A stretch of 59,658 bases of DNA from Actinomycetota bacterium (GTDB lineage Bacteria > Actinomycetota > UBA4738 > HRBIN12): contig JACQDK010000011.1 of assembly GCA_016201135.1 (NCBI GenBank), positions 1 to 59,658 of the forward strand, read 5' to 3'. Of the stretch, positions 1-59,658 are shown piece by piece. The position numbers were made by a program, and so were the translations under genes. The stretch's first letter is position 1, and each line of letters opens with the position of its first letter. The notes beneath the pieces are model-generated. The model was given only the letters and a program-made list of their open reading frames with translations, had not been told where the DNA came from and searched no databases.

Positions 1-62
1 GCGGCGGTCCCTGCGAGCGGGCCGGCCTCCCGCTCGGAGCTCCTCCCCGGACCGGTACCCTG

Positions 63-848
63 ATGGCCGTGCAGGGATCGGCGGGGGTCATGGCGCTAGT
101 GCTCGGCCAGACGGTGGCCGGTGCCGCGGCGCTGCTGTGGCTCGTGCCGCTCTGGAGCGAGGTCAAGCGCGGGTACTTCAAGCTGTCCGGAGTGATGCTC
201 GCGATCCTCGCGTTCGCCTGGTGGCGCTCGGCGGTGGCAGGGCAGGTGGCGGGGAACGACGCCGGCCGGTGGACGACCCGCCTGGCGCTCGCGACCGTCC
301 TCGTCACGCTCGCGTGGACGCTGCTCCTGTTCGTACGGCAGCAGGGCCTCGCGCACGCGTTGGGTTTCGTCTCGGTGCCCGTCTCTGCGGCCGGGCTCTT
401 CGTGATGGGAGGCGCGGCGCGTCAGCCGGAGATCCTCGCCCTCTTCCAGCTGGCGGCCGGCGGGGCGTTCCTGGGTGCGGTGCTCGACGGGCTGCTGCTG
501 GGCCACTGGTACCTCACCGACCGAGGGCTCTCGCGGGCCCCGATCAACCGGTACACCGTCGTGCTGCTCGTCGCGGTGGCGGTGGAGGTCGTCTCCGTGC
601 TCTCGGCCGGCTTCGGCGGCGTCGCATCGTCCAACGAGATCAACCCGCTGCTCACGGCCGGAGCGCTCGCGCCCTGGATCGCGCTCGGCATGGTCGGCAC
701 GACGGCGCTGATCGCCGTGCTCGTGAAGCTCGCGCTGAAGGGCGAGCGCGCGTCGGCGGTGCAATCGGCCACGGGCTTCTTCTACCTGGCGGTCGTGACG
801 GCCTTCACCGCGGAGGTCGCCGTGAAGGTCCGGTTCCTGCCGGGGTAG
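63..848 (+). CDS. Conserved hypothetical polytopic membrane protein
   Basis: About 7 hydrophobic helices and an LLGHWYL motif. The true start may be GTG 69 (7 nt after TACCCT at 56-61) or ATG 90. Confidence 0.75.
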   Translation: MAVQGSAGVMALVLGQTVAGAAALLWLVPLWSEVKRGYFKLSGVMLAILAFAWWRSAVAGQVAGNDAGRWTTRLALATVLVTLAWTLLLFVRQQGLAHALGFVSVPVSAAGLFVMGGAARQPEILALFQLAAGGAFLGAVLDGLLLGHWYLTDRGLSRAPINRYTVVLLVAVAVEVVSVLSAGFGGVASSNEINPLLTAGALAPWIALGMVGTTALIAVLVKLALKGERASAVQSATGFFYLAVVTAFTAEVAVKVRFLPG

Positions 849-1478
849 GTGGTGCAGGTCGCCGTCGCGGTCGCGGGCGCCCTCTCGGCGGCGGCCGGCT
901 GGTGGTGGGTGGCGTCGGGGCACTCGAGCGTGTTCCGCGTGCTGCCGGCCGTTCACCTGGTACTGGGCTTGCTCTCCCTGTCGCTCCGCGGCAGGGAGCT
1001 CTCCCTCGGCACCTCGGTGGCCGGCTCTGCAGCGGCGGGAATGGGAAGCGGGATCCTGCTCTACGCCGGCACGCTCGCCTTCGTGGCCATCGTCTCCCGG
1101 TGGGGCGTGTTCCGCCGCCACGTCAGGGAGGCCTACGCCGCCGCCGCCCGGGAGCCGCTCGCGCGGCGCCTGGCGCTCTCGCTGGCGGTGTCGGTCCCGG
1201 GCGAGGAGCTCTTCTGGCGCGGTCTGTTCCTGCCGCGGGTCGCGCTCGCATGGGGCTCCGGCGCGGCGGCCCTCGTCGCCGTCGCCGCCTACGTTGCCTC
1301 GAACCTGCCCAGCCGGCGACTGCCGATCGTCGCCGCGGCGATCGTCGGCGGCGGGCTGTGGACGGGCCTGGCCTGGTGGACGGGGGGCGTGCTCGCCCCG
1401 ATAGCCAGCCACATCATGTGGACCGGGCTCATGCTGGTTCGACCGCCAGGTGCCGCGCGAGAGATGATGCCGGCGTGA
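849..1478 (+). CDS. CPBP family intramembrane glutamic endopeptidase (Abi/CAAX-like)
   Basis: EELFWRG motif, C-terminal PIASH motif, multiple TM helices. Confidence 0.85.
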   Translation: MVQVAVAVAGALSAAAGWWWVASGHSSVFRVLPAVHLVLGLLSLSLRGRELSLGTSVAGSAAAGMGSGILLYAGTLAFVAIVSRWGVFRRHVREAYAAAAREPLARRLALSLAVSVPGEELFWRGLFLPRVALAWGSGAAALVAVAAYVASNLPSRRLPIVAAAIVGGGLWTGLAWWTGGVLAPIASHIMWTGLMLVRPPGAAREMMPA

Positions 1479-2422
1479 GCTTCCTGTCGACCGCCGTGCA
1501 GGACGTCCTGGAGGAGGGCGAGTTCTGCTCGGTCGCGGGCCTCACACCCCGGGGGCCCCACTGCACGCCCCTCGTGTTCACGCTCTCCGCCGGCAGGGTC
1601 TGGCTCACGACCTCGCGGCGCTCGGTGAAGGCGCGGGCCTGGTCGGTCGACCCCTCGACCGCGGGGCTGGTCCGCCACGGCGACCTGGCGGTCACGTTCA
1701 GCGGCACCGTGCGCACGTTCGACCTCCTGGACCGGCGCACGTGGGGGGCGACCGTGGCAGAAGGACCCCTGCTCGCGCGCGCCTCCGTGAAGTTCAGCCG
1801 GAAGAACGCGCGGTTCTTCGCGGGCTACGCGGCCGACGCCAAGCAGGTTCCGTTCGCGTGGACGCCGCCCGGTCGCGTGTTCGTGGGCATCGACGTTGAG
1901 CGCACCGCCCTGCTCGACGAGGACGGAGTGCAGGAGGGTTGGAACCGGTGGGGCGGCGACGTGACTTCGCACGACGCGTTCCGTGTGTCGAAGAAGGGCG
2001 AGCCGGCGTTCGGGAAGCTCCCGTTCGACGTTCGCGGCGCCGTCGGGGACGGCGGCGACGGGGCGCTCGCCATCGTCGGCTCGCGCGGGCCCGTCGTCGT
2101 CCCGACGCGCTGGCTCGTGGACGGTGGGGCCCTCTACGCGGCCCTGCCGATCGAGACGCTGGCGCTCGCCGACGCCGGCCCCGAGGCCCCGGTGGCCCTC
2201 ACCGTCGACCGCGCGTCGGCATGGCGCGCCCGCGAGATGGTGGGCGCGATGGTCCAGGGGATGGGCTCGCTCTTCACGCTCCGCGCGGTCGGCGGCGGCG
2301 GGCGGTCGATGAAGGCGGTGCTGAAGGCCGTCGATCCGCGCGCCGACGCGCTGGTTAGGATCGCCCCCTCGCGCCTGGTGTGGTGGCACGGCTGGTCGAG
2401 CGGCAGCGCGAGCGTCGGGTGA
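1475..2422 (+). CDS. Pyridoxamine 5'-phosphate oxidase-like (split-barrel flavin-binding) protein, apparently two tandem domains
   Basis: GTGA overlap with the upstream stop. G-P-H-x-T-P-L-x-F strand pattern. 3' part of the 137..2422 ORF. Confidence 0.7.
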   Translation: MSFLSTAVQDVLEEGEFCSVAGLTPRGPHCTPLVFTLSAGRVWLTTSRRSVKARAWSVDPSTAGLVRHGDLAVTFSGTVRTFDLLDRRTWGATVAEGPLLARASVKFSRKNARFFAGYAADAKQVPFAWTPPGRVFVGIDVERTALLDEDGVQEGWNRWGGDVTSHDAFRVSKKGEPAFGKLPFDVRGAVGDGGDGALAIVGSRGPVVVPTRWLVDGGALYAALPIETLALADAGPEAPVALTVDRASAWRAREMVGAMVQGMGSLFTLRAVGGGGRSMKAVLKAVDPRADALVRIAPSRLVWWHGWSSGSASVG

Positions 2423-2859
2423 CGACGGTCGAGTTCTCAGTCGAGATCGAGGCACCACCCGATCGGGTGTGGGAGGTCACGAGCGATCCCGGGAACCTGC
2501 CGCACTGGGACAAGCACATCGAGCGCGTGTGGCTCCCGTCCTCGGGCCTGGGCCCCGGCGCTCGCTACTCCGTCCGGATGAGGTTCATGACCATCCGGGC
2601 CGACGTCGACGCCGAGGTGCTCGAGTGGGAGCCGCCGTGGCTCGCGAAGGTCAGGCTGAGCGGGCTCCTCGATGCGACGGTCACCACCACGATCGCGTCC
2701 CTGCCGTTCGATCGCGCGTTGCTCCGACAGGAGGCGGAGTACTCCTTCAAGGGGCCGCTCGGAAGGTTCGGGGCGATGAGCCTCGCTGCCGTGGGCGGCG
2801 CGCACCTCGCGCTGCGCCACGGAGTGCTCTCGCAGAAGAGGGAGATCGAGGGCGAGTGA
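2419..2859 (+). CDS. SRPBCC/polyketide cyclase family protein
   Basis: GTGA overlap. VEIEAPPDRVWEV...NLPHW N-terminal signature. Confidence 0.85.
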   Translation: MTTVEFSVEIEAPPDRVWEVTSDPGNLPHWDKHIERVWLPSSGLGPGARYSVRMRFMTIRADVDAEVLEWEPPWLAKVRLSGLLDATVTTTIASLPFDRALLRQEAEYSFKGPLGRFGAMSLAAVGGAHLALRHGVLSQKREIEGE

Positions 2860-2899
2860 CGGGGTCGGTCCGGGCTCCTGCCACCTATCATCGCCCGCG

Positions 2900-3484
2900 A
2901 TGAAGGGGCGAACGATCCTCAAGGGCCTGGCGCTCGGCAGCGCGGCCGTCGCCATCGGTCTCTGGTCCTCCACCGACGAGGGCAGGCAGAAGGACGCCGC
3001 CGCGTTCCGCAAGGTGAACGCGGGGAACGGGCCCGTGGCCGATCGCGCCTACTCCGAGATCACGGAGCTCGGCTCGTGGTGGGCGGCCGGCGCCGCGGCC
3101 GGCGCGCTCGCGGTCGTCGGGCATCGCAGGGCGGCGGCGAAGGCCTTCGCGGCGGCTTCGATCACGTGGCTCGCGGGCCAGGGGCTGAAGCGGGCCTTCG
3201 AGCGGCCCCGGCCCTACGAGGCCGACCCCGAGGGCACGCGCCTGATGATCGGCAAGCCGAACGGCGCGTCTTGGCCGAGTACCCACCCGGCCGTGCTCGT
3301 CACGTTCCTCACCGTGGCCGGCCGGGAGCTGCGGCTCGGGGCGCCCGCCCGACGCACCCTCGGTGCGCTCGGCAACGCCGTGGGCCTGTCGCGCGTCTAC
3401 CTCGGTGTCCATTACCCGTCCGACGTGACCGGAGGGATCCTGCTCGGACGCGCGGTGGCAGAGCTCTTCGGCGCTGCCCGGTAG
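2900..3484 (+). CDS. PAP2 family phosphatase
   Basis: KxxxxRPRP, WPSTH and SRVYLGVHYPSDV motifs. Confidence 0.9.
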   Translation: MKGRTILKGLALGSAAVAIGLWSSTDEGRQKDAAAFRKVNAGNGPVADRAYSEITELGSWWAAGAAAGALAVVGHRRAAAKAFAAASITWLAGQGLKRAFERPRPYEADPEGTRLMIGKPNGASWPSTHPAVLVTFLTVAGRELRLGAPARRTLGALGNAVGLSRVYLGVHYPSDVTGGILLGRAVAELFGAAR

Positions 3485-3494
3485 ACTCTGGCTC

Positions 3495-4523
3495 GTGGAT
3501 CCCGCGCTCGCGGCGATCGGCTGGCCGGTTCTCGACCGATTCCGGTTCGGGAGCTCGTTCGCGATATCACCGCATGGTCTTGGGATCGCGATCGGGTTCA
3601 TGATCGGCGCGTCGCTGCTCACGCGGATCGGGCCGCCGAGGATCGTTCCCGACGACGGCGTCACTCCCACCGAGGAGCTCGAGCGGCGGCGCGAGAACGT
3701 CCGCGCCGACCTCGACAAGATGCTCTTCTGGGCGCTCGTCGGCACGATCGTCGGGGCTCGCCTGTTCTACGTGATCGCGCACTTCTCCGAGTTCAACGGG
3801 TTCATCGACATGCTCGAGATATGGAAGGGCGGGATCTCGCTCCTGGGCGGGATCGCCGGGGCGGTGCTGATCAATCTCCCGAGGATGCGGAAGCTGGGCT
3901 ACGGGTTCTTCAGCGTGATGGACCCCTCGGTGGTGGCCCTAGCGCTAGGGATCGGGATCGGGCGCGTCGGCGACCTCGTGATCGGCGACCACCTCGGCAA
4001 GCCGGCGCAGTGGCTCCTAGCGTGGCAGTACCGAGGAGGGGCGCTGCCGGGGCCGTGGGTGGAGACGGCGCCGGGTCGGTGGGCCGCCCTGCTCACGGGT
4101 GGCTACGTCGAGACCCTCGACCGGGCGGGCTCAGCGCTCTGCAAGGCGCCCGTGTCGGGGCTGCTCTCGTGCACCGGGCAGCCGGTGCTCGCCCACGGGG
4201 TCGGCGTTCACCAGACCGCGCTCTACGACATGATGCTCGCCTGGGTCCTCTTCGCGGCTCTCTGGCAGATGCAGAAGTGGCCGAGGCGCCTGGGCGTGCT
4301 GACGCTCACCTTCGGGGCCTGGTACGGGTGCATGCGGCTCCTGGAGGACTCCCTCCGTATCGACAAGCGGTTCGGCCCGCTCACCGGCTCCCAATGGACG
4401 GCGCTGGTGGTGGCGCTCGTGTGCGCCGCCACGCTCACGACGTGGGCGATCAGGAAGGATCGCGCCGCGCCGCCTGCGAGCGGCCTCGATGATCACGAGC
4501 GGGCAGGTCCGGTGCCGGCCTGA
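3495..4523 (+). CDS. lgt: Prolipoprotein diacylglyceryl transferase
   Basis: GARLFYV, WKGGISLLGG, GRVGDL, HQTALYD and YGCMRLLED motifs. Confidence 0.88.
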   Translation: MDPALAAIGWPVLDRFRFGSSFAISPHGLGIAIGFMIGASLLTRIGPPRIVPDDGVTPTEELERRRENVRADLDKMLFWALVGTIVGARLFYVIAHFSEFNGFIDMLEIWKGGISLLGGIAGAVLINLPRMRKLGYGFFSVMDPSVVALALGIGIGRVGDLVIGDHLGKPAQWLLAWQYRGGALPGPWVETAPGRWAALLTGGYVETLDRAGSALCKAPVSGLLSCTGQPVLAHGVGVHQTALYDMMLAWVLFAALWQMQKWPRRLGVLTLTFGAWYGCMRLLEDSLRIDKRFGPLTGSQWTALVVALVCAATLTTWAIRKDRAAPPASGLDDHERAGPVPA

Positions 4524-4675
4524 CCGGCCTCGGGCGGCCACGCACACGGACCTGCTAATCTGGTTGTCTCGGGCGTCGCCCGAGGGTTCGCGTCGAGCGA
4601 CCGACCGGTGGCTTTCCGCCGTTCCTCTCTCGCCCCACGGATCTTCTCCGCGTTACTGCGGAAGGAGCGATCGCG

Positions 4676-4867
4676 ATGGCCAGCCGGATCGGCAAGGGCG
4701 TGGAGCTCGGCCCGCCGGAGCGGGGCAAGGGGGCCGCGTCTCGTCCCGAGCGAGGTCGGGTCTGCGACCATCTGGGCTGCCAGACGATCCTTTCCACCTA
4801 CAACTCGTCCGTCGTGTGCTGGACGCATGCGGAGCCGTCCTACCGGCATCCGCTGAGCCACAAGTAG
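4676..4867 (+). CDS. Small putative Zn-finger protein (C-x4-C-x12-C-x2-H)
   Basis: AAGGAG SD upstream. RVCDHLGCQTILSTYNSSVVCWTH. Confidence 0.7.
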   Translation: MASRIGKGVELGPPERGKGAASRPERGRVCDHLGCQTILSTYNSSVVCWTHAEPSYRHPLSHK

Positions 4868-4881
4868 ACGAGGAGATCACG

Positions 4882-5058
4882 GTGAGGCAGGCGACGATCA
4901 ACGCGGCGGAGGACTCGTTCATGCAGGAGATCGAGGAGTTCTACTGCCCGGTGTGCGGGGGCGGCCTGTCGCGATCGGACCTCGAGACGCCCGCGCGCGA
5001 CTACTACTGCCCGTTCTGCAGCACTCGCCAGACGCCCTCGACGCTCAAGGCGTCCTGA
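4882..5058 (+). CDS. Small Zn-ribbon protein (CPVC...CPFC)
   Basis: AGGAG SD at 4871-4875, GTG start, two CPxC knuckles. Confidence 0.7.
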   Translation: MRQATINAAEDSFMQEIEEFYCPVCGGGLSRSDLETPARDYYCPFCSTRQTPSTLKAS

Positions 5059-5071
5059 GGCCGGCGCCCCC

Positions 5072-6196
5072 TCAGTGGGCGGCCCCGCCCGGGCCGGCGA
5101 GCAGAGTCAGAGGCTTCCCCACTCTCGATCTCGTCGCCCTCACGACGGCCGTTGCGGCTTCGCGGAGCGCCACGCTGGCGGGCGTGTCGGGGTCGGTGAC
5201 CACGACGGGGCGGCCCACGTCCCCCCCCGCGCGCAGGGCCGGCATCAGCGGAACCTGCGCCATGAGCGGCACGCCGAGCGTCTCCGCCGCCTCTTTCCCG
5301 CCGCCCGAGCCGAAGATCTCGTCCCGCTCCCCGCAGTGTGGGCACACGTAGTAGCTCATGTTCTCGATCACGCCGATCGGGCGCAGGTTCGTGCGCTCGG
5401 CCATCTTCCCTGCGCGCTCGGCCACCTTCCGGGCGGCCTCCTGCGGCGTCGTCACGACGAGCATCGCCGCGCCCGGAAGGAAGGAGGCGAGGGAGATGGC
5501 GACGTCACCGGTGCCCGGGGGCAGGTCGCAGAGCAGGAAGTCCAGGTCTCCCCAGTACACGTCGCCCAGGAACTGCTCGATCGCCTTGTGCAGCATCGGG
5601 CCGCGCCAGATCACCGGCGTCTCCTCCGGCACGAAGAAGCCCATCGAGATCACCTTCACGCCGTGCGCCTCGAGCGGCAGGATCATGTCGTCGAACCCGA
5701 CCGGCTTGCCCGTCACGCCGATCATGCGCGGCACGCTGAAGCCCCACACGTCGGCGTCGAGGATGCCGACGCGGTAGCCCTCTGCCGCGAGCGCGCACGC
5801 CAGGTTCACCGTGACGCTCGACTTCCCGACACCGCCCTTGCCGGACGCCACCGCGATGATCGAGGTCGACTCGGGGAAGTTGATCTTCGACGGCTGCGGC
5901 GCGGCCGGTGAGCCGCCCCTGAGCTGGTGCACGAGCGCCTCGCGCTGCTCCTGGCTCATGGGGGAAAGGTGGACGTCGACGTTCGCGACGCCGTCCAGCG
6001 GCGCCACCGCGTTCGTCACGTCGCTCGTGATGCGGTCCTTGAGGGGGCAGCCCTCGATCGTGATCAGAACGTCCACGCGGACGGTGCCGCCCTCGACCTC
6101 GATGCCCCGCAGCATTCCGATGTCCTCGATCGGCTTGCCGATCTCCGGATCCATCACCCGTCGAAGGGCCTGGCGGACCTGCTCCTCGGTGACCAC
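5072..6196 (-). CDS. mrp: Mrp/NBP35/ApbC Fe-S cluster carrier ATPase with N-terminal DUF59-like domain
   Basis: DPEIG N-terminus, SGKGGVGKS Walker A, DLPPGTGD, CPHC. GGGAGG SD precedes GTG 6196. Confidence 0.93.
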   Translation of the reverse strand: MVTEEQVRQALRRVMDPEIGKPIEDIGMLRGIEVEGGTVRVDVLITIEGCPLKDRITSDVTNAVAPLDGVANVDVHLSPMSQEQREALVHQLRGGSPAAPQPSKINFPESTSIIAVASGKGGVGKSSVTVNLACALAAEGYRVGILDADVWGFSVPRMIGVTGKPVGFDDMILPLEAHGVKVISMGFFVPEETPVIWRGPMLHKAIEQFLGDVYWGDLDFLLCDLPPGTGDVAISLASFLPGAAMLVVTTPQEAARKVAERAGKMAERTNLRPIGVIENMSYYVCPHCGERDEIFGSGGGKEAAETLGVPLMAQVPLMPALRAGGDVGRPVVVTDPDTPASVALREAATAVVRATRSRVGKPLTLLAGPGGAAH

Positions 6197-6214
6197 GCGG
6201 GCGTCCTCCCGTTT

Positions 6215-6240
6215 CCGTGATAAACACGGTGGGAACCGTG
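6215..6240. promoter_or_regulatory. Two overlapping palindromes in the divergent mrp/regulator spacer, putative operator
   Basis: CCGTG-ATAAA-CACGG (6215-6229) and CACGGT-GGGA-ACCGTG (6225-6240). Confidence 0.45.
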
Positions 6241-6273
6241 CTTTCCCCATGATACGGCCCGCGGAGGCGTCCG

Positions 6274-6945
6274 ATGCCTGAGCCGTCCGACCTGGAGGTC
6301 CACAAGGCGCTCGCCGACGACACCCGACACCGCCTCTACCGGTACCTGCGACTGTCGCGCCGGCCGGTGAGCGTCCGGGAGCTCTCGGCGCGGCTCTCGC
6401 TCCATCCGAACACGCTCAGACCGCACCTGCGCAGGCTCGAGGAGGCTGGACTCGTGGCCACCGAGGCCAGCAAGGGCGCCACCGTCGGCCGCCCGCAGAC
6501 GCTCTACGTCGCGATCGAGCGCGAGGAGGGGGAGGGCCGGGACTACCGGCTGCTCGCCGACATCCTCACCGGCCTGCTCACCGGGGCGCGAGCGCGCGAG
6601 CGCGCCCATGACCTGGCGCGCGACTGGGGGGAGTATCTCGTGGGCAGGAGCGTCCCGAAGCCGGGCGCCCGCAAGCCCTCCGGCCCGAACCTGGCCCTCC
6701 TGCAGGAGGCCCTCGCCGAGGCAGGCTTCGACCCAAGGTTCCGCCGCAAGGGGACGAGGATCGTCGAGATCACCCTGCGCCACTGCCCGTTCCGCGACCT
6801 CGCCGAAGAGCACGGGGACCTCGTCTGCGCGATCCACCGCGGCCTGCTGGAGGGGATGCTCGGGGGCTCCCGCCCGCCCCTTCGCATGACCGAGTTCCTT
6901 CCGCTCACCGACCGGCAGGTGTGCCGGATCATCGCCAGGACCTGA
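6274..6945 (+). CDS. ArsR/SufR-like winged-helix transcriptional regulator with C-terminal CPF...CxxH motif
   Basis: LSLHPNTLRPHLRRLEEAGLV HTH, GRP motif, HCPFRDLAEEHGDLVCAIH. Confidence 0.85.
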   Translation: MPEPSDLEVHKALADDTRHRLYRYLRLSRRPVSVRELSARLSLHPNTLRPHLRRLEEAGLVATEASKGATVGRPQTLYVAIEREEGEGRDYRLLADILTGLLTGARARERAHDLARDWGEYLVGRSVPKPGARKPSGPNLALLQEALAEAGFDPRFRRKGTRIVEITLRHCPFRDLAEEHGDLVCAIHRGLLEGMLGGSRPPLRMTEFLPLTDRQVCRIIART

Positions 6946-6975
6946 GCCCCGGCGCTCCGGGGTGGCTCCGGGGCT
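6945..6975 (+). terminator. GC-rich hairpin after the regulator gene
   Basis: AGCCCCGG (6945-6952) pairs with CCGGGGCT (6968-6975). No clear U-tract. Confidence 0.3.
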
Positions 6976-7056
6976 TGAGTCCGGGCGGATCGCTTCCGAT
7001 GCACTTCTCGGCGCCCGGCGCCGGCGCTCGCGAGGAAGGCGAGGGAGGGAGATACG

Positions 7057-8169
7057 ATGGAGGGGACGAGGTCACCGGTCGTCGTCGAGTTCGACGGTTG
7101 GCTGACTCGGCTGGTTGGCGGCGAGGGCTCCGATCTGCACGTGAAGGTCGGGTCGTCGCCGCTGATCCGCATGCCGGACGGCCTGCTGCGGCTCTCCCGC
7201 GACCCGCTCACGCCGCCGGAGACGCTGGCGATCGCCGAACACGTCGTTCCCGCGGACCGCAGGGCCCGCCTGGAAGAGAGCGGCGAGGTCGACTTCGCCT
7301 ACTCGCTGCCGGACGTCGGCCGCTTCCGCGCCAACGTGTTCAAGCAGCGCGGCTCCGTCAGCATGGTGCTGCGCAAGCTCAGGTTCGGCGGGCCCTCGTT
7401 CGAGGAGATCGGGATGCCCGACGCCGTGCGCACGCTCGCCGAGGAGCACCGGGGACTGATCCTCGTGACCGGTCCCACGGGCGCGGGGAAGACGACGACG
7501 ATCGCGGCGATGATCGAGCACATCAACCGGACGAAGCCCGTTCACATCGTCACGATCGAGGATCCGATCGAGGTGCTTCACAAGGACGATCTCGCGGAGA
7601 TCAACCAGCGCGAGGTCGGCAACGACACGAAGGACTTCCTGTCGGCGCTGCGCGCGGCGCTCCGCCAGGACCCCGACGTGATCGTGATCGGGGAGATGCG
7701 CGACACCGAGACCGTGCGCGCGGCGATCCAGGCCGCCGACACGGGCCACCTCGTGCTGTCGACGCTCCACACGGTCGACGCGACCGAGACGGTGAACCGC
7801 GTCATCGACTTCTTCCCGCCGCACCAACAGCAGCAGATCCGCTACGCGCTCGCCGGTACCCTGCGCGGGATCATCTGCCAGAGGCTGCTCCCCACGATCG
7901 ACGGCTCACGCGCGCCGGCGCTCGAGATCCTCGTGAACACCGGCCGGGTCGCGGAACGGATCGTCGATCCCGAGAAGACCAACGAGATCAAAGACGTGAT
8001 CGCGGAGGGCGGCTACTACGGCATGTCGACGTTCGACCAGGGGCTCCTGGAGCTAGTGCAGCGAGGCCGCGTGACCGTGGAGGCCGCGATGAAAGCGGTC
8101 TCGTCGCCCCACGACTTCACGCTGGCGTTGCAGCAGGCCGGCCTCGAGGCCCCGGCGATCTCGGTCTAG
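7057..8169 (+). CDS. pilT: PilT/PilU family type IV pilus retraction ATPase
   Basis: GPTGAGKTT, TIEDPIE, ALRQDPDVIVIGEMRD, HLVLSTLH. Confidence 0.92.
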   Translation: MEGTRSPVVVEFDGWLTRLVGGEGSDLHVKVGSSPLIRMPDGLLRLSRDPLTPPETLAIAEHVVPADRRARLEESGEVDFAYSLPDVGRFRANVFKQRGSVSMVLRKLRFGGPSFEEIGMPDAVRTLAEEHRGLILVTGPTGAGKTTTIAAMIEHINRTKPVHIVTIEDPIEVLHKDDLAEINQREVGNDTKDFLSALRAALRQDPDVIVIGEMRDTETVRAAIQAADTGHLVLSTLHTVDATETVNRVIDFFPPHQQQQIRYALAGTLRGIICQRLLPTIDGSRAPALEILVNTGRVAERIVDPEKTNEIKDVIAEGGYYGMSTFDQGLLELVQRGRVTVEAAMKAVSSPHDFTLALQQAGLEAPAISV

Positions 8170-8176
8170 GGCTTCC

Positions 8177-9106
8177 TCAGGCCGACGCTCCGGCGCCCTT
8201 CTCGCCGTCCCCGAAGGATCTGCTCGCCATGCCCGACACCCCGGCGAGCAGCGTCGCGAGCTCCATCGGGATCACGAACTTCGTCGAGGGCGACGAGCCG
8301 ATCTGCTTCAGCGCTTCGAGGTACTGAAGGCTCATCGTGTTGCCGTCCACGCCGTGCGCGGTCTCGAAGATCTTCTGGAGCGCCGCGGCGAAGCCCTCCG
8401 CGCGCAGGACCGCCGCCTGCCGCTCGCCCTCGGCGTTAAGGATCGCGGCCTGCTTCGCGCCCTCGGCGTTCAGGATCGCCGACTGCTTGTTGCCCTCCGC
8501 CACGGTGATGGCGGCCTGCTTCTGGCCCTCGGCCTCGGTCACGACCGCGCGCCGCGTGCGCTCGGCCGACATCTGACGGGTCATGGCCTCCTGCACGCTG
8601 GGCGGCGGGATGATCTCGCGGATCTCCACGTTCGTGACCTTCACGCCCCAACGCTCGGTGACCTCGTCGAGCTTCACGCGGAGCACCTCGTTCATCTGCT
8701 CGCGCTTGGCCAGGACGTCGTCGAGGGACATGTCGCCCACCACTGAGCGCAGGGTCGTGGCGGCGATGTTCTGCGCGGCGCCCGCGAAGTTGCCGACCGA
8801 CAGGATCGACATCTGCGCGTCGACGACCTTGTTGAACACGATGAAGTCGATCGAGATCCCCGCGTTGTCCTCGGTGATGGCCGCCTGGTGCGGGATCTCG
8901 AGGTACTGCTCGCGCAGGTCCACGCGAACCACCCGGTCGATGACGGGGATGATGAGGATGAACCCGGGGCCGCGGACGCCGACGCAGCGCCCCAGCCTGA
9001 ACAGCACCAGCCTCTGGTACTCCGGCACGATCTTTATCGCCCTCGGCAGGATCAAGATCGCCAGCAGGAGGATCACTCCCAGCGCGATCAGCGGACCGGT
9101 CACCAC
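8177..9106 (-). CDS. SPFH/band 7 (stomatin-like) protein
   Basis: VDLRE, TTLRSVVGDM, RWGVKVTNVEI, and an AEG-x-K-x-A coiled-coil repeat. Confidence 0.93.
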   Translation of the reverse strand: MVTGPLIALGVILLLAILILPRAIKIVPEYQRLVLFRLGRCVGVRGPGFILIIPVIDRVVRVDLREQYLEIPHQAAITEDNAGISIDFIVFNKVVDAQMSILSVGNFAGAAQNIAATTLRSVVGDMSLDDVLAKREQMNEVLRVKLDEVTERWGVKVTNVEIREIIPPPSVQEAMTRQMSAERTRRAVVTEAEGQKQAAITVAEGNKQSAILNAEGAKQAAILNAEGERQAAVLRAEGFAAALQKIFETAHGVDGNTMSLQYLEALKQIGSSPSTKFVIPMELATLLAGVSGMASRSFGDGEKGAGASA

Positions 9107-9108
9107 GG

Positions 9109-10446
9109 TTACCTCCCTCCCGGCCCCGGCTCCGCCGGCGCCGACTCATCTATCCGTTGCACCTTGAGCCGCAAGCCTTCCACAGCCAGGACCCGCACGT
9201 TCGCGTCCCTGGGCACGGCGCCCGTCTCTGACAGCGCGGTCCACTCCTCGCCCCCGACGCGCACGACGCCCTCGGGGTCCAGGGGGACCGTCACGACGCC
9301 TTTCGCGCCCAGGAGCCGCTCGGACGGAGTGGTCCTGGGCATCCGGCGCGCGGCGATCGCCGCCGTTACGACGGTACCGAAGAACCCGACCAGGGCGAGC
9401 GCCATCGCGCCGATCACCCATGGAGACACCCGTGCGTTGGGGACCGATGGGTTGAACAGCGTGAGTCCGCCAAGGACCAGCGTGACGACTCCACCGAGCG
9501 TGAACGCGCCGAGCCCTGGATGCTTCAGCTCGAGCAGGAAGAAGACCGCCGAGGCGAGCAGCAGCGTCACCCCCAGGAGCTGGACGGGCAGGACGCCGAA
9601 CGAGGCGAACGCGGCGACCAGCGACAGCACGCCGAGGATGCCCGGGATCGTCGCTCCCGGGTGGAGCACCTCGATCACGATGAGGCCGAGTCCCAGGTAG
9701 AAGAAGATGAACGCGAGGTCGGGGGTGAGCAGCGAATGCAGGATCCGGGCCCCCAGGCCCATGCGGGTCTCCCGGATCGTGGCCCCGGCGATGTTGATCG
9801 TGACGATCTTCCCGCCCCCCACCGCCACCTGCGTGCCCTCGACGTCTGCCAGGAGCGCCTCCGTGCTGGGAGCCACGAGGTCGATCACGTTGAGCTCGAG
9901 CGCCGTATCCGCAGGGACGCTCACGGAGTCGCGCACGGCCTGCTCCACCCAGTCCACGTTCCGCCCGCGGAGCTTCGCCAGGGCCTGGATGTAGGCCACG
10001 GCGTCGTTCGTCACCTTCTGCTGCTCTATCGCACCGGCCACGCCCACCGGGTGGGCGGCGCCGACCTCGGTCGCCGGCGCCATCGCGGCAACCGGGCAGG
10101 ACTCGAGGACGAACGTGCCCGCCGAGGCCGCCCTCGCCCCCGGCGGCGCCACGTAGCAGATCACCGGCACGTCGGCGTGCAGGATCGACCCCACGATCTC
10201 GCGCATCGAGGAGTCGAGCCCCCCGGGGGTGTCGATCGTGAGGAGCACCGCGGCAGCGCCGTCGTCCTGCGCCCGAGCGATCCCGTCCCGGATGTAGTTC
10301 GCGACGAAGGGGTCCACGACGCCGTCGAGCGAGAGGTGGGCGACCCAGGGTTCCTGCGCCCCGGCCGGCCCGGCGGCGAGGGCCAGCGCGCCGGCCGAGA
10401 GGCCCGCCGCGAGGATCAGCCGGGCGAGGTGACCAGGGTTGCGCAT
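9109..10446 (-). CDS. nfeD: NfeD family membrane-bound serine protease (long form)
   Basis: DTPGGL, ARAASAG, VGAAHPV, and a C-terminal OB fold (GVVRVGGEEWTA). Adjacent to the SPFH gene. Confidence 0.92.
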   Translation of the reverse strand: MRNPGHLARLILAAGLSAGALALAAGPAGAQEPWVAHLSLDGVVDPFVANYIRDGIARAQDDGAAAVLLTIDTPGGLDSSMREIVGSILHADVPVICYVAPPGARAASAGTFVLESCPVAAMAPATEVGAAHPVGVAGAIEQQKVTNDAVAYIQALAKLRGRNVDWVEQAVRDSVSVPADTALELNVIDLVAPSTEALLADVEGTQVAVGGGKIVTINIAGATIRETRMGLGARILHSLLTPDLAFIFFYLGLGLIVIEVLHPGATIPGILGVLSLVAAFASFGVLPVQLLGVTLLLASAVFFLLELKHPGLGAFTLGGVVTLVLGGLTLFNPSVPNARVSPWVIGAMALALVGFFGTVVTAAIAARRMPRTTPSERLLGAKGVVTVPLDPEGVVRVGGEEWTALSETGAVPRDANVRVLAVEGLRLKVQRIDESAPAEPGPGGR

Positions 10447-10464
10447 AGAAGCAACCTAGCACAG

Positions 10465-10499
10465 GGTGCCCCGGAACGGAAGTCGTCTTCCGGGGCACC
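10465..10499. repeat. Perfect 12-bp inverted repeat in the nfeD/sigma divergent spacer
   Basis: GGTGCCCCGGAA-N11-TTCCGGGGCACC. Confidence 0.75.
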
Positions 10500-10594
10500 G
10501 GCGTGCACGGAAGTTCGCGCGCGTGCCATCATCCCGAGAGGGGGTGTCGGCAAGCCGCGTCGAACGTCGCCTCCGTATATCCGAGGAGAACCTG

Positions 10595-11161
10595 GTGCAG
10601 ACCGAAGGTCCGCTCCTCCCACGGGAGGAACAACAGCTGATGGAACAACTCCTCGCCGGCAGCGACGACGCGGTTCGGACGCTCTATGCGCGCTTCGGAC
10701 GCCCCGTCTACACCCTCGGCATGCGCCTGCTCGGTACCCGCGAGGCCGCGGAGGAGCTCACCCAGGACGTCTTCCTCACGGCGTGGCGAAAGGCCGCGAG
10801 GTTCGACGCGGCTCGCGGGCGGCTGTCCACGTGGCTGATGACGATCGCCCACAACCTCGCGGTTGATCGCCTCCGGCGCGAGACCGGCGTGTCACGCCCG
10901 ACGCTCGTCCTGGTCGACGAGGTGCCCGACGCGCCCTCGGCCGGCGAAGAGGACGTCCTGATGGAGCGCGACGCGGCCCTGCGCGCACTGTCGTCTCTCA
11001 CCGAAGCCGAGCGGAGGCTCCTGGGCCGAGCGTACTTCCGCGGCCTGACCGCGCGGGAGATAGCGGAGGCGGACGGCATCCCGCTCGGCACCGTGAAGAC
11101 CCGCTTGCGCGCGGCGCTCATCAAGGTCCGCCGGGCGAACGAGGACAAGGGGCAGCAGTGA
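10595..11161 (+). CDS. ECF sigma-70 factor (SigK-like)
   Basis: AEELTQDVFLTAWR, FDAARG, WLMTIAHNLAVDRLR, IPLGTVKTR. GAGGAG SD before GTG 10595. Confidence 0.9.
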   Translation: MQTEGPLLPREEQQLMEQLLAGSDDAVRTLYARFGRPVYTLGMRLLGTREAAEELTQDVFLTAWRKAARFDAARGRLSTWLMTIAHNLAVDRLRRETGVSRPTLVLVDEVPDAPSAGEEDVLMERDAALRALSSLTEAERRLLGRAYFRGLTAREIAEADGIPLGTVKTRLRAALIKVRRANEDKGQQ

Positions 11162-11958
11162 ACTGCGTCGCCGTTCGGGACCGGCTGCCCGAGATGGCCG
11201 TCGACGCCGTGCCGGCCCGCGAGGCGCTCACGATCGACCGGCACCTCGCCTGGTGCGCGGCCTGCCGGAGGGAGGCCGAGGATCTCCGGCGGGCGGCGGC
11301 GCTGCTCCCGTACGCGCTCGCCCCGGTGACGCCGGCGCCCGACCTGGAGGAGCGCGTTGCCGCCCTGGTCGGCGAGAGGACCGGGAGGAGCCGGCTCGGC
11401 ACCCGACGGGCCCGCTCGGGCGCCGCGGCTGTGGTGGCCGCGATGGTGGCCACGGCCGCGCTCGGCTGGGGCTCGGTGATGGCCGGACGGGCCGACCGGA
11501 TGCACGATCAGGTGATGGCGGCGCAGGAGGCGCAGCACCAGGCGTACGACCGTTTCGCACGCCTCCTCCAGAGTGGAGAGTTCCAGGACCCCGCCAACGA
11601 CGTGTACCTCGGGACGCTGACCGGCTCGCCCGGGAGCTCCGCCGGCGGCGCCGCGCTCACGCTCACGTCACCGTCCTCGCCGGACTTCGCGGTCGTGAGC
11701 GTGAACGGCCTCCCGACCGGGCCGCCCGACTCGATGCCGTACGTGGTCACCCTGGAGACGGCGCCGAGGGGACCCGGCTCGAGCGTGGTGGTGGGCAAGA
11801 TCGCCGAGCTCGACAGCGGCGGTGCCGCGAGGGTGGGGCGCGACTTCAACCGCGATCTCACCGGCCTCACGCGCGTGGTCGTGCGCGACGCGACCGGGAA
11901 CGTGCTCCTCAGCGGCGAGCTGGACCTCTACGCCGCGGTGACCTCGCCCTCGCCGTAG
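11158..11958 (+). CDS. Anti-sigma factor (ZAS/zf-HC2, one TM, RskA-like C-terminus)
   Basis: HLAWCAAC motif, single TM helix, GTGA overlap with the sigma gene. Confidence 0.85.
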   Translation: MNCVAVRDRLPEMAVDAVPAREALTIDRHLAWCAACRREAEDLRRAAALLPYALAPVTPAPDLEERVAALVGERTGRSRLGTRRARSGAAAVVAAMVATAALGWGSVMAGRADRMHDQVMAAQEAQHQAYDRFARLLQSGEFQDPANDVYLGTLTGSPGSSAGGAALTLTSPSSPDFAVVSVNGLPTGPPDSMPYVVTLETAPRGPGSSVVVGKIAELDSGGAARVGRDFNRDLTGLTRVVVRDATGNVLLSGELDLYAAVTSPSP

Positions 11959-11998
11959 GGCGCAGGCGGGTTTCTGCTCGGCGCACTATCATGCGGGC

Positions 11999-13348
11999 AT
12001 GCCCGACCTGACGGACCTAGTCGGCATCGGCCTCGCGGGCGGTCAGGGGGTCAGGGCTCGGCCGCTCACTCTGAAGGCGCCGGGCTACCTCCGCTCGAAG
12101 GCGGCGATGTCGTTCCTGGGCCGGCGGCTGATCCGCTGGGTGCTCCAGATCCTCACGAGCGAGGGGATCAAGGACTACTACATCATCGCCCACGGCAAGG
12201 AGAACCGCTACCAGATCAAGGTGATGATCGGGTACGGCGAGGGGTTCGGCGTCGACGTGAAGTACTCGCCGGTGAAGTACGACGCCCTGTCCTCCGGGAG
12301 CGCGGATTCCACCCTCCGGATGATGGAGTACTGGGACATCACGCAGCCGGCGCTCGTGTTCCCGACCGACTCGATCATCGACTTCGACCTGGAGCCGATG
12401 CTGCGGGCCCACGAGGAGACAGGGGCGATCGTGACGATCGCGGCGATGCTCCGCGAGCCCGACGAGGTTGCCGAGAAGTACGGCCTGATGCTGGCCGACG
12501 AGAAGGGCCGCGTCCAGGAGTTCGTGGAGAAGCCCACCCTCGCCGAGCTCCGCGAGCACTTCCAGGTCAAGAGGGACGAGGACTTCCGTCGTCTTCCCCT
12601 CATGACCAACGCGGGCTTCTACATCGTCCAGACGAAGTGGCTGCGCGAGCTCGCGTCGCATCCGGAGCTCGCAGCCCTCCGCGAGAAACGCCTGGACTTC
12701 GGCAAGGACCTCCTGCCCTGGCTGGTGGGCAACGGCTTCCCGGTCCACGTGCACCCGGTGCGCCGGATCGGGGACCTGGGCAACGTGCGCGACTACATCG
12801 ACACGATGGTGGATGTGCTGAACGGGAACTTCACGGCGGTCGACCGCCTGCTCGGGCCGCCCTTCGATCCGGAGCGGAACGTGTGGATCGCTCCCGAGAG
12901 CCTCTCGATGCGCGACGACCTCACCGGAACCACACTCGCCGAGAAGATCGGCGACGGCAGCGTTCAGATCGGGCCGGGCGTGCGGATAGGCCGGTTCTGC
13001 GAGATCGGGCCAGGCGTCACCATCACGGAGTCGAACCTGGACGACGACGTGGAGGTTCGCCAGGGGGCAAGGATCGCGCGGTCGCAGATTCGCGACGGGG
13101 CGATAGTGGGCGCGAGTGCGATGCTCTCCGAGGTCGTCGTGGGGTCGATGACCGAGATCCGGTCCGACCCCGACCTTCCGACGCTGATCGAGGACTGCGT
13201 GGCGCTCGGCGACGAGGTGACGGTAAATCCAGGCGTACATCTGGCGCACGACATCTCCGTGTACCCGCGCCTGAAGGTGCCGGCCGGCATCCACGTGCCG
13301 CCTCACGCCGAGGTGACCGGACCGGCCGACGTGCTGCGATACCTCTGA
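11999..13348 (+). CDS. NDP-sugar pyrophosphorylase (GlgC/mannose-1-P guanylyltransferase-like) with left-handed beta-helix tail
   Basis: LAGGQGVRARPLT, FVEKP, DFGKDLLP, DLGN, hexapeptide repeats. Confidence 0.85.
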   Translation: MPDLTDLVGIGLAGGQGVRARPLTLKAPGYLRSKAAMSFLGRRLIRWVLQILTSEGIKDYYIIAHGKENRYQIKVMIGYGEGFGVDVKYSPVKYDALSSGSADSTLRMMEYWDITQPALVFPTDSIIDFDLEPMLRAHEETGAIVTIAAMLREPDEVAEKYGLMLADEKGRVQEFVEKPTLAELREHFQVKRDEDFRRLPLMTNAGFYIVQTKWLRELASHPELAALREKRLDFGKDLLPWLVGNGFPVHVHPVRRIGDLGNVRDYIDTMVDVLNGNFTAVDRLLGPPFDPERNVWIAPESLSMRDDLTGTTLAEKIGDGSVQIGPGVRIGRFCEIGPGVTITESNLDDDVEVRQGARIARSQIRDGAIVGASAMLSEVVVGSMTEIRSDPDLPTLIEDCVALGDEVTVNPGVHLAHDISVYPRLKVPAGIHVPPHAEVTGPADVLRYL

Positions 13349-14358
13349 TGCGGTTCGGCCTGGCGCTTCCGCACTACGACTTCTCGCTCCCGGACGGTGA
13401 GCCCATCTCGTTCCGCGCGATGGCCGAGCGCGCACAGGAGGCGGAGAGGATCGGGTTCGACTCCGTCTGGATCTCCGACCATTTCTTCTACTCGTTCGCC
13501 CGGTACGGAGCCTCGCCTGCTCCGCTCGGGTCGCTCGAGCCGATGACCGCGCTCGCGGGCGTCGCGGCGCTCACCGAGCGGATCCGCATCGGCACGCTGG
13601 TCCTGTGTGCGCCTTTCCGTCACCCCGCGCTCGTGGCGAAGATGGCGGCGACGATCGACAGGATCTCCGGCGGCCGGCTCGACCTCGGCGTGGGTGCAGG
13701 CTGGTTCGAGGAGGAGTTCGTCGCGTTCGGGTACGGGTTCGGGAGCGTGGGTGAGCGGTTCGCCCGGCTCGAGTCGACGCTTCGCGTGCTGACGGCGTCG
13801 TTCGAGGACGCGCCCGCCACGCTCGACGCGGAGAGCGTACGTGTGCGGGGCGCGCGGCTCCAGCCGGCGCCCGTGCAGGAGCCGCGCCCGCCGGTCTGGC
13901 TCGGAGCCAAGGGGGGCGACCGGTCGCTCCGTCTGGCGGCGCGGCACGCGGACGGGTGGAACACCGTGTGGCGATGGAGCCCGGAGGCGTACGCGGGGCG
14001 CGTCGCCGCCGCTCGCGCTGCGTGCGAGGCGGAAGGTCGCGACCCCGGCTCACTCAGGTTGTCCGTGGGGCTCTACTCGCTGGTGACCGAGGACGAGCGG
14101 GATCTTCGCCCGCTCTTCGAGTCTGCGCGCGAAGGGTTCCCGGGCGACGCGATGCGGAGCGAGACGCTGGACGCATGGCTCCGGGACACCCTGTCCGGAA
14201 CGCCCGAGAGGGTGATCGAACGTGTTCGCGAGTTCGAGGCGCTCGGCGTCGAGGAGATCGTGATCTCGCCGTGGGTGCTGCCGTTCGCAGTTCCCAAGCC
14301 CGAGATGCTCCGCGTGTTCTCCGAAGCGGTGATCGTCCCGCTGCGCGGAACGGGCTGA
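13348..14358 (+). CDS. LLM class flavin-dependent (possibly F420-dependent) oxidoreductase
   Basis: GFDSVWISDHF, RIRIGTLV, RHPALVAKMAATIDRISGGRLDLGVGAGW. TGATG overlap. Confidence 0.92.
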   Translation: MRFGLALPHYDFSLPDGEPISFRAMAERAQEAERIGFDSVWISDHFFYSFARYGASPAPLGSLEPMTALAGVAALTERIRIGTLVLCAPFRHPALVAKMAATIDRISGGRLDLGVGAGWFEEEFVAFGYGFGSVGERFARLESTLRVLTASFEDAPATLDAESVRVRGARLQPAPVQEPRPPVWLGAKGGDRSLRLAARHADGWNTVWRWSPEAYAGRVAAARAACEAEGRDPGSLRLSVGLYSLVTEDERDLRPLFESAREGFPGDAMRSETLDAWLRDTLSGTPERVIERVREFEALGVEEIVISPWVLPFAVPKPEMLRVFSEAVIVPLRGTG

Positions 14359-14363
14359 GGCCG

Positions 14364-14579
14364 ATGGAAGCACGCGAGGCGGTGCTCACGATCCTCCGCG
14401 AGCAGAACGAGCCGATGCACTGGACGAAGATCCAGGACCTGGCTCTGCGGCGTGGCTATCTAGATCCGTTCGAGACGCGCGACGTGCGCGGCGCCGTGTT
14501 GAAGGCGCTCGCGCACGTCGCGCGCTCGGGCGAGGTCGTGAGGCGCGGGAAGGGCGTGTACGCCCTCCCGGAGCCCTAG
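14364..14579 (+). CDS. Small winged-helix protein (HARE-HTH-like)
   Basis: AVLTILREQNEPMHWTKI...GEVVRRGKGVYAL pattern. Confidence 0.7.
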   Translation: MEAREAVLTILREQNEPMHWTKIQDLALRRGYLDPFETRDVRGAVLKALAHVARSGEVVRRGKGVYALPEP

Positions 14580-14851
14580 GCCTTCTTGCGAGCCGTTGCC
14601 CTCTTGCGAGCCGTTGCCTTCTTGCGTGGACGTCCGCGCCGCTTGGCCGTCGCGGGCTTGCGCGCGGCCTCGACCGCGCCCACGACCGCCTTGCGACGGC
14701 CCGGCCTCGGCTTGCGAGAGCCGGAGGTCAGCTCGGAGACGTGCGCAGCGCACAGGTCCTTGACGAAGTTCCCGCGGCCCACGCGGATGGTCACCGTCTC
14801 CGCCGCGGGCCTGCCACACGCGTCGCAAACGAGGATCGTTCTCTCAGCCAT
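14576..14851 (-). CDS. Lsr2-like nucleoid-associated protein with CxxC/CxxH ligands and a basic AT-hook tail
   Basis: The N-terminus follows the Lsr2 dimerisation pattern (ETV...G...DL). KRRGRPRKK and K(K/R)ATAR repeats. GAAAGGAAC SD-like sequence upstream. Confidence 0.7.
   Translation of the reverse strand: MAERTILVCDACGRPAAETVTIRVGRGNFVKDLCAAHVSELTSGSRKPRPGRRKAVVGAVEAARKPATAKRRGRPRKKATARKRATARKKA
14583..14626 (-). repeat. 18-bp tandem repeat (about 2.4 copies) encoding RKKATA/RKRATA
   Basis: (T/C)TCTTGCGAGCCGTTGCC twice, then TTCTTGCG. Confidence 0.85.
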
Positions 14852-14909
14852 ACCTGTTCCTTTCGTCCCTGGTCTGAACGGATTCTACGCAGAACCGGCC
14901 GGTTTCGTC

Positions 14910-15902
14910 TCAACGTCGGTATTCGATCCGCGAGAACCGCTCGAGCTTCTCGAAGCGATGCTCCGCTTCCACCCAACGGAGGGTTCCGGAGCGCGATCGC
15001 ATCACCATCGAATACGTCGTGGCGCCGTCGGGCCAGTAGCGAACGCCGCGCAGCAGGTATCCGTCCGTGATCCCGGTCGCCGCGAAGAAGACGTCGTCGC
15101 CCTTCACGAGGTCCTCGGTCGATAGGATCGCGTCGGGATCGAGGCCCTGGCCGATCAGCTGTTGCCGCTCGTCGTCGGACCTGGGCGCGAGGCGGCCCTG
15201 GATCGCTCCTCCCAGGCACTTCAGGGCCGCCGCCGCGATCACGCCCTCGGGCGTGCCGCCCGTCCCCATCAGCATGTCTACCTCGGTGCGCGGCGCGGCG
15301 GCCGTGATCGCGCCGGCCACGTCGCCGTCGGTGATCAGGAACACGCGCGCCCCGACCCCGCGCACCGCCGCGATCAGCTCCTCATGGCGGGGCCTGTCGA
15401 GGATCGTCACGGTGATCTCCTCGGGGCGGAGGCCCTTGGCCTTCGCGACCCGGCGGACGTTCTCGTCCGGCGGCGCGTCGATGTCGATCACGTGGGCCGC
15501 CTCGGGGCCGGTCACGATCTTCTCCATGTAGAAGGCCGCACCGGGGAAGAACATCGCGCCGCGGGCCGACAGGGCGATCACGGCCAGGGCGTTGGGCTGG
15601 CCCACGCTGGTGAGTCGGGTCCCGTCGATCGGGTCGACCGCGACGTCGACGCCGGGGCCGTCGCCGTTGCCGACCTCCTCGCCGTTGAAGAGCATGGGCG
15701 CCTCGTCCTTCTCGCCCTCGCCGATCACCACCGTTCCGTGCATCGAGACGGAGTCGATCATCAGCCGCATCGCGTCGACCGCGGCGGCGTCGGCGGCGAT
15801 CTTGTCACCCCGGCCGATCCAACGGCCCGACGCGAGGGCGGCGGCCTCGGTCACGCGTACGAGCTCCATGGCTAGGTTGCGATCGGGGCGTTCGTTGCTC
15901 AC
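14910..15902 (-). CDS. glpX: Class II fructose-1,6-bisphosphatase
   Basis: [52 protein letters not shown]. Confidence 0.96.
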
Positions 15903-15954
15903 GGCTCGGTCCTCCCGGCGTCGGTGGACGGCCGCTCGGCGGCCGCCGGCAATC

Positions 15955-16965
15955 CTACGTCGCCGGCGTCCGGCCGGCCCGGGCGCGGAGCAGGCCGTGA
16001 TCGAGGTACCACCGGATAGTCCGGTCAAGCGTCTCCTCGATCGGCGTGTATCGAAGGTCGAGATCCCGTTCGGCTCTGGAGCCGTCGTAACGGTGGCCGT
16101 GCAGGAGCGTCCGCGCCAGCTCGCCGCAGAAAGGGAGGTCTCTTCCGGCCGCGCGCGACAAAGGGCCGGCGATCGCGCCGGCGAGCGACACGACGGCGCG
16201 GGGAACGGGGACGGCCCGGCCGCGCCGTCCGGTCGCTCGCCGGATCAGCTCGTCGAGGTCGCGCGCGGGCAGCGACGAGCCGCAGAGCAGGTACCGTTCG
16301 CCCGGCACGCCTTTCTCGGCCGCCCGGACGTGCCCTTCAGCGCAGTCCTGCACGTCCACGAGCGACACCTGCGTGTGCACGATCGCGGGCATCCGGCCGC
16401 GGGCCGCGGCGAGCATCAGCCTGCCGGTGCCGCCGGTCCGGCCTGGGCCCTGCACCGACGCGGGGTTCAGCGCGACCATCTCGAGCCCGAGCTCGCTCGA
16501 GGCCTCGAACGCCCGCAGCTCCCCGAGGTGCTTCGAGCGTTCATAGTGGGAGAGGAACCGGCCTCGATGGGGCGAGTCCTCGCGCCCGATCGTGCCGGTC
16601 ACCTCGCCGATCGCGGCCGCGGACGACGTGACCACCAGGCGCTCGACCCCCGCCCGCGCGGCCGCCCGCGCGGCATTCTCGGCGCCTGCGACGTTCACCC
16701 GGTACATCTCGGAGGGGTCGCGGCGGCACATGGCGTTCACCCCTGCCACGTGAAAGGCGATCGAGCATCCCCGCATCGCCTCGGTCATGGCCGCCGGGTC
16801 CAGGACGTCTCCGGGAACCGGTCGCGCGCCGGCCGCCTCGAGCGCGGCGGCGGAACCGGCCGAACGGGCCAGCGCCCGAACCTGCAGGCCGCCGGCGAGC
16901 AGCCGCCGGAGCAACGCCCCGCCGACGAAGCCCGACCCGCCCGTGACGAGGACCGGGCCCCGCAC
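15955..16965 (-). CDS. NAD-dependent epimerase/dehydratase (dihydroflavonol reductase/HpnA-like)
   Basis: TGGSGFVG, YxxSK (YERSK), NPASVQGPG. Confidence 0.88.
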
Positions 16966-16968
16966 CCG

Positions 16969-17565
16969 CTACCGCCGATCTGGGCCGGGCGAGAAGACGC
17001 TCGAGAACCGAGCCAGATACTCGACCGCCGAGGCCACGGTCAGCGCGGCCGCGGCGAGCATCGCGTACTCGTCGATGTGGAGGGGGCCGACACGGCTCGA
17101 GGTCCGGACGATCGCCAGGAATATCGCCAGGAACTGGACGTTCGCCTTGAGCTTCCCCCAGATCGAGGGCGCCATCACGGCGCCGCCCGCCGCGATGGCG
17201 CCCCGCAGCCCCAGGATCAGGAGCTCGCGCCAGACGATGACGAACGCGATCCACGCAGACGCGCGGCCCACGGCGACGAGCGCGAGCAGGGCGCCCGTGA
17301 CGAGGAGCTTGTCGGCCGTGGTGTCGAGGAAGCTCCCGAGCGTCGACGTCTTCCGCCAACGCCTGGCCAGGAACCCGTCGAAGAAGTCGGTCAACGCAGC
17401 GAACAGGAAGAGGGCCCCTCCGATCGCATACGCGTAGCGCGTGCGGTCGCCGAGAAGGACCAGGGCCATCACGACCGGCACCAGCACGATGCGGAGGTAC
17501 GTGACACCGGCCAGGAATCGGGCGGCGCGTTCGTCGGGCGTGCTCACGAGACGGTCGAAAGTCAT
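16969..17565 (-). CDS. pgsA: CDP-diacylglycerol--glycerol-3-phosphate 3-phosphatidyltransferase
   Basis: TDFFDGFLARR...GSFLDTTADK CDP-alcohol motif and GKLK. Confidence 0.85.
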   Translation of the reverse strand: MTFDRLVSTPDERAARFLAGVTYLRIVLVPVVMALVLLGDRTRYAYAIGGALFLFAALTDFFDGFLARRWRKTSTLGSFLDTTADKLLVTGALLALVAVGRASAWIAFVIVWRELLILGLRGAIAAGGAVMAPSIWGKLKANVQFLAIFLAIVRTSSRVGPLHIDEYAMLAAAALTVASAVEYLARFSSVFSPGPDRR

Positions 17566-17585
17566 CGTACAGTGCCCCTCCGCAG

Positions 17586-20069
17586 CTAGCGCCGACCGGC
17601 CAGGAGGTCACGGACGGCCCCGGCCGTCGGCTGGGCGAGCGCGTCGTGGGCGAGCGCCGCCGCTGCGCGCGCGGCGATCGACCGCACGGCGCGCTTCACC
17701 ACCGGGATCGACGGCGAGGCCATCGAGAGCTCGCGCACGCCCAGGCCGATCAGCACCGGGGTGGCCTCGAGGTCGCCGGCGAGCTCCCCGCAGACCCCGA
17801 CCCACCTCCCGCAGGTCTCGGCCGCCTCGACCGTGCGGCGGATCAGGCGAAGGACCGCGGGGTGCAGCGGGTCGGCGAGCGTGGCGAGCCGCTCGTTCCC
17901 GCGATCGGCCGCGAGCACGTACTGGGTGAGGTCGTTCGTCCCAATGGAGAAGAAGTCGACCTCCGGAGCCAGCACGTCCGCCATGAGGGCCGCAGCCGGG
18001 ACCTCGACCATCACCCCGACGTCCATGTGCGCGTCCGAGCGCAGGCGGGCGCGGGCGCGCTCCAGCGCGGCGCGGGCCGCCCGGAGCTCGTCGCGGGTGG
18101 CGACCATGGGGAACATCACCCGTACGGGATGGTCGGCGGCCACGCGCAGCAGCGCGCGCAGCTGGGACTCGAGGAGCTCGGGGAGCTCGAGCCCCAGGCG
18201 GATCCCTCGGACGCCCAGGAACGGGTTCTTCTCGGGCGGCTGGTCGAGGCCGGGGACGGGCTTGTCCGCTCCGGCGTCGAGCGTTCGCACGATCATCGGA
18301 CGCCCGCCCAGCGCCTCCGCCGCGCGGCGGTAGGCGGCCTCCTGCTCGTCCTCGTCCGGCACGCCCTTCTCCAGGAAGAGGAACTCGGTGCGGAAGAGCC
18401 CCACGGCGTCGGCGCCGGCTTGCACGGCAGCGGTCGCCTCCTGCGGCCCCCCGATGTTCGCGGCCACCTCGACGGTCACTCCGTCGGTGGTGACGGCCGG
18501 ACCGGAGGCGGACCGGCGAGCCTCCGCCAGGTCGGCCTCACTCGCCGCCCTGCGGGCGGCGAGTGAGGCCGCGACGTCCCCGCCCGGGGCGATGTGCACG
18601 ATCCCGGCGGAGGCATCGAGCGCGAGCGGCGTCCCCTCCGCGATCGAAAGGAGGGCCTCGCCGGCCCCGACCACCGCGGGGATCCCGAGCGCTCGAGCGA
18701 TCACCGCGGCGTGCGAGGCGGGTGCGCCGAACGCCGTCGCGATGCCGAGGACGCGGGCCGGCTCCAGGCCGGCCGTGTCGGCCGGGGTGAGGTCCCCGGC
18801 CACCAGGATCCCGGGCTCCGTCAGCTGTGGGCGGGGGAGCGGAACGCCGAGGAGCCGGGCCAAGACCTGCCGGCCGACGCTCCGCATGTCATCGACCCGC
18901 GCCCGCAGGTACCGGTCGTCGAGGCCCTCCCAGAGCGCGGCCACCTCTTCGACGGCGTCTCGCCAGGCCGGGGCCGCGGCCAGCCCCTCCTCCCGGATCG
19001 CCCTGCGCGCCGGCTCCAGCAGCGCCTCGTCGCCGAGGAACAGGAGGTGGGCCTCGAAGATGGCGGACTCATAGGCGCCCACTCGGGTGGCGGCGCCGGT
19101 CCGTTGAGCCTCGATGTCGGAGCGCGTGGCCTCGATCGCGCCGTCCAGCGCGCGCAGCTCCTCGGCCCGGTCTTCGGCGGGCCGGTCCGCAACCTCGATG
19201 TCGGGCACGTGGAACCGGCGAGCCGGCCCGATCGCGATGCCGGGTGAGGCCGGGATGCCCCGGAGGGTGCCGGGCGCAGCCGCCTCGGGCTCGGCGCCGG
19301 CTGGCGGCGAGACGACGGCAACGGCCTCCTCGGGGGCCTCGTCGAAGGATCGGGCCGAGAGCGCGCGGATCGCCTCTATCGCCGCCTCGGCCTCCGGCCC
19401 CGTTGCCGAGACCTCTATCTCGTGACCGCGGACCACCCCCAGCGTGGCGACGGCGTTCATGCTTCGGGCCGAAACGGGACCGCGCGCTGTGGTTCGATCC
19501 GTGACGAGGACGTCGGCGTCGAAGGCGGAGGCCGTCTGCACGAACCGCGCCGCGGGACGGGCGTGCAGTCCGTGGGGGTTGGCGACCGTGATCGCGATCG
19601 AGCGGGTGGGGCCGGCGCGGGGAGCCCGAGCGGCGGGAGCCGCCATGGGGGTCGGCGCTCCCGCGCCGAGATGGGCGGCCTTGCCTGCGAGGCCGCCGCG
19701 AGCTTCCTGCGCCACCTCGTCGAGGGAGGAGCCTACCCTGGCCGCCACGGCGGCCGCCACGGCGCCCTCGACCAGCGGCGCCTCGCAGAGCAGCACCTTG
19801 GCGCGCCGCTCCTGCGGGAGCATGTCGAGTGCCATCTCGGCGGAGAGCACCGCGCTGCCGAGGTCCATCAGGACGAGGACGCCGTCGCCCGACCATGCGC
19901 GCTCGATCGCCTCCATGACAAGGACCGTGTCGGTGCCGGTCGGGTTCCCCTCGGTGGCCAGCCCGCCGGCTATCTCGAGCTGCAGGTCGGGCCCGCCCAT
20001 CTCGCGCGCCAGCTCGGCCACGCCCTGGGCCAGGCGATGCGAGTGGGACACGACCACGATCCCGACCAC
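17586..20069 (-). CDS. dhaM: Trimodular DhaM (EIIA-Man-like) - HPr - full Enzyme I phosphotransferase
   Basis: VGIVVVSHS and DLGSA (DhaM), GLHARPA (HPr), ASHAAVIAR, GLFRTEF, SIGTNDL and CGELAGD (EI). Confidence 0.92.
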   Translation of the reverse strand: MVGIVVVSHSHRLAQGVAELAREMGGPDLQLEIAGGLATEGNPTGTDTVLVMEAIERAWSGDGVLVLMDLGSAVLSAEMALDMLPQERRAKVLLCEAPLVEGAVAAAVAARVGSSLDEVAQEARGGLAGKAAHLGAGAPTPMAAPAARAPRAGPTRSIAITVANPHGLHARPAARFVQTASAFDADVLVTDRTTARGPVSARSMNAVATLGVVRGHEIEVSATGPEAEAAIEAIRALSARSFDEAPEEAVAVVSPPAGAEPEAAAPGTLRGIPASPGIAIGPARRFHVPDIEVADRPAEDRAEELRALDGAIEATRSDIEAQRTGAATRVGAYESAIFEAHLLFLGDEALLEPARRAIREEGLAAAPAWRDAVEEVAALWEGLDDRYLRARVDDMRSVGRQVLARLLGVPLPRPQLTEPGILVAGDLTPADTAGLEPARVLGIATAFGAPASHAAVIARALGIPAVVGAGEALLSIAEGTPLALDASAGIVHIAPGGDVAASLAARRAASEADLAEARRSASGPAVTTDGVTVEVAANIGGPQEATAAVQAGADAVGLFRTEFLFLEKGVPDEDEQEAAYRRAAEALGGRPMIVRTLDAGADKPVPGLDQPPEKNPFLGVRGIRLGLELPELLESQLRALLRVAADHPVRVMFPMVATRDELRAARAALERARARLRSDAHMDVGVMVEVPAAALMADVLAPEVDFFSIGTNDLTQYVLAADRGNERLATLADPLHPAVLRLIRRTVEAAETCGRWVGVCGELAGDLEATPVLIGLGVRELSMASPSIPVVKRAVRSIAARAAAALAHDALAQPTAGAVRDLLAGRR

Positions 20070-20078
20070 GGCCTGGGC

Positions 20079-20459
20079 TCAGCTCCTCGAGGCGAGGATC
20101 CCGATGAGCGCGAACCCGTACGCGACGGTCGCGACGCCCAGCCCCGCGAGCGCTCGCGACGCGCGACGCCGCGACGTCTCGGACAGGCCGAGGTCGAACA
20201 GCACCGATCGCAGGCCGAGCATCGCGTGCCACGTCACTACCACCAGGAACAGCGACTCGATCACGAAGATCACGGGATTGCCGATGTACTCCAGGACCTG
20301 CCGGTACGAGCGGAGCCCGCCGACCGACTGCACGACGAAGTGGTGGGCGACCATGTGCACCGTCACGAGCGCGAGCACGGCGACCCCGCTCAGCGCGGTC
20401 GCGCGCCATGCGCGGGAGCCGCCCGGCGTGACCGGAGGTCGAGAGTGGGCGACCGTCAT
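20079..20459 (-). CDS. SdhD-like hydrophobic membrane anchor subunit
   Basis: Three TM helices, VTVHMVAHH and WHAMLGLR His motifs, ATGA overlap with the upstream gene. Confidence 0.85.
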   Translation of the reverse strand: MTVAHSRPPVTPGGSRAWRATALSGVAVLALVTVHMVAHHFVVQSVGGLRSYRQVLEYIGNPVIFVIESLFLVVVTWHAMLGLRSVLFDLGLSETSRRRASRALAGLGVATVAYGFALIGILASRS

Positions 20460-20890
20460 CGGCTCCCCAAGATGTGCAGCGCTCCGTAGAGCAAGAGGAT
20501 CGCCGCTACCGTCATGACCGTCCACAGCAGGGCCTTCTGGCGATCCGGCGCGACGCCGGTGCCGATCAGCGCCACGCGCAGCCCGTTCAGCCCGTGCACC
20601 AACAGCCCGAAGAGGAGGAGCACGTCCATACCCAGCAGCGCCGGGGTGGTGGCCACCCGCAGGAACGAGCCCCACGCGCCCGGACCCCGAAGCAGCAGCG
20701 AGAGGACGGCGAGGTGCAGGTAGAGGTAGAAGACGAGGCCCAGGCCCGCCAGGCGGCTGATCGAGAAGGCGACGCTCCCGGCGCGACGCCGGCGCACGTC
20801 GAACCAGGCAACCGGTCCGGGCGCCTTGCGGAGCACCGGGCCCGGCGCCCTGCGGGCGTCGCGGATCGCGTCCAGGTCGTTCGGGTTCAT
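20456..20890 (-). CDS. SdhC-like cytochrome b membrane subunit
   Basis: SISRLAGLGL, YLYLHL and HGLNGLR motifs, three TM helices, ATGA overlap. Confidence 0.87.
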   Translation of the reverse strand: MNPNDLDAIRDARRAPGPVLRKAPGPVAWFDVRRRRAGSVAFSISRLAGLGLVFYLYLHLAVLSLLLRGPGAWGSFLRVATTPALLGMDVLLLFGLLVHGLNGLRVALIGTGVAPDRQKALLWTVMTVAAILLLYGALHILGSR

Positions 20891-21618
20891 CGGACCGTCT
20901 CCCGGTGGAGCACCAGCTCCCGGCGGAGCGCCATGATCCGCTCGGCCGGGCGGACGTCCGAAGGGCAGGCCTCGGTGCACTCGAACGCGGCGTGGCAGCG
21001 CCACGCCGCGTTGTCGTCGTCGGCCCAGGAGAGGATCGCGGCGCGGTCCGCGCCGCGATCCTCTTCCAGCAACCGCTGGGCGTACGCGAGCGCGGCCGGC
21101 CCCACGTACGTCTCGTCGGTCGCGACCACCGGGCACGCCGACAGGCAGAGCCCGCACTCGATGCAGTCCTCGAAGCGCTCGTGGGCATCGATCCCCTCTG
21201 GCAACTCGGAAGCGGAGACGAGCTCGCTCGTCCGCACGAGCGGGGGTGGCAGCGGGAACCGCGCGTAGAAGGACGCCATGTCCACGACCAGGTCCTGCAG
21301 CAGCGGGAGGTTCGCGATCGGCTCGATGGTGACGGGGCCCTGCCCGAGCGAGGCGACGTCGGTCACGCAGGCGAGCACCTCTCGGCCGTTCACTCGCATC
21401 CCGCAGGTTCCGCACGAGGCGTGGAAGCACGAATGCCGGAGGCCCAGGGCCGCGTCTCGATGTACCCGGATCCACCGGAGGGCCTCGAGGACGGTCGTTC
21501 CCTCGGTCACAGGAACCTCGAACTCCTCGAACCGCGGCGGGCGCCCGTCGCGCGAGAAGCGGGACACCCGGAGGGTCCTCGTCGTCGTCGCGGGCTCCGG
21601 GAGCGTCGCGGTATCCAT
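20887..21618 (-). CDS. SdhB/FrdB-like iron-sulfur subunit
   Basis: [2Fe-2S] CFHASCGTC-x11-C, [4Fe-4S] CIECGLCLSACP, [3Fe-4S] CHAAFECTEACP. Confidence 0.93.
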   Translation of the reverse strand: MDTATLPEPATTTRTLRVSRFSRDGRPPRFEEFEVPVTEGTTVLEALRWIRVHRDAALGLRHSCFHASCGTCGMRVNGREVLACVTDVASLGQGPVTIEPIANLPLLQDLVVDMASFYARFPLPPPLVRTSELVSASELPEGIDAHERFEDCIECGLCLSACPVVATDETYVGPAALAYAQRLLEEDRGADRAAILSWADDDNAAWRCHAAFECTEACPSDVRPAERIMALRRELVLHRETVR

Positions 21619-22808
21619 CAGGCTGCGTAGTGGGCCGTGTGGGGGAGCAGGACGGTCTCGCGCGTGCGGCACCGCTCGTCCACCCCGAGCTTGCGGCAGA
21701 CGACGTCGGCGCAGAGCTCGGCCATCCCGCGGAGCGTGGTGGCCTTGCCCCCGGTGATCGTGACGAATCCCTCGACGCGGTCGGCCTCTGCGTGATCGAT
21801 CGCCTTGAAGGTCCTCGACAACTCCCGGCCGGTGTCGGCTCCGCGCGAGCCGATCAGCGGCCGGGCCGCGGACCACGCGGCGCGGAACCGCGCCCCGCGG
21901 ACGGCCGGGATCAGCTTCTCGCCCTCCTCCCACATCCTTCGGACGTGGTCCTGCGGCACGTCGAGCTCCTCGGGGTCCTCGACCACCCAGGAGCTCGTGC
22001 CCACGATGGAGAGCGCTCGCTGGGGGACGATGATGTCGCCGTCCCCGGAGCGGTGCAGCCGGTTCAGGACCATGTTGCAGAGGCGTCCGCGCAGGGCGAG
22101 CATCACCCCGGGGGAAGGCCGGATCGGGACGTCGACTCCGGCCATCCTGGCGACCTGCTCCGACCAGGGTCCGGTGGCGTTCACGGTCACGTCGGCCTGG
22201 ATCTCGGCGTCGCGCCCGGTCACCTGGTCGAGCACCGCCGCCCCGCTCACGATCCCGCCGTGGATCAGCAGCCCCGTCACCTCCATGTGGTTCAGGATCT
22301 CGGCGCCGTTGGCCCTGGCCGTGGCGAAGAAACGCAGGGGCATCCGCATCGCGTCCATGGTCGCGTCCGGCACGCGCACCGCCGCCTTCAGCGAGGGGTT
22401 CAGGTTCGGCTCGAGCCGCAGGGCCTGCTCCGGCGAGAGGAGCTGGGCCGGGATGCGGCTCGCCTCGCATCCCTCGAGGAAGGCGGGCAGGTACTCCATG
22501 TCCTCCTCGGTGAGCGCGACGAAGAGGCCGTCGTTCTCCTCGAACGACCCCGCAGCGATCCGCCGCAGGATCGTGTTCTCCTCGATGCACTCGACGGCGG
22601 ACTCGGGATCACTCACTGCGTAGCGCGCGCCGCTGTGCAGGAGCCCATGGTGGCGCCCCGTGGTGCCCGACGTGAGCTCGCCGCGCTCGACCAGAGTCAC
22701 ACGCACGCCGCGGAGCGCCAGGTCGTGCGCTAGCGCGGCGCCCGTTCCTCCTCCGCCCACGATCAGCACGCGGGCGTCCGGGGCTCGCGGTGCGGGCGTC
22801 GCCATCAC
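21618..22808 (-). CDS. glpA: GlpA-type FAD-dependent glycerol-3-phosphate dehydrogenase subunit, short form lacking the C-terminal BFD-like domain
   Basis: VGGGGTG, GTTGRHHGLLHSGARYAVSDPESAVECIEEN and ITGGKATT match GlpA as recalled. 396 aa; directly follows glpK. Confidence 0.88.
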   Translation of the reverse strand: MMATPAPRAPDARVLIVGGGGTGAALAHDLALRGVRVTLVERGELTSGTTGRHHGLLHSGARYAVSDPESAVECIEENTILRRIAAGSFEENDGLFVALTEEDMEYLPAFLEGCEASRIPAQLLSPEQALRLEPNLNPSLKAAVRVPDATMDAMRMPLRFFATARANGAEILNHMEVTGLLIHGGIVSGAAVLDQVTGRDAEIQADVTVNATGPWSEQVARMAGVDVPIRPSPGVMLALRGRLCNMVLNRLHRSGDGDIIVPQRALSIVGTSSWVVEDPEELDVPQDHVRRMWEEGEKLIPAVRGARFRAAWSAARPLIGSRGADTGRELSRTFKAIDHAEADRVEGFVTITGGKATTLRGMAELCADVVCRKLGVDERCRTRETVLLPHTAHYAA

Positions 22809-22824
22809 GGCGAGTATCGCACCG

Positions 22825-22850
22825 CGAGCCCCGCCGGCTCTGCGGGCTCG
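22825..22850. terminator. Hairpin between glpK and glpA
   Basis: CGAGCCC (22825-22831) pairs with GGGCTCG (22844-22850). Confidence 0.3.
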
Positions 22851-22917
22851 TCAGCGGTTGGGCGCACCTCGGCCCGCCTGACCTGAGGCGAACGTTCCCT
22901 CCGTGTGCTCGTGTCCG

Positions 22918-24414
22918 TCACTCGACCCAGTCGAAGGTCCGGGTGACCGCCTTCTTCCAGAGCGCGTAGTGCTTGTCCCGCTCGCCCTCCTCCATCTTCG
23001 GCGTCCACTCGGCGTCCTTGCCCCAGTTCGTCCGGAGGTCCTCGTAGGACCCCCAGAACCCGACGGCCAGCCCGGCCGCGTAGGCCGCCCCCAAGGCGGT
23101 GGTCTCCGCAACCTTCGGACGGATCACCGGCACGCCGAGGACGTCGGCCTGGACCTGCATCAGCAGGTCGTTGTAGACCATGCCGCCGTCCACCTTGAGC
23201 TCCTTCAGCGAGACGCCGGAGTCGGTCTCCATCGCGTCCAGGACCTCTCTGGTCTGCCACGCGGTGGCCTCGAGGGCCGCCCTGGCGATGTGCCCCTTGT
23301 TCACGTACCGGGTGAGCCCGACGATCGCGCCGCGCGCGTCGCCACGCCAGTACGGTGCGAACAGCCCCGAGAACGCCGGCACGAAGTAGATGCCGCCGTT
23401 GTCATCGACCGTGCGTGCCAGGTCCTCGATCTCAGGAGACGACGAGATCAACCCGATGTTGTCCCGCAGCCACTGCACCAGTGCGCCGGTGATCGCGATC
23501 GACCCCTCCAGGCAGTACACGGCCGGCTGGTCGCCCAGTTTCCACCCGACGGTCGTGAGCAGGCCGCTCTTGGAGGGAACGGCCTCGGTCCCGGTGTTGA
23601 GCAGCATGAAGCACCCGGTTCCGTAGGTGTTCTTCGCGTCGCCCACGTCGAACGCGGCCTGGCCGAACGTGGCCGCCTGCTGGTCGCCCAGGTCCCCGGA
23701 GACCGGCACGCCCGCGAGCACTCCCTTGGCTGTGCCGTACACCTCGGAGGACGGCCGCACGGCCGGGAGCATCGAGCGTGGGACCCCGAACGCCGAGAGC
23801 AGCTCGTCGTCCCAGTCCAGGGTCTCGAGGTTCATCAGCATCGTGCGGCTCGCGTTGGAGACGTCGGTCACGTGGACGCCGCCGTCGGTGCCGCCCGTGA
23901 TGTTCCAGATGACCCAGGTGTCGATGTTGCCGAACATCAGGTCGCCGGCCTCAGCGCGGGCACGGGCCCCCTCGACGTTGTCCAGGATCCACTTCACCTT
24001 CGTGCCCGAGAAGTAGGTCGCGAGCGGCAGGCCGGCCTTCTCCCGGAACCGGTCCTGGCCGCCGTCGGCCGACAGGGCGTCGACGATGTCCTGAGTGCGC
24101 GTGTCCTGCCACACCAGCGCGTTGTAGACCGGCTCCCCGGTCTTGCGGTCCCACACGACCGTGGTTTCGCGCTGGTTCGTCACGCCCACGGCCGCGAGAT
24201 CGCTCGGTGAGAGCCCTGCCTTCTTGAGCGCGCCCTTGATCACCTCGTTCGTTCGGGTCCATATCTCCTTGGGGTCGTGCTCGACCCACCCCGGCTTGGG
24301 GTAGATCTGCTCGTGCTCCTTCTGGTCCACCCCGATCACGTTGCCGCCGTGGTCGAAGATCATGAACCGACTGCTCGTGGTGCCCTGGTCTATGGCTCCC
24401 ACGTACTTCGTCAT
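22918..24414 (-). CDS. glpK: Glycerol kinase
   Basis: [44 protein letters not shown]. Confidence 0.97.
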
Positions 24415-24432
24415 CGGACCTCGCCTCCCTTC

Positions 24433-25074
24433 CTATCCGTCGCTCCAGGTGTCTGCGGCGGTCTTCAGCAGCAGGTACGAGGAGGTCGCGCCGGGGTCCT
24501 GATGCCCGGCGCTCCGCTCCCCGAGGTAGCTCGCCCGCCCCTTCCTGGCGACGAGCGGGATCGTCGCCTTCATTCCCTGCTCTGCGGCCTGGGCCGACCT
24601 GCGGAGGGCGTCGGGGAAGGACTCTCCCTCGGCGATCGCCTCCTCGAGGGCGTCCCTGGCCGGCAGCAGGGCGTCGACCATCGTCTTGTCGTTCGGTTCC
24701 GCCTTCCCCCGAGCCTGGACGCCGACCACGGCCGCCGTGAGCGCGGCGAGCCAGTCGTCGGCGTCGATCTCGGACTTGCCGGCGGTGGCGGTCCCCAGCT
24801 GGAGGAAGAGCGTGCCGTACAGCGGCCCCCCCGCGCCGCCCACGGAGGAGACGAGCGCCATCCCGACGGCCTTCAACATCGCCCCGACGTCGCCGGGCGG
24901 CTGCCCGTCCAGCTTCGCCAGGGCCGCTCGCATGCCGCGGTCCATGTTGATGCCGTGGTCGGCGTCGCCGATCGCCGAGTCGAGATCGGTCAGGTACTCC
25001 TTGTTCTCGGCGATCGTCGCCGCGAACGTCTCGACCCAGCGAACCACCCTGTCGTACGGCACCTTCACTCGCAC
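24433..25074 (-). CDS. dhaL: Dihydroxyacetone kinase ADP-binding subunit
   Basis: LDSAIGDADHGINM, GGAGGPLYG, DKTMVDA, GRASYLGERSAGHQDPGATS. Confidence 0.95.
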   Translation of the reverse strand: MRVKVPYDRVVRWVETFAATIAENKEYLTDLDSAIGDADHGINMDRGMRAALAKLDGQPPGDVGAMLKAVGMALVSSVGGAGGPLYGTLFLQLGTATAGKSEIDADDWLAALTAAVVGVQARGKAEPNDKTMVDALLPARDALEEAIAEGESFPDALRRSAQAAEQGMKATIPLVARKGRASYLGERSAGHQDPGATSSYLLLKTAADTWSDG

Positions 25075-25138
25075 CTCGTTCCTCTCGGGTCCCGCGATCC
25101 GCGCGGGACGGCCCTCGAGCGGCCCGGGTGGGGGGTCC

Positions 25139-26140
25139 TCAGACCCCCCACCTGAGGCCCGCGGTCTTGACCGGAGCGTCCCACAGCCGCACGAAGTCGT
25201 CGTTCAGCTTCAGCAGCGTGATCGAGCAGCCGGCCATGTCGAGGGACGTGATGTACGAGCCGATCAGGTTCCGCGTGATCTCTATCCCCCTCCCGGACAG
25301 GAACCGCTGTAGCTCGTTGAAGACGACGTAGAGCTCGATCATCGGCGTGCCGCCCATGCCGTTCACGAACGCGAGGACCCGGTCGCCCTTCTTGAGCGGG
25401 AAGTCCTCCACTACGGCCGTCGCCATCATCTCCACGATGTCGTGGACGGGTTTCAGCTTCATGCGCTCCCGACCAGGCTCGCCGTGGATCCCGATACCGA
25501 TCTCCATCTCGTCCTCGCCGAGCTCGAACGTGGGCTTGCCTGCGGCCGGGACGGTGCACGACGTGAGCGCCATGCCCATGCTCCGCCCTCCCGCGTTCAC
25601 CTCCCGGCAGACATCGGCGACCTCCTTCAGGGAGCGGCCCTCCTGGGCCGCGGCGCCGGCGATCTTCTCCATCAGCACGGTCGTGCCGACGCCCCGACGT
25701 CCCGCCGTGTACAGCGAGTCTTGAACCGCGACGTCATCATCGACGATGACGGCCTCGACCTCCGCGCCCTCTGCGCGGCAGAGCTCCGCCGCCATGTCGA
25801 AGTTCATGATGTCGCCCGTGTAGTTCTTAACGATGTGCACGACGCCGACGCCGCCGTCGACCGCCTTGGAGGCAGCCTGCATCTGGTCGGGCGTCGGGGA
25901 CGTGAACACCTCCCCGGGACAGGCGGCGTCGAGCATGCCGACGCCGACGAACCCTCCGTGCATCGGCTCGTGGCCCGAGCCCCCGCCCGACACCAGGGCG
26001 ACCTTACCCTTGACCGGCGCGTCGGCGCGGACCACGTAGTTGGGATCGAAGTGCACGGATACCAGGTCGGGGTGAGCCGCCGCGATGCCCAGCAGCTCCT
26101 CCCGTACGACGTCTGCCGGATCGTTGATCAGCTTCTTCAC
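25139..26140 (-). CDS. dhaK: Dihydroxyacetone kinase DHA-binding subunit
   Basis: [39 protein letters not shown] before GTG 26140. Confidence 0.96.
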
Positions 26141-26160
26141 TTCGGCTCCTTTCCCGTGGA

Positions 26161-26184
26161 GGCTCGCACCGGCTCGCACCGGCT
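26161..26184. repeat. 10-bp tandem duplication in the glpF-dhaK spacer
   Basis: GGCTCGCACC twice, then GGCT. Confidence 0.7.
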
Positions 26185-26950
26185 ACACGAACACTCCCTT
26201 GCCTATCAGCGCCCCCAGAACGCCCCCGATGATCGGACCGACGACCGGGACCCACGAGTAGGCCCAGTCCGGGTCCCGCTTGCCCGGGATCGGCAAGATG
26301 GCGTGGATGATCCGCGGGCCCAGGTCACGAGCCGGGTTGATCGCGTATCCGGTCGGGCCGCCGAGCGACATACCGATGGAGAAGACGAGGAGTGCGACCG
26401 CGAAGACCCCGAAACCGACGGGTGTCCCAGCAGGGAGCGCGAGGATGCCGAGCAGCAGCATCGCCGTGCCGATGATCTCGGTGGCGAGGTTCATCCCGTA
26501 GTTGCGTACCGCCGGGGCCGTGCAGAACACGGCCAGCTTGAGGCCGGCGTCTTCGGTCTCCTTCCAGTGCGCCATGTACGCGAGGTACACGAGTGTCGCC
26601 CCCACGAACGCCCCGACGAACTCGCCGGCGATGAGGATCGGCACGTTGCTCCAGCCCAATCCGGGACCCATCTTGTTCGTGGCGGCGAGGGCGATCGTGA
26701 CGGCTGGGTTCAGGTGGCCGAGGCCGCCCGCCGCCTGCGCCGAGTACACGCCGAACAGCACGCCCATCGCCCACGCCCAGGTGATGACGATCCAGCCTGA
26801 GTTCTGGGCCTTGGACTTGCCCAGCAGGACCCCGGCCACGACGCCATCGCCCAGAAGGATCAGGACGCCGGTTCCGACGACCTCTCCCAAGAACAGATGG
26901 GCGTTCGTCGGCACGGCTGCGAGCAAGCCGACGGTTCCGAAGGTACTCAT
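26183..26950 (-). CDS. glpF: MIP family aquaglyceroporin (glycerol facilitator)
   Basis: GHLNPAVT and AINPARDLGPR; the NPARD signature indicates a glycerol channel. Confidence 0.93.
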   Translation of the reverse strand: MSTFGTVGLLAAVPTNAHLFLGEVVGTGVLILLGDGVVAGVLLGKSKAQNSGWIVITWAWAMGVLFGVYSAQAAGGLGHLNPAVTIALAATNKMGPGLGWSNVPILIAGEFVGAFVGATLVYLAYMAHWKETEDAGLKLAVFCTAPAVRNYGMNLATEIIGTAMLLLGILALPAGTPVGFGVFAVALLVFSIGMSLGGPTGYAINPARDLGPRIIHAILPIPGKRDPDWAYSWVPVVGPIIGGVLGALIGKGVFV

Positions 26951-27068
26951 CACCACCCCCTCTTCCAGGCCCCTCGTAGGGGCGTCTTCCGGCGCCACAA
27001 CCCACGCCCGAGCCGGTCCGAACCGCAACGACGGATGTCCCCCGAACGCGGCTTCTGTGGCGGGTTCC

Positions 27069-27085
27069 GTTCGGCATCGTCGAAC
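27069..27085. promoter_or_regulatory. Putative IclR/GylR operator
   Basis: GTTCG-N7-CGAAC palindrome in the divergent glpF/dhaL2 spacer. Confidence 0.55.
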
Positions 27086-27118
27086 ATCTGCGCCGGGGCA
27101 GGGGTGCGACCTCAGCGT

Positions 27119-27148
27119 TTGACAAGGCGGTCGGGACGGGCGGATTGT
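27119..27148 (+). promoter_or_regulatory. Putative promoter for dhaL2-gylR
   Basis: TTGACA (27119-27124), N18, GATTGT; GTG 27156 lies 7 nt downstream. Confidence 0.4.
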
Positions 27149-27155
27149 GAGGTCG

Positions 27156-27830
27156 GTGAGCGGTCCCAAGGCAAGTCGCAGGGGAACGCGCGGCCCGCGG
27201 TTCGACGCGGAATCGGTGCGCCGATGGGTGCGTGAGTCGGCAACCGAGATGTCGGCGCATCGCGACCTTCTGACCCAGCTCGACGCGGCGATCGGGGACG
27301 CCGACCACGGCATCAACATGGAGCGCGGCTTCACCGCAGCTGCCGCGGCCATGGAGACCGCGAACGGCGCCACCCCCGGGGAGATCCTGCTGGAGACCGC
27401 GTCGACCCTGATGTTCCGGGTTGGGGGCGCCGCCGGGCCTCTTTACGGGTCGGGCTTCCGCGAGGCGGGGAACTCGCTCGGGAAGGCCGCGTCGTTCGGC
27501 CCGCAGGACCTGGTGGACGCGCTCCGTGCGGCGCTCGCAGGCATCCAGGCCGTGGGCGCGGCCGTCGAGGGGGACAAGACCATGGTCGACGCGTGGGCGC
27601 CCGCGGTGGAGGCGCTCGGGCGGGAGATCTCCGCTGGCGATGACATCGTGGAGGCGCTGGGGCGGGCGCGGGAGGCGGCGGAGGCCGGTGCCCAGGCCAC
27701 CGTGCCCCTCCAGGCGCGGAAGGGTCGCGCCTCCTACCTGGGACCGCGGAGCGTCGGGCATCGAGACCCCGGTGCGTCCTCAACGTCGTTGCTCTTCGCG
27801 GCACTCGAACGGGCCCTTCGGGAGGCGTGA
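27156..27830 (+). CDS. dhaL: Second DhaL paralogue
   Basis: LDAAIGDADHGINMERGF, GGAAGPLYG, GDKTMVDA, GRASYLG. Start is GTG 27156 or 27147. Confidence 0.9.
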   Translation: MSGPKASRRGTRGPRFDAESVRRWVRESATEMSAHRDLLTQLDAAIGDADHGINMERGFTAAAAAMETANGATPGEILLETASTLMFRVGGAAGPLYGSGFREAGNSLGKAASFGPQDLVDALRAALAGIQAVGAAVEGDKTMVDAWAPAVEALGREISAGDDIVEALGRAREAAEAGAQATVPLQARKGRASYLGPRSVGHRDPGASSTSLLFAALERALREA

Positions 27831-27864
27831 TCCGGGCGCTTGCCTGATCAGTGGGGAGTCGGCT

Positions 27865-28659
27865 GTGACGTTGGAACGACGTGACATGATCCAGTCCGTC
27901 GATCGGGCGGCCCGGATCTTGAAGGAGTTCGGCTCGGGGACCGCGCGGCTGGGGATAACCGAGCTCGCGACCCGGCTCGGGATCGCCAAGGCGACGGTCT
28001 TCGGCCTGCTCCGCACGCTCGAGCGCCAGGAGCTCGTGGAGCAGGAAGCCGACACGGGGAAGTACCGTCTCGGTCCGGCGATGCTGCAGCTCGGGAACGC
28101 GTTCCTGGACAACCACGAGCTGCGGGCGCGATCGATCCCGTGGGCGGACGCGCTCGCGAGCCGCGTGGGCGAGACGGTCCGCGTCGGGGTCCTCCACGGG
28201 CGTTCCGTGCTCATCGTCCACCACGTGTTCCGGCCCGACGGGTCCGTTCAGGTGCTCGAGGTGGGCGCGTCGATACCGTGGCACGCGTGCGCCCTCGGCA
28301 AGGCGATCGCCGCCTTCCTGGATCCCGACCGGCGGCGGAGCCTCCTGGCCGGACCCCTGCCCCGGCTCACGGGCAGGACGATCGTCGATCCCCACGCGCT
28401 CGCGATGACCCTGGACGAGGTGGCGCGCCTGGGCGCGGCGACCGAGGACCAGGAGGCGGTCGTGGGCGAGGCGGAGATAGCCGCCCCAGTGTTCGACCAT
28501 CGCGGACACGCGGCCGGGGCGGTCGGCATCGCCGGGCCCGCCGAGCGGCTCCAGCCGGCGGCACCCCCCGAGCCACTCGTCGCGGCCGTGAAGGACACCT
28601 CTAGGGGACTCTCGCAGGGGATGGGGGCCGGGCGCCGGCGGGCGGCGCACGGCGGCTGA
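27865..28659 (+). CDS. gylR: IclR family regulator, GylR-like glycerol operon regulator
   Basis: IQSVDRAARIL HTH. HELRARS and VLIVHHVFRPDGSVQVLEVG resemble Streptomyces GylR as recalled. GGGGAG SD before GTG 27865 (alternative ATG 27886). Confidence 0.85.
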   Translation: MTLERRDMIQSVDRAARILKEFGSGTARLGITELATRLGIAKATVFGLLRTLERQELVEQEADTGKYRLGPAMLQLGNAFLDNHELRARSIPWADALASRVGETVRVGVLHGRSVLIVHHVFRPDGSVQVLEVGASIPWHACALGKAIAAFLDPDRRRSLLAGPLPRLTGRTIVDPHALAMTLDEVARLGAATEDQEAVVGEAEIAAPVFDHRGHAAGAVGIAGPAERLQPAAPPEPLVAAVKDTSRGLSQGMGAGRRRAAHGG

Positions 28660-28699
28660 GGGGCCTTCTGTCCGGCTCGCCGACGCGCCCGCTCTGTCC

Positions 28700-29476
28700 G
28701 TGGCCTTCTACCGGAACGCCCTCGCGGTCGCGATCCTGGTGCCGGCGGCCCTGGCCCTGCACCGGGACGAGCTCCGCGGGCTCTCGCGCGGGCAGTGGGC
28801 GGCGGCTGTGGCTTCGGGCGCTCTGCTCGCCGCGCACTTCGCCCTGTGGATCCCCTCGCTCTCCTTCATCTCCGTGGGCGCGAGCACGGTGCTGGTCACC
28901 ACGCAGCCGGTCTGGGTGGCGTTGCTGGGCAGGTTCCTCGGGGAGCGGATCGAGGGAAGGACCCTGCTGGGCGCGGGGCTGTCGGTGGCCGGGGCTCTCG
29001 CGATCTTCGGGGGCGACCTTGGGTCCTCGAACCTGCGTGGCGACTCCCTGGCTCTGGGCGGCGCCGCGGCCGCCGCCGGCTACTACCTGGCGGGGCGGAG
29101 CCTCCGGCGGCGGGTATCCCTCCTCACCTACGTGGCGATCTGCTACTCGACCTGCGCCGCGATCCTCGCGATAGCCGTGGCCGCCGCCGGGCAGCCGTTC
29201 GCAGGGTTCCCTCCGAAGGTCTGGGTGCTCTTCGTGCTGATGGCGCTCGGTCCGCAGATCATGGGTCATACGGTCTTCAACTACCTGCTCTCCGACGTGC
29301 CGGCGCCGGTGATCGCGACCGCGATCACCGCGGAGCCGATCGGCGCGACCCTGCTCGCGCTCGCCTTCTTCGCAGAGGTCCCGCCCTGGACCGCACTCGT
29401 CGGCGGCGCGCTGATCCTTTCCGGCATCGCCGTCACGGTGCGCGCGCAGGCCGACGTGACCGCACCCGTGGAGTAG
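28700..29476 (+). CDS. DMT/EamA family transporter, apparently 5'-truncated
   Basis: Two EamA halves. The in-frame upstream VRLADAPALS continues the family pattern, but the first TM helix is missing. Confidence 0.8.
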   Translation: MAFYRNALAVAILVPAALALHRDELRGLSRGQWAAAVASGALLAAHFALWIPSLSFISVGASTVLVTTQPVWVALLGRFLGERIEGRTLLGAGLSVAGALAIFGGDLGSSNLRGDSLALGGAAAAAGYYLAGRSLRRRVSLLTYVAICYSTCAAILAIAVAAAGQPFAGFPPKVWVLFVLMALGPQIMGHTVFNYLLSDVPAPVIATAITAEPIGATLLALAFFAEVPPWTALVGGALILSGIAVTVRAQADVTAPVE

Positions 29477-29487
29477 GCTTCCGGTCC

Positions 29488-30510
29488 GTGGACGAGCCGC
29501 GGTTCGTCAACGTCGACGACTACGAACCGGCCGCCCGGGAACGCCTGCCCAAGGACGTCTACGACTACTTCGCCGGCGGCGCCGGGGACGAGTGGTCCCT
29601 CGCGGAGAACCGCCGCGCGTTCGATCGCTGGGTGCTTCGGCCGCGATTCCTGCGGGGGGCCGGCGCGCCCGACACATCCGCCGAGTCGCTAGGGACGCCG
29701 CTGTCGGCGCCCATCCTGTTGGCGCCGGTCGCGTTCCAGAAGATGGCGCACCCCGACGGCGAGCTCGCCGCCGCGCGGGCCGCAGCGCGGGCCGGCTCGA
29801 TCTTCGTGGTGTCCTCGACGGCCGTCGACTTCCTCGAGGAGGTGGCCGCTGCCTCCGACGGACCGAAGTGGTGGCAGCTGTACATCTTCGAGGATCGTGC
29901 CTTCACGGCCGAGATGCTGGAGCGGGCGGCCCGGGCCGGGTTCGGGGCGATCTGCTGGACGGTCGACTTCCCGGTGAACGGCCTGCGCGAGCGCGACGCG
30001 CGGAACGGCTTCGTGCTGCCGATCGGCCTGGCGGGCGACAGGCTCGTGATGGATCCGGCGCTGTGCTGGGACGACGTGGCCTTCATCCGGGAGCACGCGC
30101 CGGGGCTGCCGCTCCTCGTCAAGGGGATCCTCACGCGCGAGGACGCGGAGATCGCCGTGAAGGCCGGCGTCGACGGGATCGTGGTCTCGAACCACGGCGG
30201 GCGCCAGCTCGATTCCTCGCCCGCGGGGATCACGGTGCTTCCCGAGATCGTCGAGGCCGTCGGCGGGCGGATCCCGGTGCTGGTGGACGGCGGCATCCGG
30301 CGAGGAACCGACGTCCTGAAGGCCCTGGCGCTGGGAGCCTCGGCCGTGCTGGTGGGGCGCCCCTACCTGTGGGGCCTTGCCACTTCGGGGGAGGAGGGGG
30401 CCTTCGACGTCCTGCGCCTGCTACGCGACGGCTTCGCCAACGCGATGGCGCTCACGGGCTGCCGGACGGTCGGCGAGATCACGCCCGCGCTGGTGGCGCC
30501 GGCCGGCTGA
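29488..30510 (+). CDS. FMN-dependent alpha-hydroxy acid oxidase/dehydrogenase
   Basis: YDYFAGGAGDE, WWQLY, TVD, LVKG, VSNHGGRQLD, DGGIRRGTDVLKALALGA. Confidence 0.95.
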   Translation: MDEPRFVNVDDYEPAARERLPKDVYDYFAGGAGDEWSLAENRRAFDRWVLRPRFLRGAGAPDTSAESLGTPLSAPILLAPVAFQKMAHPDGELAAARAAARAGSIFVVSSTAVDFLEEVAAASDGPKWWQLYIFEDRAFTAEMLERAARAGFGAICWTVDFPVNGLRERDARNGFVLPIGLAGDRLVMDPALCWDDVAFIREHAPGLPLLVKGILTREDAEIAVKAGVDGIVVSNHGGRQLDSSPAGITVLPEIVEAVGGRIPVLVDGGIRRGTDVLKALALGASAVLVGRPYLWGLATSGEEGAFDVLRLLRDGFANAMALTGCRTVGEITPALVAPAG

Positions 30511-30570
30511 GGAGGCGGCGGCGCGCGCCCCGACTCGTGAGGCCGCACTCGCGCTGGCGTTGAGCCAGCG

Positions 30571-31038
30571 TCACTTCCGGTGCGGACCCACTATCTTCGT
30601 GTTGACCGTGTACGTGTCGTTCGATGCGTTCGGGTCGGCCGACGTCCACACGTCCGTCCAGACGCGCGCGTCCCGATCTTCGCCCGTGAAGAAGCAGCAC
30701 ACGACAACGGTCAGCCTCGCGGTGAACGATGCGGCGGGCGCCAACATGGTTCCGGATTCCGAACACCCCGTCGGGTCCGAGCACACCAGCGACACGGTGT
30801 CGAATTGATCGGTCACGCCCGAGTTGAGCACGACGCCGGTCGCGGTGTCGGGTCCGTAGTTCGTCACCGCGATGTCGTAGACCGCCGTCTCGCCAGCTCG
30901 TGCACGCGGCGTACCGACCCCTACCCATCGCATCGTTACCCCGACGTCGGCCGTGCCAGGGTCGACCGCGTGGGCAGGCGACGCGACCAGGGCGAGCGCG
31001 AGGGCGACCACCAGCGCTGCAGTCCGATGTCGCTGCAT
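30571..31038 (-). CDS. Secreted DUF11-like Ig-fold protein
   Basis: Signal peptide (AHA|V), ADVGVT, VTNYGPDTATGV, DPNASND. GGAGGG SD. Confidence 0.75.
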   Translation of the reverse strand: MQRHRTAALVVALALALVASPAHAVDPGTADVGVTMRWVGVGTPRARAGETAVYDIAVTNYGPDTATGVVLNSGVTDQFDTVSLVCSDPTGCSESGTMLAPAASFTARLTVVVCCFFTGEDRDARVWTDVWTSADPNASNDTYTVNTKIVGPHRK

Positions 31039-31419
31039 ATCCATCCCTCCTCGTAGCGACAAGTTACGGTAGACACCCGGGTGGATGTTCCGAAGGGCCA
31101 TGTGACCGGCACATGGAAGGACCCCTGCCGAGCGAGGGCTCCGCGGCGGCGATCCGACCCGGGAATGGGCACGGCCGTGCCGGTCCTAGTACAGGCGTCC
31201 GGACGTATCCGCGTCTGGACGGCTGCACGGTTCCGGTCGGGCCTCCATAACGTCTCTTCGCGGACCCCAATGCGGTCGGTAACGTCCTTGCGCCCCTGCA
31301 CGCTCCGCCCCTTCTTGCGGCGAATCGAATGGCGCGTAGTCTTTGCTCCAGGAGGCGATCCACAGTTAGGCGAACCACGTTCACGGGGAACCGACTCGCG
31401 GCATGGGTTCGTCTGAAGC

Positions 31420-31689
31420 ATGATGCAACGCATGTTCCTGCGTATCGCGGGTGTCGCCCTCGCCCTCGGTGGCGTGGTGGTCTCGCTTGCATGGACCCCG
31501 ATGACGTGCGTGTCGAGCGTCCCCGTCTGCCCAACCCCGTTCCCGGGTAGCGCCCCCTGCCCTCCATCGGTGACCTCATGCAGCAGCGACTTCGTCCTGC
31601 TGCGGATAGCTATCGCGTTGGCGAGCGTCGGCTTAGGCGTCGTCCTCGCGGTGCTGTCCTCGCGCACCCAGTCAGTTCAGCACTCGTAG
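31420..31689 (+). CDS. Small two-TM protein with a Pro-rich four-Cys loop
   Basis: TM helix, TCVSSVPVCPTPFPGSAPCPPSVTSC loop, then an LRIAIA TM helix. Confidence 0.6.
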   Translation: MMQRMFLRIAGVALALGGVVVSLAWTPMTCVSSVPVCPTPFPGSAPCPPSVTSCSSDFVLLRIAIALASVGLGVVLAVLSSRTQSVQHS

Positions 31690-31810
31690 ACGTTAGTCAA
31701 ACCGGAACTTGCCCCCCGGCACGCGACGCCCAGCGGCTCCAGCCAGTGTGGGAGCGAAGTCACTTGGAGCTGCGCGTGTGAAGCCGAGATCACGAGGGTA
31801 GATTCACCTC

Positions 31811-32338
31811 ATGCCGCACGTGCCCGTCGCGGGCGACGAGACCGCCACCCTCCTTGGCGCCCTGGAGCGCGAGCGCGCGATCCTGGCGTGGAAGTGCGGC
31901 GGGCTCGACGCGGCCGGCCTACAGGCCACGGTCGGCGCCTCGTCGATCACCCTGGGCGGGCTGCTCAAGCACCTGGCGGCCGTCGAGGACGACCACTTCT
32001 CCCGGAAGCTGCTCGGGCGAGAACCGGGGCCACCCTGGGACACGGTGGACTGGGACGCCGACCCCGACTGGGAATGGCATTCGGCCGCCGAGGACACCCC
32101 CGAGCAGCTCATGGCGCTCTGGCAGGACGCCGTGGCCCGCTCACGATCTCTGGTCGCGAGCGCGCTGGCCGACGGGGGCCTGGAGCAGCTGGGCCGGTAC
32201 ACCAGCTCGCGCGGTGAGTCCCCCAGCCTGCGGCGTCTCCTGATCGACCTGATCGAGGAGTACGCGCGGCACGCCGGGCATGCGGACCTCATCCGGGAGT
32301 CCGTGGACGGGCTCGTCGGGGAGGACCCGCCGGGCTGA
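31811..32338 (+). CDS. DinB/DUF664 family protein
   Basis: LGGLLKHLAAVE and IEEYARHAGHADLIRESVDG. Confidence 0.9.
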   Translation: MPHVPVAGDETATLLGALERERAILAWKCGGLDAAGLQATVGASSITLGGLLKHLAAVEDDHFSRKLLGREPGPPWDTVDWDADPDWEWHSAAEDTPEQLMALWQDAVARSRSLVASALADGGLEQLGRYTSSRGESPSLRRLLIDLIEEYARHAGHADLIRESVDGLVGEDPPG

Positions 32339-32454
32339 CAGCCCCCGTCCCACCTCCCGCGTCACGGGGCACTCCGTCCAGATGGTTACAGGGTCAAACT
32401 CGCCACGCGCCCCGGCGCGGGACCGCCAGATGCCAGCGGGGGTAAGGTCGGCAT

Positions 32455-33186
32455 ATGGAGAACTACGAGCCAGGGATGAGTTTCGGGAAGGACGCCGCCG
32501 AGATCTACGACGACGTCCTTCGAGGCGATGAGCCGGCCACGGTCGCGTTCCTGGAAGAACTGGCAGGTGGTGGCCCCGCGCTGGAGCTCGCGATCGGCAC
32601 CGGTCGGATCGCGCTTCCCCTCGCGGCTCGGGGGATCCGCGTCGACGGGATCGACGTTTCACCCGCCATGGTCGCCAAGCTGCGCGAGAAGCCGGGCGGC
32701 GACCAGCTCTCGGTCACGATGGGCAACTTCGCTGATGTCCCAGTCCCGGGCAGCTACCGATTGGTCTTCGTGGTGTTCAACACGCTGTTCAATCTGCTGA
32801 CACAAGAAGAGCAGGTGCGCTGTTTCGAGAACGTCGCGGCTCATCTCACCGACGACGGGTCGTTCGTCGTGGAAGCCTTCGTGCCTGCCTATCTCACCCG
32901 CCTCCGCAGCGATCAATACGTGGACGCTGAAGCCATCCGAGTCAACGAGGTTTGGCTCGATGTCGGTCGCCACGATCCCGTGACGCAGCGGCTCGACGAG
33001 ACCCACGTGCGACTCACGAGCGAGGGTGTAGGTCTTTACCCGATCGTCACCCGGTACGCGTGGCCGAGCGAGCTCGATCTAATGGCGAGGATCGCCGGGC
33101 TACGCCTGATCGACCGGTGGGCCGACTGGAGCCGAGCACCCTTCAACTCCACCAGCAGCAGACACGTGTCCGTTTACGGACGCTGA
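32455..33186 (+). CDS. Class I SAM-dependent methyltransferase
   Basis: LELAIGTGRIA, GIDVSPAMV, VFNTLFNL. Confidence 0.92.
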   Translation: MENYEPGMSFGKDAAEIYDDVLRGDEPATVAFLEELAGGGPALELAIGTGRIALPLAARGIRVDGIDVSPAMVAKLREKPGGDQLSVTMGNFADVPVPGSYRLVFVVFNTLFNLLTQEEQVRCFENVAAHLTDDGSFVVEAFVPAYLTRLRSDQYVDAEAIRVNEVWLDVGRHDPVTQRLDETHVRLTSEGVGLYPIVTRYAWPSELDLMARIAGLRLIDRWADWSRAPFNSTSSRHVSVYGR

Positions 33187-33330
33187 GTCGCGACCCGCGG
33201 TTCAGGGACGGCTGATGGCTGCTAACCGCTCTTGGAGGCGCGCGCCCTGCGGGTCATGCGACATGTCGGAAACGCTCGCGCACCATGCGGCGTGCTCTCA
33301 GCGTGCGACGGGGTCTGTTACGGTAGCCGG

Positions 33331-33840
33331 ATGAGCAGGTCCTTGCTCGAGGACGCGTTCGGCCACCATGTGTGGGCGACGCTGCGGGTGGTTGATGCGT
33401 GCCTCGCGCTCAGCCCAGAGCAGCTGGGGACCGCCGTCCCCGGGACCTACGGCTCGATCCTCGAGACGGTGCGCCACCTCGTCGGGGCCGACTCCAGGTA
33501 CCTGTTCACCACGACTGGTGAGCGCACCCCCCTCATCGACGAGGATCGCATGGGCCTCCCGGAGCTCCGGGCGGCGATGGAGGGCCACGGTGCCGCCTGG
33601 TCGCAGCTCCTGGCACAGGACCTCGATCCGGACGTCGTCCTCGTGAGGCGCCGCGACGACGGGTCCGAGACCCACGCCCCGATGGGCATCCGGCTCGCCC
33701 AGGCGCTGCACCACGGGACCGATCATCGGAGCCAGATCTGCACCGCCCTCACGACGCTCGGCGTGGAACCGCCGGCCATCGATGTATGGGACTTCGGCGA
33801 GCAGGATGGCCGCGTCGTCGAGATCCCGCCCACGTCCTGA
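33331..33840 (+). CDS. DinB family protein
   Basis: HHVWAT, ETVRHLV, QALHHGTDHRSQ. Confidence 0.88.
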   Translation: MSRSLLEDAFGHHVWATLRVVDACLALSPEQLGTAVPGTYGSILETVRHLVGADSRYLFTTTGERTPLIDEDRMGLPELRAAMEGHGAAWSQLLAQDLDPDVVLVRRRDDGSETHAPMGIRLAQALHHGTDHRSQICTALTTLGVEPPAIDVWDFGEQDGRVVEIPPTS

Positions 33841-33983
33841 CGAGTCCACGCGCCCCAGGCAAGCGCGGGCGCCGACGCTCGGGATGGGGGTCTCGACTCG
33901 CACCGACTCTCTCTCGCGGAACGCAGCGGGAGGGGTCGGCTGGCTTACGGCGATCGTCGCCTTCCCGCCTTGAGGGCTTGAAT

Positions 33984-34755
33984 ATGCGTATGGGAATCAG
34001 GGACCCCAGCGTCGGGGGACTCCTTACGCGACTCGTGGGCGGCCAGACGCAGGCTCTCGGCGTCGATCTGGTCGGCTCCTATCTTTTCGGGTCGGTGGTC
34101 ACGGGTGACTTCGACCCCGGAATCAGTGACGTCGATACAGTTGCGGTCCTCCGGTCCGATCTGACTGCAGCCCAGCTCGCGGCGCTTGAGCGCCCTCCAT
34201 CGGGACATCGTCGAAGAGATGCCTGAATGGGAGGACCGAGTTGAAGTCGTATATCTCTCCTCCCAAGCGCTCGCGACGTTCCGCACCGCATCCTCGGCGG
34301 CGGCACGGATCTCCCCGGGGGAGCCATTCCACGCCATGGAGGTCGACCATGGCTGGTTGATCGACTGGTACCAGCTTCGCGACGTCGGCATCGCGTTGTG
34401 CGGCCCGCCCGTCGCGTCTCTCGTGCCGGTCATTTCGCACGATGAGTACGTCGAGGCGGTGCGTCGGCACATGCTGGCCTGGCCCGATCGGGTCGACGGG
34501 CTCGTGACACAAGGCTCTCAGGCCTACGCCATCCTCACCATGTGTCGGGGGCTCCGGACCTGGCGAACGGGAGAGCACGTATCGAAACTGGAGGCAGCGC
34601 GCTGGGCGTGCGAGGAGTTGCCGGAGTACGCCAACCTCATCCGTGATGCCGTGGTGTGGCGGGAGCAATCCCGCATTCGACCGCGAAGCGATGGCACGGC
34701 GACACGCGATGTCACCCGGCGTTTCGTGATGGATGTGGAGCGGCTGGTGGACTAG
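33984..34755 (+). pseudogene. Aminoglycoside nucleotidyltransferase-like protein (AadA/ANT, NTP_transf plus DUF4111-like), split by a +1 frameshift near 34193
   Basis: YLFGS-x3-GDF-x4-SDVD NTase motif in the first frame; YAILTMCR...VSKLEAARW in the second. The junction GAG CGC C CTC CAT has one extra C. Confidence 0.8.
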
Positions 34756-34974
34756 GGAAGAGCGGGTCAGGACTGCGACCAGGCTACTAGGCCAGGAGCG
34801 CGGACCGCAGCCGCCGCTCGGTCCAAGACCCACGACTCGGAGCGCGATTGACACGACGACGATCCGTAGGGACGCCGGGGAGCGGGGAGCGGGAAGTTCC
34901 TTAGGGTTTCCGGTCGTTTGGCTTCCTTCACAAACAGAGGGATGAATGGGTCTAGAGGGACGAAGGGCTCGTCG

Positions 34975-35445
34975 GTGACCGATCCCGCGATGGAGGCGCT
35001 CGAGCGCCTCTATCGCGACGATGGTGCCCGGCTCGAGCGGGCGCTGGTGCTCTTCGCGGGCGACCGTGAAGTGGCAAAGGACGCCTTGGCCGAGACCTTT
35101 GCGCAAGCGATCCGCGGGCGGTCGCGGGTTCGTGACCCTCGTGGGTGGGTGTGGCGCACTGCCTTCCGGATCGCGGCCGCCGAGCTGAAGGACCGGGGGC
35201 GCCACTCAGGAGGGCTACGGGAGTCTGTTTACGAGATGCCGGAGCCCGTGGTCGATCTGGTCCGGGGGTTGGGCCGGCTCACTCCGAAGCAGCGGGCGTG
35301 CCTCGTGCTCTTTCACTACGCCGGATATCCCGCAAAGGACGTCGCGCGGATCGTCGGGTCCACACCGGCCGCTGTCACCGTGCATCTCGCTGTCGGGCGG
35401 AGGCGGCTTCGCCAACTTCTGGAGGCAGACGATGATGGATCTTGA
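34975..35445 (+). CDS. ECF sigma-70 factor (SigE-like)
   Basis: DALAETFAQA, WVWRTAFRIA, LTPKQRACLVL, AAVTVHL. Start uncertain (34975 or 34990). Confidence 0.85.
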   Translation: MTDPAMEALERLYRDDGARLERALVLFAGDREVAKDALAETFAQAIRGRSRVRDPRGWVWRTAFRIAAAELKDRGRHSGGLRESVYEMPEPVVDLVRGLGRLTPKQRACLVLFHYAGYPAKDVARIVGSTPAAVTVHLAVGRRRLRQLLEADDDGS

Positions 35446-36595
35446 CTCACGTTTTCGCTTCGCTGATCGGATCGAAGTTTCCGACCTTTGGCCCGAGATC
35501 GGAACGCGCCAACCGAGTTGGGTCCCGCCCTCACCCAGCCGTCGGTCGCTGACGCTCATCGTGGCCCTTCTCGTGGGAGCTGCGGCGGTCGCGCTGGCCG
35601 TGATCGCGTTCTCCGGCGCCCGCCCGAAGACCGAAACACCCGGGTCCACCCTCAGCTCGACGCCCGTGAAGAACGGTCCGATCTGGGCGATCGGAGGCGG
35701 CGGGGAGGCCGGCAGCATGATCTATGCCGTGGATCCCGCCACGGGCCAGAAGACGCCCCTTTGGACCGACGGGCGAAACCCCGACTTCCCGAACTTCCCG
35801 GTGGCGCCGGATCACATCGCCGCGCACTACGACTACGCCTTCTCACCGGACGGGTCGCGGGTCGCCTTCCCTGGGTACGTGAACAGAGGATCCGCGGACT
35901 GCTGCAGGATCGAGCTCTTCGTGATGAACGCCGATGGGAGCGGCCTCACGCAGCTCACTCGCGACGACGCCTACATCTCGTTCCCGTCGTGGTCCCCCGA
36001 CGGCTCGGAGCTGGTGTTCTCGATCTACCGCGGGACTCACTACATCCCAGGCTGCCCACTGACGAAGAGCTGTCCGGCAGACCTCTACGTGATCGGTGCC
36101 AATGGCACGGGTGAGCACCAGCTCACCAATGACGCGGCCGATGAGGCGACACCCACCTGGTCTCCGGACGGGACGAAGATCGCCTACGTGTACGTGGAAG
36201 GAGATACTCACGGAGCGCTCTGGGTCATGAACGCCGACGGAACCGGCGCCCAGAGCCTGATCCCCCCTGACGGTGCCTTCACCCTCTTCCCGCAATGGTC
36301 GCCTGACGGCAGCAGGATCCTGTATCTGGCCGCGATCTCCGGCGAACGGTTCGGCGTTTGGGTCGCAAACGCCGACGGGACCGACTCGCGTAAGTTGATC
36401 GACACCAATGCCGACGCAACGTTCGGACGACCCCTCTGGTCGCCTGACGGCGCGGAGATCGCGTACGCGGACCTCACCGGGGGGGAGCCCCAGCTTTGGG
36501 TTGCGAAGGCGGACGGCTCGGATCCACGTGAGATCGCGAGATTCCTCCGCTACGGGATCTCGCCCCTCGCCTGGCAGCCGCGCCCCCCGTCCTGA
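35432..36595 (+). CDS. Membrane-anchored TolB/PD40 beta-propeller protein, candidate anti-sigma factor
   Basis: Short N-terminus, one TM helix, repeated PxWSPDG...I.Y and MNADG motifs. Overlaps the sigma stop. Confidence 0.85.
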   Translation: MMDLDSRFRFADRIEVSDLWPEIGTRQPSWVPPSPSRRSLTLIVALLVGAAAVALAVIAFSGARPKTETPGSTLSSTPVKNGPIWAIGGGGEAGSMIYAVDPATGQKTPLWTDGRNPDFPNFPVAPDHIAAHYDYAFSPDGSRVAFPGYVNRGSADCCRIELFVMNADGSGLTQLTRDDAYISFPSWSPDGSELVFSIYRGTHYIPGCPLTKSCPADLYVIGANGTGEHQLTNDAADEATPTWSPDGTKIAYVYVEGDTHGALWVMNADGTGAQSLIPPDGAFTLFPQWSPDGSRILYLAAISGERFGVWVANADGTDSRKLIDTNADATFGRPLWSPDGAEIAYADLTGGEPQLWVAKADGSDPREIARFLRYGISPLAWQPRPPS

Positions 36596-36611
36596 TCCGC
36601 GCCGGGGGGCG

Positions 36612-36857
36612 CTATGCCTCGCGGTGGATTCTCGCTCTGTAGAAGCCCAGCACGGACATGAAGACCGCCGCCGCGAGTCCGCCGCCAATGACCACGACCT
36701 GGGCCCGCGAGAGGGGATGCTGTCTCAGCACCAGAGCCGCATCAGGGGCGTAGTCGCACAAGAATCCGGCGCATCGCTTCGGACTCGGAAGGATCCACCA
36801 TCCAGTCACGAACGCGCCGATCGATACCGCGAAGCCGCCAGCGAACAAGATCGTCAT
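36612..36857 (-). CDS. Small two-TM hypothetical protein with a CxxxxC loop
   Basis: MTILFAGG...KRCAGFLCD...VVVIGGGLAAAVF. Confidence 0.55.
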   Translation of the reverse strand: MTILFAGGFAVSIGAFVTGWWILPSPKRCAGFLCDYAPDAALVLRQHPLSRAQVVVIGGGLAAAVFMSVLGFYRARIHREA

Positions 36858-37116
36858 TGGATGCCTGGCCACGGCTCGTCGTATGCCGGCTGGCCCATGC
36901 CCCGCTAGCTCACGACCTTGGGGGGGAGGTGTCTGCGAGCTGGGCCACGGGCACGACCCCGCCCGTGCGCTCCGGCGAGTGCGGGTCACCTTCTCCGGCG
37001 TCATCGCGCCATGGAATGCTGATTCGTGGCGAATGGCCTGGAAGCCACCGTGATCGCACGTCCTTGCGTCCCGGCGCGCACGGCCATCCATCCTCGGCCG
37101 CGGCGCGAGCGCAGAC

Positions 37117-37623
37117 CTAGTTCCCTCCGACGATGAAGGCGCCCGTATGTGCGTCTATGACGGTCACCCAGTCGGAACCCGCGCATGTGGGCAATGGCGG
37201 TGATCCTCCGGAACTCAGCGACGGGCCGAGCATTGGGACGCACACACCCGCCCAGTCCACCCCGTAGTAGAGGTTGGTGCCCTCTCCCCAGTGCAAGTCG
37301 CTGGCGTTTGCCGATCCGAGCGTCACCTGAACCGTCTTCGCGTCCGGATGGCCGTCCTCGGCGCCGGCGCGTCGTAATGCGTCATCGAAAGAGATGATCG
37401 CCGAGAGGTCCATCCCGTCCACAGGACCGAACGCTCCGAAAGTCTGTCCGGCGGTGAGGGTGACGTCCGGCAGCCTCGTCGCCTGGCAGTCGTGGACAAG
37501 CTGAGCGCACGGAGCGAGCGCGGGCGACGACGACGTTGCACCGCCCGCCGACACGCCGCAGGAAGTGAGCATGATCGCTGCGAACGTCGCGGTCGCGATT
37601 ACCCGCACCCTCACGCTCCCCAC
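37117..37623 (-). CDS. Putative lipoprotein
   Basis: LTSC lipobox after a hydrophobic stretch; C-terminal VIDAHTG; extra Cys pairs. Confidence 0.65.
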   Translation of the reverse strand: MGSVRVRVIATATFAAIMLTSCGVSAGGATSSSPALAPCAQLVHDCQATRLPDVTLTAGQTFGAFGPVDGMDLSAIISFDDALRRAGAEDGHPDAKTVQVTLGSANASDLHWGEGTNLYYGVDWAGVCVPMLGPSLSSGGSPPLPTCAGSDWVTVIDAHTGAFIVGGN

Positions 37624-37722
37624 GGCCCGGTGTGGACCTCCTGCGCCCTTGTTGACCGTACACCTCGCTCTCAGCCATCGGTCGGAACCCGAGTGGAGCT
37701 TCAGGACGTCAGAACGAGACGG

Positions 37723-38136
37723 ATGAGGCGTTTGCTGTTGTATGCGACGGCCACCATCGTGGCCGCAGTCACGGGGCTCTTTGCGTGGGCCTGGGCAGAT
37801 GCCCGTATCGGCTTCATCACCCTGGGTGCCGCGTTGGTGGCCCTCCTGCTATGGGCGGCGCGACGGCTGCCAGAGGTCCGAAGGCCGCACCTTCGAGTTG
37901 CCGCCCTCGGGGCCCTCTTGGGCGCCGTCGTCATCGCCGTCCTCCTGCCTTCGACGCGAGTCGTGTGCGACTGCCCTCCTCCGCTTCACTCGATCGGCCA
38001 CATCAGCTGCAACTGCCCGGTCGACCGTCACACCCCGCTTCGGATCGCGATCGCCGCGTCGGGACTCATCATCGCAGGTGGCCTGGATGTGCTCGCTAGT
38101 CGCATGGGCGGAAGCACCAGCGCCACAACGCAGTAG
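37723..38136 (+). CDS. Small membrane protein with a CDC...CNC loop
   Basis: Four hydrophobic segments; VCDCPPPLHSIGHISCNC followed by an LRIAIA helix. Confidence 0.65.
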   Translation: MRRLLLYATATIVAAVTGLFAWAWADARIGFITLGAALVALLLWAARRLPEVRRPHLRVAALGALLGAVVIAVLLPSTRVVCDCPPPLHSIGHISCNCPVDRHTPLRIAIAASGLIIAGGLDVLASRMGGSTSATTQ

Positions 38137-38525
38137 GGTCATTGCGCCCCGGCGCCGGGTGGCGCATCGGTGCACCGGACGGATTGCTTCGGGCAGGCGG
38201 TGCGTTCTGGCTTGCAGAGCGGTGGCGGTCCGCTCTGGGTAGACCGGCATCCCACGCCGTGCTGGATCGTGCGGCGGGCGGCGCGGGCAGGCATCGCCGG
38301 AATCGTCGTCGCGAACCTCGCGCGACGGCAGCTGACGTCCTCCGGCGGAGATATCGCCGACGCTCGTGGTGCGCGCACCGACGCTCTTTCTCTTCGCCTG
38401 GCTCGTTAGATATCGATTAGAAGCTGCGCCGTCTGCCCGTTCGGGGGCGAATGACTTGGTGGGGCTCACGTATCGTCGAATAGTCCGACGCGCCTTGTGG
38501 ACGCGTCTTCCAGAAGGGCTGGTCC

Positions 38526-39452
38526 GTGCGCGAACGTACCGCGATCGCCGTTCCCGGCCGCCCGGCTCCACTCGTGATCGGCTCCGGCTCGTCGATCTCG
38601 GCTCTGGGTCGGGCGCTTCGACCCAAGCAGTGGGCGAAGAACGCGCTCGTGTTCGCCGCGCCCGGAGCAGCTGGGGTGCTCGGCAGGCCGAGCGTGCTCG
38701 CACACGCGACGCTCGCCTTCGCTGGCTTCTGCGCGGTGGCGAGCGCCGCGTATCTGGTGAACGACGTGGTCGACGCGCCGCAGGACCGTAGCCACGCGGC
38801 GAAGCGCTTCCGTCCGGTCGCCTCCCGTGAGCTCTCGCCTCGTCTTGCCGTCGCCGCCGCGAGCGTGCTGATCCTCGCGGGCGGGGCGATCGGCTCGTAC
38901 GTGGGCGTTCGGTTCCTGTCGGTGGAGTTCGCCTACGTCGCGATGACTCTCACCTACAGCCTCTGGTTGAAGCGGATCGCGGTGATCGAGCTGGTCGCCG
39001 TGGCCTCCGGCTTCGTGCTTCGTGCGGTCGCCGGGAGCGCCGCGACCGGCGTGCCTCCTTCCGCCTGGTTCCTCATCCTCGCGTGCTCGGGAGCGATGTG
39101 CGTCGTCGCGGGCAAGCGACTTGCCGACACGCGTCGAGCCGAAGACGACTCCGAGAGGAGCGCGCGGGCGCGCTACCCCGTCGAGTACCTCCGCGGCGTC
39201 TGGGTGGTGGCGGCCGGCGTCGCCCTCACCGCCTACTGCCTGTGGGCGTTCGCGGTGCCGCACGTCGTGGACGGCGTCGCGTGGAGCCAGGTGTCCATAG
39301 TGCCGTTCGCGGTCGCGATCTTGCGATACGCCTACGCGATCGAGATGGGCGATGGAGGAACCCCCGAAGCGGTGTTCCTGCGCGATCGCACGCTCCAAGT
39401 GGTCGCCCTCGCGTGGCTGGTCGTCTACGCGCTTGGCGTGTATCTCAAGTGA
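38526..39452 (+). CDS. Decaprenyl/polyprenyl-phosphate phosphoribosyltransferase (UbiA family, Rv3806c-like)
   Basis: LRPKQWAKN, YLVNDVVD...D.SH..KRFRP, GKR, YAYAIEMGDGGTPE. Directly upstream of dprE1. Confidence 0.9.
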   Translation: MRERTAIAVPGRPAPLVIGSGSSISALGRALRPKQWAKNALVFAAPGAAGVLGRPSVLAHATLAFAGFCAVASAAYLVNDVVDAPQDRSHAAKRFRPVASRELSPRLAVAAASVLILAGGAIGSYVGVRFLSVEFAYVAMTLTYSLWLKRIAVIELVAVASGFVLRAVAGSAATGVPPSAWFLILACSGAMCVVAGKRLADTRRAEDDSERSARARYPVEYLRGVWVVAAGVALTAYCLWAFAVPHVVDGVAWSQVSIVPFAVAILRYAYAIEMGDGGTPEAVFLRDRTLQVVALAWLVVYALGVYLK

Positions 39453-40873
39453 TGCGGCGTCCCGATCTCGGAGGTGGTGCGGCCGGCGGCCCGCTCGAGC
39501 CGCGGTCCCGGATCCTTTGCGGCTGGGGGCGCACGTCGCCGAGCAGGGCGAGCGTGGTCAGGCCTCGCGACGCGGCCGACGTGGCCACCGCGCTCGGGGC
39601 GATGGGAGCTCGCGGAGCCATCGCCCGCGGCCTCGGCCGCAGCTACGGTGACGTCGCGCAGAACGGCGGCGGGCTCGTCCTCGACATGACCGCCCAGCGG
39701 GGGATCGAGCGTTTCGACGAAGACGAGGGCATCCTCGCGGCGCTCGCCGGCACGTCGATCGATGACATCCTTCGCGCGATCGTGCCGCGCGGCTGGTTCC
39801 TGCCCGTCACTCCCGGCACCCGTTTCGTCACTCTCGGCGGCGCGATCGCGAACGACGTGCACGGCAAGAATCATCACGGGGACGGGTCGCTCGGTGATCA
39901 CCTTGTGGGGTTCGAGCTGCTCCTTCCGGACGGCCAGGTGCGGCAGGTCGCGCTCGCGTCCGATCCCGAGACCTACGAGGCCACCCTGGGGGGCCTGGGG
40001 CTCACGGGCATCATCGTTCGCGCCACGGTCCGTCTGCTCCCTATAGGGACCTCCTGGACGCGGGTCGATACCGAGCGCGCCGTCGACCTGGAGGACCTGA
40101 TGGGCCGGATGGCCTCGGACGACCACCGCTACAGGTACTCGGTGGCCTGGGTGGACTGCCTCGCACGCGGCCGGTCGCTCGGCCGAGGGGTGCTCACGCG
40201 GGGCGACCACGCCACGCGTGAGGAGCTTCCGAGCGCGCTCGCACGCGATCCGCTCGTCTACTCGCCTCGCATGCTCGCCTCGGTGCCGCCCGGAGTCCCG
40301 AACGTCGTCACGCGAGCGGCGGCGCGCTCATTCAACGAGGTCTGGTTCCGGAAGGCCCCCCGCGAGGAGCGCGGGAGGATCACCTCGCTGACGTCCTTCT
40401 TCTATCCGCTGGACGCGATCGCGGACTGGAACCGCCTCTACGGGCGCCGCGGGTTCGTGCAGCACCAGTTCGTCGTGCCCTTCGGGCAGGAGCGCGTGGT
40501 CGAGACGGCCGTCGAGCTGCTCTCGTCCGGCGGGTCGGCGTCGTTCCTCGCGGTGCTGAAGCGGTTCGGGCCCGGACGCGGGATGCTCTCGTTCCCCGCC
40601 CCCGGGTGGACGCTGGCTCTCGACCTCCCCGCCGGCCAACCCGGCCTTGCGCAGCTGCTCGACCGCATCGACCGACTCGTCGCCGAGGCCGGCGGGCGCG
40701 TCTACCTGGCCAAGGACGCGCGCCTGAACCCGGCCTTGCTGCCGGACATGTACCCGGACCTGGACCGGTGGATGGATGCCCGCGAACGCTTGGATCCAGG
40801 TCACGCGTGGCGATCGGATCTGGAGAGACGGCTCGGGCTCGGCGCCCGGCAACGAAAGGACGCGCTCACATGA
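39452..40873 (+). CDS. dprE1: Decaprenylphosphoryl-beta-D-ribose oxidase (DprE1-like FAD oxidoreductase)
   Basis: GLGRSYGD, PVTPGTRFVTLGGAIANDVHGKNHH, GGRVYLAKD. Confidence 0.9.
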   Translation: MRRPDLGGGAAGGPLEPRSRILCGWGRTSPSRASVVRPRDAADVATALGAMGARGAIARGLGRSYGDVAQNGGGLVLDMTAQRGIERFDEDEGILAALAGTSIDDILRAIVPRGWFLPVTPGTRFVTLGGAIANDVHGKNHHGDGSLGDHLVGFELLLPDGQVRQVALASDPETYEATLGGLGLTGIIVRATVRLLPIGTSWTRVDTERAVDLEDLMGRMASDDHRYRYSVAWVDCLARGRSLGRGVLTRGDHATREELPSALARDPLVYSPRMLASVPPGVPNVVTRAAARSFNEVWFRKAPREERGRITSLTSFFYPLDAIADWNRLYGRRGFVQHQFVVPFGQERVVETAVELLSSGGSASFLAVLKRFGPGRGMLSFPAPGWTLALDLPAGQPGLAQLLDRIDRLVAEAGGRVYLAKDARLNPALLPDMYPDLDRWMDARERLDPGHAWRSDLERRLGLGARQRKDALT

Positions 40874-41631
40874 AGGATGGATTGGGAAGGTACGGGACCG
40901 CGCTCTTCCTGGGCGGCGGGTCGGACATCGGCCTCGCGACCGCTCGGGCGCTCGTTGCCCGGGGCACGCAGAAGGTGGTGCTGGCGGCGCGCAGCCCCGA
41001 CGAGCTCGCTCTCCAGGTCGAGGAGCTCCGGGCTCGCGGCGCCGCCGAGGTCGAGGTCGTGCCGTTCGACGCGCTCGCCACGGCCTCGCACGAGGCCTTC
41101 GTCGATGAGATGTTCGAGCGGTTCGGTGACGTGGATCTCGTCGTCCTGGCCTTCGGCGTGCTGGGAGATCAGCACGCCATGGAGAAGGACACCGCGGCCG
41201 CACTGGAGGTTGCGCGCACGAACTACGTGGGCGCGGTCTCGGTCCTGCTGCCGGTGGCGCGCAAGCTTCGTGAGCAGGGACACGGCGCGATCGCGGTGCT
41301 CTCGTCCGTGGCCGGTGAGCGCGGCCGCCGGTCGAACTTCGTCTACGGTTCGTCGAAGGCGGGGCTCGACGTGTTCTGCCAGGGTCTGGGGGACCTCCTT
41401 GCCGGAGAGGGTGTGCAGCTCCTCGTCGTCCGGCCGGGGTTCGTGCGCTCGAAGATGACGGCGCACCTCGATCCGGTACCGTTCTCCACCACGCCGGGCG
41501 CCGTGGCGCGCGCGATCCTGGTCGGACTCGAGCGGAAGGCCGACGTGGTGTGGGTGCCCTCGAAGCTCCGCTGGGTGATGAGCGGGCTGCGCCACCTGCC
41601 CCGAACCGTCTTCCGCAGGCTGGAGATCTGA
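40870..41631 (+). CDS. dprE2: DprE2-like SDR reductase
   Basis: LGGGSDIG, SSVAGERGRRSNFVYGSSKAG, VRPGFVRSKMT. ATGA overlap. Confidence 0.9.
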   Translation: MKDGLGRYGTALFLGGGSDIGLATARALVARGTQKVVLAARSPDELALQVEELRARGAAEVEVVPFDALATASHEAFVDEMFERFGDVDLVVLAFGVLGDQHAMEKDTAAALEVARTNYVGAVSVLLPVARKLREQGHGAIAVLSSVAGERGRRSNFVYGSSKAGLDVFCQGLGDLLAGEGVQLLVVRPGFVRSKMTAHLDPVPFSTTPGAVARAILVGLERKADVVWVPSKLRWVMSGLRHLPRTVFRRLEI

Positions 41632-42842
41632 TGGACCAACTCTCGCGCACGCGCTCCGCGGCCCCGACGCCCGCGCCTCCGGGCATCGGCCGGGGGAAGC
41701 GGCGGCATCGTGTGCGCCGCGCGATCGCGATGGCCCTGTTCGTGGTGATGGTGCCCGTCACGTGGTCATACGCCGGCGCGCTCACGGCACCCGGCAACGC
41801 GCCGTTCTCCGCGCGCACGGTCGAGTGGATCAAGTCTCACGGCGGCCGCGGCGCGGTGCTCGACGCCGAGCGGTTCTGGTACTCGTGGCACAAGCCTCCG
41901 GTGGGCGGCACGCCCCCGGGGGGCATCCCGATCGAGGCGGCGCCGTCCCTCGCCCAGCCTGCCGGCTCGACGCAGTCGCGGCTCCCCGATCACCTGGCAG
42001 CGCCGCAGGACGTTCAGCCGTTCGTCCCGAACCCGCTCCCGAGCGAGGGCCGTTGGCAGACCGTGGGCCGGACCGTGGACGGCCTCCCGACCCTGCGCGT
42101 CACCTACCTGCGCCCCGACTCGCTTCACACGAGCCTGCTCGCGGGCGTGATGTGGATGGACACGAAGCTCCTGCACGCCGAGCTGATCCCCGGAACGGTG
42201 GTACCCGGCCGCTCGTGGCCGACGAACGCCGAGGTCCCCCCATCCCGATACGACCAGATCGCTGCCACCTTCAACTCCGGGTTCCTGCTGGCGGACTCGC
42301 ACGGAGGCTTCTACCTGGACGGCCGTACCGCGGCACCGCTCGTGCCGGGACAGGCCTCGCTCGTGATCTACAAGGACGGGACCGTGAACGTCGGATCGTG
42401 GGGTAGCGACGTCTCGATGACTCCCGACGTGGTCGCCGTCCGGCAGAACCTCTCGATGCTCGTGAGCAACGGACGTCCCCTCCCGGGTCTGGCGACGGAC
42501 TCTGTTCGAAAGTGGGGCGTGACGCTGGGCAACGCGGTGCTCGTGTGGCGCTCCGGGATCGGCGTCACGCAGGACGGCGCGCTCGTCTACGCCGCGGGCC
42601 CGGGCCTCACGGTGCAGAGCCTCGCCGCGATCCTCGCCCGGGCCGGCGCCGTCCGCGCGATGGAGCTCGACATCAACACCGAGTGGACGTCGGCGAACTA
42701 CTACACGTCCAGGAAGGGATCCGCGCCCGCTCCCCACAAGCTGCTGGCCGACATGTACCAGGGTCCCGACCGCTACCTGATCCCGGACCAGCGCGACTTC
42801 TTCGCCATGTTCCTGCCGAAGCGATCCGCGGCTTCCGGTTGA
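41631..42842 (+). CDS. Membrane-anchored phosphodiester glycosidase (NAGPA-like) family protein
   Basis: N-terminal TM helix, FNSGF, VWRSGIG, AMELDIN. TGATG overlap. Confidence 0.8.
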   Translation: MDQLSRTRSAAPTPAPPGIGRGKRRHRVRRAIAMALFVVMVPVTWSYAGALTAPGNAPFSARTVEWIKSHGGRGAVLDAERFWYSWHKPPVGGTPPGGIPIEAAPSLAQPAGSTQSRLPDHLAAPQDVQPFVPNPLPSEGRWQTVGRTVDGLPTLRVTYLRPDSLHTSLLAGVMWMDTKLLHAELIPGTVVPGRSWPTNAEVPPSRYDQIAATFNSGFLLADSHGGFYLDGRTAAPLVPGQASLVIYKDGTVNVGSWGSDVSMTPDVVAVRQNLSMLVSNGRPLPGLATDSVRKWGVTLGNAVLVWRSGIGVTQDGALVYAAGPGLTVQSLAAILARAGAVRAMELDINTEWTSANYYTSRKGSAPAPHKLLADMYQGPDRYLIPDQRDFFAMFLPKRSAASG

Positions 42843-42908
42843 CGCTGGCTGACGCTGGCTGACGCTGGCGTGACGCTGGCTGACGCGGGGCTGACGCGGG
42901 CGTGACGC
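42840..42908 (+). repeat. Seven-copy TGACGC array with 10-11 bp spacing
   Basis: TGACGC starts at 42840, 42850, 42860, 42871, 42881, 42892 and 42903. Confidence 0.9.
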
Positions 42909-42940
42909 CCTCGCCCGGCCTGTGACACCATCGGCCACCG

Positions 42941-43771
42941 ATGCCCAGGGTCGACCTGCACGCGCACTCGAACCGCTCCGACGGGACCCTCACGCCGTCG
43001 GAGCTGGTCGGGCTCGCGGTAGAGCGAGGGCTGGGCGGCGTGGCCCTCACCGACCACGACACCTTCGCGGGCCTCGACGAGGCCGCCGGGGCCGCGCAGG
43101 CCGCGGGGCTCGCGTTCGTCCCCGGGATCGAGTTCTCGGCCGAGTACGAGGGCGCGTCGCTGCACATCCTCGCGTACTGGGTCGACCCGGCGGACGCCGC
43201 GATCGGCGAGGAGCTGAGGCGCCTCACCGAGACCCGCCTACGCCGGGGGGAGATGATGGTCGAGAAGCTCCAGGGGCTCGGCTACGACATCTCGTTCGAC
43301 CGGGTCCGGGAGATCGCCGGGGGTGGGACCATCGCGCGGCCTCACGTCGCGACCGCGATGGTGCAGGCCGGCATCGTGCAGACGGAGAAGGACGCGTTCG
43401 ACCGCTTCATCTCCGATGAGGGCATCGCGTACGTGCCGAAGCACGCCCTCGCGCCGGCGGACGCGCTCGCGCTGATCCGCGCCGCCGGGGGCGCCTGCGT
43501 GCTCGCGCACCCGGGGATGTGGAAGGGCCAGGGGTCCGTGCCCGAGTCCCTCATCGAGGAGATGTCCGCGGGAGGCATGGCCGGGCTGGAGGTCGACCAT
43601 CCCGACCACGACGAGGCCCAGCGCGCCCGGTACCGGGCGTTGGCCGAGCGGCTCGGCCTGGTGCCTACAGGCGCCTCGGACTGTCACGGGGAGCGCTACG
43701 GCTTCCGGCTGGGATGCGAGACCACGGACTCCGAGGTCGTGGACGAGCTCCGCCGGCGCGCCGGCGCCTAG
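42941..43771 (+). CDS. PHP domain phosphoesterase (TrpH-like)
   Basis: DLHAHS..SDG, LTDHDT, GIEFS, HIL, AHP, GASDCHG. Confidence 0.93.
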   Translation: MPRVDLHAHSNRSDGTLTPSELVGLAVERGLGGVALTDHDTFAGLDEAAGAAQAAGLAFVPGIEFSAEYEGASLHILAYWVDPADAAIGEELRRLTETRLRRGEMMVEKLQGLGYDISFDRVREIAGGGTIARPHVATAMVQAGIVQTEKDAFDRFISDEGIAYVPKHALAPADALALIRAAGGACVLAHPGMWKGQGSVPESLIEEMSAGGMAGLEVDHPDHDEAQRARYRALAERLGLVPTGASDCHGERYGFRLGCETTDSEVVDELRRRAGA

Positions 43772-43779
43772 GAGCCGGC

Positions 43780-44613
43780 ATGAGCGCAGCCTCGCGAGCC
43801 CGCGAGAACGTCACGATCCGGCGGATCGAGGACCCCTCGGACCCGAGCCTCTCAGACTTCACCGACCTGCGCGACGTGCAGCTCCGATCGAGGCGGGAGC
43901 CGGCCGAGGGGATCTTCATCGCGGAGGGGGAGGCCACGATCCGGCGTGCCGTCGACGCGGGGTACGAGGTCCGGTCCGTGGTACTCATCGAGCGCTGGCT
44001 CGAAGGACTCTCCGATCTGCTCGAGCTGACCGGCGCGCCGGCGCTCCTGGTCGATGACGAGGTGCTGGCCCGAACGGTCGGGTTCCCGGTGCACCGCGGG
44101 GCGCTCGCCTCGATGGCCAGGCGGCCTTTGCCGGCGCCGGCGGCCGTGCTGGCCGGCGCGCGGCGCGTGGCCGTGCTCGAGGACCTCACCGACCACACGA
44201 ACCTGGGAGCCATCTTCCGGAGCGCCGCGGCCTTCGGGATGGACGCCGTCGCGCTCACTCCGCGGTGCGCCGACCCCCTCTACCGCCGTGCCGTGCGGAC
44301 GTCGATGGGCGCGGTGTTCGCGGTGCCGTGGACGCGGATACCGTGGCGGGAGGGGCCCGGCCTGCTCCGGGACCTCGGTCTCCCGGTGCTCGCGCTCACG
44401 CCGGCAGAGGACGCCGTCTCCCTGCGGGACCTGGATCCGGCAGCCTTCGCCCGCGCGGCGATGGTGCTCGGGAACGAGGGGACCGGCCTGTCGACCTACT
44501 GGCTCGGCGAGGCCGATCTGCGGGTGCGGGTTCCGATGCGCCGCGGAGTGGACTCGCTGAACGTCGCGGCCGCCGCGGCCGTCGCCTTTTACCAATTGGG
44601 GGCCCCGACGTGA
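43780..44613 (+). CDS. TrmH/SpoU family RNA methyltransferase
   Basis: NLGAIFRSAAA, LGNEGTG, VPMRRGVDSLNVAAA. Confidence 0.93.
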   Translation: MSAASRARENVTIRRIEDPSDPSLSDFTDLRDVQLRSRREPAEGIFIAEGEATIRRAVDAGYEVRSVVLIERWLEGLSDLLELTGAPALLVDDEVLARTVGFPVHRGALASMARRPLPAPAAVLAGARRVAVLEDLTDHTNLGAIFRSAAAFGMDAVALTPRCADPLYRRAVRTSMGAVFAVPWTRIPWREGPGLLRDLGLPVLALTPAEDAVSLRDLDPAAFARAAMVLGNEGTGLSTYWLGEADLRVRVPMRRGVDSLNVAAAAAVAFYQLGAPT

Positions 44614-45269
44614 CGCTCGAGATGGTGTTCCTCGACATCGGCGGGGTGCTCTACGACGACGGCGTGTACGCGCGCTCCTGGCAGCGCGCCCTCCGCGAGG
44701 CCGGGGGCTCCTTCACCGATGACGAGTTCGCCGAGGAGTACCGGCTCGCCCGGGCGTCGCAGTCGGGCTCGTTCCGCCGCAGGCTCGCCGACCGGTTCCT
44801 GGGACCGGGTTTGCCGATCGAGCCGATCGAGGAGATCGCCGCCCGCTACTGGGCCTATCCGCCCGAGGCGCTCCTTCCCGACGTGAGGCCCTGCCTGGAG
44901 GTGCTCTCCGGCCGCTACCGGCTGGGGATCGTGGCTAACCAGCCCGCGCACGTGCGCGAGGCCATGGTGCGCGACGGCCTCGAAGGCTACTTCGAGGTCT
45001 GGGGGGTCTCGGGCGACGTGGGGCTCGAGAAGCCGGACCCGCGGCTCTTCGCGCACGTGCTGTACGTGGCCGGCGTCGCGCCGCCGCGCGCGGCGATGGT
45101 GGGGGACCGGCTCGACTACGACGTGCGGCCGGCCAGGACGGCGGGGATGAAGGCGGTGTGGGTGCTGCGGGGGGAGGCGCCCGACGAGCCGACGCCCTCC
45201 CAGCTCGCCGAGGCGGACGCGGCCGTCCGCTCGCTGGAAGAGCTCCCGGGCGCCCTCGAGCGGCTCTGA
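44610..45269 (+). CDS. HAD family hydrolase
   Basis: FLDIGGVL, EKPDPRLF, MVGDRLDYD. GTGA overlap. Confidence 0.92.
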   Translation: MTLEMVFLDIGGVLYDDGVYARSWQRALREAGGSFTDDEFAEEYRLARASQSGSFRRRLADRFLGPGLPIEPIEEIAARYWAYPPEALLPDVRPCLEVLSGRYRLGIVANQPAHVREAMVRDGLEGYFEVWGVSGDVGLEKPDPRLFAHVLYVAGVAPPRAAMVGDRLDYDVRPARTAGMKAVWVLRGEAPDEPTPSQLAEADAAVRSLEELPGALERL

Positions 45270-45305
45270 GACTCGCCGGCGGAGCCGGGCGGGTTCCCCG
45301 GGACC

Positions 45306-45776
45306 CTAGGACGCGCCCTTGCGGCGCTGCTTCTGGAGCTCGGTTGCCGCGCGGAGGGCGACCGTCGAGCGGCGTATGTCCGGCAGCTCGTGGCCGCCCG
45401 AGAGCTCCTCGGCCGCCCATCGCGTGAGATCCCTGATCGAGATGATCCCGACGACCCTTCCTCGGTCCAGCACGGGCAGGTGCCGGATGTTCCGCTCGGC
45501 CATGTGCTCGGCCGCCTCCGCGATGTCGGTCTTCGGCGAGACCGTCTCCAGGTCGCGGCGCGTCATGCCCAGGGCCACCTTCACGTCGTGGGGGTCTCCG
45601 CCGGCCGCCACGAGGTTCACGATGTCGCGCTCGGTCACGATCCCGACGAGCCTCTTGCCGTCCAGGATGACCACCGAGGAGATCCCGTGCATCCGCATCG
45701 TCTTGGCCACGTCGGCGAACGTGTCGTCCTCGCTCGCGGACTTCACGTCGGTGTGCATGATGTCTCCGACCTGCAT
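45306..45776 (-). CDS. CBS domain pair protein
   Basis: VGIVTERD, IRHLPV, VGIISIRD. Confidence 0.92.
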   Translation of the reverse strand: MQVGDIMHTDVKSASEDDTFADVAKTMRMHGISSVVILDGKRLVGIVTERDIVNLVAAGGDPHDVKVALGMTRRDLETVSPKTDIAEAAEHMAERNIRHLPVLDRGRVVGIISIRDLTRWAAEELSGGHELPDIRRSTVALRAATELQKQRRKGAS

Positions 45777-45826
45777 GGGTCCTCCTCGAAGAGCCTCGGG
45801 CCCCAGGGTACCGGACCGCCCCGGTC

Positions 45827-47176
45827 CTAGTGGTCGGAGCGGCCCGAGAACCGGAACCGCTCGATCTTCAGCGCCGGCACGCGGGAGGCGCTGAAGAAGA
45901 ACTCGCTCGCGAGCTCGGCCTCGCGCCCGATCATGGAGACCTCGGTGAGCGCATCCAGGATCGACTGAGTGAACCGGAAGTTCATGACCGGTCCCGCGAT
46001 CTCGCCGTGCTCGATCAGGAACGTGCCGTCGCGCGTCATCCCCGTGATAGAGGACTCCACGGCGTTGACGACGTTCGAGTAGTGGAACCGTGTGACGAGC
46101 ACGCCGCGCTCGGTCGCCGCGACCATGTCCTCGACGCTCGCCTCGCCGGTCGCCAGGAACAGGTTCAGGGGGAACGGGCTCTCGGGGTTGGGCGCCGGAA
46201 GACCGTGGCCGGTCGTCTCCCGCCCGGCCTCCTTGGCCGTGCGGAGGTCGTACACCCCGTCGAGGAACACTCCGTCCTTCACCAGGTCCACACGGCGCCG
46301 GGGAACCCCCTCGAAGTCGAAGGGCACGCCCAGGGTGTGCGGGTCGGTGCCGTCGTCCCAGATCGAGATCGCCTCGGCGGCGACCTTGCTTCCCTGCTTG
46401 CCGCTCAAGCACGACCGGTTCTCGATCAGGTACCGGCCGCCGAACCCGACGAAGGCGAGGAACCCGACGAGGGTGGAGACGGCCGCGGGCTCGAGCACCA
46501 CCACGTAGTCGCCCGGGTCCAGCGGCTTGGGGTTCCGCGACGCCACGGCCTTGTCGCTCGCGCGGCCGCCGATCGCCTCCGGATCGAGGTCCTCGACGCG
46601 GCCCGAGAAGGCCTCGGCGAAGCCGCTGCCCCCCTCGTTCCCGCCCACGACGGTCGTGAGGGATGCCTGGCTCGAGGGCGCCCAGCAGAGCTGACCCTCG
46701 GTGTTCGCGACCCCGACCTCCACGGCCTGGGTCTCGTACGCGCCGGCAGCGGTGAACCCCTTCGCACAGCGGCCGATCAGGGCCGCCACCCCGTCCGCGC
46801 GCCGCGCGGGCGTGGCGTCGGCGGTGGCGTCGTCGAACCCGTTCCTGCTAGCCGGCTCGGCGGGTCCCGCGAGTCCCGGCCAGAGGGGATCGGGCGCGAT
46901 CACCTCGGCCATCTCCCTCGCGCTCTCGGCCGCCCGGCGCGCGCCCTCCGGCGAGAAGTCGTTCGACGCGGCGACCCCCACGCGGTCCTTCGTCACGACC
47001 CGGACGTGCAGGCCGGTGTCCTCGCGCCACGCGCTCTGGTGTATCTCGGACCTCGCGAACCTCGTGAGCCCGCCCCACTCGTGCATGAACAGGACCTCGA
47101 CGCCGTCCACGCCGGGAAGGGCCAGGGCGGCCTCGGCCACGCGGCGGAACCCGTCGGGCCCGATCAGGCCCGGCAT
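45827..47176 (-). CDS. tldE: TldE/PmbA family protein
   Basis: PFDFEGVP, TGMTRDGTF, F.FTQS; coupled to tldD. Confidence 0.85.
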   Translation of the reverse strand: MPGLIGPDGFRRVAEAALALPGVDGVEVLFMHEWGGLTRFARSEIHQSAWREDTGLHVRVVTKDRVGVAASNDFSPEGARRAAESAREMAEVIAPDPLWPGLAGPAEPASRNGFDDATADATPARRADGVAALIGRCAKGFTAAGAYETQAVEVGVANTEGQLCWAPSSQASLTTVVGGNEGGSGFAEAFSGRVEDLDPEAIGGRASDKAVASRNPKPLDPGDYVVVLEPAAVSTLVGFLAFVGFGGRYLIENRSCLSGKQGSKVAAEAISIWDDGTDPHTLGVPFDFEGVPRRRVDLVKDGVFLDGVYDLRTAKEAGRETTGHGLPAPNPESPFPLNLFLATGEASVEDMVAATERGVLVTRFHYSNVVNAVESSITGMTRDGTFLIEHGEIAGPVMNFRFTQSILDALTEVSMIGREAELASEFFFSASRVPALKIERFRFSGRSDH

Positions 47177-48618
47177 CAGCCGCGCACCCCGATCCGCACG
47201 TTGCGGAAGCGGGCCGGCGCGGCGCCGTGCCCGACCCGCGCGGTCTGCCCCGGCTGGCCCTTGCCGCAGTTCGGCGTGCCCCACAGGGTCCACGATTCGC
47301 GCCCGCCGACGGCGTCGCACGAGCCCCAGAACTCGGGCGTGATGCCGGTGTAGTTGGGGTTCTTGTAGAGCTGGGTGAGCTTGCCGTCCTGGATCCGCCA
47401 TGCGATCTCGCAGCCGAACTGGAAGTTGATCCGCTTGTCGTCGATCGACCACGACTGGTTCGTGGCCATGAAGATGCCGTCCTTCGTGTCGCCGATGATG
47501 TCGGCCAGCGTGCCCTCGCGCGGCTCGATCGAGATGTTCGTCATGCGGATCAGCGGAAGGTGGCTCCATCCGTCCGCGCGGCTCGTGGCGTTCGACGTCT
47601 GGCCGACGACGTGCGCGGTCTGGCGGTCGGTCAGGAAGTTCTGGAACATGCCGTCCACGATGATCAGGGTGCGCTGTGCGGGCACGCCCTCGTCGTCGTA
47701 GCCGAACGAGCCGAGACCTCCGGGAAGAGTGGCGTCGGCGGTGATGGACACGAGGGGGCTTGCGTACCGGACCTTCCCGCGATCGCCGGGGGAGAGCCAC
47801 GAGGATCCGGCGTAGGCCTCCTCCATCCCGAGCACCCGGTCGAGCTCGATCGGGTGGCCGATCGACTCGTGGATCTGGAGCTCGACCTGGCCGGAGTCGA
47901 GCACGATGGTCGTCACCTCGCTCGGGCACTCGGGCGCGGCGAGCAGCTCCACGGCCTCGCGGCCGGTGCGCTCGGCCTCCTCGATCAGCCCAAGGGTGCG
48001 GACGTGCTCCCACCCGGCCGCCGCGATGTGACCCCGGAACGAGTTGGGGAACGAGCGACGCTGCATGTCTCCGTCACCGATCGCCACCACCTCGGTCCCT
48101 CCGCCCGAGTGCGTCACGACCTGGTCGATCGCGGCACCCTCACTCGATGCGAACCACGTGGACCGGCGGAAGAAGTCCAGGTCGCCCTCCGCGAACGTCA
48201 CGCCCTTCACCTGCTGGGCCCTGCGGGTCGCCTCCATGAGCAGGGCCACCTTCTCCTCGAGCGGCACGGTGAAGGGGTCCTCCTTCATCGGCGAGCGCCA
48301 CGAGGCGACCACGGGTTCGACGGGCGAGAGCGTGACGGGCTCCCCGGGAAGCCTCCGCGCGGCCGCGGCGATCTCGACCGCGAGCCCGGCGGTCCGCGCG
48401 ATCTCGGGCTCGTCGAGCCGGGCTGTGGAGGCGAACCCCCATCGGCCGCCCACCAGGACGCGGACCCCGACACCGGTCGACTCCGACCGGTCGATGCCCT
48501 CCATCTGCTGGTTCCGGACGGTGAGGGACTCGGTGAGATCGGTCCCGACGCGTGCGTCGGCGTAGTCGGCCCCGGCGCTCACGGCGGCTTCCACCGCCAT
48601 CCTGGCGACGTCCAGCAC
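47176..48618 (-). CDS. tldD: TldD family metalloprotease
   Basis: HESIGHPIELDR, GYDDEG, IRMTN, CGKGQP. Confidence 0.92.
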   Translation of the reverse strand: MLDVARMAVEAAVSAGADYADARVGTDLTESLTVRNQQMEGIDRSESTGVGVRVLVGGRWGFASTARLDEPEIARTAGLAVEIAAAARRLPGEPVTLSPVEPVVASWRSPMKEDPFTVPLEEKVALLMEATRRAQQVKGVTFAEGDLDFFRRSTWFASSEGAAIDQVVTHSGGGTEVVAIGDGDMQRRSFPNSFRGHIAAAGWEHVRTLGLIEEAERTGREAVELLAAPECPSEVTTIVLDSGQVELQIHESIGHPIELDRVLGMEEAYAGSSWLSPGDRGKVRYASPLVSITADATLPGGLGSFGYDDEGVPAQRTLIIVDGMFQNFLTDRQTAHVVGQTSNATSRADGWSHLPLIRMTNISIEPREGTLADIIGDTKDGIFMATNQSWSIDDKRINFQFGCEIAWRIQDGKLTQLYKNPNYTGITPEFWGSCDAVGGRESWTLWGTPNCGKGQPGQTARVGHGAAPARFRNVRIGVRG

Positions 48619-48737
48619 CCTTCCTCCCGACCGCGACGGGCGCGACAGGCCGGAGGGCCCGCTCGCGCTGGGGCATCCTACCCGAGCGAGGACGAGCTGG
48701 ACCCCTCTAGGATGCGCCCCGGGGGGGGTGGTCGGCC

Positions 48738-49016
48738 ATGACGAGGAGGACCGTCAGGACGGGGTTCACGACCGAGCAGGCGCGGGCGGTGGCCGAGGAG
48801 CTGGGCATCGACTTCGGTATCGTTCCCTTCGACGTGGAGCAGTTCCGCAAGGGGATGGAGGTCGAGTTGGAGCATGGAGCGCGCGACCCCGAAACCAACG
48901 TGACCGGTGACGATCCGATCCTCACCGGCAAGATCACCTGGGCGCACCTGAAGGAGATGCCCGACTACTACACGCGTCTCGCTGCGATGGAGGACGAGTC
49001 GGGGTCCGCGGGATAG
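48738..49016 (+). CDS. DUF5661-like small protein
   Basis: FRKGMEVELEHG...TNVT.DD...TGKI..AHL.E.PDYYTRL. Confidence 0.8.
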   Translation: MTRRTVRTGFTTEQARAVAEELGIDFGIVPFDVEQFRKGMEVELEHGARDPETNVTGDDPILTGKITWAHLKEMPDYYTRLAAMEDESGSAG

Positions 49017-49472
49017 ATGTACCTGGACTGGAAGTTCCTCCATATCGTCGGAGGTCTCGGGTTCCTCGCGGCGCACGGCGCGACGGCCGCGGTCGCGGTG
49101 CGGCTTCGCAAGGAACGCGAGCCCGACCGGATCCGGGCCCTGCTCGACCTCTCACGCTCGACGCGTCCGTGGATGCACGCTTCGCTGCTCGTGCTGCTGG
49201 TGGCCGGCGTCGTGATGGGCTTCCAGGGCCACTACTGGGGCGCGGGCTGGATCTGGACCGCGCTCATCCTGCTCGTCCTGCTCCTTGCCGCGGCGTTCCC
49301 GCTCGCGGTGCCGTACTACGTGCGCGTCCGCAGGGCCGTTGCCCCCGGCGGCGAGCTGCCGCCCGGAGAGCTCGACCGGCTGCTTTCCTCGTCGCGGCCG
49401 ATCGTGATCGCCGTGGTCGAGACCGTCGGCATCCTCGTGATCGTGTACCTGATGGTCCTGAAGCCCTTCTGA
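49017..49472 (+). CDS. DUF2269-like four-TM membrane protein
   Basis: KFLHIVG N-terminus and YLMVLKPF C-terminus. Confidence 0.8.
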   Translation: MYLDWKFLHIVGGLGFLAAHGATAAVAVRLRKEREPDRIRALLDLSRSTRPWMHASLLVLLVAGVVMGFQGHYWGAGWIWTALILLVLLLAAAFPLAVPYYVRVRRAVAPGGELPPGELDRLLSSSRPIVIAVVETVGILVIVYLMVLKPF

Positions 49473-49529
49473 CGGCGACCTCGGCCGAGTGGCATGATGC
49501 GCCCGGCCTGCCACGGTAAGGAGGAACGC

Positions 49530-49901
49530 ATGCCGGTCGAACGCGCCGCCGATCACCCCATGTTCGAGCTGGGTGGGAACACGATCGTGAGCTTCGCGGC
49601 GCCCTCGCGAGGCGCCGGCGAGGCCGCGCTCTACCGCGCCGACCTGCCCCCAGGCGGCGGGCTCCCGCCGCACAGTCACGACCACCTCGACGTCTTCACG
49701 GTCACCGCCGGCGGCGGCACGTTCCACCTAGAGGACGAGACGTTCGAACTTGCCGTGGGCGACTCGGCCGTGGTTCCGATCGGCGTCCGCCACCACTTGG
49801 AGGCGGGGCCCGAGGGTGCTTCCATCGTGGTGACGATGGTTCCCGGCACCAAGCTGATCCGCGACGACGGCACCGAGGTCGTGCCCCCCTGGGTGTCGTG
49901 A
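49530..49901 (+). CDS. Cupin domain protein
   Basis: PPHSHDHLD and VPIGVRH motifs; AAGGAGG SD. Confidence 0.88.
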   Translation: MPVERAADHPMFELGGNTIVSFAAPSRGAGEAALYRADLPPGGGLPPHSHDHLDVFTVTAGGGTFHLEDETFELAVGDSAVVPIGVRHHLEAGPEGASIVVTMVPGTKLIRDDGTEVVPPWVS

Positions 49902-51068
49902 TGGCGGCGACGTACTTCTCGAACGTCACGCTCTTCGACGGGCACCGCGTGCGCGTCAAGCAGGGCGTGCTGGTCGAGGGAGACCGGGTCGCCTGGGTCG
50001 GGGCGCACGCCCGCGCCCCGAGGGACGCTCGCGCAGCGAGGACGCGGGACGGCGCGGGCCGAACGCTGACTCCGGGCCTGATCGACTGCCACGTGCACCT
50101 TCAGTTCGACGGCGAAGCCGACTTCGAGGCCGAGGGCAAGGCCCTCACCCCCGCGCTCGCCGCGCTGAAGGCGGCCGAGAACGCCCGGCGGAACCTGCGG
50201 GCGGGCGTCACCACCGTGCGGGACCTCGGAGGGCTCGACGCCGTGAGCTGCGACGTGGGACGCGCGATCGAGGACGGACTCGTGGCCGGGTCACGCGTGC
50301 TGGCGGCCGGCCGCGCCCTCACGGTCAGCGGCGGGCACGGGCACAGCGCCGGCTTCGCGCGGCAGGTCGACGGCGCGGACGAGGTGCGAAAGGCCGTGCG
50401 CGAGGAGATCCGCGCAGGCGCTCGCGCGATCAAGCTCGTCGTGACGGGCGGGGTGCTGACGCCGGGTATCGGCGCGACGTTCACGGCGTTCACGCCCGAG
50501 GAGATCGAGGCCGCCGTGGAAGAGGCTCACAAGTGGGGAAGGGGCGTGGCGGCCCACGCGATCGGCGCCGAGGGGATCCTTCAGGCGGTGCGCGCCGGCG
50601 TCGACTCGATCGAGCACTGCAACCAGGTCACGCCGGAGATCGCCCGGGAGATGAAGGCTCGCGGGACGTTCCGCTCGCCGACGATCTGCGCGGTTCGCGG
50701 GATCGCCGAGCATCCGAAGCAGGTTCCGGCCTACGCGGTCGAGAAGGCGGCGGCGTTGCTCGAGCAGTCGCGGGCGTCGCACGTCCGCGCGCTCAAGGCG
50801 GGCGTGCGGCACGTATGCGGCACGGACGCCGGAACGCCGTTCAACCCGCACGGGAGCGCGCCGCTCGAGCTCACGTACATGGTGGAGTGGGGCGCGTCCG
50901 CGATCCAGGCGATGCGGGCCGCGACCGCGAACGGAGCACGTCGGGACCGTCGAGCCCGGCAAGGCCGCCGACCTCGTGCTGTACGGCGCGAACCCGTGCG
51001 AGGACATCGCCGCGGTGCTGGAGCCGGACCTGGTGATGAAAGCCGGGAAGGTCGCCGCGGGTCGCTAA
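49898..51068 (+). pseudogene. Amidohydrolase (Xaa-Pro dipeptidase-like) with a frameshifting lesion near 50939
   Basis: PGLIDCHVH, AIKL, AAHAIG, SIEH, GTDAG. The C-terminal VGTVEPGKAADLV... continues in another frame to TAA 51068. Confidence 0.85.
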
Positions 51069-51988
51069 CTGCGCTTCGCGCGGTCGACCAGCCCGACCGC
51101 GTATCCCGCCATCTTCGCCGTGTCGATCCAGGCCATCAGCGCGGGAACGACGGCCGTCGCGTACGCACGCTCGCGCGGGTCCTTCATCCGGCGCCACGCG
51201 CGCCTCACCGGGGCGCGCGCGTACGCGACGGCTCCGGCTCCGGCGAGCAGCTTCGGCCAGGTGCGCCGCGAGCCGAACGCCGCGGCCAGCCCCGAGTACA
51301 CGGCGAACCGGAGGGCGTGCCGCTCGGGGTACATGCCGGCCAGCGCGTCGCCCCTGGCGTACTTGAAGTACTGGAGCCACGTCTGCTCGAGCGTGGGTCG
51401 CAGGCGCCAGTCGACGACGGCGCCGGGCGCGAACCGCATGTCCAGGCCGAGCTCGCGCCAACGGTGGTCCACCCACATGTCCTCGCCGATGTCGAGCCAC
51501 TCGGGGTAGCCGCCCGCGGCCTCGATCGCGCCGCGGCGGAAGGCCACGCTCCGCCCGCTAGGCATGAAGCGGGAGGGATCGACCTCGTCGGGGGAGAGCG
51601 GCAGGTTCACCGCGGCGATGCACTCCTGGAGGAACCCGTCGGTCCTCGCCGCGTAGAACCCCATGGCGACGTCGGCTCCCTCCTCGAGCGGCTCCATCAG
51701 CTTCTCGAGCCAGTCGGGCTCCAGCACGCAGTCGGCGTCGGTCACCGCGATCGCCTCGTGCGAGGCGGCGGCGATCGCCACGTTGCGCCCGCGGGCGATG
51801 TTCGCGCCTCGCTCCTCGAGCAGCGTGACCGTTCCCGCGCGGCGCAGGATGTCCGCTGTGCCGTCGGTGGACCCGCCGTCGACGATCACGACCTCGTCGG
51901 GCGCGCGCGTCTGCGCCGCAAGCGATCCCAGGAACTCCTCGATGTGCTCGGCGGAGTCCTTCACGGTCGAGATCAGCGAGACCTTCAC
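51065..51988 (-). CDS. GT2 family glycosyltransferase
   Basis: VIVDGGSTDGT, NIARGRN, TDAD, GED. Confidence 0.92.
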   Translation of the reverse strand: MKVSLISTVKDSAEHIEEFLGSLAAQTRAPDEVVIVDGGSTDGTADILRRAGTVTLLEERGANIARGRNVAIAAASHEAIAVTDADCVLEPDWLEKLMEPLEEGADVAMGFYAARTDGFLQECIAAVNLPLSPDEVDPSRFMPSGRSVAFRRGAIEAAGGYPEWLDIGEDMWVDHRWRELGLDMRFAPGAVVDWRLRPTLEQTWLQYFKYARGDALAGMYPERHALRFAVYSGLAAAFGSRRTWPKLLAGAGAVAYARAPVRRAWRRMKDPRERAYATAVVPALMAWIDTAKMAGYAVGLVDRAKRS

Positions 51989-53103
51989 GACGTCACCTTC
52001 CGGTAGACCGCGAGCGTACCCTCCGCCGTGCCGTCCCAGCTGAACCTCGAGGCCTGCGCCCTGCCGTCCTCTCGCATCCGGGCGGCCAGGTCCTCGTCGG
52101 CGAGCACGCGCTCGATGGCGGTGGTGAGCTCACCCTCGGAGCGGGGATCGACCAGGAGCGCGGCGGTTCCGGCCGCCTCGGGGATCGCCGAGGAGTCTGA
52201 GGCGATCGTCGGCACGCCGCGCGCCATCGCCTCCACGACGGGCAGCCCGAAGCCCTCGTAGAGCGAGGGATAGGCGAACAGGGCGGCGCCGCGGTAGAGG
52301 GCGTCCAGGTCCTTGCCGGCGAGCGCGCCCGTGCGGACGATTCGGCCGGGACCGGCCTTCGCGAGCTCGGCGAGGAGCTCCTCGGGATGCCACCCGACCG
52401 GCCCGGCCAGGACCAGCGCGTGAGGAAGGCCGGAGGCGGCCGCCCCGCGGTAGGCGCGCACGAGCCGCGCGAGGTTCTTCCGGGGCTCCAGAGTCCCGAC
52501 GGAAAGGACGTACGGCGAGGGGATGCCGAGGCGCTCGAGCACCGGAGCCGGATCGGTCGGCGTCGACGGTAGAGACGCCGCCAGCGGCACGACGTGCACG
52601 CGGTCGGGGTCGACCCGGGTCCGGGCCAGCAGGTCGTCGGCGGTCGCCCGCGAGGGAACGAGGATCGCGGCGGCGCGCTGCACGGCCGCGCGCAGGCCCG
52701 CGCGGTACAACCAGCGCCAGGACCGCGGGAACAGCTCCGGGAACCGCTCGAACGCCAGGTCGTGCACGGTGACGACGAGCCTCTGGCCCGGCGCCGCCGG
52801 CGGGACCGCCGCAGGGTTCGTGCCGTGCACGATGTCACACCGCGAGAGCCGTTGCGGCAGCGACGGTCTCGCGAACAGGTCCCACCGCGGGTAGAGCGTT
52901 CGGATCGAGCCCGGGACCTCGACGGACGAGGAGCCATAGGCGACGCTGCCGCGAGCGGGCGCCCTCCACCGGCTGTGGAACGCGACGAGGTCGGTCGTCG
53001 GGTCCACGCGGGGAAGCGCCTCGAGCAGCTCGCGGACGTACGTGCCGATCCCGCCCGGCGCCGCGAACCAGAGCTGATCGACGTGGAACGCGACGGAGGT
53101 CAG
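51985..53103 (-). CDS. GT4 (group 1) glycosyltransferase
   Basis: GGIGTY, TVHDL, VGTLEPRKN, SLYEGFGLPVVEAM. Start is probably CTG 53103 (alternative TTG 53121). Confidence 0.9.
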   Translation of the reverse strand: MTSVAFHVDQLWFAAPGGIGTYVRELLEALPRVDPTTDLVAFHSRWRAPARGSVAYGSSSVEVPGSIRTLYPRWDLFARPSLPQRLSRCDIVHGTNPAAVPPAAPGQRLVVTVHDLAFERFPELFPRSWRWLYRAGLRAAVQRAAAILVPSRATADDLLARTRVDPDRVHVVPLAASLPSTPTDPAPVLERLGIPSPYVLSVGTLEPRKNLARLVRAYRGAAASGLPHALVLAGPVGWHPEELLAELAKAGPGRIVRTGALAGKDLDALYRGAALFAYPSLYEGFGLPVVEAMARGVPTIASDSSAIPEAAGTAALLVDPRSEGELTTAIERVLADEDLAARMREDGRAQASRFSWDGTAEGTLAVYRKVTS

Positions 53104-53399
53104 CGCGAGGCCTCCACGCAACGGCAACCGCTTGGTCCGACCGTCGCCGCATGGGGCGTTCCCGGTTCGAGGTCCAGCCGATCGCCGGCCGAGAGCTCCA
53201 CGTCGCCGTCGTCGGTGTGGAACACGATCGACCCCTGCAAGCAGAACAGCACCTTGTGGTAGTCGTGCAAGTGACGGCCGTACTCGTCGCCCGGCGCGTT
53301 GCCCCAGAACCTCGGCGCCGAGCATCCCTCGGCAGAGAAAGCGGCGAGCACGTGGGCCTCGCTCGCGGCAGACCCCGCGGACCTGATCGCGCCACTCAC
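53100..53399 (-). CDS. Small cupin domain protein
   Basis: HLHDYHKVL and GTPHAA; GTGA overlap with the upstream gene. Confidence 0.82.
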   Translation of the reverse strand: MSGAIRSAGSAASEAHVLAAFSAEGCSAPRFWGNAPGDEYGRHLHDYHKVLFCLQGSIVFHTDDGDVELSAGDRLDLEPGTPHAATVGPSGCRCVEASR

Positions 53400-54051
53400 A
53401 GGGAGATCCCCAGGAGCTCTCTCGCTTCGTCGAGGGACCCCTTGGGGACGTAGAGCGTGACCATCCCGGAGGCGGCGCCGTCGATGTCCTCGTCGGGGAA
53501 CTCAACGCGAACGGGGATGCCGGCGTCGCGGACGCGGGCGGCTTGCGCGCCGGCCTCGAACGCGCGCACGGTTACGAGTCGGTCGTACCCGTCGTCTCCG
53601 TCGTAGTCATCGTCGCTTGCCTGCAGCAGCGAGAGGTCGCCGGTGTGCTCCACGATGATCGCCTGGGCCGTGGGGAGGTTCACGTCGTGCACGATCACCT
53701 CCACGTTCCCGTCCGCGTCGGCCTCACCGCTTCTTCTTCGGGCAAGAGCCCAAGGACCACGCGCTCGGGCATCAGCTCTTCCTGCGCGAACAGATCGTCG
53801 AGCTCGTCGTCGTTCACGTCTCCGGGCTCCGGCGCGGAACGCTCCCCGCGGTGCACGACCTCGATACCCGCCGGCTGCCGCTCGGGCTCTTCGTCCGAGA
53901 TCTGGTCCTCGCTGTCGGACGGTTCGGACGGTTCGGACGGTTCGGGCGCCGGGCCCGCCACGAGCTGTGTGTAGTCGTCTGTGCAGAGCGTGTAGCCGGC
54001 GCGGTACTCGGCGCCGCACGTAGGGCAGTGCATCACCTGCGGAGAGCTCAT
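53396..54051 (-). pseudogene. Acidic hypothetical protein (N-terminal CPxC Zn-ribbon-like, C-terminal DUF2007-like domains) split by a frameshift near 53729
   Basis: The MHCPTCGAEY N-terminus lies in ORF 53695..54051; the protein-like continuation GEADADGNVEV...LYVPKGSLDEARELL lies in frame 53396..54019. Confidence 0.6.
53916..53942 (-). repeat. 9-bp tandem repeat encoding EPS-EPS-EPS
   Basis: CGGACGGTT three times. Confidence 0.85.
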
Positions 54052-54064
54052 CGCGCCTCCGCTC

Positions 54065-54331
54065 TCACCTCTGGTCGCCGCGACCGTGAAGCGAAGGGAC
54101 GCCCTGCCTGGCGAACTGCGCGTGCTGGCCGTGCCAGGGCTCTCGGGCGTACTTCCGCATCTGGAGAGCGCCCAGGCCCATCGAGTCGATCCGACCCTGG
54201 AGCACCCAGGGGGTCGGCTTCGGGCTCTCCTGCCGGAAGTAGCGCTCCAGCGCCGTGATGATCGCGCGCTCCTCCTCGGGAGTGAGCCCTTCCGGGATCT
54301 CGAAACGCCGCCTGCCGTTGCCGTTCGCCAT
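54065..54331 (-). CDS. Acyl-CoA carboxylase epsilon subunit-like small protein
   Basis: TPEEERAIITAL...PW pattern directly downstream of the beta subunit. Start is ATG 54331 or TTG 54340. Confidence 0.6.
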   Translation of the reverse strand: MANGNGRRRFEIPEGLTPEEERAIITALERYFRQESPKPTPWVLQGRIDSMGLGALQMRKYAREPWHGQHAQFARQGVPSLHGRGDQR

Positions 54332-54346
54332 GGGCTGCAACGCCTC

Positions 54347-55612
<1,266 letters not shown>

Positions 55613-55735
55613 GGCCCAGGAGTGTAGACCCGACGGAGCTCGGGAGCCCGGCGCCACAGTGTCCGAGCATGCCGACCTTGCCATTCCCGTGGCGCCGTGA
55701 TAGTTACGGGGCGACCCCCCGGAAGGAGGAACGCG

Positions 55736-57409
55736 ATGAAGCGACTGATCCCCCTGATCATCGCGATCACCACGCTGGCGCTCGTCACGACGCCCACGCA
55801 AGCCGCCGGCAACGCCCGCGTCACCAGAGACGCCAAGGCGGGAACGTATCTCCGCTACGACGGAACCAGCGACGCGACCACCAGCGCGTGCAGTACCAGC
55901 CGCCGGTCGCAGAACGAGCCCGCGGTCGCGGTGGATCCGCACAACACGAACGTGGTCACCGCGGGATCCAACGACTACTGCGCCGCCCTCGTGAACGGGG
56001 ACGCGTGGGCCGGGTTCTACCGTTCCACGAACGGCGGAACCTCGTGGCAGGACAGCCTGGTGCCGGGCTACCCCGCCGACACCTCCGCGGCGGGCATGGC
56101 GTCTCCGGCACATGCCTTCTGCAACGCCGCCGGCGACCCGACCCAGTCCTTCGACAACGCGGGACGCCTCTTCTACGGCTTCATCTGCTTCAACCGCTCG
56201 CAGCCCCAGAACGGCTCGACGTTCGTCGCCACCTACGGGAGCGACGGTGCGCACTACGTGCGGACCGCGCTGGTCGACAAGGGCACGCCCTCGGGCAACT
56301 CGGCCGGGCTGTTCGAGGACAAGATCAACCTCGCGGTGGACCAGACGAACGGCCCCAGCTCGGGGAACGTGTACGTGGCCTGGGCTCAGTTCGCGGGGTT
56401 CGCCCCCAACGACCGGATCCTGTTCTCACGGTCGACCGACCACGGCAAGACCTTCTCGGCGCCCATCTCCGCCTCGCCCGAGGTGGTGGGGGCCGCCCAG
56501 TTCGCGGACCTGGCGGTCGGACCGGACGGGACGGTCTACCTGACCTACCGGACGTTCACGTTCCCGCTTCCGGGCACGAACGCGATCTGGCTCCAGCGAT
56601 CGACCGACGGCGGTGTCTCATGGAGCGCGCCGGTTCAGGTGGCCGGCATCGCACCGTTCGACTCCAGCCAGTTCAGCGGCAACGGCACCGGCGACTGCGG
56701 GGACGGCCCGTTCAGCTGCCCGACCGGCCTCACGTTCGAGCGGTTCTCGAGCCTCTCGGCCGTCGCGGCCGACTCGACCGGCGTGCACGTGGTTTGGAAC
56801 GCGGAGACCGCGAATGGGCAGGCCAAGATCTTCGCGCGGAGCTCGCCCGACGGGATCAGCTGGCCGACGGATGCCGCATCGATCGACTCGGTTGCGACCG
56901 GGCATCAGTGGTTCCCGGACATCGCCTCCAGCGGGGGCGTCATAACCGTCGTCTTCTACGACTCACGGGCCGATGCCGCGTACGCGCCCGGCCTTCCCCC
57001 CGGCAACACCGCGGGCGGGACGAGCTCGGGTGGCGCCGTGGACACGCTCGTCGCCGAGTCGACCGACGGCGGGGCCACCTGGACCGAGTCCCTGGTGAGC
57101 ACCGTCTCGAGCAACTTCGACTGGGAGACGCACGGGCGCATGCGGATACCGTTCTGGGGCGACTACATCTACGTGTCCTCCGTGGACGGTAGGACCAACG
57201 TCGCCTGGACCGACTCCAGGAACCTGGTGGCGGGCTCCGATCCGCGGGAGACCGGCTCCTCGGACGATCAGGACGGGTTCGACGGGTACCAGACCTGCAC
57301 CTGGGACCCGAACGACATCAACGCGCCCTCCTACTCGTCGCCGTCGGTGAGCGACCCGTGTCTGTCGCAGGGCGGGCTCGACCAGAACATCTACGGGATG
57401 AGGGTGTAG
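55736..57409 (+). CDS. Secreted Asp-box/BNR repeat (sialidase-like beta-propeller) protein
   Basis: Signal peptide; four S-x-D/N-G-G-x-T/S-W/F boxes; FWGDY; AAGGAGG SD. Confidence 0.85.
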
Positions 57410-57428
57410 CTCCGCAACCACGAGGTGA

Positions 57429-57479
57429 GGGTCGCCGGCAGGAGGGCTGGAGCCGGCGACCCCGCCTCGGGGGTCGCCG
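57429..57479. terminator. GC-rich hairpin(s) downstream of the Asp-box gene
   Basis: CGGCGACCCC (57454-57463) pairs with GGGGTCGCCG (57470-57479). Alternatively GGGTCGCCGGC (57429-57439) pairs with 57452-57462. Confidence 0.45.
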
Positions 57480-57566
57480 CTGGGAGGTCCGTTCCGGCGC
57501 TTGGCCAGCAGGGCCAGGATCTGTTGCAGAGTTCGGCGAAGGTGTCCACGACAGCGGGTCAAGCTC

Positions 57567-57854
57567 AGTGGGAAGGCTCGCGGCGTCATACGTCTTGGTG
57601 AGGTTCGAGAGCACCTGGGAGTTAGAGACCTGCGTCTCCTTCGAGCTGATCCTGTTCGAGGCGCCATCGTATCCGTAGTCGCGCCGGACCTGGGCACCGG
57701 TGGAACCCGGGCCCGTGGCCTGGGTCATCCGGCCCGCACCGTCGAAGGTGTAGGTCCAGGTGCCGTTGCCCGCGTTGGTCCCCACGGTAGAGACCTTGGA
57801 GGTGACGTTCCCGGAAAGGTCATAGCCAAGGTCAAAGGCGGCCAGCGAGGTCGG
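57567..57854 (-). pseudogene. Orphan RHS/YD-repeat fragment
   Basis: YDLSGNVT, YTFDGAGRMT, YGYDGASNR and YDAASLPT repeats. No start context; the pattern ends abruptly. Confidence 0.8.
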
Positions 57855-58724
57855 TCACGACTTCATGAGCAAGACGCGCGTCAACAGCGCGAGGCCGTAG
57901 AGCACTGCGACGTCAAGGGGAATCACCAGCGACTTCCGGATGAAGGCCCTCGAGCGAAGAACGTGCCAAATGGCGAATGGGTAGAGGGCTGCGATCAGGA
58001 GCCCCAGGATGCCGAGGGGCCACCAACCGAGCACGCCGCCCACCGCGACGCAAGCGACGGATAGCCAACGAAACACTCGGCCCCGATGCCAGATGGCGAA
58101 GAGCCATGGTCGTGCTCGGAAGGAGAACAGGTCGCCGATCGCCGCGTGGGCCGCCACCGTTCCGACCCGGTCGCCCGTGTTTTTCTTCGCCCAGAGCTCG
58201 AGCCTCAGGTCGCCACCTGACAGGGGGTAGCCTTCGGCGCGAAGCGCCTGGATCTGCCTCAACGTTTCGGGAAAGTCCTTGCGGCGAAAGGCCAGACGCG
58301 CGGAGGCTCGCTCCTTGAAGGGGCTCGGCGCGTCGCCGAGCTCGGCGAGGATCGAGTCGACTTGGTCTCGCCGCTGCGCTCTAAGGAGCAGTCCCGCCAA
58401 CCAGATTCGTGGCCCCGCGAGCCCCGGGTGGGAGATGACGATCGAGTTAAGTTGGAGGACGAAGTCCCGTTTCTTGTCGCTCTGGGCCAGCGTCACCAGA
58501 CTGAGAGCCGCGAGCCCCGGGTCGTCCGGATACGCTTCGAGCGCCGGGGCGGCCTCACTCGCGGCTTCGACGGTCCTTTGCATGGCGTTCAGCGCGCGGA
58601 GCCTCATGTACGCAGAGTTCGCGTCGGAACCGCTCTCGCCCCGGGTAAGAACGGCCGGCCAGCTGGACCCGCGGATGAGCACCTGCTCTCGGAAGCGCTC
58701 GAGCTCCTCTGGAGACGTCGTCAT
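57855..58724 (-). CDS. Candidate immunity protein: helical (TPR-like) N-terminus plus C-terminal TM helices
   Basis: ATGA overlap with the RHS stop; no recognised family. Confidence 0.65.
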   Translation of the reverse strand: MTTSPEELERFREQVLIRGSSWPAVLTRGESGSDANSAYMRLRALNAMQRTVEAASEAAPALEAYPDDPGLAALSLVTLAQSDKKRDFVLQLNSIVISHPGLAGPRIWLAGLLLRAQRRDQVDSILAELGDAPSPFKERASARLAFRRKDFPETLRQIQALRAEGYPLSGGDLRLELWAKKNTGDRVGTVAAHAAIGDLFSFRARPWLFAIWHRGRVFRWLSVACVAVGGVLGWWPLGILGLLIAALYPFAIWHVLRSRAFIRKSLVIPLDVAVLYGLALLTRVLLMKS

Positions 58725-59658
58725 GCGTACGGATCCACCGCGAGATCGCAGCCAACCCCAGACTCTAGACAGCTGCCAGCGTAGTCAAGGTGACGGACGG
58801 CCCAGAGGGCGCCGACGCCAACACCGACGGCGACCGCAACTAACACTGGGCCCACTGGGTTGGGTCTCATCCGGTAGTCGATGCTTGTCGTACCCTCGAT
58901 CGCGTTTCCGGCACCTAGGCTGTCGGAGGCGATCTCCCACTCATATTCGGTGTGCAACCCTCCTGCGAGCTTGGTGCTCGGCCCCACCTTGACCCTGTAC
59001 GAGAAGTTCACGTCCTCGTTACCCAGCTTGATCCCACCCCCGACGAACCCTCCGTTCCTGCTGTTCAGGCCGAACAGGTATCCGGCTTGGCTGCAGTAAC
59101 GGCAGGCGCGGGCCCCGAAGTAGCTGGCGATCTCGGCTTCAACCGCGTCGAGCCCACCGTTCTTGTTCAGCTCGATCGCGGCTGGGTAACCCGACGCCGT
59201 AGCCCCAACGTACTCGGCTCGAGACTCGGCAATGTACTCCCAGTACCCCGCGTAACCGGACTGCGGCGGCGACTCCCAGAGCGGTATCTTGACCTCGGGC
59301 AGCGGGACCGTGGGGGCGTCCGGGGCCTGGGGGCTTCCCCCGTTCTGCAGGGCATGCTCAGTCTGAGCCCGACCCACCGCCGCAGCGGCGTCCACTTCCT
59401 CCTTTATCGTGCAGCCCTGGCAGTGCGGTCTCATCCCCGTGGGGTCCACCATCGTGACCGGGTTCGCCTCCCCGTACGCATACTGGTTGAGGCTCCCGGG
59501 AGCTGCCGGGTCTCCGAAGAGCGTGTCCCTCGAGTCGAACCTTCCAAGCCCTGCCTCATACCAGCGGGTCCCCATGTCCACCTGCGACGTGCTGGGATCA
59601 GTGGGAGCTGCCTGGAACCCCAGCCAGACTGAGTACCCCGAGCTGGATGCGAGAGGCT
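58721..59658 (-). CDS. RHS repeat-associated core plus C-terminal toxin domain (5'-partial, continues beyond the window)
   Basis: LGFQ...D...SQVDMGTRWYEAGLGRFDSRD...NQYAYGEANPVTMVDPTG core. The frame is open to the window edge. Confidence 0.9.
   Translation of the reverse strand, partial: PLASSSGYSVWLGFQAAPTDPSTSQVDMGTRWYEAGLGRFDSRDTLFGDPAAPGSLNQYAYGEANPVTMVDPTGMRPHCQGCTIKEEVDAAAAVGRAQTEHALQNGGSPQAPDAPTVPLPEVKIPLWESPPQSGYAGYWEYIAESRAEYVGATASGYPAAIELNKNGGLDAVEAEIASYFGARACRYCSQAGYLFGLNSRNGGFVGGGIKLGNEDVNFSYRVKVGPSTKLAGGLHTEYEWEIASDSLGAGNAIEGTTSIDYRMRPNPVGPVLVAVAVGVGVGALWAVRHLDYAGSCLESGVGCDLAVDPYA

Follow-up and report, generated by a model that had tools for sequence, protein, structure and literature searches.

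The textbook FAD-dependent dehydrogenases of glycerol-3-phosphate (G3P) are GlpD, GlpABC, and GlpO, and the SdhB, SdhC, and SdhD subunits of complex II are held to be exclusive to SdhA or FrdA. In canonical GlpABC, electrons leave GlpA through the [2Fe-2S] cluster of its own C-terminal BFD domain and pass to GlpB and GlpC, and they are thought to reach menaquinone.

Two archaeal systems depart from this scheme. The characterized GlpA-CoxG of Sulfolobus acidocaldarius combines a shortened GlpA, lacking the BFD domain and GlpB/GlpC, with a non-canonical partner that recruits it to the membrane (PMC11962113). The same study includes, in one sentence and one figure panel, a "GlpA-SdhBCD (T. pendens)" deduced from gene order, in which a GlpA-type flavoprotein without GlpB or GlpC is followed by homologs of SDH subunits b, c, and d in Thermofilum pendens/Thermofilales (Schmerling et al., Commun Biol 2025; bioRxiv 10.1101/2024.02.29.582781; Fig. 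9b). Bacterial glpA is said there to co-occur consistently with glpB and glpC.

The locus described here, from an uncultured actinobacterium, is a bacterial member of this predicted kind, which has been noted once before, in archaea, from gene order. It has the arrangement that defines the Thermofilales type (a shortened glpA directly before sdhB-, sdhC-, and sdhD-like genes; PMC11962113), a likeness of gene order. The novelty implied by a first-pass annotation of this DNA does not hold, the architecture having already been drawn for T. pendens.

A four-gene cassette in a glycerol operon

The window (the whole 59,658-nucleotide stretch analyzed) is part of a metagenome-assembled genome (MAG) of 132 contigs and 89.8% completeness. 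Four translationally coupled genes occupy positions 20079-22808 of its minus strand, flanked by glpK and dhaM in a glycerol operon (Table 1). The glpA/sdhB junction is a 1-nt overlap (TGATG), and 4-nt ATGA overlaps join sdhB to sdhC and sdhC to sdhD. The dhaM start lies 9 nt past the sdhD stop, and a gap of about 110 nt separates glpA from the upstream glpK, which ends at 22918. Among the open reading frames (ORFs) of the window, the cluster contains no sdhA, glpB, or glpC. The operon closes with a gene for a DhaM-HPr-Enzyme I fusion that matches PF03610, PF00381, PF05524, PF00391, and PF02896, as well as TIGR01417 (E = 5e-147) and PRK11377 (E = 4e-116). Relatives also keep a DhaL-like match ahead of glpF, on the other strand. 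A scan of the operon for promoters and terminators found none; at 70% G+C such a scan is uninformative.

Table 1. Genes of the glycerol operon and its divergent neighbors, in window coordinates
Feature	Position	Strand	Description
DhaM-HPr-Enzyme I fusion	17586-20069	-	827 aa; last gene of the operon
sdhD-like	20079-20459	-	126 aa; membrane anchor
sdhC-like	20456-20890	-	144 aa; membrane anchor
sdhB-like	20887-21618	-	243 aa; iron-sulfur subunit
glpA-like	21618-22808	-	396 aa; GlpA-type FAD flavoprotein, putative catalytic head
glpK	22918-24414	-	ORF; glycerol kinase, 498 aa; G3P supply
dhaL	24433-25074	-	ORF; dihydroxyacetone kinase subunit; operon position kept in relatives
dhaK	25139-26179	-	ORF; dihydroxyacetone kinase subunit; operon position kept in relatives
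glpF	26183-26950	-	ORF; glycerol facilitator, about 255 aa; first gene of the operon; position kept in relatives
DhaL-like gene	27147-27830	+	ORF; divergent from the operon
putative IclR-type regulator	27886-28659	+	by-eye call from N-terminal helix-turn-helix sequence

In a MAG as fragmented as this one, the junction at 21618 might be an artefact of assembly or binning, or the remnant of a decaying glpABC or sdhCDAB operon. However, none of the four genes (0/4) contains a stop or frameshift, and over 60 independent assemblies, some with long contigs of 0.5-1.8 Mb, have this junction too, its reading frames intact. This conservation effectively refutes an assembly artefact or gene loss at 21618, and we regard the probability of either origin as negligible.

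Flavoprotein head, iron-sulfur subunit, and membrane anchors

The flavoprotein (hereafter short GlpA) carries the motif TTGRHHGLLHSGARY at residues 49-63 and shares 43% identity with E. coli GlpA and 23% with GlpD. Its fold is of the DAO type (PF01266, E = 3.7e-51) and not that of SdhA/FrdA, PF00890 giving a weak match (3e-11) confined to the N terminus. When aligned with E. coli GlpA it stops, at residue 396, exactly at the start of the BFD domain, as it does relative to the BFD domain of GlpA from the sister genus G014, and a profile search for PF04324 (BFD [2Fe-2S]) gave no match. Short GlpA has the DAO-type FAD/substrate domain of GlpA, without the BFD domain and without glpB or glpC as partners. 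The GlpA profile TIGR03377 matches it with 456.5 bits (E = 1.1e-136, profile positions 2-379 of 530), below the equivalog cut-off of 552.8 bits because the C-terminal (BFD) part is missing.

The missed cut-off (456 vs 552.8 bits) would also suit an enzyme of the same architecture acting on something other than sn-glycerol-3-phosphate, such as a phosphorylated polyol or a 2-hydroxy acid. Against this, the absent BFD part accounts for the shortfall in score, R62/Y63, R316, R332, H339, K355, and R360 are invariant across short GlpA, E. coli GlpA, and GlpD, and the nearest solved structures are G3P dehydrogenases and oxidases. The genomic context, considered below, bears on the same question.

The SdhB-like protein scores 188.5 bits against TIGR00384 (dhsB; cut-off 88) and also matches PF13085 and PF13183. 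Its 11 cysteines, at 64/69/72/84, 152/155/158/162, and 208/214/218, form the [2Fe-2S], [4Fe-4S], and [3Fe-4S] motifs and are 97-100% conserved among 64 sequences. Both anchor proteins exceed the PF01127 (Sdh_cyt) cut-off of 25.8 bits, with 32.9 bits for SdhC-like and 51.8 bits for SdhD-like. For each of the B, C, and D subunits, the closest match in the PDB is Sdh2 of M. smegmatis (6LUM), a type A di-haem succinate:menaquinone oxidoreductase (6LUM_B for SdhB-like, E = 6e-36). In the alignment to 6LUM_C, H59 of SdhC-like corresponds to His C47 (haem bD) and H99 to His C87 (haem bP), with ligands as assigned in PMC7447783; these histidines are 100% and 98% conserved (45 sequences). H35 and H78 of SdhD-like fall, in the alignment, at the two positions that hold the haem ligands in 6LUM_C and are 100% conserved (45 sequences). 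SdhD-like H40 is likewise invariant. The SdhC/D-like pair is predicted to form a two-subunit, two-haem (type-A-like) anchor.

The cassette shares with Sdh2 a three-cluster SdhB and two three-helix anchors whose four axial histidines match the bP and bD ligand positions in the alignment; as in complex II, there is a three-cluster B subunit and an Sdh_cyt bis-His anchor, but no SdhA/FrdA is encoded alongside B. Where Sdh2 has an SdhA head (PF00890 and PF02910) with covalent FAD, the head here is of the DAO-fold GlpA type with predicted non-covalent FAD; its predicted substrate is G3P rather than succinate, and its B subunit falls in a separate clade. With E. coli GlpABC the cassette has in common the catalytic domain and the substrate context, including the operon slot in G014, but it lacks the BFD [2Fe-2S] domain, GlpB, and GlpC. 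Its wire is a three-cluster SdhB-type protein, and its anchor is integral with two predicted haems, whereas GlpC is a peripheral CCG-domain protein. The CoxG-like partner of the Sulfolobus enzyme, in contrast, is small and free of redox cofactors, while the partners here carry three FeS cluster motifs and two haem sites.

The first-pass annotation had described four genes coupled by 1-4 nt overlaps between glpK and dhaM, a flavoprotein of 396 aa with the GlpA signature that ends before the BFD domain, an SdhB-like protein with all three cluster motifs, and a cluster free of sdhA, glpB, and glpC. The coordinates, junctions, and profile searches bear out each of these points.

Conservation, cassette swap, and phylogeny

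An initial protein search returned thousands of close homologs, the best 120 being about 79-85% identical, and the family is common among Actinomycetota and Chloroflexota from soil and sediment. In sister genera, 16 short-GlpA orthologs (72-82% identity) are followed by sdhB, sdhC, and sdhD in every locus, except that in L017 sdhD falls past the end of the stretch read. Directly upstream lies glpK in all 15 loci with an upstream flank (the sixteenth, L015, begins at glpA), and the same is seen in many Chloroflexota loci. Wider stretches (L022-L026, L030) preserve the full order glpF-dhaK-dhaL-glpK-glpA-sdhB-sdhC-sdhD-dhaM. Among 80 named loci from other phyla, short GlpA is paired with an SdhB-like gene in 63: with SdhB and SdhC/D in 44 (Actinomycetota, many Chloroflexota classes, and Dormibacterota) and with SdhB but no anchor in a further 19. 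As read from their sequences, these bacterial short-GlpA clades contradict the published statement on bacterial glpA. Among thermophile-like short representatives, P0222 is a stand-alone short GlpA and P0147 a hybrid cassette beside an ABC transporter.

The sister genus G014 has the same operon, with a canonical glpA (529 aa, with BFD)-glpB-glpC in the slot between glpK and dhaM, and G008 and G029 have a long GlpA in this slot (loci read as far as glpA). Compared with the short-GlpA genera, these operons appear to record a natural cassette swap in a single operon slot. This context also speaks to the substrate. Related cassettes without glpK lie outside glycerol operons, beside a GFO/IDH/MocA oxidoreductase (L032), an aldo-keto reductase (L144), or an amino-acid-type ABC transporter (L149/L150); L032, L144, and L149 suggest that G3P may not be the substrate across the whole family. 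In the window and the sister genera, however, the genes follow glpK in a glpF-dhaKL-glpK operon, in the very slot that holds canonical glpABC in G014 and a long GlpA in G008/G029, and we consider a substrate other than G3P unlikely.

In the SdhB tree, the GlpA-partnered proteins (61 rows) are split from 15 canonical, SdhA-adjacent SdhB of the same genomes with an SH-aLRT of 99; the partnered side also holds one hybrid-type row beside a kinase gene. The SdhB-like protein of the window falls in the partnered clade and not in the canonical one. The GlpA tree, whose topology agrees, sets short GlpA (66 rows) apart from GlpABC-type GlpA with a support of 100, and the short GlpA of the window lies outside the GlpABC clade. 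A canonical sdhA-sdhB is present on a separate contig (C18), where sdhA adjoins its own sdhB, and the genome encodes MenA. No GlpD, GlpB, or GlpC paralogs, and no DAO-family paralogs beyond SoxB/DMGDH-like ones, were found in the genome; since it is 89.8% complete, a GlpD gene may lie in the missing part.

Searching with a concatenated query identified about 30 clusters of GlpA-SdhB fusions of 664-752 aa, with carriers including Actinotalea, Isoptericola, Pengzhenrongella, and Cellulomonas sp. P24 and SG140; SG140 has two Sdh_cyt genes after the fusion. The AlphaFold2 single-chain model of a fusion has a pLDDT of 90.4 and a pTM of 0.90, with disorder confined to the linker, and its head resembles the GlpD and GlpO folds. 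From the gene fusion and this model we infer a contact between flavoprotein and SdhB. Several 50%-identity representatives considered as such fusions, among them P0262, P0163, and P0141, proved instead to be GlpA+BFD, GlpA-GlpB, or unrelated fusions.

These data can be set against a different division of labor, in which short GlpA reduces quinone alone, as GlpD and the Sulfolobus enzyme do, and the SdhB/C/D-like proteins act solely as its dock at the membrane or join an SdhA encoded in trans in a second succinate/fumarate enzyme. An SdhA is encoded elsewhere in the genome, anchorless GlpA + SdhB forms exist, and the Sulfolobus short GlpA can reduce ubiquinone-1 in vitro when CoxG is absent (PMC11962113), so that a wire is not strictly required. 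Yet the 11 cluster cysteines and four haem histidines are kept across phyla, which would not be expected of a mere dock, and the canonical sdhA already has an adjoining sdhB. The distinct clade of partnered SdhB, the GlpA-SdhB fusions, and the translational coupling of the genes likewise argue against this arrangement, which we judge very unlikely.

The neighborhood search, the SdhB phylogeny, and the check for a separate succinate dehydrogenase had all been proposed in the first-pass annotation. Its central proposal, a G3P:menaquinone oxidoreductase made by swapping the head on a complex II wire, stands as to function, with synteny, the cassette swap, trees, fusions, and ligands in its favor, but not as a recent swap on the housekeeping complex. 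The SdhB tree, which gives the cassette an old SdhB lineage of its own, and the separate canonical sdhA-sdhB rule out recent recruitment of the housekeeping SdhBCD.

A predicted G3P:menaquinone oxidoreductase

Synteny, the glpABC cassette swap, the matching SdhB and GlpA trees, the fusions seen in nature, and the conservation of cofactor ligands agree on one reading: the four genes probably encode a single membrane-bound sn-glycerol-3-phosphate:menaquinone oxidoreductase. GlpK would convert glycerol to G3P, and short GlpA would oxidize G3P to DHAP on non-covalently bound FAD. Flavin electrons would then enter the [2Fe-2S] cluster of the dedicated SdhB-like subunit and continue through the [4Fe-4S] and [3Fe-4S] clusters to the two-haem b SdhC/D-like anchor, closest to that of M. 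smegmatis Sdh2, where menaquinone would be reduced. The sequences establish the gene content, ligand residues, conservation, shared inheritance, and fused forms; we infer the G3P substrate, the FAD-to-[2Fe-2S] contact, the haem occupancy, and the quinone site; literature searches found no biochemical data for any GlpA-SdhBCD member. A point against this oxidoreductase is that electron transfer from G3P to menaquinone is exergonic and does not, energetically, call for a di-haem anchor.

More tentatively, the family may form a large and predominantly bacterial class of respiratory G3P dehydrogenases that arose when a DAO-fold flavoprotein with no kinship to SdhA acquired, a single time, the entire complex II FeS/di-haem module; this module would then have moved between phyla as a cassette and been remodeled into fused, two-subunit, and four-subunit forms. 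Part of the same tentative proposal is that G3P oxidation involves transmembrane electron transfer, because in Sdh2, the closest structural relative, the proximal quinone site is missing and menaquinone is reduced at the distal membrane face. If this is true, G3P oxidation would be coupled to the membrane potential, unlike in GlpD and GlpABC.

The GlpA-SdhBCD family breaks both textbook rules, on the G3P dehydrogenases and on the partners of SdhB/C/D. Its parts receive automatic labels such as "FAD-dependent oxidoreductase" and "succinate dehydrogenase iron-sulfur subunit", so metabolic reconstructions can overlook respiration on glycerol or count complex II too often. The complex II wire and anchor emerge as a portable module. 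The family also raises the question of why a di-haem anchor should serve an exergonic reaction. Cultured strains of the Cellulomonas group have the fused form, and the enzyme is therefore open to bench study.

A GlpA-type flavoprotein within a glycerol operon

The window (G+C ~70%) carries a compact glycerol operon on its minus strand. The first-pass annotation had described four overlapping genes, glpA-, sdhB-, sdhC- and sdhD-like, between glpK and dhaM, and every feature of that layout is present: the glpA/sdhB junction reads TGATG, and the sdhB/sdhC and sdhC/sdhD junctions each read ATGA.

Coordinates of the glycerol operon and the divergent genes in the window
Feature	Coordinates	Strand	Remark
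glpF	26950-26183	-	operon gene
dhaK	26179-25139	-	operon gene
dhaL	25074-24433	-	operon gene
glpK	24414-22918	-	operon gene
glpA/sdhB/sdhC/sdhD-like cassette	22808-20079	-	four tightly coupled operon genes
DhaM-HPr-Enzyme I fusion	20069-17586	-	last gene of the operon
Second DhaL-like gene (227 aa), then putative IclR-type regulator (~257 aa)	27147-28659	+	divergent from glpF

The operon-terminal protein (827 aa) joins an EIIA-Man-like DhaM, HPr and an entire Enzyme I, its PEP-binding C-terminal domain included, in one chain, which makes it self-sufficient as a PEP-dependent phosphoryl donor to DhaKL. Loci of Actinomycetota and Chloroflexota keep it at this operon position. The window's glycerol operon has no glycerol dehydrogenase to supply dihydroxyacetone. 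The divergent DhaL-like gene, also kept in sister genera, may have a regulatory role.

The first cassette gene encodes a DAO-fold flavoprotein of 396 aa, which matches the GlpA equivalog model (E = 1e-136) over profile positions 2-379 of 530 only and gives no match to the BFD domain in a domain profile search. It shares 43% identity with E. coli GlpA and 23% with E. coli GlpD. Aligned with E. coli GlpA and the GlpA of a sister genus, its C-terminal end falls exactly at the start of their BFD [2Fe-2S] domain; we refer to such proteins as short GlpA, and to those with the domain as long GlpA. Among the residues invariant in GlpA, GlpD and the window's short GlpA are R62/Y63 (GlpD R54/Y55), R316 (R317) and K355 (K354), several of which presumably line the substrate site seen in GlpD structures.

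A predicted SdhB-like wire on putative di-haem anchors

The second product (243 aa) scores above the SdhB/FrdB family cut-off and has the cysteine patterns for [2Fe-2S], [4Fe-4S] and [3Fe-4S] clusters, the 11 cluster cysteines being 97-100% conserved among 64 family members. The third and fourth are Sdh_cyt anchors. All three have their best solved relative in M. smegmatis Sdh2 (PDB 6LUM), a di-haem succinate:menaquinone oxidoreductase whose haem ligands are His D107 and His C87 for bP, and His D65 and His C47 for bD (PMC7447783). SdhC-like H59 and H99 and SdhD-like H35 and H78 align with these ligand positions, and across 45 family members their conservation is 98-100%.

The MAG to which the window belongs, as contig C36, spans 2.24 Mb in 132 contigs. 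A canonical sdhA (784 bits against TIGR01812) with an adjoining sdhB lies on contig C18, so the cassette is not the organism's complex II; an sdhC-like gene lies at the end of contig C110. When all ORFs of this 89.8% complete MAG were searched with the short GlpA, the only matches were SoxB and DMGDH-type proteins, and a GlpD-like paralogue was not among them. The genome encodes MenA, which fits a menaquinone pool.

Cassette exchange, phylogeny and distribution

Among 61 related genomes, 37 of them of the same family, a short GlpA (72-82% identical) occurs in 17 of the 37, counting the window's own. It is followed by sdhB and sdhC in 16/16 sister-genus loci, and also by sdhD except in L017, where the fetched stretch ends before that position; glpK lies upstream in 15/16, the stretch of L015 beginning at glpA. 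Where the stretch is wider, glpF-dhaK-dhaL lie upstream of these genes and dhaM follows them. Three sister genera (G014, G008 and G029) have the same operon frame with a long GlpA in the glpK-dhaM slot. In G014 this slot is filled by canonical glpABC, the GlpA of 529 aa having the BFD cysteines; for G008 and G029 only the long GlpA was read. Two alternatives thus fill one slot of one operon in one family, which is the strongest computational argument that the GlpA-SdhBCD and GlpABC cassettes do the same job.

GlpA-partnered SdhB-like proteins (62 rows, five phyla) are split from 15 SdhA-adjacent SdhB of the same genomes by a branch with SH-aLRT 99, and the short GlpAs (66 rows) are separated from GlpABC-type GlpAs with support 100, both trees being built by a quick method with midpoint rooting and limited canonical sampling. 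Because subclades correspond between the two trees, the cassette appears to have been inherited and transferred as one unit. Both place the window's actinobacterial clade with Chloroflexota of the Ardenticatenia/Promineifilum type.

The two proteins also occur as one chain. A concatenated GlpA + SdhB query finds ~30 clusters of fusions (664-752 aa; DAO + Fer2_3 + Fer4), carried by the cultured Cellulomonas sp. P24 and SG140, Actinotalea, Isoptericola and Pengzhenrongella, among others; in SG140 two Sdh_cyt genes follow. A low-complexity linker of ~40 residues connects the conserved end of GlpA (…CRTRE.VLLPHTAYY) with the SdhB N terminus. An AlphaFold2 model of the fusion (144-row alignment) has a mean pLDDT of 90.4 and a pTM of 0.90, with disorder limited to the linker and the extreme C terminus, and its head matches GlpD, GlpO and B. 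halodurans G3PDH in Foldseek. Other fusions of the SdhB-like module, to SdhC (~375-389 aa) and to CCG (PF02754; ~530 aa), are found among proteins P0314, P0316-P0319 and P0320-P0342; the CCG set includes examples from MAGs of Solirubrobacteraceae and Binatia.

Searching 1.84 billion representatives without a profile gave 507 clusters with E < 1e-30, and many of these are 380-420 aa long. In 80 named loci, from a scan with one genome per species, short GlpA accompanies SdhB and SdhC/D in 44: Actinomycetota (including Solirubrobacteraceae, Streptosporangiaceae and Actinophytocola MAGs), many Chloroflexota classes and Dormibacterota. Long GlpA with GlpB/C is found in 13 (Gaiellales, Bacteroidales, Selenomonadales, two Chloroflexota MAGs and one deltaproteobacterial MAG). 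Two loci, L047 and L067, have both cassettes; in L047:4923-11091 (Streptosporangiaceae MAG), short glpA-sdhBCD is immediately followed by long glpA-glpB-glpC.

Short GlpA with SdhB only is found in 19 of the 80, in Spirochaetota, Desulfobacterota and UASB14 (L060, L064, L073, L076, L077, L081, L090 and others). No Sdh_cyt anchor genes lie downstream in these two-gene loci, whose products are presumably soluble or peripheral and nest within the GlpA-partnered clade in both trees. Two Anaerolineae MAG loci (L097:4992-6542 and L098) encode short GlpAs of 386-390 aa that group with the GlpABC clade, with no glpB/glpC or sdhB nearby; the next ORF in L097 (126 aa, no Pfam match) may be a further partner type. 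At L141 (G066:C3, Chloroflexota MAG), SdhB/C/D-like genes of the GlpA-partnered clade lie directly downstream of an FGGY-family kinase, at a distance of ~290 nt, with no flavoprotein gene. At L149:4001-6626 and L150, SdhB/C/D-like genes and a short GlpA sharing 45% identity with that of the window lie beside a branched-chain-amino-acid-type ABC transporter; no glycerol genes are present at either, and this lineage may use a different substrate.

Proposed electron path and relation to an archaeal prediction

In the proposed mechanism, glycerol-3-phosphate would be oxidised on the FAD of the short GlpA, and electrons would enter the SdhB-like [2Fe-2S] cluster, which would take the place of GlpBC and the lost BFD cluster, and continue via [4Fe-4S], [3Fe-4S], haem bP and haem bD to menaquinone. 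In M. smegmatis Sdh2 menaquinone is reduced at distal sites, a proximal quinone site being absent. If, by analogy, the same applies here, electron transfer would cross the membrane, which would be puzzling for an exergonic reaction and merits testing.

The Sulfolobus GlpA-CoxG enzyme was characterised by Schmerling et al. (Commun Biol 2025; PMC11962113), who also describe, on the basis of synteny, homologues of sdh b, c and d following glpA in Thermofilum-related archaea ('GlpA-SdhBCD' in their Fig. 9b). Bacterial glpA is said there to be found consistently together with glpB and glpC. In a full-text literature search, only this paper and its preprint tie SdhBCD to glycerol-3-phosphate, and broader literature searches found nothing on a bacterial GlpA-SdhBCD. 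The gene set is the same, but the published case is archaeal whereas the window's is bacterial; since the kind is already named in print, as an archaeal prediction, what is new is its bacterial membership. The first-pass reading of a GlpA-type glycerol-3-phosphate dehydrogenase on an SdhBCD chassis is essentially right, its function being predicted from the operon slot swap, the trees, the fusions and ligand conservation. As a bacterial member of a predicted kind it is of moderate novelty; the arrangement is well established and widely distributed, and cultured strains allow it to be tested directly.
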